Shown piece by piece: positions 1 through 34,165 of a DNA stretch of 34,165 bases. Location: positions 1-34,165 of the IMG/VR virus record IMGVR_UViG_3300030207_000478, one strand, 5' to 3'. Position numbers and translations under genes: made by a program. The stretch is from a virus (lineage: Duplodnaviria > Caudoviricetes). Under the pieces are notes generated by a model. That model was not told where the DNA came from. It worked only from the letters and a program-made list of their open reading frames with translations, and searched no databases. How positions within the stretch are numbered: position 1 is the stretch's first letter; every line of letters begins with the position of its first letter.

Positions 1-1
1 A

Positions 2-886
2 GATGATAGCAGAATTATAGGCATTGCAACAGATATTGAAAAGCAGTTAAAAAGAGATTTTTGCGACAATGCACAGCTATTTTTTGAAGATGATTTAAGC
101 GGCTTTTATAGTCAAGAAAATAAAGATTATATATATACAAATAATGGCTCTTGCATGAATAAAAAGCCCGCAACATATTTTGAGATATACGAAAAGTTTA
201 TAAATACAAAGGCTCAAATAGTAGGATTAAAAGTTGGGAGGCGGGTAGTTGCTCGGGCTATTCTTTGGACAAAGACAATTAAAGAAACACATTCAGGGCT
301 AGGGGTAGAGATTGAAAGCATTAAAGACAAAAAATATTATCTTGACAGAATATATATTTGCAAAGAATTTGAGAACAGCATACAAGCAGAACTTCAGAGC
401 AAACTATATAATCAAATTAAAAGAGCTTTGCGGCTTGACTTATTAAATTGTTATAGTATATCACACATAAAAAATCTTTATAAAGATATAGAGAAAGCAA
501 AAACAAATGGTAGACAATATCCAGATTTTGCGATTCAGATCAGCCAAGACAATTTTTTTAATCTTACCCACTACCCTTATATGGATTCATTCAGATGGGG
601 CGAAGAAACAAGCAATAATATAATTTTTGACATGGATGAAGATAAAATAGATTATATTTTAGAAGATACAAGCGGAGATTATACAGAAGGCGGTGGCGGT
701 GTTTGTGAGTGTTGCGGTGAGAGATTCCACGAAGATGACTTGTATTGGTCAGAAGCAGAGGGCGAACAAATTTGTGCTGATTGCGGCGTATATGTAGAAG
801 AAAGAGATGACACAATAAGGGAAGAGTACACCATTTACAATGAGTATACGCAAAATTATCATTATAAATATGATTTAAACTATTAA
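2..886 (+). CDS. 5'-truncated conserved phage protein (GSCM / ARAILW / YLDRIY / YPYMDSF motifs) with C-terminal Zn ribbon
   Basis: The frame is open from base 2, so the track's start at 155 is the M of GSCM and internal. C-terminal CECC...CADC. Function unknown. Confidence 0.75.
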   Translation, partial: DDSRIIGIATDIEKQLKRDFCDNAQLFFEDDLSGFYSQENKDYIYTNNGSCMNKKPATYFEIYEKFINTKAQIVGLKVGRRVVARAILWTKTIKETHSGLGVEIESIKDKKYYLDRIYICKEFENSIQAELQSKLYNQIKRALRLDLLNCYSISHIKNLYKDIEKAKTNGRQYPDFAIQISQDNFFNLTHYPYMDSFRWGEETSNNIIFDMDEDKIDYILEDTSGDYTEGGGGVCECCGERFHEDDLYWSEAEGEQICADCGVYVEERDDTIREEYTIYNEYTQNYHYKYDLNY

Positions 887-911
887 CCTATTATTAACTA
901 AATTTATGCTT

Positions 912-1014
912 ATGACACACAAAAAAATTAACCCCTAACAATTTTAATAAGATTCCTTTTAATGATTATACAATAGCATTAATTGGTTTGTTATTCTTGA
1001 TTTTAGGATGTTAA
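912..1014 (+). pseudogene. small membrane-peptide gene interrupted by a 1-nt frameshift in an A7 run (or a sequencing error)
   Basis: Removing one A from 921-927 gives MTHKKLTPNNFNKIPFNDYTIALIGLLFLILGC*. Leader and start resemble those of the 29918 gene. Confidence 0.4.
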
Positions 1015-1074
1015 AAAAAATTGCAGCATTTAGAAAATATTTAAATAAAATGCTTTTTAAGTGCTGCTTTTTTT
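1013..1074. terminator. probable bidirectional intrinsic terminator
   Basis: Stem GCAGCATTTA (1023-1032) / TAAGTGCTGC (1058-1067), flanked by an A-run and a T-run, between converging units. Confidence 0.65.
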
Positions 1075-1203
1075 CTTTTTATACGCAAGTTTTTCAATAA
1101 AAAGTTATAAAAAAGATTTTAAAAAGTTTTTTTTAATAAAAAAGTCTAGAAAATTGATTCAAAATGATTTTTTTTTGCAAAAAGGGATTAAAAATCCTAA
1201 AAA

Positions 1204-1281
1204 TTAAAATTCCGTAATATTGTAAGTTGTTGTTCTTTGAGCTAATCTACATACACGCTCTAATTTTAAATCCAATTTCAT
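1204..1281 (-). CDS. micro-ORF, 25 aa MKLDLKLERVCRLAQRTTTYNITEF
   Basis: ATG lies 2 nt after the stop of the 1284-1352 micro-ORF, downstream of the leftward promoter. Confidence 0.4.
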   Translation of the reverse strand: MKLDLKLERVCRLAQRTTTYNITEF

Positions 1282-1283
1282 AA

Positions 1284-1352
1284 TTAGATATTCCAAGTTA
1301 TTTTTGGAGGTAATAATTGTATAGTTATTTTTCCAATTCTAAATTTAAACAT
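1284..1352 (-). CDS. micro-ORF, 22 aa MFKFRIGKITIQLLPPKITWNI
   Basis: A-rich leader; first ORF after the leftward promoter at 1428-1471. Confidence 0.55.
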   Translation of the reverse strand: MFKFRIGKITIQLLPPKITWNI

Positions 1353-1427
1353 GATTTGTGATTTTTGGTTATTAGGTTATCAAATATGCTAGTTGCGATA
1401 TGAGCAACAGCGTATTCTATAAGAATC

Positions 1428-1471
1428 CAAAGGTATAGTAAAAAAAATATAATTTCAAGAAGTTTTTGGAA
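1428..1471 (-). promoter_or_regulatory. leftward promoter: TTCCAAAAACTTC-N23-TACCTTTG
   Basis: Box at 1459-1471 (minus strand); perfect Bacteroidota -7 element at 1428-1435 (minus strand). Confidence 0.7.
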
Positions 1472-1510
1472 GTAAAAAAATTCTTAAAATGGAAACAAAT
1501 TCAATTTCAT

Positions 1511-1590
1511 AAAGGTTAGGGTTAGTATAGGGTATTTAATACTCTTAAAGATATAGATATGGTAAAAGTTAAAGTTATGAATAAAGACAG
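1511..1590. repeat. origin-like element, copy 1
   Basis: AGGGTATTTAATACTCTTAAA (1529-1549) is identical to 27019-27039 and is followed by a 6-bp-periodic AT-rich tract. Confidence 0.6.
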
Positions 1591-1601
1591 GTTAATAAAA
1601 T

Positions 1602-1645
1602 TTCTAAAAATTTCGTAGGAAATGTGATATATTTTGTTTTATTTG
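1602..1645 (+). promoter_or_regulatory. putative late promoter TTCTAAAAATTTC-N23-TTTATTTG
   Basis: 11/13 match to the box with the same 23-nt spacing; upstream of the packaging operon. Confidence 0.55.
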
Positions 1646-1658
1646 TAAAAAAAGAATT

Positions 1659-2069
1659 ATGGCTTTATACCATCCGCCCAAAACAATTACATCTAATGCT
1701 GCTCCTGCAATAACTGCAGACTTGGCTTATGAGAGTCATGGCAAGTGTGGCTACACTAGAATTTTAAGAGTAACAGGGGAGTTGGAAGATAGGGTTTTTA
1801 ATGCAGCCACAGAAGGTAAAGGTAATGCTTGGAAGATGGTTGTGTTAAGTGTAGGAACATATGCGGAAAATACAGAGTGTGGTTGTGATAATACAGGAAA
1901 GTTTGAGGCATTTACAGCTCTGAATATTAATATAAACGATTCTAATAAAATGGTGGGAGCTAAATTTGAACAAAATTTTGAGATAATGGCTGATATTACT
2001 TATGTTAGATTAGATAGAAGGGCTACAGATATGGTAGTTGTTCTTTATATGGATTGTACACAGTCATAA
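1659..2069 (+). CDS. hypothetical protein
   Basis: 136-aa ORF, first gene of the operon. Confidence 0.7.
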   Translation: MALYHPPKTITSNAAPAITADLAYESHGKCGYTRILRVTGELEDRVFNAATEGKGNAWKMVVLSVGTYAENTECGCDNTGKFEAFTALNININDSNKMVGAKFEQNFEIMADITYVRLDRRATDMVVVLYMDCTQS

Positions 2070-2101
2070 AATAAAAATATAAAATTTAAAAAAAATAAAA
2101 T

Positions 2102-2488
2102 ATGCCTTGCGAAGAATGTGAAAACGGATATTATAAATGGGGAAAGACAGGGGAGTGTGAATATGAAACTCTTGAAGATTGTCAATTAGCAAATCAAGGA
2201 GAATACCTAGAAGATGTGGTAAAAAAAGAAAAATATAATCACGAAGAAGATGTTGATTATGTTATGAATTTTACAGAAGAACAGATGGAGGAGCTTCATA
2301 CTAATGGAGAAGTTATAATACATGTTGAAGAAGATGGAAAAGAAATGGTAATTAAATTTACTTACACTCCTGAAGAAGTAGATGCTGAAGAATTAGAAAA
2401 AGAGTATGATAAGCTAACATCCTCAATGCTTGATGAGGAGCTAGATGACTATATAGATAAACTAGCCGACTCTATAAGAAAAATATAA
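2102..2488 (+). CDS. acidic hypothetical protein with N-terminal Cys motif
   Basis: 128 aa; CEEC...C...C; tightly packed with the next gene. Confidence 0.75.
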   Translation: MPCEECENGYYKWGKTGECEYETLEDCQLANQGEYLEDVVKKEKYNHEEDVDYVMNFTEEQMEELHTNGEVIIHVEEDGKEMVIKFTYTPEEVDAEELEKEYDKLTSSMLDEELDDYIDKLADSIRKI

Positions 2489-2489
2489 T

Positions 2490-2837
2490 ATGGCGGAAAC
2501 TTACAATGATTATCCTCAATCAGCAACCAATAACGCAAAAAGAGCGTTAAAGTGGAAAGAAGAAAATGGTAGTTCTTGTGGAACTCCTGTGGGATGGAAA
2601 AGAGCCAATCAAATCGCAAAGAGAGAAAAGTTGAGCCGCTCAACGATTGCAAGGGTTGCATCATTCAAAAGACATCAACAACATAAAGATGTTCCTTATG
2701 ATGAAGGTTGTGGAGGACTAATGTGGGACGCTTGGGGAGGAACAAGTATGATTGAATGGGCAATAAAAAAACTAGAGCAGATTGACAATCTTGATGCTTT
2801 AGTTGATGAGTTGGTAAACAGAATTAAAAAACTATAA
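2490..2837 (+). CDS. conserved phage head-module domain protein of unknown function
   Basis: YNDYP..A.NNA.RAL, CGT.VGW.RA.Q, CG.LMWDAWGG motifs, recalled from phage morphogenesis regions. Confidence 0.75.
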   Translation: MAETYNDYPQSATNNAKRALKWKEENGSSCGTPVGWKRANQIAKREKLSRSTIARVASFKRHQQHKDVPYDEGCGGLMWDAWGGTSMIEWAIKKLEQIDNLDALVDELVNRIKKL

Positions 2838-2838
2838 T

Positions 2839-3243
2839 ATGAGTGAAGATAAAAGGCACAAATTAAGAGAGAGTAATCTTAACAGATTAAACCCCTACAA
2901 AAACACAACAGAAAAATATTTTCCAAATGGAGGTAAAATAAATACTGAGGGAAGAAAGAAAGGAGAGAAAAATAATGTTACTGCTACAAAAATTAGCAGA
3001 AACGCTTTAACTTGGGCTTTAGAAGGGCACTCAACCAAAATAAGAATGGCTTTAGATAAATTATTTGACCAAAATCCTGAAGCTTACATAAATGCAGTTT
3101 CAAAACTACTTAACTACACAGTACCAAAATTATCATCTTCTGAAATAAATGATAATACAACAAAAAAAGTGAAAATAGAGTTGAATGATGATGTGAGCAT
3201 TGAGGAGCTAAGAGCAAAACTTGATGACATTGAAAACAACTGA
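2839..3243 (+). CDS. terS: terminase small subunit (probable)
   Basis: Overlaps the terL start; GRKKGEKN motif, helical body, Y.VPKL motif. Confidence 0.7.
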   Translation: MSEDKRHKLRESNLNRLNPYKNTTEKYFPNGGKINTEGRKKGEKNNVTATKISRNALTWALEGHSTKIRMALDKLFDQNPEAYINAVSKLLNYTVPKLSSSEINDNTTKKVKIELNDDVSIEELRAKLDDIENN

Positions 3244-4681
3244 TGACGCTATTAAATTTGCATTAGAAAAAAAATTATGCGAATTATCATTCTATGAGTT
3301 TTTTAAACGAGCTTGGCATATCGTTGAACCTAGTATTGAGCTGTCTACTAATTGGCATCATAAATACTTATGCGATATATTACAAGAAGAAGCAGAAAGA
3401 ATAATAGCTAATAAACCAAAAACGAAAGATATAGTTATAAATATACCCTTTCGTTCTACAAAATCACTTTTAGTTACAGTTATGTTTCCTGTTTGGAGTT
3501 GGATTAAGAATCCAAAATTCAGATTTATAACAGCTTCATACTCTGCAGAACTTTCAATAGAACATTCAACAAGAAGTAGGGATATAATAAACTCATCTTG
3601 GTTTAAAGATAGATGGGGAGAATTGTTTCATATTAAAAAAGACCAAAATCTAAAATCAAGATATGAAAATAATTTTTTGGGGGTTAGGAGAGCGACAAGT
3701 GTAGGAGGAACAGTTACAGGGCAGGGGGGAGATTTTTTGATAGTTGATGACCCTGTATCTCCCCAAAATGCAGCTTCTGAAATAGAAAGGGAAAATGCTA
3801 ACGAATGGTATAGAACAACATTCTACTCAAGACTTAATAATCCTCTAACAGGAATAAGAATAGTTATTATGCAAAGAATACATGATAACGATTTAAGTGG
3901 TTTTTTATTATATGGACAAGACAGCAGGCTAAAATATAAGCATATTTGTATTCCCGCAGAATTATCAGATGATGTAAAACCAAAAAATTTAGAAAAATTT
4001 TATGACAAAGATGGTTTGTTTTGGACAGATAGATTTAGTAAAAATATTCTTGATGATTATAAACAAGCTTTGGGTAGCTATGGATACGCAGGACAGCTTA
4101 TGCAAACTCCAACACCTCTAAATTCAGGAATGATAAAAGCTGAATGGCTAAAAATTGATAAATTTAAAATGGTAGATGTTGGAGAGGTGTCAGTAGTTGA
4201 TTTTGTCATAGACCCTGCATATACATCTAACGAAAAAAATGACCCTTCAGCATTGTTAGCATATATATTTAAAGATAACAGGTGGCAAATTATAGATTGT
4301 ATAAATGTTCACAAAGAATTTCCTGATTTAGTTAAATTTATACCTCAATGGGTGCAAAAAAATGGATACACTAACAGAAGCAGGGTATATGTAGAGCCAA
4401 AAGCTTCAGGAAAGTCTATTGTACAAACATTGCAAAAAGAAACAGGATTAAATGTTAGAGAAGATAAACCACCATCAAAAGACAAGGTTGCTAGAGTTCA
4501 AGACATCTCTGCAACACTAGAGAGTGGAAGGGTAAGTTTGTTGAGTGGTAAATGGAATGAGGAGTTTATACAACAGCTTGTAAAATTTCCATCAGCAAAA
4601 CATGATGACATGGTAGATTGTTTAGTGATGGCTATAAATAAAAATATGTGGAATAACGCAAAAATTGTATATTTTTCGTGA
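3221..4681 (+). CDS. terL: terminase large subunit
   Basis: Walker A-like IPFRSTKS, Walker B LIVDDP, MQR.H..DL, nuclease motifs VIDPA and HDDMVD. Confidence 0.95.
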   Translation: MMTLKTTDDAIKFALEKKLCELSFYEFFKRAWHIVEPSIELSTNWHHKYLCDILQEEAERIIANKPKTKDIVINIPFRSTKSLLVTVMFPVWSWIKNPKFRFITASYSAELSIEHSTRSRDIINSSWFKDRWGELFHIKKDQNLKSRYENNFLGVRRATSVGGTVTGQGGDFLIVDDPVSPQNAASEIERENANEWYRTTFYSRLNNPLTGIRIVIMQRIHDNDLSGFLLYGQDSRLKYKHICIPAELSDDVKPKNLEKFYDKDGLFWTDRFSKNILDDYKQALGSYGYAGQLMQTPTPLNSGMIKAEWLKIDKFKMVDVGEVSVVDFVIDPAYTSNEKNDPSALLAYIFKDNRWQIIDCINVHKEFPDLVKFIPQWVQKNGYTNRSRVYVEPKASGKSIVQTLQKETGLNVREDKPPSKDKVARVQDISATLESGRVSLLSGKWNEEFIQQLVKFPSAKHDDMVDCLVMAINKNMWNNAKIVYFS

Positions 4682-4682
4682 T

Positions 4683-4726
4683 TTCCAAAAACTTCTAGTG
4701 TAATATAAAAAAAATTGATATAATTG
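4683..4726 (+). promoter_or_regulatory. putative late promoter TTCCAAAAACTTC-N23-TATAATTG
   Basis: Exact box at 4683-4695, -7-like element at 4719-4726, upstream of the tail operon. Confidence 0.65.
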
Positions 4727-4747
4727 CGAAATAATAAGAAAATCTTT

Positions 4748-5170
4748 ATGAAGATAAGCAGCCTAAACCAAGAGCATGAAATTATTTTACATAAATATGT
4801 AAAATTTGTACAAGGCGTTGTTTATCATGCAACAGAGCATTCTCAAGAGAAAAAATTTTCTGATTTTAACGAAATTATAGAAAATATAATAGATTATACT
4901 AATGCTTATGACAAATATGTAAAAAGCAACTCAAAATTAATGGAAGTTGCATATATGACTCCAAACTTAATGCTTTATGCGTGTATGGGGTTCTTGTCAG
5001 GAGTAAAAAATAAAAAAAATACAAATACTATTGAGATTCTTTCAGAAGAACTTTTTGAAAGAACAGTAGATTTTATAGGAGAAACAACAGATATACTACA
5101 AGATATTAAAATAAAAGAAGATTTTCAAAAAAAAATACTAACAAATCAGACAAATGAGCATAACAATTAG
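4748..5170 (+). CDS. hypothetical protein
   Basis: ATG at 4748 preferred because the track's TTG start at 4724 lies inside the promoter. Confidence 0.7.
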   Translation: MKISSLNQEHEIILHKYVKFVQGVVYHATEHSQEKKFSDFNEIIENIIDYTNAYDKYVKSNSKLMEVAYMTPNLMLYACMGFLSGVKNKKNTNTIEILSEELFERTVDFIGETTDILQDIKIKEDFQKKILTNQTNEHNN

Positions 5171-5843
5171 CATAAATAAACAAGGAAAAGAGCAAGAGGT
5201 TAAAATTCCTGTAGATTGGAAAGATATGACTATTAAATACTTTGGTCAGTTAGCAACAATTATTTCAAAACACCATAATGACGCTAAAGAAGGAAAAAAT
5301 GAAGAAGCATCTGAAGAATATGACCCTTTTTCATCACAAAAAATAGAGCTTGATGATATGCAATTATTAAGTATGAATCAAGATATATTCGCATATGTTA
5401 CGGGTTTACCTAGAGAAGAAGTTAAGCTTGTTGAAAACCATAAAATAGCTAAAGTTTTAGAGGTTATGGGAATGCTTTCTGAAGAATATAAATACAAGGG
5501 GGTCAGAAGTTTTGTTTTTGAAGGGGAAGAATACTTTTTCCCTTCAGAATTTTTTAAAAGAGAGACTTTTGGGGACTATATTGAATCTACGCAACTTGAT
5601 ATGTACATAAAAGATATGCAAAATGGAAGATTTGATGTTTTGCCTGAGCAAATGGCAATATTATGTAGGAAAAAAGACGAAGTGTATCATGAAGATGCTA
5701 TTCCCGAAAAAGCTAAAAAATTTAGCAATATAACAATGGACATAGCTTGGGAGTTCGCTTTTTTTTTGACCAATCAAAGCGAAAAATTACAGAGACTTTT
5801 CCCTACATCTTTTCCCCTCAACAAAGACGAGCAGGAGGCGTGA
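5154..5843 (+). CDS. tail assembly chaperone (gpG-like)
   Basis: IPVDWKDMT and TFGDYI motifs; slippery T9 near the 3' end. Confidence 0.7.
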   Translation: MSITISINKQGKEQEVKIPVDWKDMTIKYFGQLATIISKHHNDAKEGKNEEASEEYDPFSSQKIELDDMQLLSMNQDIFAYVTGLPREEVKLVENHKIAKVLEVMGMLSEEYKYKGVRSFVFEGEEYFFPSEFFKRETFGDYIESTQLDMYIKDMQNGRFDVLPEQMAILCRKKDEVYHEDAIPEKAKKFSNITMDIAWEFAFFLTNQSEKLQRLFPTSFPLNKDEQEA

Positions 5844-6070
5844 ATACAGACGGATTATATAAGACATACATACAGCCATTTGGGTGGCTAAATAGCCTTT
5901 ATATGCTTGCGGAGAAGAAAGTGTTTGATATAGATGGCAAAAATGGAATAGATAGCGTAAAAGAAACTAATTTATATAATGTTATGACTTATTTGAGTTG
6001 GATAACAGCAAAAAACACATTTGAAAACAAAGTTCAAGAAAAAATACACAATCCAAACAAAGTAATGTAA
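5759..6070 (+). CDS. -1 frameshift extension of the tail assembly chaperone (gpGT-like)
   Basis: T TTT TTT at 5759-5765; overlapping -1 frame open to 6070 with an FGW...LY.LA motif. Confidence 0.75.
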   Translation, partial: FFFDQSKRKITETFPYIFSPQQRRAGGVNTDGLYKTYIQPFGWLNSLYMLAEKKVFDIDGKNGIDSVKETNLYNVMTYLSWITAKNTFENKVQEKIHNPNKVM

Positions 6071-6071
6071 T

Positions 6072-7268
6072 ATGGCGATAATAAGATTAACAGATATAGT
6101 AGAAACAATGAAAACTAAATGGACTTATGGAGATAAGTTTTTTGGCTATACAGAAGAATTTAATGATAATCACAACACTCAGTACCCATCAATTTTAATT
6201 AGTCCTCCAAATTCTACATATCCTGAAATTATGCCTAGAAACGGATGGGAATTTTATTCTTTTACAATATATTTTTCAGATTTATACAACAATACACAAC
6301 AACAAAACGAAAGCATTCAGCAAAGATGGGACAACTTACAAGATTTAGCTAACGAGTGGCTAGATATGTTTCTTAAAGCCTACAATGGGTCTGACGAAGG
6401 CAAAACAGTTCTTTCTAATTTAACAGATGATGGCGTTACAGTTGAAAGAGTTAAAGAAGTTGCTAATGATAAGCTTCTTCAAATAAGAATGAATTTTGGA
6501 TACAGAATATTTAGCAAGTGTTTTACGCCTGTGTCTACTTATCCAAATCAAATTAGTAATTTAACATCTTGGTTTAGAGCAGATAGCAATGTAACATTTA
6601 GCATACCAACAAAAAAGGTAAGTTCTGTTGGAAATAACATGGGAAGCATTATTTCAAACTCAAACACAGATTCTCAACCTTTAAGGTATAGCTATGGAGG
6701 GCTTTTAGATAAAACTATACTTACTTTTGATTCGGACAGCTTGCTTTCAGCTCAAAACTTTACAACAGGGGGGCCAACTGCTGAAGAATTTACAATATTT
6801 GAGGTAAGTAAAATAAATACCGCTAGTCAATCTGTTTTTGGATATTTTGAGCTAGCTACAGGAGTTTCTATTGAAATGGGATTAAGTGCTACGGGGCATT
6901 ATACAGCTTCAATTAGTGATGGAACAACAACCTTAACGGCTTCTGCAGGGACTTCAGAGCCCGGCACATACCATATAGGTTGTTTGAGAAAACAAAACAA
7001 ATCAATTTTTGTAGATTACAAATCTGCAACAGCTTCTAGTAATTTAACAGATTATGATGCGGCTTTTGACATGAGTAAGTCTTTTGAGCAAGAGAAGTTT
7101 ATAATAGGTTGTGGTAGAGAAAGTGATGGTCTTGTTCCTCCCGCAATAACAAATGTTAGATTTATGAAAGGAAACCTACACGAGGTTATTATTTATGATA
7201 GAAAGCTGTCAGATGATGAGATGGCAAAAATAGATGATTATTTAAACAAAAAATATAAAATATATTAA
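6072..7268 (+). CDS. tail terminator-like domain fused to a LamG/concanavalin A-like domain
   Basis: N-terminal ~150 aa with YPSILI; C-terminal LTSWFRADS ... GNLHEVIIYDRKLS...IDDYLNKKY. Confidence 0.6.
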   Translation: MAIIRLTDIVETMKTKWTYGDKFFGYTEEFNDNHNTQYPSILISPPNSTYPEIMPRNGWEFYSFTIYFSDLYNNTQQQNESIQQRWDNLQDLANEWLDMFLKAYNGSDEGKTVLSNLTDDGVTVERVKEVANDKLLQIRMNFGYRIFSKCFTPVSTYPNQISNLTSWFRADSNVTFSIPTKKVSSVGNNMGSIISNSNTDSQPLRYSYGGLLDKTILTFDSDSLLSAQNFTTGGPTAEEFTIFEVSKINTASQSVFGYFELATGVSIEMGLSATGHYTASISDGTTTLTASAGTSEPGTYHIGCLRKQNKSIFVDYKSATASSNLTDYDAAFDMSKSFEQEKFIIGCGRESDGLVPPAITNVRFMKGNLHEVIIYDRKLSDDEMAKIDDYLNKKYKIY

Positions 7269-7271
7269 GAT

Positions 7272-9167
7272 ATGAGTCAAGCAGCAAGAGGGTCAGTAGC
7301 ATGGGGGCAAATTCCATTATGGTTTAGTACAGGAGGTCAAAGTACAAATATGTATACCCAACAAAAGGGTGCTTCTGCAAATTATATAGTATCGGCAAAT
7401 ATGCCTATGATTTATCAAGCAGTTTGGACTGCAACAAGTCCCGACTCTAACGAAACATATATCCCGCAACAAGCGGGAGATGTTGTAAACGCTATTTTTA
7501 AAGTGTATGCTACCACAGATTATCCTCCACCCGCAAGTACCACTGATTATGATTTAATAGGTACTATTAAAAAGTCAAGAGACCTTCCTAATGTAAATTA
7601 TTACGACTCTAATGTCCCTAACAGTCAAAGGTTTACAGTTAATATTCAAAAAATAGTAGCAGACCAACTCTCATACAATTTATGCCCTATAGGAGCGGGT
7701 TCTACTAATTCTCTTACATTTGGTGGTATGAATGGAGGGGCAAGAGTTCAAGATAATATTACAGAAATGGTAAGCCCTTACAATTTAAGCCGTAACGGGC
7801 AATTTAGAAGGATAGTGGTTCGTGTAGATTTTGAGGTTTTAGACTCCAATCTGCAAATAGTTACATCAACTACATCTCTTGCTACCGCTCCTACAGTTCA
7901 CGCTTTAAATGCTACTGTAGATTTTAGACAGTCAAACTACTTTTACTCAAATTTTTTATTAAATGAATGGTCTGTTACTGAATCAAAAAAATCAAGAGCT
8001 TTAACTCGCTGCCCTAATGTAACTACATATGATTCTGGGACTCCTGTATATAAAAAGCCTATGCGTTTAGACTCTCAAGGAGAGTTTTTGTCTTTTTATG
8101 TGAGAAGCACTTTTAATGGTAGTTTTAATGAAGATGTTTCTAATGTTTATGAAGTGTATGGGAAGGCTTTTTATACTGACGGAACAGATGAAGATTTTGT
8201 TTTAGGCTCTACTTGGTCTTATCCTGTAAACAACGACCCTACAAATATAGGAGAGAGAATACAATCAGATTTATCAAACACATTTGTATATAATTCTGCT
8301 ACAGATATAAATGGAGAAACATATACAGGGACAAGTGATACTCAATTCGCTCAATATCAAAACAACCCTGCTATTCAAAATGTTGGAGCCGCTTATATTG
8401 ACGACCATGCCTATCCTCCTCAAAACGCTACTTATCCATACACAGGAACTCAATTCTCTCCTATAAACCACGCTACAAAAACTTGTACACATTATTATGT
8501 TTATGTAAGAAGCGTTTGGTTTCATAACACAGGGAGTGCCCCTACAAACACTTGGGTACAAAATAGAAAGTCTAGTGTTTATTGGTATTTTATAGATGAT
8601 GAGCAAGAGCCTAAAGCTTTCCCTTTTGTTAAGTTTTATTGGCTAAACAGCGTTGGAGGAATAGACACTTATACAGCAAAAAGAAATACTTTGGAGTCTG
8701 TTTCTGTTCAAAGAACTTTATCAAGAAGCCAACAAGCAAATAAAAGATATAATCAAAGTAATAATTCTGACGCTTTTACAATTAAAGACTATATCAGTCA
8801 AACGACTAGAGGTTATGACACTTATAAAGGTGGGTTAGAGGTTACTTCTGTTGATGTTCAAGAAAACAACTCGGTATATACAGAGCCTATGAACAAGAAT
8901 GTTTCTAAATGGCTTTCTGAGTTAATAACATCTCCAAATGTTTGGGTAGAGGATTCGGCAGAAGATAGTACGGTAATGCCTGAATATAAGGATACATTCG
9001 CTTATACTACTAATTTATTTAATGACACTATGAGGCCTGTAGGCAAGATTTATAAGCCCGTTGTAATAACTAATTCAGAGGTAGTAACAGTAGACGAAGA
9101 ACAAGGGTTGGTTTCATTTAATATACAATACACTCCTTCTTATAAAACAACTACCCAAAGAAACTAA
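7272..9167 (+). CDS. tail structural protein (distal tail-like)
   Basis: FYWLNSVGGIDTY and WLSELITSPNVW motifs typical of Bacteroidota siphophage tail genes. Confidence 0.7.
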   Translation: MSQAARGSVAWGQIPLWFSTGGQSTNMYTQQKGASANYIVSANMPMIYQAVWTATSPDSNETYIPQQAGDVVNAIFKVYATTDYPPPASTTDYDLIGTIKKSRDLPNVNYYDSNVPNSQRFTVNIQKIVADQLSYNLCPIGAGSTNSLTFGGMNGGARVQDNITEMVSPYNLSRNGQFRRIVVRVDFEVLDSNLQIVTSTTSLATAPTVHALNATVDFRQSNYFYSNFLLNEWSVTESKKSRALTRCPNVTTYDSGTPVYKKPMRLDSQGEFLSFYVRSTFNGSFNEDVSNVYEVYGKAFYTDGTDEDFVLGSTWSYPVNNDPTNIGERIQSDLSNTFVYNSATDINGETYTGTSDTQFAQYQNNPAIQNVGAAYIDDHAYPPQNATYPYTGTQFSPINHATKTCTHYYVYVRSVWFHNTGSAPTNTWVQNRKSSVYWYFIDDEQEPKAFPFVKFYWLNSVGGIDTYTAKRNTLESVSVQRTLSRSQQANKRYNQSNNSDAFTIKDYISQTTRGYDTYKGGLEVTSVDVQENNSVYTEPMNKNVSKWLSELITSPNVWVEDSAEDSTVMPEYKDTFAYTTNLFNDTMRPVGKIYKPVVITNSEVVTVDEEQGLVSFNIQYTPSYKTTTQRN

Positions 9168-9169
9168 CT

Positions 9170-12100
9170 ATGATTACGATAAAATTAGTAGATTATAAAT
9201 ATAGGAAAAATAGCACAGGATATGCAGAAAACCTTATTAATATGCAGAATGTTCAACAGCTCGCTCCTTTTGGAGGAGATGCAACAATAGTAGACAAGCA
9301 AACCCTTAAATTTAATACTGCGGCAGCTACTTCAACTGTTTATCCTATTTCGGGGCCACTATCTATAGGTCATCAGTACGAGCTTAAGGTTCAAATTTCT
9401 GATTATTCAGGTTCAGGAACTATAGGGTTCTCTACTTCTTTGCAAGACGGAACAGTTGATTTGCCCTCAAACGCTAGGGGTAGTGCTAATGGAACATTTA
9501 CAGGAAGTGCTTTTACAGCTAGTTCAAACTCAGGTGTTAGAGCTTTTGCACATGCTACAGCATCAGGCACAGCGACTTTTTGGTTGGTACAAAGACAAGC
9601 CATAGAAAGATATAGAAGTTATATAGGAGATTTAGATGTAGGAAAATCAGAAGATTTCCCTTTATCTTTAAACTTTTCTATAGCAGATGTAAGAAATTTA
9701 GACTCAAGAACAGGAACATATAGTAAGACATTTAACATTCCCGCTACAAAAAACAATAATAGAATTCTTAAAGGAATTTATCAAGATGGTGTTGTGGTGG
9801 GTCGTTATAATGCAGGAGAGGCATCTTTACAGAACCCTATAACTGCAAAAAAAGATTGCGTTATAAATATAGATGATTTATATTCTATATCAGGAAAGCT
9901 AGAAATTACAGCAGTAGGAAATACTGATACTCCCCAATATTATTCTTGCGTTTTTTATGGCAATAATTCTGATTGGGCTTTTTCTTTAGAAAACAGGCTT
10001 TTAAAAGATTTAGCTGTTGCAGATAGTATAGACCCATCAACGGGAGAGATAGTTCAAGGAGCAGCAGGAAGTGGTTGGGATAATCTAAATGGAAAGGGGG
10101 CTAATACAGGAAAAGGTTTACCCTTAACTTACGCTGCTATTATAGATTCTTTTGAAGTTGATGATGCTCAAAACAAAACACCTTACAATCAAGCCACAGT
10201 TACTAATACCCTTCCCGTTGTATATCCTAATGTGGGATACGGAGAAAGAAACGAAAGCGGAACTTGTGCTACGCAACAATTATTAAAAAATGCAGACGAG
10301 GCCAATGGATGGGGAGCAGCATATACAGGTTGTTTTGGTTTTAACAATAGCGGAAATTCATATGGAAATCCAACGCCAACTGTAGATTGGAGGCCGGGAA
10401 TATTTATATATGATATTATACATCAAATATTTAAACAATTAGGATATAAGCTTTCATCTACTTTTATTGAGACAGCTATGTTTAAAAAGTTTATTATGAT
10501 TTTGCCTAACTTTACCTATAACAACTCAGAGGATAGATTAGCTGAGTATAGTATAGGTGGGGGATTTGATGCAGGGGGAACCGCTCTAACTCCGGGTAAA
10601 ATAATAGATGTTTCTAATACATACTCTAATTACACTCAAAATCAAGCTGCTTGGCCTGCTTGGACTGTAAAATGGGATAACGAGGGTAATTATGTTCCTC
10701 GTAACTATTACGATAATTCGGGTTGGAGTAGCGGAATATATACAATTCCAGAAGCAGGTTTTTATGATATTAACACCACAAACATAGGGGTAAACATAAA
10801 TGAAATCTGTTATGCAGGGGCTGCCGGTCAATCAATGAAAGTTCACTATGTGCAATTACTTTTTGAGGTAAGAACAGTTGGTAATCCCTCACATTACAAA
10901 ACCCTTGCTAGCGTAGAGGGAGCTATCCCGTCAAACACAGCATTAACTTGCCCTAACGCTATTAGCAACCCCTCTGACTACATGGGAACCTTTGAAGATA
11001 TAGAGGTTGAACAAAGGTATTTTAACAAAGGAGATAAAATAAGGTTTCGTATAAAGGCTAAGATTTCCCATACCAATTCGGGAACTCAAGATATTGGAAT
11101 AAGCATGACAGTTTGGGGTGGAAACCCACAAGCTTATACTGTTTCTAGTGCTAGTTCAGACGCTACAGGGTCTGTAGACATTAGGTTTTCTGCTGAAGAA
11201 GCGGCTTGGCAGCAAGAATACGACCTTAAGCATGTTATAGACAATGAACAAACACAGTTAGGTTTTTTAAAGGGAGTTATTCAAGCTTTTAATCTTTATG
11301 CTGATACAGATGTAGACTCAAAAATAGTTACTTTAGAGCCTTTTTATTATGCAGGAGACGACAGGGCAGATGCAGGTATAACAGATTTTTTTGAAAATCA
11401 AAACACAGCTTTAGATTGGACATCAAAGGTTGATTATACAAAAAACATAGAAGATAAATTTTTAGAAACTACTTTAACAAACGAGCTTATCTTTAAATTT
11501 AAAGAAGATAGCAATAACAAAAAAGTTGCCGATAGAGGAAGAAGATATTGGGATGGTATTCCTGATGAGTACCCTCACAAAGAAATTGTTGGTGGAGATG
11601 CTAAAAAAGGTGTTACTAATTTTGAAAACCCTTTCTTTTCTAGCACATACAATAGTCATGATGGAATGATTGGTGGAAGTGCGGTTTGTTCTGCAGGTGC
11701 TTGTGCGTGGGTTCCAACCTCAGCGGTTCTATGGGGAGAATGCGATACATCTCCTCCTACTTTACCAACAAGTTGCAGCGGATGTAGGCCTCCAAAAGGA
11801 AATAATTTTCAACCTTCTCTTTTAAATTATGTAAAGGAGGGTTATGAAAGGCGTCCTATGGGTACTGATGTTATGCAATGGAAAACTAGAATACAAACTT
11901 GGGGAACATCAGAAAGGTGGCTTACATCAGGTATTCCTGAATTAGACACATCAGGAAATATTGCAACATATTACGCTTCGCTATGCCGAGCTACTTCTTA
12001 TGACGACAGGAGGCCTTATAATAATGCAGGTGCAGGTAATCCTAGTGAAACGCCGCCTGTTTTAGTTTTTGCTTCTCCTAGATTAGGTCAATACAACCAT

Positions 12101-12397
12101 CTTAGTCCTAATTCAAATTATATGTTGCAATATGTAAAAGGTCTTTATCAAACATATTACCAAGTTATGATAGAGATGTTAAAAAAAGATAGTAGGATAA
12201 AACAAATTCATATAAACCTTAATATGAGTGATATAGTAAGCTTAAACTTAAGAAGATTAGTTTATATAGATGGTTATTACTATAGAATAAATAGAATTAT
12301 TGATTTTCAGCCCGGTAAAAATCAATCAACAAAAGTTGAACTTATACTTTGGGAAGAAGTGGGTGTTTATCCTGCAGCAGCAGGCGGTAATTTTTAA
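9170..12397 (+). CDS. tail tip/hub protein with inserted beta-rich domains
   Basis: FPLSLNFSIADV...YSKTFNIPAT..NN and C-terminal VYIDGYYYRINRIIDF...TKVELI; 1075 aa. Confidence 0.75.
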   Translation: MITIKLVDYKYRKNSTGYAENLINMQNVQQLAPFGGDATIVDKQTLKFNTAAATSTVYPISGPLSIGHQYELKVQISDYSGSGTIGFSTSLQDGTVDLPSNARGSANGTFTGSAFTASSNSGVRAFAHATASGTATFWLVQRQAIERYRSYIGDLDVGKSEDFPLSLNFSIADVRNLDSRTGTYSKTFNIPATKNNNRILKGIYQDGVVVGRYNAGEASLQNPITAKKDCVINIDDLYSISGKLEITAVGNTDTPQYYSCVFYGNNSDWAFSLENRLLKDLAVADSIDPSTGEIVQGAAGSGWDNLNGKGANTGKGLPLTYAAIIDSFEVDDAQNKTPYNQATVTNTLPVVYPNVGYGERNESGTCATQQLLKNADEANGWGAAYTGCFGFNNSGNSYGNPTPTVDWRPGIFIYDIIHQIFKQLGYKLSSTFIETAMFKKFIMILPNFTYNNSEDRLAEYSIGGGFDAGGTALTPGKIIDVSNTYSNYTQNQAAWPAWTVKWDNEGNYVPRNYYDNSGWSSGIYTIPEAGFYDINTTNIGVNINEICYAGAAGQSMKVHYVQLLFEVRTVGNPSHYKTLASVEGAIPSNTALTCPNAISNPSDYMGTFEDIEVEQRYFNKGDKIRFRIKAKISHTNSGTQDIGISMTVWGGNPQAYTVSSASSDATGSVDIRFSAEEAAWQQEYDLKHVIDNEQTQLGFLKGVIQAFNLYADTDVDSKIVTLEPFYYAGDDRADAGITDFFENQNTALDWTSKVDYTKNIEDKFLETTLTNELIFKFKEDSNNKKVADRGRRYWDGIPDEYPHKEIVGGDAKKGVTNFENPFFSSTYNSHDGMIGGSAVCSAGACAWVPTSAVLWGECDTSPPTLPTSCSGCRPPKGNNFQPSLLNYVKEGYERRPMGTDVMQWKTRIQTWGTSERWLTSGIPELDTSGNIATYYASLCRATSYDDRRPYNNAGAGNPSETPPVLVFASPRLGQYNHLSPNSNYMLQYVKGLYQTYYQVMIEMLKKDSRIKQIHINLNMSDIVSLNLRRLVYIDGYYYRINRIIDFQPGKNQSTKVELILWEEVGVYPAAAGGNF

Positions 12398-12400
12398 ATT

Positions 12401-13147
12401 ATGACAAGACGATTAAATAGTATAAATAGTGAGGGACAAGCTATAAAAGCAGGATTAGATGTTTTTATGGATATTGATGTGTATTCAGGAGATTACTTGG
12501 CTTACGGAGAGTCTTTTATACTTGGGACTTTGACAGGTTCAACTGACACAGCTACATCACATGACGATTATGCGGGGCAGGCTATGTCTGTGGCACCCCC
12601 TGAAAGTGTTAATACTTGGTATAGATTTCATACAAGTGGTGTTATATATGAAGATATAATATCGCCACGAACAACAACCAACTCTCTTACAATGTCAGCT
12701 GCTATTGGAGAGCTTCTTCCTAGCCACTCAGGAATGTACCAAAAACTGTCAGGTTTGGTTGTGGGATATAATTATGAGGTAAGAATGAAGCTGCATCCTT
12801 CTACTAATGTAGGAAGAATGGCTTTCAAGACTTTTTATTATGCTAATGAAAACGCTACCAATGCCTTATCAACTACAGAGCAAGTACAGGTAATATCTGC
12901 TAGCTCATACGAAGTGGTTTTTAATTTTACAGCAGAAACGACTAACGACATAGTGTTTTTTGATTTTTCTACCTCTACAGATACTTCTAACATACAAATA
13001 TCTTCTATAAGTATAAAACAAAAAGAAACAGCAAAAATTATTGTAGTTGCAAACATAGAAAATTTAGGTATGTGTAAAGTATTAAGAAGAAATGAAGAAG
13101 CAGGCATAGAGCCTGAAGATGGAGACCCTAATATAACATTAGAATAA
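12401..13147 (+). CDS. virion protein with a carbohydrate-binding-like beta sandwich
   Basis: YQKLSGLVVGYNYEV...FNFTAETT...ISSISIK pattern. Confidence 0.55.
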   Translation: MTRRLNSINSEGQAIKAGLDVFMDIDVYSGDYLAYGESFILGTLTGSTDTATSHDDYAGQAMSVAPPESVNTWYRFHTSGVIYEDIISPRTTTNSLTMSAAIGELLPSHSGMYQKLSGLVVGYNYEVRMKLHPSTNVGRMAFKTFYYANENATNALSTTEQVQVISASSYEVVFNFTAETTNDIVFFDFSTSTDTSNIQISSISIKQKETAKIIVVANIENLGMCKVLRRNEEAGIEPEDGDPNITLE

Positions 13148-13148
13148 G

Positions 13149-13691
13149 ATGGCTGACCAATATAAATTCATAAAAGATGCCTTAAAAAAAGAAGCTCCTT
13201 ATATAATAAGTCAGCTTCAAAAAGAATTAGACCATCAGCAGCATATTGCTTCAGGAACTTTATATAAAGGCTTTAGAGATATAATAAAAATTGGCTCTGA
13301 CACTATATCTCTTTTGATAACTAATAACACTCCATATATGTGGCTTGTTAATGATGGTAAAAAATCAGGTGTAAACGCTAGTTATAATGCTATACTTGAG
13401 TGGGTTTATGAGAAAGAGGGTAGAGGTATGCTAACATTTAGTAGTAATCACGAAAGAGCAAATTTTGTGCAAAAAGTAAAGCATAACCTAGAAAACAATT
13501 ATTTTACAAGGACAGGAGACATGAATGTTCCTCCTTATGGAAATAAAAGATATTTCTTTATAGATATTGCTGCACATAAAGTTAGGCAAAGTAACATACA
13601 GGATAGAATTAAAGAGGGGGTAGTAGCAGAGATTGAAGATGCTGTAAAAAAAGCATTATTAAAAGAAGAACTTACAATAACAATAGGATAA
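13149..13691 (+). CDS. neck/tail completion protein (HK97 gp10-like)
   Basis: ASGTLY and YMWLVNDG motifs; directly upstream of the tape measure gene. Confidence 0.55.
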   Translation: MADQYKFIKDALKKEAPYIISQLQKELDHQQHIASGTLYKGFRDIIKIGSDTISLLITNNTPYMWLVNDGKKSGVNASYNAILEWVYEKEGRGMLTFSSNHERANFVQKVKHNLENNYFTRTGDMNVPPYGNKRYFFIDIAAHKVRQSNIQDRIKEGVVAEIEDAVKKALLKEELTITIG

Positions 13692-13698
13692 AAAAGAC

Positions 13699-16600
13699 AT
13701 GGCAAAAAATATAGCAATAGATGTTCAGATTAAGAATGTAAAAAAGATTACAGATTTAAAGAATAGCCTAAAGGAGTTAAGGAAAGAACAAAGAAATATA
13801 GAGAAAGAAACTAAAGCTTCAGGTAAAACAACACGAGAACAGGCACAACAATATACAAAAAACGAAAAAGCTATAAAAAGCCAATCTAAAGCTTTAAGAG
13901 AAAACAAAAAAGCCTTAGTAGATGGAACAAAAAGCACAGCAAAAGCGAACAAGGCTACAGGAAGTCTTACAAAATCTTTTTTAAAGGCTGCAGGTGCAAT
14001 AACTTTGGTAGTAGGGGCTTTTAGAACAGTATCGGGGGCTGTAAGCAGAACGATTGCTACATTTACTGAGTTTGAATTTACAATGGCTAAGGTTCTTGCT
14101 GTTTCGGGAGCTACTGATGAGGAGTTTAAGGCTTTAACTGCAACAGCAGAGGAGTTAGGTAGAACAACATTCTTTACCGCAGAACAAGTTGGACAACTTC
14201 AATTAGCATACTCTAAATTAGGTTTTACTGCAAAAGAAATACAAGACGCTGTAAAGCCAACTCTTGACTTAGCAACAGCTACAGGTACAGACCTAGCAAG
14301 AGCAGCACAAGTTGCGGGTGCAGCAGTAAGAGGTTTTGGTTTAGACGCTTCTGAAACTGAAAGAGTTGTAGATGTTATGGCGGTTTCGTTTAGTAGCTCT
14401 GCTATGGATATAGAAAAATGGCAAACGGGTATGACAAAAGTTGCTCCGATTGCAAAAGCAGCAGGATTCTCTATTGAAGATACAGCAGCTATAATGTCTA
14501 AGCTTTCTGACTCAGGTATTGAGGCTTCTATTGCAGGTACATCTTTAAGAAATATTTTACTTAAAATGCAAGACCCTTCGTCTGAACTTTCAAAGTCATT
14601 TGGAAGTACAATTCACTCTTTAGACGACTTAGTTCCTGCTATGAAAAAGTTTGTGGCTGAAGGTGGTAGTATGGCAGATATTATGGAGGTTGTTGATTTA
14701 AGACAGGCAGCAGCTTTTGAGCAAATGCTTACAACAGCAGATGGAACGCTAGCTTTAAGAAACGAACTAGAAGATGCTAATGGAGAGGGAGCTAGAATGG
14801 CAGATATAGTGGGGGACACGCTACAAGGTGCTTTTCTTAAATTAAAATCTGCATTACAGGGTGTGTCTATATCAGTAATGAAAGACTTTGCTGAGGGAAT
14901 GCAAAGTGGAATAGAAAAGGCAGCAGGATTTTTTAACATGCTAGCTGAAAACAGCAAAACAATAACAACCACTATTAAGTTTTTAGGTAAATTAATAAGA
15001 ATAGTAGGTCTTTATAAATTAGGGGTTTTAGCAGCAACAAAAGGAACTAGAGCCCTTAGAATAGCAAAGGTTTTATTATATAAAACAAATGCAACTCTTA
15101 CCGCTTCAACTATTACTTTAACAGGGGCTGTAAACGCTTTAAAGCTTAGTATAAAATCATTATTAAGCTCTACAGGTATTGGAATGTTGGTCGCTTTTGC
15201 TCCTGAAATATTAAACTTTTTTGGAGTTTGGGGAGACGAAACCGAAGATTTGACTGAAGAAACAGACGGACTTACTGAATCTCAAAGAAAATTACACGAA
15301 ACATATCGTGATACTTTAAAAGAAACTGCAAAAACATCTCTTGAATTTGAAAGACTTATCAGTCTTAAAGAGCAAATGAATGAACTAACTGATGATGAAG
15401 GAAAACTTTTAGATGATAATGCTGTAAATCAAAAACAATATAACAGCCTTAAGGGGCAAGCCGCTGTTTTAATTAGAGCCCTTAATCAAGATTTAGAAGA
15501 TAATGACCAAGCCCTAATAGATGAAAAAACATCTATAGACGACTTAACGATTGCTATGCAAAATCTTACTAAGGCAATGATGGAGCAAAGTATAGCTGAC
15601 GCATTTAAAAGAAGAATGGAGACTATTACTGATGAGGCGGCTAATGCAAGGATTACTCTTTCTCAGCTTAGAAAAGAAATTGGAAAGACTTATATAACAG
15701 ATGAGTGGATTGAAAAAGGAAGGCTTGGTACACAAGGACAAATAAGCGCAGGAGGTATTCCTCAATATTTTTCTTATGACGAACAAGGGCAAGGAGTAGG
15801 CACCCCTTATATGTACTTACCTCCTGAAGGTAGTGATTATTACAGGTATGCAACTAATGAGGAACTTATAGCTGCCATGATGGATAAGTCAAAAGTATGG
15901 AAATCAAATAATGTTAGTCTGTACCCTGATACAGAAACATTAGGAGACCTTCCTGTAAATAGAGATTGGGAAACCCTACAAAATACAACAATTACACAAC
16001 AAGATTGGGAAAGGTATGTAAATATAATGAGCAAACAGGTTAAAGGGATGAAACGAATGGAGGATGAACGCCCTGAAGATTTTGTAAAAAGAATGTTTGA
16101 CAAGTTGTTAAAAGATGCAGATATTAGCGGAGAGAGTCAGGCAGACTTATCAGAAACATTAGAAATTTTTGCGTCTGATTATGGTCTTGACCTTAATGAA
16201 ATTTTAATAAGGGGTGGTACCACAACAGGAGGTACAACAGGTGGCGATGGAGGCCCCGACCCTATAGCTGTTACAGATTGGGAAACATTAACAAAAGAAG
16301 CTCTTTTAGTTGTAAAGCAGAAGTATGATGAGGCGGGGGCAAGTCAAGAAGAATATCAAATTGCATTAGCTGCAACAAGAAAGGCTATGCTTCAGCAAGA
16401 ACTAGATGAATTAAACGCTTTAGAAAAATTAAATTTAGGTCAGAAAAAAAGAAAGCTAGACCTTGAAACTCAAATAGCAGATGCTACTATAGCTGAAAAT
16501 CAAAACACCTTTAAAAGGCAAATGGAACTAGAGCAGGAAAAGTTCAATAAGCTTAAGCAAAAAACAATAGAAGAAAATACTGTTAGAGGTAAATTAACAC

Positions 16601-17550
16601 ATGATGGTCAGGCACTTCTTTTACAGCAAGAGGCTGAGTTCTTAAACACCAAGCTTAATCTTTATAATAGTTATGGGCAAAAAATTATTGGTATAGATAC
16701 AGATATATCTAAAAACAAACAAGCTCAACATGAATTACAAATGAAGATGTTTAAAGACCAATTAAAGGCTATGGGTGGTATTGGTTCAGGGCTTCAAGAT
16801 TTAGCAGGAGATAATGAGAAGTTAAATAAAGTTAAAGAAGCGGGTATTTTAATTTCTAAAATAGCACAAGGGATTGAGAAGGCTATGCTAATACAAGAGC
16901 AGCTGTTTGAGTTAGGATTAATCAAAAAAATAGCCCTAAAGAAAACAGATATAGCATTAACACAGCTTCAAACAACATCTAACATAGGAGAGGCTGCTAG
17001 TGAAAATCTTTCTACAGGCTCTATATTAGCCAATACAATAGCTACAATATCAAGTATTATACCTAAAGCCATATCTACAATTTTAAGTGCGTTTTCGGGG
17101 CCGCTTGGTATATTAAAAGCAATAGCAGCTTACGCTTTTATAAGAAAAATAATGAAGATGAAATTTGAAGATGGAGGTATTATTTCTTCTGATGATAAAT
17201 ATGCTAAAGGAGGAATGGTGTATGGTAAATCTCACGCTCAAGGGGGCGAAAAGTTCTCTGCAGGCGGTAGAGTGGTAGAGCTAGAAGGTGGAGAGGCTGT
17301 TATAAATAGAAAAAGTACAGCTATGTTTAGAAACCAACTTTCAGCTATGAACGAAGCGGGAGGGGGAGTAAGGTTTGCAGATGGAGGTTTATTAACATCT
17401 CCTCAGTTTACTAACTCTGAATTTGCTGCACAAAACCAATTACAAATGAGAGACGCAATGGAAAGACAAAAGAAAGTTGTTGTGGTAGAATCTGATATAA
17501 CAGAAAGCCAATCAACAGTTAGTGTTATCCAAGCAAATGCGTCATTTTAA
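13699..17550 (+). CDS. tail tape measure protein (TP901-like core)
   Basis: FEFTMAKVLAVSGAT, LGRTTFFTA, GIEASIAGTSLRNIL; coiled coils; C-terminal GKSHAQGG..ELEGGEAVIN. Confidence 0.95.
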   Translation: MAKNIAIDVQIKNVKKITDLKNSLKELRKEQRNIEKETKASGKTTREQAQQYTKNEKAIKSQSKALRENKKALVDGTKSTAKANKATGSLTKSFLKAAGAITLVVGAFRTVSGAVSRTIATFTEFEFTMAKVLAVSGATDEEFKALTATAEELGRTTFFTAEQVGQLQLAYSKLGFTAKEIQDAVKPTLDLATATGTDLARAAQVAGAAVRGFGLDASETERVVDVMAVSFSSSAMDIEKWQTGMTKVAPIAKAAGFSIEDTAAIMSKLSDSGIEASIAGTSLRNILLKMQDPSSELSKSFGSTIHSLDDLVPAMKKFVAEGGSMADIMEVVDLRQAAAFEQMLTTADGTLALRNELEDANGEGARMADIVGDTLQGAFLKLKSALQGVSISVMKDFAEGMQSGIEKAAGFFNMLAENSKTITTTIKFLGKLIRIVGLYKLGVLAATKGTRALRIAKVLLYKTNATLTASTITLTGAVNALKLSIKSLLSSTGIGMLVAFAPEILNFFGVWGDETEDLTEETDGLTESQRKLHETYRDTLKETAKTSLEFERLISLKEQMNELTDDEGKLLDDNAVNQKQYNSLKGQAAVLIRALNQDLEDNDQALIDEKTSIDDLTIAMQNLTKAMMEQSIADAFKRRMETITDEAANARITLSQLRKEIGKTYITDEWIEKGRLGTQGQISAGGIPQYFSYDEQGQGVGTPYMYLPPEGSDYYRYATNEELIAAMMDKSKVWKSNNVSLYPDTETLGDLPVNRDWETLQNTTITQQDWERYVNIMSKQVKGMKRMEDERPEDFVKRMFDKLLKDADISGESQADLSETLEIFASDYGLDLNEILIRGGTTTGGTTGGDGGPDPIAVTDWETLTKEALLVVKQKYDEAGASQEEYQIALAATRKAMLQQELDELNALEKLNLGQKKRKLDLETQIADATIAENQNTFKRQMELEQEKFNKLKQKTIEENTVRGKLTHDGQALLLQQEAEFLNTKLNLYNSYGQKIIGIDTDISKNKQAQHELQMKMFKDQLKAMGGIGSGLQDLAGDNEKLNKVKEAGILISKIAQGIEKAMLIQEQLFELGLIKKIALKKTDIALTQLQTTSNIGEAASENLSTGSILANTIATISSIIPKAISTILSAFSGPLGILKAIAAYAFIRKIMKMKFEDGGIISSDDKYAKGGMVYGKSHAQGGEKFSAGGRVVELEGGEAVINRKSTAMFRNQLSAMNEAGGGVRFADGGLLTSPQFTNSEFAAQNQLQMRDAMERQKKVVVVESDITESQSTVSVIQANASF

Positions 17551-17570
17551 TAACCTAAAAAATTAAACAA

Positions 17571-17771
17571 ATGTTTGTTGATAAAAAAATAAAAGAAGAT
17601 AGATTAAATGTGTGTAAAAATTGCGACTTTTACAGAAACTTTTTAATGTTAAAAAGACCTAAATGGACAAAAGGAGCAAGATGCGGAAAGTGTTCTTGTT
17701 TCATAGACGCTAAAGCTTCTCTTACTAAAGAGTTTTACGGAGAGTGTCCTGAAGGTAAGTGGAAAGAGTAA
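17571..17771 (+). CDS. small Cys-rich (Zn-binding) phage protein
   Basis: RLNVCKNC, CGKCSCF, CPEGKW. Confidence 0.8.
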   Translation: MFVDKKIKEDRLNVCKNCDFYRNFLMLKRPKWTKGARCGKCSCFIDAKASLTKEFYGECPEGKWKE

Positions 17772-18136
17772 TAACTAAACTTTATAATATGCAAAATCAA
17801 TTTGATGTAATCTTATCTAAATTAACAGAAGAAGAAAAAAATGAAATCGTAACGCAACAAAAAGTCAATCTCAATGACATGAATGGGAAAAACATGTATA
17901 ATGGTCGTGCTCTTGATTATTTTTTTAGGATGTGGCACAGGCACTTTCCTAATATAAGACAAAGTAAAACATGTAAAGGTTGTAGAGACGGGGTTGTTAA
18001 GTTTTATCATGGTGTTGCTGATTTAATATCTCAGCAAATAAATGATGCAAAGCAAAAACAAAAAGAGGAAGAAGAATTAAAAGCACCAAAAAAAATAGTA
18101 AAAGCAAAATCTAAAAAAAATAAATCTAAGAAATAA
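17759..18136 (+). CDS. hypothetical protein with CxxC and basic tail
   Basis: TCKGC; the start may instead be the ATG at 17789. Confidence 0.7.
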   Translation: MERVITKLYNMQNQFDVILSKLTEEEKNEIVTQQKVNLNDMNGKNMYNGRALDYFFRMWHRHFPNIRQSKTCKGCRDGVVKFYHGVADLISQQINDAKQKQKEEEELKAPKKIVKAKSKKNKSKK

Positions 18137-18137
18137 T

Positions 18138-18458
18138 ATGGCTAAAAGACAAAACGACATTGAGGTTGTGGAGGAGTATTTAGAAATATTAAATCAAGAA
18201 GTTACATTAAGATTTGGAGAAGCCACTTCAAAGGATACAATTAGACACTTAATTGAAAAAGGAATTATAAACCCTAAAGCTTTAAGAAACTATATGATAA
18301 TATATGATTTTGAAAGTATTTTAAAGTTTAATCAGGGAAATAGAACTCATACTTTTATGGACTTATCTATTAAATATCACATATCAGAAAGACAAGCTCA
18401 AACCATAGTTTATAAAGAAAGAAAGAAGATAGAAGCTTCATTTAACATAACTTACTAA
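18138..18458 (+). CDS. Mor/C-like transcription regulator (candidate late activator)
   Basis: C-terminal HTH LSIKYHISERQAQTIV preceded by RNYMI; 106 aa. Confidence 0.55.
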   Translation: MAKRQNDIEVVEEYLEILNQEVTLRFGEATSKDTIRHLIEKGIINPKALRNYMIIYDFESILKFNQGNRTHTFMDLSIKYHISERQAQTIVYKERKKIEASFNITY

Positions 18459-18464
18459 AATTTA

Positions 18465-18508
18465 TTCCTAAAACTTCGCAAAAGTTAAATATCTAAAATA
18501 TATTTTTG
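18465..18508 (+). promoter_or_regulatory. putative late promoter TTCCTAAAACTTC-N23-TATTTTTG
   Basis: 12/13 box match, perfect -7 element at 18501-18508, upstream of the head operon. Confidence 0.7.
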
Positions 18509-18513
18509 CACTT

Positions 18514-19524
18514 ATGAAGAAAAATTGGTACAACATAAGTGGAAAAGCATCAGATGGTATAGCTGATATTTATATATTTGATGAGATAGGTGCTTACGGA
18601 CTAAACGCACAATCATTTATTGATGAAATTAAGCCTTTTAAAAACGCTGCTCTAAACATACATATTAACTGTGTAGGTGGGGATGTTTTTGATGGAATGG
18701 CTATTTATAATGTAATTAAAAAAAGAACTGCACGAACTACAGTTTATATTGAAGGTATAGCCGCAAGCATGGGTAGTGTTATTGCTTTAGCTGCAGATAC
18801 TGTGGTTATGGCTGAAAACTCTTTATTTATGATTCACAACGCTTGGGGTGGAGCAATGGGAGAGGCTAAAGAAATGAAAAAAACAGCAAAGCTTTTAGAT
18901 AAGATTAGTGGAGAGATTGCTGATATATATGTTAAAAAGACAAACTTACCTTATAGTAAGGTAGAAGAAATGATGGATGAGGAAACTTGGTTAAATGCTG
19001 AAGAAGCATACGAGCTAGGCTTCGTAGATTCTATCTCGGATGCTATAAAAGTAGCAGCCAAATATGATGTTTCTAAGTTTAAAAATATTACAAGCGAGGA
19101 AATATCTAATAAACTAAGTGTTAATTTAAAAAGTAAAAAAATGACTGATGAGTTAAAAGCTTGGTTTAATGGTAAAGTTGAAGATATTATCGCAAGAGTA
19201 AAAAGTGAATCATCTGACAACGAAGCTGTTGAATCAAAAGAAGTTAGCGAAATAACTATAGCAGATGAAGCTGAAATTTTAAACAAGTTCTCAGATTTTG
19301 AAGCTGAAGCTATTAAGCTTAATGGGTCTATTGCTGAATTAGAAGGAGAAAAAGTTACTCTTACTGAAGAAGTAGAAAGACTAAGTGCTTTGTTAAGTAA
19401 AGCAGAAGCAAAAGGGACGGGCATTTCTACAGAAGGCGACCCTGCAGTAGTAAAAAATGAGGTAGAAAATAAAGAAGATGCGTTTTGGAACGGATTAGTA
19501 GCTAAAATGAATCATAATAATTAA
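18514..19524 (+). CDS. ClpP-like prohead protease fused to a scaffold-like coiled coil
   Basis: GGDVFDG, GIAASMGS, FMIHN, ETWLNAEEA.ELGFVD; acidic coiled-coil C-terminus. Confidence 0.92.
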   Translation: MKKNWYNISGKASDGIADIYIFDEIGAYGLNAQSFIDEIKPFKNAALNIHINCVGGDVFDGMAIYNVIKKRTARTTVYIEGIAASMGSVIALAADTVVMAENSLFMIHNAWGGAMGEAKEMKKTAKLLDKISGEIADIYVKKTNLPYSKVEEMMDEETWLNAEEAYELGFVDSISDAIKVAAKYDVSKFKNITSEEISNKLSVNLKSKKMTDELKAWFNGKVEDIIARVKSESSDNEAVESKEVSEITIADEAEILNKFSDFEAEAIKLNGSIAELEGEKVTLTEEVERLSALLSKAEAKGTGISTEGDPAVVKNEVENKEDAFWNGLVAKMNHNN

Positions 19525-19547
19525 TATAAACTTAAAAAGAAAAAAAA

Positions 19548-20678
19548 ATGGCAAATGTAGCATTAAACGGATTAGGTTCGCTTTATAAGGGAACTTATGC
19601 TAGTAAAATTTTATTAGAGCCTATGTTTACTTCAGATGATATTATGAGAAATTATACTATCTATCCTTCAGTAAAATATAAGCAAAACATAACAATGGCT
19701 CCTTCTTTAAGGGGTATCACAGCAAAACACTCAGGGTGTGGAGCAACTAATAGTTGCGACCCTGCAGGTTTCACTCTAACACAAAAAGTATTACACGCAC
19801 ATAATGTGTCTGTAAAACAAACTCAATGTTGGGAAGAATTTCATGATGAAGTTATTGTAGAGTCTTACAAAAACGGAATCAACATGCCTGACTTAACAGG
19901 AACACAATTAGCAGAAGTAATCATTAACAGAGTAAGAGCAGGTGTTGCTAACGATATGGTTAGAAATATGTGGTTTGGAGAAGAAACTATTTCAGCAGGT
20001 TCTGCTGATTGTTCTTATCAATCAATGGGTAATGGATTATTCCACGCCCTATCAGCAGGAACTGCTTTCCAAGATGGGTCAAGTGCTAACATGACTCCTG
20101 TAACAGGAGGATTAACTTTAGCAGCGGCAACAGCTTCTTATGCAACAGTAGGAGGGTTAATCAGCAATGCAGATGTTATCTTGTTATTAGATAATGTATT
20201 TAATACTGCACCATCTGAATTACAACAAGTACCTGCATCAGAAAAAAGAATGTTTGTTACACCAAATGTATATAACGCTTGGTATAACTGTTTAACTGCA
20301 GTAGCAGTAGCAGGAGCAGTTGATTACGGACACTCTGAGGCACAGGTTGGTAAAGAAAGATTATTCTACAAAGGAATTGAAGTTGTTCCTATGTATGAGT
20401 GGGATGTAGCTTTAGCTTTAGCAGCAACAGGAACAGGAATTGACCCATCTGCAGCGTTTACTCAAGCAGGTGCAACAACAACTACTCAAACAACAAATGG
20501 TGTTGTTTATACAGCAAAAGCTAACTTATTTATTGGTACAGATGTAGCAAGACCTGAGAATGAGCTTAAAATGTTCTATGATGAAGTATCAGAGAATATG
20601 TATATAAGAGCAGGATTCACTATGGGCTTCCAATATGGTTGGAACACTTTAGTTAATGGTGCTACTTTGATAGGGTAA
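19548..20678 (+). CDS. major capsid protein
   Basis: 376 aa directly after the protease, followed by a hairpin; N/A/G/T-rich composition. Confidence 0.85.
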   Translation: MANVALNGLGSLYKGTYASKILLEPMFTSDDIMRNYTIYPSVKYKQNITMAPSLRGITAKHSGCGATNSCDPAGFTLTQKVLHAHNVSVKQTQCWEEFHDEVIVESYKNGINMPDLTGTQLAEVIINRVRAGVANDMVRNMWFGEETISAGSADCSYQSMGNGLFHALSAGTAFQDGSSANMTPVTGGLTLAAATASYATVGGLISNADVILLLDNVFNTAPSELQQVPASEKRMFVTPNVYNAWYNCLTAVAVAGAVDYGHSEAQVGKERLFYKGIEVVPMYEWDVALALAATGTGIDPSAAFTQAGATTTTQTTNGVVYTAKANLFIGTDVARPENELKMFYDEVSENMYIRAGFTMGFQYGWNTLVNGATLIG

Positions 20679-20692
20679 TAGTTAATAGTAAA

Positions 20693-20726
20693 TAGGGAGG
20701 GAGTAATCTCTCCCTAAATACTTTTA
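20693..20726 (+). terminator. hairpin / weak terminator after the capsid gene
   Basis: TAGGGAGGGA-GTAA-TCTCTCCCTA (GNRA loop). Confidence 0.65.
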
Positions 20727-20749
20727 TTAATTTTTAAAAACAATAAATA

Positions 20750-21340
20750 ATGGCAATAACAAAAGGGATAAATATAACTTGTGATGATTTACAAGCATCA
20801 GGAGGGATAAAGCAAATATATGTTAGAACTTGGGCTTCAGGAGATAGTATTACTTATACTAATAGTGCTACTGCACATGCAATATCTAGCATTAAAGATA
20901 CAGGAGGCTCAACAGCTACTTGGTATGGTTATGAGTTCACTAATCAAAACCCTGCTCTTACTGTTTCAGGCTCACGAGAAAATGGCTCTACTAGATATGA
21001 GTGTAGTCTTTCTTTTATGATGCCAAGAATGCAGTCTGAAAAAAGTGCAAGATTACAGGCGTTTATGGATACTTGTATGATGGTTTTGGCGGTTGGAAAC
21101 AATGGTAAAATTTATGTTATGGGTGTGAGCCAAAAGTATAGCAATGAGGCTGATGCAATTCGTAATCAAACTTATGTTAGTATGAGTGCGTTAGAAGGTA
21201 ATTCAGGTGCAGCTTATAATGATGAGAATGGGTTTACAGTAACTCTTTCTTGCAACCAATGGGAGAATCTTAGAGAATACACAGGTACATTAAGTGTTTT
21301 TTCAGGTTCTGCAGGAACTAATGAGGCTACTACAAACTAA
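20750..21340 (+). CDS. major tail tube protein, paralog 1
   Basis: C.DLQA.GG, YECSLSF..P, G.AY.DENGFTVTL motifs. Confidence 0.7.
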   Translation: MAITKGINITCDDLQASGGIKQIYVRTWASGDSITYTNSATAHAISSIKDTGGSTATWYGYEFTNQNPALTVSGSRENGSTRYECSLSFMMPRMQSEKSARLQAFMDTCMMVLAVGNNGKIYVMGVSQKYSNEADAIRNQTYVSMSALEGNSGAAYNDENGFTVTLSCNQWENLREYTGTLSVFSGSAGTNEATTN

Positions 21341-21367
21341 TAATTAATCTTAAAAAAATAAAATAAT

Positions 21368-21982
21368 ATGGCAATAGCAGATGGATTAGCAATAAATTGT
21401 TCAGATTTACAAGCAGTAGGGGGAACACGCCTAGTTGCAATTAGAGTTTGGACTGAAAACGACACTGTTACTTGGGATGACGCAAATCATGAGATTGATA
21501 CTATACTAACAAGTTCTGCAGCATCAGCATGGGGAGTTTTTGAAAGTAGAATTGAATCATCATCTTTAAGTGTTAATGGTTCTGCAGAAGGAAAAGATTG
21601 TACTACTTATGAGTGCTCTCTTTCTTTTTTCGTACCGGGAATGACTAAGTTGCAGTTTGATAGAATCAATGAGTTTACAGGAAAATGTTTAATGGTGTTA
21701 GTTATAGATAATAATGACGCTACATCAGGAAGCACAGCTCCTTCAGGAACTTTTGCAAGTAACAAGGTAATCGGTGTTTCACACACTAAAGCAAATGCGG
21801 ACAAAGCGTTTAGAACTCAGCAGTACGCTACTTTAACTTCGGTTGAAGGAGGTACAGGTGCTGCTTATGGAGACGAAATAGGTGTTACTGTAAATATTAC
21901 AGCTACACAATATGAAACTCCTAGACAGTATGCGGGTACTATAACTTTAGATGGAGATGCTTTGGGTCTTACTACTTCGTAG
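21368..21982 (+). CDS. major tail tube protein, paralog 2
   Basis: Collinear similarity to the 20750 gene over its full length. Confidence 0.7.
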   Translation: MAIADGLAINCSDLQAVGGTRLVAIRVWTENDTVTWDDANHEIDTILTSSAASAWGVFESRIESSSLSVNGSAEGKDCTTYECSLSFFVPGMTKLQFDRINEFTGKCLMVLVIDNNDATSGSTAPSGTFASNKVIGVSHTKANADKAFRTQQYATLTSVEGGTGAAYGDEIGVTVNITATQYETPRQYAGTITLDGDALGLTTS

Positions 21983-22001
21983 TAGGTAATAATAATTTAT
22001 T

Positions 22002-22046
22002 ATAAGGGGGTGTTAGTTAATAACACTTCCTTATTAATATCTTTTT
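22002..22046 (+). terminator. hairpin / terminator after the tail tube genes
   Basis: ATAAGGGGGTGTTA / TAACACTTCCTTAT stem. Confidence 0.65.
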
Positions 22047-22050
22047 AAAA

Positions 22051-22332
22051 ATGTGCGACTGCGGTAACGAAAAAAGTGTAAATTTGATTAATATATATTT
22101 AACAATGGCAAATTATAAAAAAAACAGCAAGGCAAAGGGTGTTATAAATTCGGCAAACGGAGGCAAGCATGTGGATTTTAGAGAGGACTTAAGTCAAGAA
22201 CAGTTAGCATACGCTTACGAAGTATTAAAAATGACTGATTTTATAGATAAAACATACAAATCTAATGAAAAAGACACTATCAAAAAACCAAAAGCAAAGC
22301 CAAGTAAAAAGAAAGACTCAGAAGAAAAATAA
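22051..22332 (+). CDS. small basic hypothetical protein
   Basis: The start may be the ATG at 22105 (MANYKK); overlaps the portal 5' end by 68 nt. Confidence 0.65.
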   Translation: MCDCGNEKSVNLINIYLTMANYKKNSKAKGVINSANGGKHVDFREDLSQEQLAYAYEVLKMTDFIDKTYKSNEKDTIKKPKAKPSKKKDSEEK

Positions 22333-23587
22333 TACTTTTGAGTTTGGCGTTTTTGATTTAACAGTACCTCCTAGTATAAAAGAGGTTAAAAACATCAAAA
22401 ACCTTCCTAACGATTGGGTTCCTTTTGGAGATGACAACCTCTTTCCTCAGTATTTAGCAGAGCTTAAAAGAAAATCTTCTACACACAGAAGTGTTTTGGC
22501 TCAAAAAACTGTATTTACAAGCGGGGCTAAATTTGTTTGTGAGGATGAAAGCTTAAGAAAGTTTATAGAAGATGTAAACGCTGACCATGAGTCTTTAAGA
22601 GATGTTTTCAAAAAACTAGCAGACGACTATTATACTTTTGGTAACGCATATATGGAGTGTGTTATTTATGATGGGGGTGTAAATATTTATCATTTAGATG
22701 CCACTACAGTTAGAATGAGCAAGACCAAAAAAGAGGTTTATGTAAACCCTGATTGGTGTAAATATTGGAATCAAGACAAAAAAATAAAAAGACTACCTAT
22801 ATATCCTAGAGTAGCACACAATAAATTCGTAATACACTTTAAAGATTACGAGCCTACATTTAATTTTTACGGACTTCCTGACTATGTTGCTGCACTAGAG
22901 CATATCTGTGTTGATTATGAGATAGGAAAGTGGAATCACACTAAGTTCTTAAATGGCTTTCAGCCTTCTGCTATTGTTGAAATAAGCGGAGATATGGGAG
23001 AAGAAGAAGCTCAAAAAATGGTTCGTGAAGCTCAAAAGAAATTTGTAGGAGAGGGTAATAATGGAAAGATATTATTTATAGTAAAAAATGGAGACACATC
23101 TCCTGCTAATGTACAAGTTATAAAAGACGACCAAGAGGGAAGTTGGATAGATTTGCAAAAAATAACTGACCAAAACATTATAACTGCTAATAGATGGCAG
23201 CCTTCACTTTCAGGAATTGTGAGTTCGGGTAAAATGAATAATACAGGTAGCGAGATAAGAATAGCTTATGACCTTGTAATGACAACAGTAATAAGAGACA
23301 CATCTGAATTAATACTAAATGGAATAAGAACTGTACTTTATAACGAGATGGGTTATGAGCCTAAAGATTTAAAGATACATTATGAACCGCCAATTTCTTA
23401 TTCAAATGATGTAGATATTAGAGAGGTTCTTACTATAAACGAACAAAGAGCATTGATAGATGAAGATTTACCAATGTTAGAAGATGGAGATATGTTTGTT
23501 GCGGATAGAGAAATCATAGTTACGCAAAGAGATGATGATGGAGATGGGGAGGTTGATGAAGAAGAACAAATAACAGTAGAACAATAG
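22265..23587 (+). CDS. portal protein
   Basis: WVPFGDDNLFP, FGNAY, YGLPDY, NGFQPS, KFVGEGNNGK, LTINEQR. Confidence 0.9.
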   Translation: MKKTLSKNQKQSQVKRKTQKKNNTFEFGVFDLTVPPSIKEVKNIKNLPNDWVPFGDDNLFPQYLAELKRKSSTHRSVLAQKTVFTSGAKFVCEDESLRKFIEDVNADHESLRDVFKKLADDYYTFGNAYMECVIYDGGVNIYHLDATTVRMSKTKKEVYVNPDWCKYWNQDKKIKRLPIYPRVAHNKFVIHFKDYEPTFNFYGLPDYVAALEHICVDYEIGKWNHTKFLNGFQPSAIVEISGDMGEEEAQKMVREAQKKFVGEGNNGKILFIVKNGDTSPANVQVIKDDQEGSWIDLQKITDQNIITANRWQPSLSGIVSSGKMNNTGSEIRIAYDLVMTTVIRDTSELILNGIRTVLYNEMGYEPKDLKIHYEPPISYSNDVDIREVLTINEQRALIDEDLPMLEDGDMFVADREIIVTQRDDDGDGEVDEEEQITVEQ

Positions 23588-23590
23588 GAT

Positions 23591-24202
23591 ATGGCGAACA
23601 CTAGACAATATAAAACCTTAGTTACAGCGGGAGAGGTAATTGATAAAACTTTTACTAATAAAAATACAGACCCTTCTTTAGTTTCTGAAAACACTATTGT
23701 TTTGGCAGAGCTTGCTCACATTAGACCTTTATTGGGAGAAAAATTTTATGCAGAATTAAAATCAGAGCATGATGCAGGAACATTAACAGCTAATAATCAA
23801 GAGTTTATGCAATATTATCTTGAAGATTGTTTATCTTGGTTTGTAAGGTTTGAGGTGGTAAATGATATTATGAGTAATATATCTTCTAGTGGTGTTGTTC
23901 ATAATATAGACGAGTTTTCAAGGATTATAAATTTAGACACTTATAATGCTTTTAAACAAGATACATATAGGAAAGCTGAGATATTTTCAAGAGACATGAT
24001 GGATTTTTTAAATTCAAAAGATGAGGATGGTAATTATCCTACATTTGAAAATAACAAGCCTAACAGCATGAGTGATACATATAAAAATCATGGAATGATA
24101 TTTTATGATAGTATATATAATTATACAGGAGTAGATGGTTGTTATGATTGTGGAAACCCTTACTACAATGGAAAGTGTAATTGTAATTGTGATAATTGTT
24201 AA
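23591..24202 (+). CDS. head-tail adaptor (probable)
   Basis: Follows the portal; IRPLLGEKFY motif; Cys-rich C-terminus. Confidence 0.65.
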   Translation: MANTRQYKTLVTAGEVIDKTFTNKNTDPSLVSENTIVLAELAHIRPLLGEKFYAELKSEHDAGTLTANNQEFMQYYLEDCLSWFVRFEVVNDIMSNISSSGVVHNIDEFSRIINLDTYNAFKQDTYRKAEIFSRDMMDFLNSKDEDGNYPTFENNKPNSMSDTYKNHGMIFYDSIYNYTGVDGCYDCGNPYYNGKCNCNCDNC

Positions 24203-24214
24203 AATAAATAATTA

Positions 24215-24859
24215 ATGGCACTAAACGAACATAAAAACCTTCAAGACGCTAACAGACATAATCCAAAAGGATTTGAAACTGCTCAAAACAATACTATACT
24301 TACTAAAGGTAATGGAACTCCCGGATTAGACGATGGTAGTTTAGAGTGGACTTTAAAATCAAATATTAAGGCTGAAACTTATAATTTTTCAGGTTATTGC
24401 TCGTTGATTGAAAACTATCAATATGCTGAGCCTTTAATTTATGGTCAAAGTCCCTACGAATTAAATCAAGATTATGGTAGTGCTACGATTAGTTCAGGAA
24501 CAACTGTTATGCAAAAAAGATTTTTTAGAATTGGTTGTTTTGTAAATCAAGCCGCTCTAGTAAAGACAGCTCAAATACAAATCTCAAATAGTAATGCAGA
24601 AAACTTTACAGTTGCTTTGGTTTATTATTCTCCTTCTGACACAGCAACCACAGCTTATCCTGTTGTTTTAGTTGAAAAGGTGTGTACAGGACTTTCTAGT
24701 GATAATAAAGTTGTAACTTATGCTTTAGCCTCTACAGACTTTACTACTACAGACATTCCTTCAGGGGCTCATTTATTTATAATGGTTAAGGGTATAACAG
24801 GAACTGCAGGCTCAACAGCATATGTTAATGCTGCCTTAAGAGTAGGATATGAAAAATAA
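24215..24859 (+). CDS. virion structural protein (putative)
   Basis: N-terminal H...HNPKGF motif; beta-rich T/S/G composition. Confidence 0.6.
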   Translation: MALNEHKNLQDANRHNPKGFETAQNNTILTKGNGTPGLDDGSLEWTLKSNIKAETYNFSGYCSLIENYQYAEPLIYGQSPYELNQDYGSATISSGTTVMQKRFFRIGCFVNQAALVKTAQIQISNSNAENFTVALVYYSPSDTATTAYPVVLVEKVCTGLSSDNKVVTYALASTDFTTTDIPSGAHLFIMVKGITGTAGSTAYVNAALRVGYEK

Positions 24860-24866
24860 TTTAATA

Positions 24867-25025
24867 ATGAAAAACAATATGAAAGATACAACTGAGGTTT
24901 TGATTGCAAATGGGGGTGTGTTGGGTTTGAGTTTAGCAGAGTGTAATGAAATACTTCTTTTTATTTCTACCATATTAGCTATATGTTTCACTATTTACAA
25001 ATTCTACAAACTTTCAAAAAAATAA
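24867..25025 (+). CDS. small membrane protein, holin-like (52 aa, not in the ORF track)
   Basis: MKNNMKDTTEVLIANGGVLGLSLAECNEILLFISTILAICFTIYKFYKLSKK; upstream of the endolysin. Confidence 0.65.
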   Translation: MKNNMKDTTEVLIANGGVLGLSLAECNEILLFISTILAICFTIYKFYKLSKK

Positions 25026-25029
25026 AAAA

Positions 25030-25155
25030 ATGGCTAAAAATACTTTTGTTTTTAGGTCAAAATCCAATAAAAAAAGAAAGGGCGTTCACTCAAAAAATGC
25101 CTCAAAAAGTCAAAATGGCTACAAAAAAAAATATAGAGGGCAGGGAAGGTCATAG
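25030..25155 (+). CDS. 41-aa highly basic peptide ending KKKYRGQGRS (not in the ORF track)
   Basis: MAKNTFVFRSKSNKKRKGVHSKNASKSQNGYKKKYRGQGRS; the YRGQG ending recurs in small phage proteins. Confidence 0.75.
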   Translation: MAKNTFVFRSKSNKKRKGVHSKNASKSQNGYKKKYRGQGRS

Positions 25156-25564
25156 TAAACATTACTATGATTTTGATAGAAACAAGCCTCATATTAGAGA
25201 GATAAAATATTTTTCTTTAAATGAGTTTGACAGTCCTGACGATTCTGATTCAGGTCAAAATATGGATATGGACTTTGTTCGTAAGTTAGACGAAGCTAGA
25301 GAGTTAGCTAACACTCCATTTAAAATAACATCAGGATATAGAACTCCTAAGCATAATACTGCTGTTGGAGGCTCTATAACCTCATCACATATGAATATAC
25401 CTTGTAATGCTTGTGATATAGCAATTAAAGATAGTTCTACTAGATATAAAATAATAAACTCTCTTTTAAAAGTAGGTATAAATCGCATAGGAATTGGTAA
25501 AAATTTCATACATTGCGACACAGACAAAAACAAAAGCCCAAATGTAATTTGGCATTATTATTAA
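25115..25564 (+). CDS. endolysin, peptidase M15A family
   Basis: YFSLNEF, ITSGYR..HN..VGG...SSH, ACDI, FIHCD; ATG at 25115 preferred over 24983. Confidence 0.9.
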   Translation: MATKKNIEGREGHSKHYYDFDRNKPHIREIKYFSLNEFDSPDDSDSGQNMDMDFVRKLDEARELANTPFKITSGYRTPKHNTAVGGSITSSHMNIPCNACDIAIKDSSTRYKIINSLLKVGINRIGIGKNFIHCDTDKNKSPNVIWHYY

Positions 25565-25579
25565 TCAAAATTAAACAAA

Positions 25580-25780
25580 ATGAAAAAATTTTTAGAGAAC
25601 TTCTTAATTGGACAAATGTTAAAATCAAAAAAGTTTTGGTATACAGTAATTGGTGTAGTCGTAACATTTTTACACGAAACCTTTGGTTTAGACCCTGTTC
25701 AAACTGAACAAATATTATACTCTGTAATGGCACTTGTTTTAGGTCAGGGTATTGCTGACGCAGCAAAATCAAAGAAATAA
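25580..25780 (+). CDS. holin-like two-TM protein
   Basis: SKKFW...LGQGIAD; two hydrophobic segments; follows the endolysin. Confidence 0.7.
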   Translation: MKKFLENFLIGQMLKSKKFWYTVIGVVVTFLHETFGLDPVQTEQILYSVMALVLGQGIADAAKSKK

Positions 25781-25783
25781 TAA

Positions 25784-25812
25784 TTGTTTTTAAAAATAAT
25801 TTATTACATTTG
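25784..25812 (+). promoter_or_regulatory. Bacteroidota primary-sigma promoter TTG-N18-TACATTTG
   Basis: -7 element at 25805-25812. Confidence 0.6.
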
Positions 25813-25817
25813 TAGTC

Positions 25818-25893
25818 CTTCTTTGTGTGTTTTCAGAGTTGGATAGTTAGTAGTTAAGAGTGGGGAGTTAATAACTTCTCACTCTTTTTTTTT
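25818..25893 (+). ncRNA. candidate trans-acting antisense small RNA (~75 nt)
   Basis: Promoter immediately upstream, terminator at the end, no ATG, blocks complementary to early-gene start regions. Confidence 0.6.
25856..25893 (+). terminator. intrinsic terminator
   Basis: AAGAGTGGGGAGTTA / TAACTTCTCACTCTT followed by a T-run. Confidence 0.85.
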
Positions 25894-25922
25894 ATAAAGT
25901 TCTTATTTTACTAAATTTGAGT

Positions 25923-27008
25923 ATGAAAAAATACGGAAGAAGATTAAGATTGAGTCAAGATGAGGAAAATCTTATATATAAACATAGAGCTAAATCATTA
26001 GAAAATATAAATGACAATACAGCTTTAGACCAACATTTACTAGAGAGAGGTATAGATAAAAAAGAAGTTGTTTCTGTAAAGCATTGGCAGTCTGCTAGTG
26101 GAGAATACAGGTTTTCTATAGTAACTAAAGAAGATTATGGTTTAGATGAAAAACAAATATTTGACAATGTAAATAAATTTATAGAAGGATACTCTCCTGA
26201 GTATAAACCTATCACAAGAAAAAAAGGTAAACATTTATTAGTTATAAATCCATCTGACATACATATAGGTAAATACTCTAATGAACTAGAAACAGGAGAG
26301 CATTATGACTGTGAAACTGCTGTTATGAGGGTTTTAGAGGGGGTTCAGGGTCTTATACAAAAATCTAAAGGGTTTGATGTAGATAAAATTTTATTTTGCA
26401 TTGGTAATGATGTTTTACATATAGATAATGTTTATAACACTACTACAAAAGGAACGCATCAAGATACTGATGGTAAATGGTGGGAGCATTATGAGATTGC
26501 TTTAATGCTATATGTTAAGGTTATAGAAATGCTAAGAGACATAGCCCCTGTTGATGTTTTACACTCTATGAGCAATCACGATTATCAAAGTGGGTTTCAT
26601 TTGGCACATACTTTAAAATCTTGGTTTAGAAAAGCGGAAGATGTTTGTTTTGATATAAGTGTATCTCATAGAAAATATTATCAATATGGTCAGAATCTGA
26701 TAGGATTAGAACATGGAGATGGTGCTAAAATGGATAAATTGCCACTTTTAATGGCACAAGAAAGGCCTAAAATGTGGAGCGAAACTAAATTTAGATATTG
26801 GTATTTACACCATATACATCATAAAGTAAAACACAAATGGCTAGACGCAAAAGATTTTATAGGTGTAACTGTTGAATATATGAGGAGCCCTTCTTCTTCG
26901 GACAGTTGGCACGCAAGAAAAGGTTTTTGTGGAGCTTCAAAAGCTTGCGAAGCTTTTATACACGATAAAGAAAGCGGTCAAGTAGCAAGATTAACACATT
27001 ATTTTTAA
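25923..27008 (+). CDS. calcineurin-like metallophosphoesterase
   Basis: DIHIG, GNDVLH, SNHD, HGD, HIHH motifs; ATG at 25923 (or TTG at 25917). Confidence 0.85.
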   Translation: MKKYGRRLRLSQDEENLIYKHRAKSLENINDNTALDQHLLERGIDKKEVVSVKHWQSASGEYRFSIVTKEDYGLDEKQIFDNVNKFIEGYSPEYKPITRKKGKHLLVINPSDIHIGKYSNELETGEHYDCETAVMRVLEGVQGLIQKSKGFDVDKILFCIGNDVLHIDNVYNTTTKGTHQDTDGKWWEHYEIALMLYVKVIEMLRDIAPVDVLHSMSNHDYQSGFHLAHTLKSWFRKAEDVCFDISVSHRKYYQYGQNLIGLEHGDGAKMDKLPLLMAQERPKMWSETKFRYWYLHHIHHKVKHKWLDAKDFIGVTVEYMRSPSSSDSWHARKGFCGASKACEAFIHDKESGQVARLTHYF

Positions 27009-27090
27009 GGGTATTTAAAGGGTATTTAATACTCTTAAATATAAATATAAGGATAAAGATTAAGTTAAATACTAAGTTAAATATCAAGTA
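27007..27090. repeat. origin-like element, copy 2
   Basis: Tandem AGGGTATTTAA x2 (27008-27029), an inverted half-site, then hexamers AAATAT AAATAT AAGGAT AAAGAT TAAGTT AAATAC TAAGTT AAATAT. Confidence 0.6.
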
Positions 27091-27114
27091 ATTTAAAAAA
27101 AACTTGTAAAAAAA

Positions 27115-27145
27115 TTTGGTAGTTTAAAAAAATGTTGTATCTTTG
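27115..27145 (+). promoter_or_regulatory. early promoter TTTG-N19-TATCTTTG
   Basis: Canonical Bacteroidota -33/-7; near-duplicate of 29827-29857. Confidence 0.85.
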
Positions 27146-27190
27146 CATAGAATTTTGACTAACTAACTATTAACGAAAACACTAACTATT

Positions 27191-27484
27191 ATGAATTACG
27201 ATAATTGGAAATTAAGCAACCCTACTGATGATGGATACGGATACAACATGGTGTCAAGATGTTGTGGTTCAGAAATTGTAGAATCAGAATACTCTGAATG
27301 TTGTGGCTCTAAACTTGTAGGAAACTCTGATATATGTTCAGATTGTAAAGAACATTGCGGAGATTACTATGTGTGTGGAGAATGCGGATGTGAGTGTGAT
27401 GAGATAGAGGATTATGAGTGGGATGAAATACAAAGAGAAAACCATCTTGAAATGATGGCTGATGCTCGTAGAGATGAGTACTAA
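27191..27484 (+). CDS. Cys-rich acidic Zn-binding protein
   Basis: SRCCGS, SECCGS, CSDCKEHC, CGECGCEC. Confidence 0.8.
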   Translation: MNYDNWKLSNPTDDGYGYNMVSRCCGSEIVESEYSECCGSKLVGNSDICSDCKEHCGDYYVCGECGCECDEIEDYEWDEIQRENHLEMMADARRDEY

Positions 27485-27507
27485 CTATTAACTTAAATAA
27501 TTAAATT

Positions 27508-27798
27508 ATGAAAAAAACACAAACAAGTGATATTCTACAACACTTAAAAGATGGTAGAAGATTAACACAAAAAGAAGCTATAAATCAATATGGTGCATAC
27601 AGGCTGTCAGGAATTATATATTCATTAAGACGACAAGGGTATGATATAGTTTCAATACCAACAGAAGTTCCAACTAGATATAAAAAATCAAATGGAAATG
27701 TAAAAACGACTACTGTTGTAAATTACAAATTAAAAGATAATAAAAAAACAAGCTTTGACTCTAGGCTTAAAAACTTTATAGGGTCTTTATTAAACTAA
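27508..27798 (+). CDS. winged HTH DNA-binding protein
   Basis: ILQHLKDG..LTQKEA...YG.YRLSGIIYSLRRQGYDI. Confidence 0.8.
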   Translation: MKKTQTSDILQHLKDGRRLTQKEAINQYGAYRLSGIIYSLRRQGYDIVSIPTEVPTRYKKSNGNVKTTTVVNYKLKDNKKTSFDSRLKNFIGSLLN

Positions 27799-27820
27799 TT
27801 ATTAATTAAAATTTTTAAAA

Positions 27821-28246
27821 ATGAAAAAAGTTGAAAACACTACAGAAGTAAAAGAAACAAAAGAAGAAACTTTAAAAAGATTATTCTTAGAGAATGGTTT
27901 AGTTAAAGAAGATGTTTACAAAGACAAGAGAGGTTTTGTAATCATAACAAGAACGGGTATAGACAAGATTGTATCTAAACAAAACATTACAGTTGCTTAT
28001 GAGCCTGTTGTTATGCAAAAAGATTGGGTGGTTATGAGGGCTACTGCTACTATGAAGTCAGGACACAAAGGAAAAGATGTTAGAAATATGATGAGCTTTG
28101 GAGAGGCTTCCGATGACAATTTAATGGGAGGTGGCAAAAAGTTTCCTGTTGCTATGGCAGAAAAGAGAGCTATGTCAAGAGTTGTACTCAAGGTTGCAGG
28201 GTTTTATGAGCAAGGAGTATTTGGTCAAGATGAAATTACAGACTAA
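27821..28246 (+). CDS. ssDNA-annealing protein, Rad52/Sak-like (putative)
   Basis: IITRTGIDKI, SFGEA, AMAEKRAMSRVVLK. Confidence 0.55.
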   Translation: MKKVENTTEVKETKEETLKRLFLENGLVKEDVYKDKRGFVIITRTGIDKIVSKQNITVAYEPVVMQKDWVVMRATATMKSGHKGKDVRNMMSFGEASDDNLMGGGKKFPVAMAEKRAMSRVVLKVAGFYEQGVFGQDEITD

Positions 28247-28539
28247 TGACTGATGTAAATAAAACAATAAGTGGGTTTTATGATTGGATGGACGAGGTTC
28301 TCAATGGAAAACCATTAGAAGCAGAAATGTGGAAGTTAAACTACATTGAGAGCCTCTTACATTACACATCTTTAACAACTAAAGAGCAAGAAGAAATTAT
28401 AAGCTCGCTTGATGAAATCAGCGATATAGAAGCAGATGAAATAATTCAAAGAATTAAAGAATACGAAATACATTTAGACCCAAAGCATCAGTATGAAGCT
28501 ATGAGAAAAAATGGAATGTTTAACCCTAAAGATTTTTAA
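28246..28539 (+). CDS. hypothetical protein
   Basis: 97-aa ORF with coupled stop/start. Confidence 0.7.
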   Translation: MTDVNKTISGFYDWMDEVLNGKPLEAEMWKLNYIESLLHYTSLTTKEQEEIISSLDEISDIEADEIIQRIKEYEIHLDPKHQYEAMRKNGMFNPKDF

Positions 28540-28540
28540 A

Positions 28541-28852
28541 ATGAAAAACGATTATGATAAAGTAAGAAGCTCTAGGAATGAGCTTGAAGCAATCCTTAGA
28601 ATAAGAGGAATATCCAAACAAAGATTTGGAAGAATATTAAATATTAAAGGCTCTACTATAGAGAAATACTTAGACAATCCCTACCACTTAAGATACTATC
28701 AAATGCAGAGACTTGCAAAGTTTTTAAACATAGATGTTAAGGATGTCGTAGATATAATAGAAGTAGATTTAAAAGATGAGCTTATAATAGTAGATGGCGA
28801 AGATAATTTTGTAGCAATAGAATCACTAACAAATCAAACGACAGATGAATAA
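28541..28852 (+). CDS. XRE-family HTH regulator
   Basis: RGISKQRFGRILNIKGSTIEKY...RLAKFLNID; ATG at 28541 preferred. Confidence 0.75.
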   Translation: MKNDYDKVRSSRNELEAILRIRGISKQRFGRILNIKGSTIEKYLDNPYHLRYYQMQRLAKFLNIDVKDVVDIIEVDLKDELIIVDGEDNFVAIESLTNQTTDE

Positions 28853-29300
28853 ATATAAATTAGAATTTACTAGAGAAAGAGATGAAAAAATCAAAGCAAT
28901 AATTTGCGAAAGATATAATTTATCTTGGCCTGTTGTGGAGGGAAGAAGCAGGGTAAGAAAAATTGTAGACGCTAGAAGGTTGTATAGCGGAGTGCTTAGA
29001 GATTTGTTTTGTTTATCATACCAAAAGATAGCTAAGATTCTTAATAAAAACCATGCAACTATAATTCATAATGTTCAGCAACACGAAGTGTTTGTAAAGA
29101 TTTTAAAGTCTTATAGAAAAAACTATGAAGATATTGAAAGAACACTTATGTTAGATGATAATTATTATATTCATGAAGTAAAAGAAGTAGAAAGAAAAAT
29201 GAATGAGCTATCAGAAAGACTTAACGATTTAATAGAAAAGAAAAACAATTATAAATTAAAAATTAAAAACAAAGAAAAATGGCAGATAAAAACTATGTAG
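28845..29300 (+). CDS. DnaA domain IV-like HTH protein with coiled coil
   Basis: RSR.RKIVDARR...LSYQKIAKILNKNHATIIH. Confidence 0.8.
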   Translation: MNKYKLEFTRERDEKIKAIICERYNLSWPVVEGRSRVRKIVDARRLYSGVLRDLFCLSYQKIAKILNKNHATIIHNVQQHEVFVKILKSYRKNYEDIERTLMLDDNYYIHEVKEVERKMNELSERLNDLIEKKNNYKLKIKNKEKWQIKTM

Positions 29301-29536
29301 CAAGTAGTATAAAAAAAGTAACTACGCAATATGGAGATTTATTTAACGCAAGCTTTAAGGTAGAGGACTTGCAAAAAATATCAAAAAGAGGTTGGGTAAA
29401 TATTACAATAGCAGAAAGGAGAGAGCCTTCTGAAAAAGGAGCAACTCACTATGCTTATGAAAACACTTATGAACCTCCAAAAGAAGTAACAACAGATGCT
29501 AAATCATCTAAAGATGATGATGATTTACCATTTTAA
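29279..29536 (+). CDS. small SSB-like protein
   Basis: Acidic tail DDDDLPF. Confidence 0.6.
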   Translation: MADKNYVASSIKKVTTQYGDLFNASFKVEDLQKISKRGWVNITIAERREPSEKGATHYAYENTYEPPKEVTTDAKSSKDDDDLPF

Positions 29537-29544
29537 ATAGCATA

Positions 29545-29626
29545 GGTTGGTGGGGTTAATATCAAAATTTTATTAACTGAGCGGTTATACTTTGTGATTA
29601 GATATAATTCCCCACCTTCCTTTTTT
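29545..29626 (+). terminator. long stem-loop element ending in a U-run
   Basis: GGTTGGTGGGG ... CCCCACCTTCC + T6, with a ~55-nt interior. Confidence 0.55.
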
Positions 29627-29645
29627 ATTAACTAAAATTAATTTT

Positions 29646-29825
29646 ATGGAAACTTATATACCATTAAACAGTATTAATTCAGACCACGACAAAGCAACAT
29701 TAAGAAAAAGGCTTGACAAGGCTAAAACAGAAAACGAAAGGCTCTCAAAATATAATATTGATTTAAAATTAGAAATCATAGATTTAAGACAAGAACTAAA
29801 TAATATTAAAAAAACTACTAAATAA
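29646..29825 (+). CDS. 59-aa coiled-coil protein (not in the ORF track)
   Basis: METYIPLNSINSDHDKATLRKRLDKAKTENERLSKYNIDLKLEIIDLRQELNNIKKTTK. Confidence 0.7.
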   Translation: METYIPLNSINSDHDKATLRKRLDKAKTENERLSKYNIDLKLEIIDLRQELNNIKKTTK

Positions 29826-29826
29826 T

Positions 29827-29857
29827 TTTGTAGTTTAAAATATTCTTCGTATCTTTG
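29827..29857 (+). promoter_or_regulatory. early promoter TTTG-N19-TATCTTTG
   Basis: Canonical Bacteroidota -33/-7. Confidence 0.85.
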
Positions 29858-29867
29858 TATAGAAATT

Positions 29868-29885
29868 AAGGGTTAGCTAACCCTT
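29868..29885. promoter_or_regulatory. perfect 18-bp palindrome (operator or 5' hairpin)
   Basis: AAGGGTTAGCTAACCCTT just downstream of the promoter. Confidence 0.55.
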
Positions 29886-29917
29886 TACTAACTATTTATT
29901 AACTAAAAAACACGCCT

Positions 29918-31003
29918 ATGACACACAAAGAATTACTTATTGATTTATTATCCGTACAAACCACAAGCGGTAATGAGTTTAATATGATAGCACATATATT
30001 TAACTTTTGCAGACAGAATGTGCCTGAAGCAGATGTAAAAGTAAAAGACAACAACATTTATATAACAAAAGGGGAGTCAGACATATATCCATGTGTTGTG
30101 GCTCACACAGACACAGTTCACGATATACATGACCACTTTAAAGTATTTGATGACGACGGATGCTTATTTGCATTCAACGCAAAGACAGGAACACAGGTAG
30201 GTGTAGGTGGCGACGATAAGGTTGGGATATGGTTGGCATTAGAGATGCTAATGAGGTTTGACAAAATCAAGTGTGCCTTTTTTCATTCAGAGGAGATTGG
30301 TTGTGTAGGTAGTAGAGCTGCAGACATGGATTGGTTTAAAGATGTAGGTTATTGTTTACAGGGAGACAGAAGGGGCAACAAAGACTTTGTAAACAATATA
30401 TCCGGTAAACTATTTAGCAAGAGGTTTAGCAAGGCTATTGCACCTATACTTGCCCATCATGGTTATTCAGAAACAACAGGTGCTATTACAGATGTAGGTC
30501 AGTTAGCAGAGAATGGTATTGGTGTATGTGTAGCAAATATGAGTTGTGGTTATTATGCCCCTCATTCTGACCAAGAAATTGTAGAGTTTGACCACGCTGA
30601 TAACTGCAGAATGATGATGGAGAACATTATTACAGAGTTAGGCTGTAATAAGTTTGAGTACTCGTTTTCATGCAGCTACGGAAACTACAACAACAAGTGG
30701 GGCGATTGGAGTGGAGCAGATGAAGATTTTTGGTATGGCAATGATGTTGAGGTTGTAGACGACAATGAAGGTAATGAGTCTTGTTATTACTGTGGTTGTA
30801 AAAACCTACAAGAGAGCTCGTTTAAAGGTTATAAGTTCTGTCCTGATTGTGATAGCGACATACTATCTGCAGATGATTATGAGGAGAAGGCATGGAATAA
30901 TTCTTTTGACGACTATGAAGATATATCAGACAACTATGATGGCTCAATGAAGCATAAAGCTATAGTAAATCAATATTTAACTAACTATAACAAAAACAAA
31001 TAA
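29918..31003 (+). CDS. M20/M28-like zinc peptidase with C-terminal Zn ribbon
   Basis: AHTDTVH, GGDDKVG, EEIG, DRRG, GYY.PH; CYYC...CPDC. Confidence 0.85.
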   Translation: MTHKELLIDLLSVQTTSGNEFNMIAHIFNFCRQNVPEADVKVKDNNIYITKGESDIYPCVVAHTDTVHDIHDHFKVFDDDGCLFAFNAKTGTQVGVGGDDKVGIWLALEMLMRFDKIKCAFFHSEEIGCVGSRAADMDWFKDVGYCLQGDRRGNKDFVNNISGKLFSKRFSKAIAPILAHHGYSETTGAITDVGQLAENGIGVCVANMSCGYYAPHSDQEIVEFDHADNCRMMMENIITELGCNKFEYSFSCSYGNYNNKWGDWSGADEDFWYGNDVEVVDDNEGNESCYYCGCKNLQESSFKGYKFCPDCDSDILSADDYEEKAWNNSFDDYEDISDNYDGSMKHKAIVNQYLTNYNKNK

Positions 31004-31005
31004 TT

Positions 31006-31197
31006 ATGGATAAAATACAATTTATGAAAATGTTCTTACAATTAGGTAAGTTTGCAAACTATGATGAAAAAGAAGATTTAGCATTTAAAGAAAGAATAGT
31101 GTTTGCTACTGAGGGAATAATAAAACCTTACGATTGGGAAGAACTAACATTTAAGGAAAGACAATTAAGAATGAATAACCTATTAAAACAAATATAA
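31006..31197 (+). CDS. hypothetical protein
   Basis: 63-aa ORF, tightly packed. Confidence 0.7.
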   Translation: MDKIQFMKMFLQLGKFANYDEKEDLAFKERIVFATEGIIKPYDWEELTFKERQLRMNNLLKQI

Positions 31198-31199
31198 TT

Positions 31200-31853
31200 A
31201 TGGCAAAGAGATTTACAGACACAGACAAATGGAAAAAAGGTTTTATTAAAAATCTGCCTGCAAAATACAAACTATTATGGTTATATATATTAGATGACTG
31301 TAATCATGCGGGAATATGGGACACAGACTTTGAGGTTGCTTCAATTAGAATAGGCAGTAAGATAAGCGAGAAAGAGGCTTGTAAGGTGTTCGCAGAGCAG
31401 ATAAAGATATTTGATAAGGGTAATAAATGGTTTATACCAAAGTTTATTGACTTTCAATATGGCACACTTAATGAAAACTCAAGACCTCATCAGGCAGTAA
31501 TTAAGCTGCTAGATAAATATGATGTTTATAATATAGAGGGCATCAGTCCTGTAGATGTTGCAGGGTTTGAGGGGGAGATAAAAAACCCTGTAAAAGTTAA
31601 AAGGTTTGTAAAACCAACATTAAATGAGTTAGAGCTTTATTGCGTTGAAAGGCAAAACAAAGTAGACATACAGAAATTTTTTGACCACTATGAAAGCAAC
31701 GGATGGAGGGTTGGTAAGAATCCTATGAAAGATTGGAGAGCCGCTATAAGAACTTGGGAGAAAAATAGCTTTGAAACTGCTAAGAAGGGTAATAAGTTAG
31801 AAAGTCAAATAAGCTCTTGGCAAAAAGCTAGGGACATAATAAGCAAACAGTAA
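31200..31853 (+). CDS. phage replication initiator
   Basis: N-terminal MAKRFTDT.KW...LLWLYILD.C.HAG; C-terminal FFDHYESNGW.VGKNPMKDWRAAIRTWE. Confidence 0.75.
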   Translation: MAKRFTDTDKWKKGFIKNLPAKYKLLWLYILDDCNHAGIWDTDFEVASIRIGSKISEKEACKVFAEQIKIFDKGNKWFIPKFIDFQYGTLNENSRPHQAVIKLLDKYDVYNIEGISPVDVAGFEGEIKNPVKVKRFVKPTLNELELYCVERQNKVDIQKFFDHYESNGWRVGKNPMKDWRAAIRTWEKNSFETAKKGNKLESQISSWQKARDIISKQ

Positions 31854-32221
31854 TGAAATATATTAAGCAAGAAAATAAAAAAGAGCTTACATTAAAGTGT
31901 GTTGATTTAGTTAGTAGGACTTTTGTAGAGTTAGGTCAGACAAAGAGTGAGCAGGAAATAGTTATCCTGTCTCATTCTCTTTGCGAGGATTTATTTGCTG
32001 ACTTTAAAAACCTTATGTTTGAAGATATACAAATGGCTTTTAGAAAAGGCGTAAGAGATACAGACTTATTTGTCTTAAATGTTAAAACATATTACAAGTG
32101 GATAAAAAGTTGGAGACAAGTAATATGGAACGCAAGAAGTGCTGTAGAAAGCTCAGGAGCAGACCCTAAGACTACTGTTGGGTATAGACCTGAGCCAAAA
32201 TTATTAACAAATAAAACTTAA
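31853..32221 (+). CDS. hypothetical protein (possible helicase loader)
   Basis: Coupled to the initiator; helical; function inferred from position only. Confidence 0.55.
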   Translation: MKYIKQENKKELTLKCVDLVSRTFVELGQTKSEQEIVILSHSLCEDLFADFKNLMFEDIQMAFRKGVRDTDLFVLNVKTYYKWIKSWRQVIWNARSAVESSGADPKTTVGYRPEPKLLTNKT

Positions 32222-32225
32222 AAAA

Positions 32226-32396
32226 ATGGAATACAATTCGTTATTTGAACCATTATTATGCATATTTTTGTCAATGTCTTTAGGGCTTTTGTTGGGGACA
32301 ATATTTACAGTATATGCAACAATAAAAGAAACAAAAGAGCTTAAAAAAGAATTAGAAAAGTTTAGAAGATTATATCATGAAAAAGTAAAAAAATGA
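32226..32396 (+). CDS. 56-aa single-TM protein (not in the ORF track)
   Basis: MEYNSLFEPLLCIFLSMSLGLLLGTIFTVYATIKETKELKK...; ATGA overlap with the next gene. Confidence 0.7.
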   Translation: MEYNSLFEPLLCIFLSMSLGLLLGTIFTVYATIKETKELKKELEKFRRLYHEKVKK

Positions 32397-32656
32397 ATGA
32401 TGAGTTTTGGAAATGGTTTACAAGAGAAGCAATAAAAAATAATAAAGATTATTATTTGTCTTTATCTCTGAAAGAAAAGATAAAACTTATGCAGTCATTA
32501 ATAAATTATGACCTGACAACTTACTTTATTATTGCTAAATATTATTTAAACACACCAATAGAAGATGGGGGCGTTTCTCCAAGAGTAATAGACAGGGAGT
32601 TTCGTTTAGCAATGAAAAGAAAATATTATTATAACAAAAAAAAGGAAAGGCTATGA
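32393..32656 (+). CDS. hypothetical protein
   Basis: ATGA overlaps at both ends. Confidence 0.7.
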   Translation: MNDEFWKWFTREAIKNNKDYYLSLSLKEKIKLMQSLINYDLTTYFIIAKYYLNTPIEDGGVSPRVIDREFRLAMKRKYYYNKKKERL

Positions 32657-32850
32657 CTATACTTACAATCGTTTTATCAATTATTGGTTTTTGTTTAATT
32701 TTAGAAATACCATTTATTAAAAACTATCTAAAAGAAAAAACAAAAAATCAAAACGATAAAATATTAGACAACATAAAAAAGCATGAAACCCGAACAGGAG
32801 GCCTGCATAGTGATTATAAATATGGAGAAAAGAAAAATGAAAGACAATAG
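32653..32850 (+). CDS. small membrane-anchored protein
   Basis: N-terminal hydrophobic helix. Confidence 0.65.
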   Translation: MTILTIVLSIIGFCLILEIPFIKNYLKEKTKNQNDKILDNIKKHETRTGGLHSDYKYGEKKNERQ

Positions 32851-33052
32851 AATACCACATTATTATATTGGGAGCAATGGCTATGAGGCAAGAAAGGTTG
32901 TTTCAGGTTTTGACTTATCATATAATATAGGAACTGCTGTTACATATTTGCTAAGAGCAGAAAAGAAACACGCTACACCTGTTGAGTGTATTAAAAAAGC
33001 TATAGCTCATTTAGAATTTGAGTTGGAAAAAATAAAAGAAAAAGATGACTAG
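32837..33052 (+). CDS. DUF3310 (SaV-like) protein
   Basis: PHYY, YNIGTAVTYLLRA.KK, IKKAIAHLEFE. Confidence 0.75.
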   Translation: MKDNRIPHYYIGSNGYEARKVVSGFDLSYNIGTAVTYLLRAEKKHATPVECIKKAIAHLEFELEKIKEKDD

Positions 33053-33281
33053 CCCAATCTTTAGAGTTATTATAGAGTTTGGATACAGGACTAAAGGCTC
33101 TGTCAGACAATATAAATACTCTAAGATAGATACATTCGTTTTGACAAATGATATTGAGAAAATAAAAACAGACGAAACTCTCTTGTCAAGAATCAAAAGA
33201 AAGGCAGGAACAAAAAAAGAAATAGACATAACATTTAGAAACATCTATATTGAGGGTCAATATGGAAACACAACTTATTAA
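33045..33281 (+). CDS. hypothetical protein
   Basis: 78-aa ORF within the operon. Confidence 0.7.
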   Translation: MTSPIFRVIIEFGYRTKGSVRQYKYSKIDTFVLTNDIEKIKTDETLLSRIKRKAGTKKEIDITFRNIYIEGQYGNTTY

Positions 33282-33292
33282 AACTTAAAATT

Positions 33293-33523
33293 ATGGAAAC
33301 GATATTATTTGTTATTATTGCATTTTATTTAATATTCTTAAACTTAAGGATAAAAGATTTAGAAGAAGATATAAGCACCTGTAATATGGATAAGTCTGAA
33401 TTAGAAGTTAAGGTTTATAAAAAAATGATGGAGATTCGTAGTCAAATTAAAGAATCTGTAAAACCAATTAAAATTGAGAAACCAAGAAGAAGAAGTACAA
33501 AAAGGCGTAGTAAAGTATCTTAA
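33293..33523 (+). CDS. small membrane-anchored coiled-coil protein
   Basis: N-terminal TM segment, basic tail. Confidence 0.65.
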   Translation: METILFVIIAFYLIFLNLRIKDLEEDISTCNMDKSELEVKVYKKMMEIRSQIKESVKPIKIEKPRRRSTKRRSKVS

Positions 33524-33854
33524 GTTAATGTACCCTAATGCTAGGTACTGTGCGTCTTTAGGAGGCATTAGAACCTCTTATAAACAGGCAGTAAAGGCAA
33601 AGGCTACGGGATATGTAAAGGGCTTTCCTGACTTACAAATCTGCGTACCTATGGAGAGGGGGGGTACCCAAGAGGGGGGGGGTATCTATCATGGATTGTT
33701 TTTAGAAATAAAGAAGGACAAAAAATCTTATCCAACCAAAGAGCAGAAGGAATGGATAGCATATCTAAACGAACAAGGGTATTGTGCTAGGGTTACTAAA
33801 GGGTTAGACGAGAGTATAGAAGTAATTGATAACTATTTTAATAAAAGAATATGA
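33474..33854 (+). CDS. VRR-NUC family nuclease (resolvase-like)
   Basis: E..Q, KGFPDL, GLFLEIK, EQKEW...L...GY; TTG start. Confidence 0.85.
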   Translation: MRNQEEEVQKGVVKYLKLMYPNARYCASLGGIRTSYKQAVKAKATGYVKGFPDLQICVPMERGGTQEGGGIYHGLFLEIKKDKKSYPTKEQKEWIAYLNEQGYCARVTKGLDESIEVIDNYFNKRI

Positions 33855-34051
33855 GTATAAATATATACGAAAGAAAAGATATGCGTGGTGGTGGCTATGC
33901 AAAGCGTAAGTTTACTTATGCAGAAGCAGAAAAAATAAGAGCCGACTACAAATCAGGCAAGTTCACGCAACATGAGTTGGCATCTGTGTATAAGGTAAGC
34001 CAATCTATAATAAATAAAATACTAAGATTTAAAACCTATGTAAAGGTTTAA
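33851..34051 (+). CDS. small HTH DNA-binding protein
   Basis: FTQHELASVYKVSQSIINKIL. Confidence 0.8.
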   Translation: MSINIYERKDMRGGGYAKRKFTYAEAEKIRADYKSGKFTQHELASVYKVSQSIINKILRFKTYVKV

Positions 34052-34091
34052 TAGAAAAGTGTGTTCATAATCACTTGTTTTTGTTAATAAT

Positions 34092-34134
34092 GGGGGTAGC
34101 CAATGACTGTGTGGGTTGTTGGCTATTTTCTTTT
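34092..34134 (+). terminator. intrinsic terminator
   Basis: GTAGCCAATGAC / GTTGTTGGCTAT followed by a T-rich tail. Confidence 0.7.
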
Positions 34135-34165
34135 ACGATAATTTTTTTTTGATGTTGCAAAAACT

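Follow-up and report, generated by a model that had tools for sequence, protein, structure and literature searches.

A conserved phage cassette predicted to encode a small RNA complementary to the phage's own early-gene starts

The phage genome and the locus

The unit described here lies in the gap between a small holin-like gene and a phosphoesterase-like gene of a marine phage, likely of Bacteroidota. By “the window” we mean the whole stretch of DNA that was analysed, a 34,165-base virus record that is 97% complete. All of its called genes are on the + strand. A late block (terminase, tape measure, head protease, portal, and endolysin) is followed by the phosphoesterase-like gene and then by an early block holding HTH, peptidase, and unknown genes; the labels “early” and “late” were assigned from promoters and gene content. 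Three HTH-type proteins are encoded in the early region (27508, 28511, and 28845), and gene 28845-29300 carries a DnaA C-terminal HTH domain (PF08299, E 3e-12). The coordinates of the unit and of the features discussed below are collected in Table 1.

We infer a Bacteroidota host because the promoters are of the TAnnTTTG type, because the terminase and peptidase match phages of this phylum, and because one relative was binned within a Flavobacteriales genome. The best terminase matches are to phages of Croceibacter, Chryseobacterium, and Cellulophaga, at most 43%, and the peptidase matches are to Cellulophaga phages.

Profile searches found no tyrosine integrase (PF00589) in any of five complete relatives, and neither resolvase (PF00239) nor ParA (PF13614) in the window and four relatives. 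Similarly, a PHROG scan of the window returned no integrase, resolvase, or ParA, and none of the 47 window proteins matched an antirepressor.

Two further observations on the genome are recorded here. The phosphoesterase (25912-25925) and head protease (18501-18516) genes have -7 elements only 3 to 5 bases ahead of the ATG, which suggests that their messages are leaderless. In addition, tandem GAAACTGCT repeats, spaced about 18-30 bases apart, lie upstream of the phosphoesterase gene in L012, L019, L022, L026, and L044-L047 and after the last early gene in G006, G007, and G015; they are strand-biased in most genomes (4 vs 1 in the window) and could possibly be protein-binding sites or origin repeats.

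Table 1. Coordinates of the unit, its neighbors, its predicted targets, and the second element in the window
Feature	Positions	Strand	Remarks
66-aa gene upstream	25580..25780	+	Holin-like, judged by position after endolysin; no credible family match
TTG	25784-25786	+	May be a -33 element (candidate)
-7 promoter element TACATTTG	25805..25812	+	Host primary sigma type; fits the Bacteroidota consensus (PMC6847099)
Predicted small RNA, about 75 nt	25817..25893	+	No ORF; start placed by promoter spacing
Weak 5' hairpin	25817..25842	+	Loop UGUGUUUU at 25826-25833 is seed block 1
Single-stranded linker AUAGUUAGUAGUU	25843..25855	+	Seed block 2; complement of the ACUAACUA leader tag
Intrinsic terminator	25856..25893	+	14-pair stem and U run; hairpin 25856-25886
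Phosphoesterase/exonuclease-like gene downstream (phrog_704)	25923..27008	+	Anchor for finding relatives
Early-type leader and start of 8-codon ORF at 912	890..923	+	Third predicted target; rank 3
Early promoter -7 element TATCTTTG	27138..27145	+	
Leader of first early gene (27191-27484)	27156..27182	+	Second predicted target; rank 2 genome-wide
Leader of HTH gene at 27508 (HTH_39)	27479..27493	+	Weaker site; rank 4 to 6, by start used
Early promoter -7 element TATCTTTG	29850..29857	+	Before the peptidase gene
Peptidase leader (gene 29918-31003)	29885..29915	+	Best predicted target; rank 1 genome-wide
12-base complement in peptidase codons 2-5	29921..29932	+	Real; private to the window genome
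Second anti-leader element after last early gene	34051..34135	+	No -7 element seen

Layout of the unit

A reading made from the DNA letters before this analysis, here called the sequence-only reading, had placed a promoter, a terminator, and between them a small RNA at this position. The promoter element is of the Bacteroidota -7 kind and the terminator hairpin is followed by a U run, as claimed. The RNA would begin at 25817-25818, since the last G of a -7 element sits at -5 (PMC6847099), and its predicted 3' end is the U run near 25890. The 5' hairpin begins at that predicted start. Both the loop (predicted unpaired 0.89-1.0) and the linker (0.82-1.0) would be open for pairing. The terminator shares GTTAATAAC, on its loop side, with the terminator at 22002-22034.

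Conservation of the unit

Relatives were sought through the downstream phosphoesterase-like gene, and the best 80 of 339 loci were taken; 79 of these, many near-identical, had enough upstream DNA to be used (L073 had too little and was left out). A match to the unit was found in 68 of the 79, which supports a conserved promoter-to-terminator cassette, and one more (L030) has an altered loop. Eight loci hold unrelated sequence in the same slot with the same order of promoter, hairpin, linker, and terminator; L098 likewise has unrelated sequence in this layout, and in all of these the sequence mirrors the leaders of the phage that carries it. In the remaining two of the 79, L077 and L080, the genes are arranged differently and the unit is absent. 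Among distant cultured relatives, a by-eye reading of the gaps examined in P2559Y found no such unit; phi18:1 was covered by pattern search only.

The loop and linker are conserved across the 48 distinct copies that were aligned. Their -7 element reads TAnnTTTG in 33, TAnnTTTA in 14, and is lacking in one, so that 15 copies are without the canonical G; a TTG occurs 14-24 nt upstream of it in 21 copies. Counted as a -7-like element at the right distance, it is present in 47 of the 48 and also in the lineages whose RNA is unrelated. The terminator covaries, with both sides changing at 8 of its 14 pairs and 99.1% of cells paired. For the inner stem of the 5' hairpin, where the pairs were named by hand, 72.5% of cells are paired and both-side changes occur at all five pairs. 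The 5' part folds better than its own shuffles in 47 of 48 copies (mean z -1.3), and RNAalifold on a MAFFT alignment recovered the terminator only; we regard the 5' hairpin as plausible but weak.

An exact-pattern scan with the window's own letters returned no viral loci, and no host-borne copy was seen in 301 Flavobacteriales genomes. The metagenome search for such copies gave 66 matches, all on contigs under 39 kb, and the anchor gene had two matches in genome bins, both on short contigs.

Predicted targets in the window

Targets were ranked with a home-made seed-and-extend scorer that includes accessibility and uses simplified nearest-neighbour values; it is not IntaRNA. The three best sites in the window are early-type starts whether the RNA is taken to begin at 25816, 25817, or 25818, and the unit lies 1.3 to 4 kb upstream of the main ones. 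Fourth place in the first ranking went to 27482-27493, in the leader of the HTH gene. As the sequence-only reading had it, both main targets belong to the first gene behind a TATCTTTG site (27138 and 29850), and every pairing block that it quoted is an exact complement at the positions given for it. In the peptidase leader, ACUAACUAU is predicted to pair with the linker and AAAACACGC (29907-29915, -11 to -3) with the loop; the duplex predicted at 27156-27182 is near-continuous, with two small bulges. Directly before the peptidase site, at the 5' end of that message, lies a perfect hairpin AAGGGTTAGCTAACCCTT (29868-29885), which is kept in several relatives.

The 12-base match to codons 2-5 of the peptidase gene, which had been put forward as the leading contact, is exact. 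Its register is not conserved, and the contact that is kept falls in the leader, at about -35 to -3. Among 30 other RNA/peptidase pairs, the longest stretch of perfect complementarity measures 4 to 9 bases in codons 1-8 and 7 to 13 in the leader. Conservation applies to the pairing of the loop with AAAAC(A/G)C immediately ahead of the start codon, where the loop helix has 6-14 pairs in 22 of 22 relatives and lies over the AUG in L006, L010, and L090. In the window, the altered loop GUGUGUUUU is likewise matched by the leader AAAACACGC, and the loop of L004 fits AAAACACGCUUA (12 pairs).

Two other readings of the unit were set aside. A loop aimed at a gene starting ATG AAA ACA CTC was rejected on two counts: in the 13 phage records with GAAAACACTC, the only match fell on the reverse strand of the unit itself or belonged to an unrelated record, and one had none; in addition, CAT is not kept in the RNA. 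A minus-strand mini-ORF at the unit was also dropped.

The leader tag ACTAACTA was found in 27 of 233 early leaders vs 3 of 274 late ones in ten genomes. Since only 27 of the 233 carry it, the tag marks a subset of early leaders, chiefly those of first genes of operons. An exception to the early-only pattern, omitted from the sequence-only reading, is a copy of ACTAACTAT at 9163-9171, directly before a late gene (9170). As to the third-ranked site, window 878-938 comprises an early-type leader and then the 8-codon ORF (MTHKKINP), and relatives retain a leader, and often a very short ORF as well, at the corresponding position immediately ahead of the late block.

Tests against chance

The 12-base match by itself is weak evidence, as a complement of this length arises anywhere on the + strand in 1022 of 5000 shuffles and within a start region in 258 of 5000. 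Energy compared with full dinucleotide shuffles is no better. Raw duplex energy without accessibility did not discriminate (best site -31.4 vs a mean of -30.9 for 22 shuffles), and with accessibility 243 of 263 shuffles, which usually lose the hairpin, bind their best site as strongly as the real RNA. Placement gives another answer: three of the top five sites are called early-gene starts, which none of the 263 full shuffles reaches. Of the shuffles that keep the hairpin, 6 of 322 and 9 of 329 attain the top-three energy, and 0 of 322 and 0 of 329 (0/651 in total) have all three top sites in early starts; for this test the start of the 8-codon ORF at 912 had been put on the start list after it was seen. 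Against chance the outcome is mixed, favorable for placement and under the hairpin-keeping nulls and not for energy against full shuffles.

These results bear on the plainest alternative, that the unit is only the terminator of the lysis operon and its complementarity a by-product of AT-rich sequence. The energies against plain shuffles, the commonness of 12-base matches, and one relative in which the pairing fails (G011, below) agree with it. The stretches ahead of three other hairpins in the window, however, place 0 to 2 starts in their top five, the loop and linker are conserved, and the preference for own targets described below is seen at early and not at late starts. Already weakened by the hairpin-keeping shuffles, the own-vs-other matrix, and the scans of relatives, this is the least probable of the readings that we considered.

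Predicted pairing in relatives

Whole genomes were scanned for 8 of the 18 relatives obtained, selected by how complete they are and by RNA type. In seven of the eight the peptidase leader takes first or second rank, and in these seven the shuffles reaching the top-three energy number 1/68, 0/78, 0/77, 1/74, 5/109, 0/137, and 0/194. G011 fails, with one early start in its top five and 68/126 and 29/126 shuffles as good. The ranking in relatives is not clean, because several top-five sites fall in coding sequence: in five genomes just two of the five are called early starts, and most of the others lie within the coding sequence of late or early genes. The top site of G007 (-17.4) is at the start of a gene that follows the last early gene, in a region missing from the window. 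The region of G007 matching window 1-886 holds its strongest predicted target; in the window, ORF 155-886 is open from base 2, and therefore its true start is missing.

An own-vs-other matrix was built from ten RNA types, hand-picked after the sequences had been viewed, and the starts in up to 4.6 kb of early block. At early starts all ten own residuals are negative (45 of 100,000 permutations); other representatives gave 115 and 87 per 100,000, and the six divergent types alone 547. Late-gene starts showed no own preference in nine types (25,164 of 100,000, vs 114 for early starts with the same nine), and mean pairing energy is -9.6 at early vs -5.0 at late starts. Across 23 RNA/peptidase-leader pairs, own preference was reached by 49 of 100,000 permutations for the leader and by 1118 for a coding-region control. 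The permutation values are not corrected for the tree, and kinship inflates them, because the coding-region control shows own preference as well.

Single cases of lineage-matched change are clear in L012, L058, L098, and L004: L012 has CAUAGUCGU in the RNA against ACGAUUAUG in its own leader, and L098 sets a run of seven U against a run of seven A. Complementarity to early-gene starts is kept in relatives, G011 excepted, with changes that follow lineage. In G010, near 25877-25925 (oriented), the ACTA leader tag upstream of one early gene has grown into a tandem array of about twelve copies.

The same conservation might be read at the level of DNA, with ACTAACTA and AAAACAC as sites for a phage HTH protein and the inverted copy at the unit as an operator or as the relic of an inverted duplication, RNA pairing playing no part. 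The early region does encode three HTH-type proteins, and a DNA site would track lineage too. However, the reverse copy sits in a hairpin loop and an open linker within a terminated unit; moreover, leaders read AAAACAC or AAAACGC, and in either case the loop has U facing the variable base, which G-U pairing permits. We hold this reading to be highly improbable.

In the matrix, a phage's own RNA outbinds all others on its targets in just 3 of 10 columns, and cross pairs of equal strength are numerous. This invites the suggestion that the main job of the RNA lies elsewhere, in silencing the early genes of a co-infecting relative or in blocking A-rich host starts. There are precedents for both: c4 underlies the heteroimmunity of P1 and P7 (PMC12197685), and FopS represses host start regions, with one copy seen in a phage (PMC11697453). 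Against it, the pairing tracks the leaders of the phage itself, a search of the Flavobacteriales bin G021, a single incomplete genome, gave no match to the two-block leader pattern, and no resident state is evident, because no integrase, resolvase, or ParA was found. A main role of this kind seems to us decidedly unlikely.

A second element after the early block

A second element, at the end of the early block, has a similar makeup: a hairpin loop against a start codon, a U-rich tract, and a terminator-like hairpin. The five sites ranked highest for it are all starts of early type, at 912, 27508, 27191, 29918, and 31006. None of 237 and none of 177 shuffles reach this early-start count; for energy, 57/237 and 0/177 are as good. 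Tracts like it follow the same gene in six of twelve relatives (G001, G004, G008, G009, G012, and G019), with shorter ones in G002, G006, and G007 and none evident in G003, G005, and G015.

That this element lies in a 3' UTR and has no -7 match raises the question of which transcript carries the pairing. The active species could instead be the late/lysis transcript, acting through its 3' end either intact or after processing, in which case the pairing is the same, the -7 match is of minor weight, and the RNA appears late only, as a true early shut-off. The stop codon of the holin-like gene is 4 bases from the unit, the -7 element abuts that stop codon in many relatives, and one copy of FopS derives from a 3' UTR (PMC11697453). 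On the other hand, the near-universal -7-like element at the right distance, also where the RNA is unrelated, and a hairpin beginning at the predicted start both argue for a dedicated promoter; we consider the 3'-end version unlikely.

Proposed function

We consider it probable, at a level well short of certainty, that the cassette makes a 75-base RNA that pairs in trans with the tag shared by early leaders, blocks ribosome loading, and so damps translation. This proposal builds on layout, conservation, terminator covariation, and lineage-following complementarity, all of which are demonstrated in the sequences themselves. The GUGUUUU loop would first meet AAAAC(A/G)C at about -11 to -3, its invariant U pairing with the A or G of the leader, and the open UAGUUAG linker would then zip onto ACUAACUA at about -35 to -20. 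The resulting duplex would keep ribosomes from loading and lower early-gene translation. Repression is the expected sign because the predicted duplexes cover upstream adenines of the kind that drive initiation in Flavobacterium; in Flavobacterium johnsoniae, initiation depends on adenines at -3, -6, -12, and -13 together with low structure (PMC6847099).

The promoter of the unit and the two early promoters belong to one host-sigma type, and for this reason the RNA may accumulate from the start of infection and act as a delayed brake. Late transcripts ending at the unit's terminator would add to the RNA and might ease the switch from early to late expression. The sequence-only reading had also offered immunity; in the prophage sense this finds no support, as no integrase, resolvase, or ParA is present in the genomes searched. 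Its observations are confirmed, and its interpretation is partly supported.

Comparison with known systems

An Rfam search of the window gave no match to E 1, and the ten weak matches to E 10 on 25700-26000 do not include C4 (RF01695); membership of the C4 or CI families, known trans-acting phage RNAs that had been cited as parallels, is thus not borne out.

The closest likeness in layout is to FopS and GibS of Bacteroides thetaiotaomicron (PMC11697453). These RNAs are about 65-70 nt long, have a canonical sigma-ABfr promoter, and pair in trans at the start of the first gene of several operons to block translation, which for our unit is predicted. GibS has two seeds, and the pair exist in stand-alone and 3' UTR forms. 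The unit likewise joins a promoter of sigma-ABfr type to a terminated unit of 65-75 nt. FopS differs in being host-encoded and multicopy, with seeds at its 5' end and host polysaccharide-use mRNAs as targets, whereas the unit is carried by a phage, presents its seeds through a loop and a linker, and is complementary to early leaders of that same phage. Binding by RbpB and repression in vitro are also among the traits of FopS and GibS. Rfam gave no match of the unit to their family.

Similarly, c4 of P1 and P7 (RF01695) is phage-encoded, 77 nt long, and acts in trans on phage mRNA around the ribosome binding site; its complementary parts likely lie in loops, and its specificity differs between related phages (PMC12197685, PMC2864571). 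Such working, by looped-out blocks pairing near the ribosome binding site, is what we predict for the unit, with lineage-matched blocks. The two do not match in sequence or structure. In temperate phages of Proteobacteria, c4 acts on a single antirepressor message and through it on immunity, whereas in our phage the tag is common to several early leaders and the best sites belong to the peptidase gene and to early genes of unknown function; the searches revealed neither an antirepressor nor an integrase or partition gene.

The CI RNA of P4 also involves two target blocks and the control of early/replication genes. It is cut from the transcript that it controls and acts by premature termination through the adjacent seqA and seqC (PMC4825925), whereas the predicted targets of our unit are distant translation starts beyond the unit's own terminator. 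By analogy, then, the unit would work like FopS and c4 and less like P4 CI, and it is a member of none of these families. The phage small RNAs tabulated in one review come from phages of Proteobacteria, Staphylococcus, and cyanobacteria (PMC12197685). Our literature search, which covered mainly open-access papers, returned none describing this unit.

Conclusions

Judged by sequence comparison, the unit is real, conserved, and lineage-matched; its transcript and the sign of its control are predictions. Gene timing in Bacteroidota phages is poorly known, and this clade offers a small system open to experiment, with a predicted RNA of 75 bases, target leaders that can be named, naturally occurring compensatory variants (L004, L006, L012, L058, and L098), and a tractable reporter host. 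What it adds is an own-vs-other test with a late-gene control and a second element directed at the same starts.

Tentatively, as a generalization that we judge possible and short of likely, non-integrating Bacteroidota phages may run their early-to-late switch by RNA, with a barcode shared by the leaders of early messages and a short anti-barcode RNA, or two of them, adjusted or exchanged from lineage to lineage, that would silence the whole set and possibly the early genes of co-infecting kin. If true, this would be a regulon-wide RNA repressor within a lytic programme, in a phylum that does without Shine-Dalgarno pairing.
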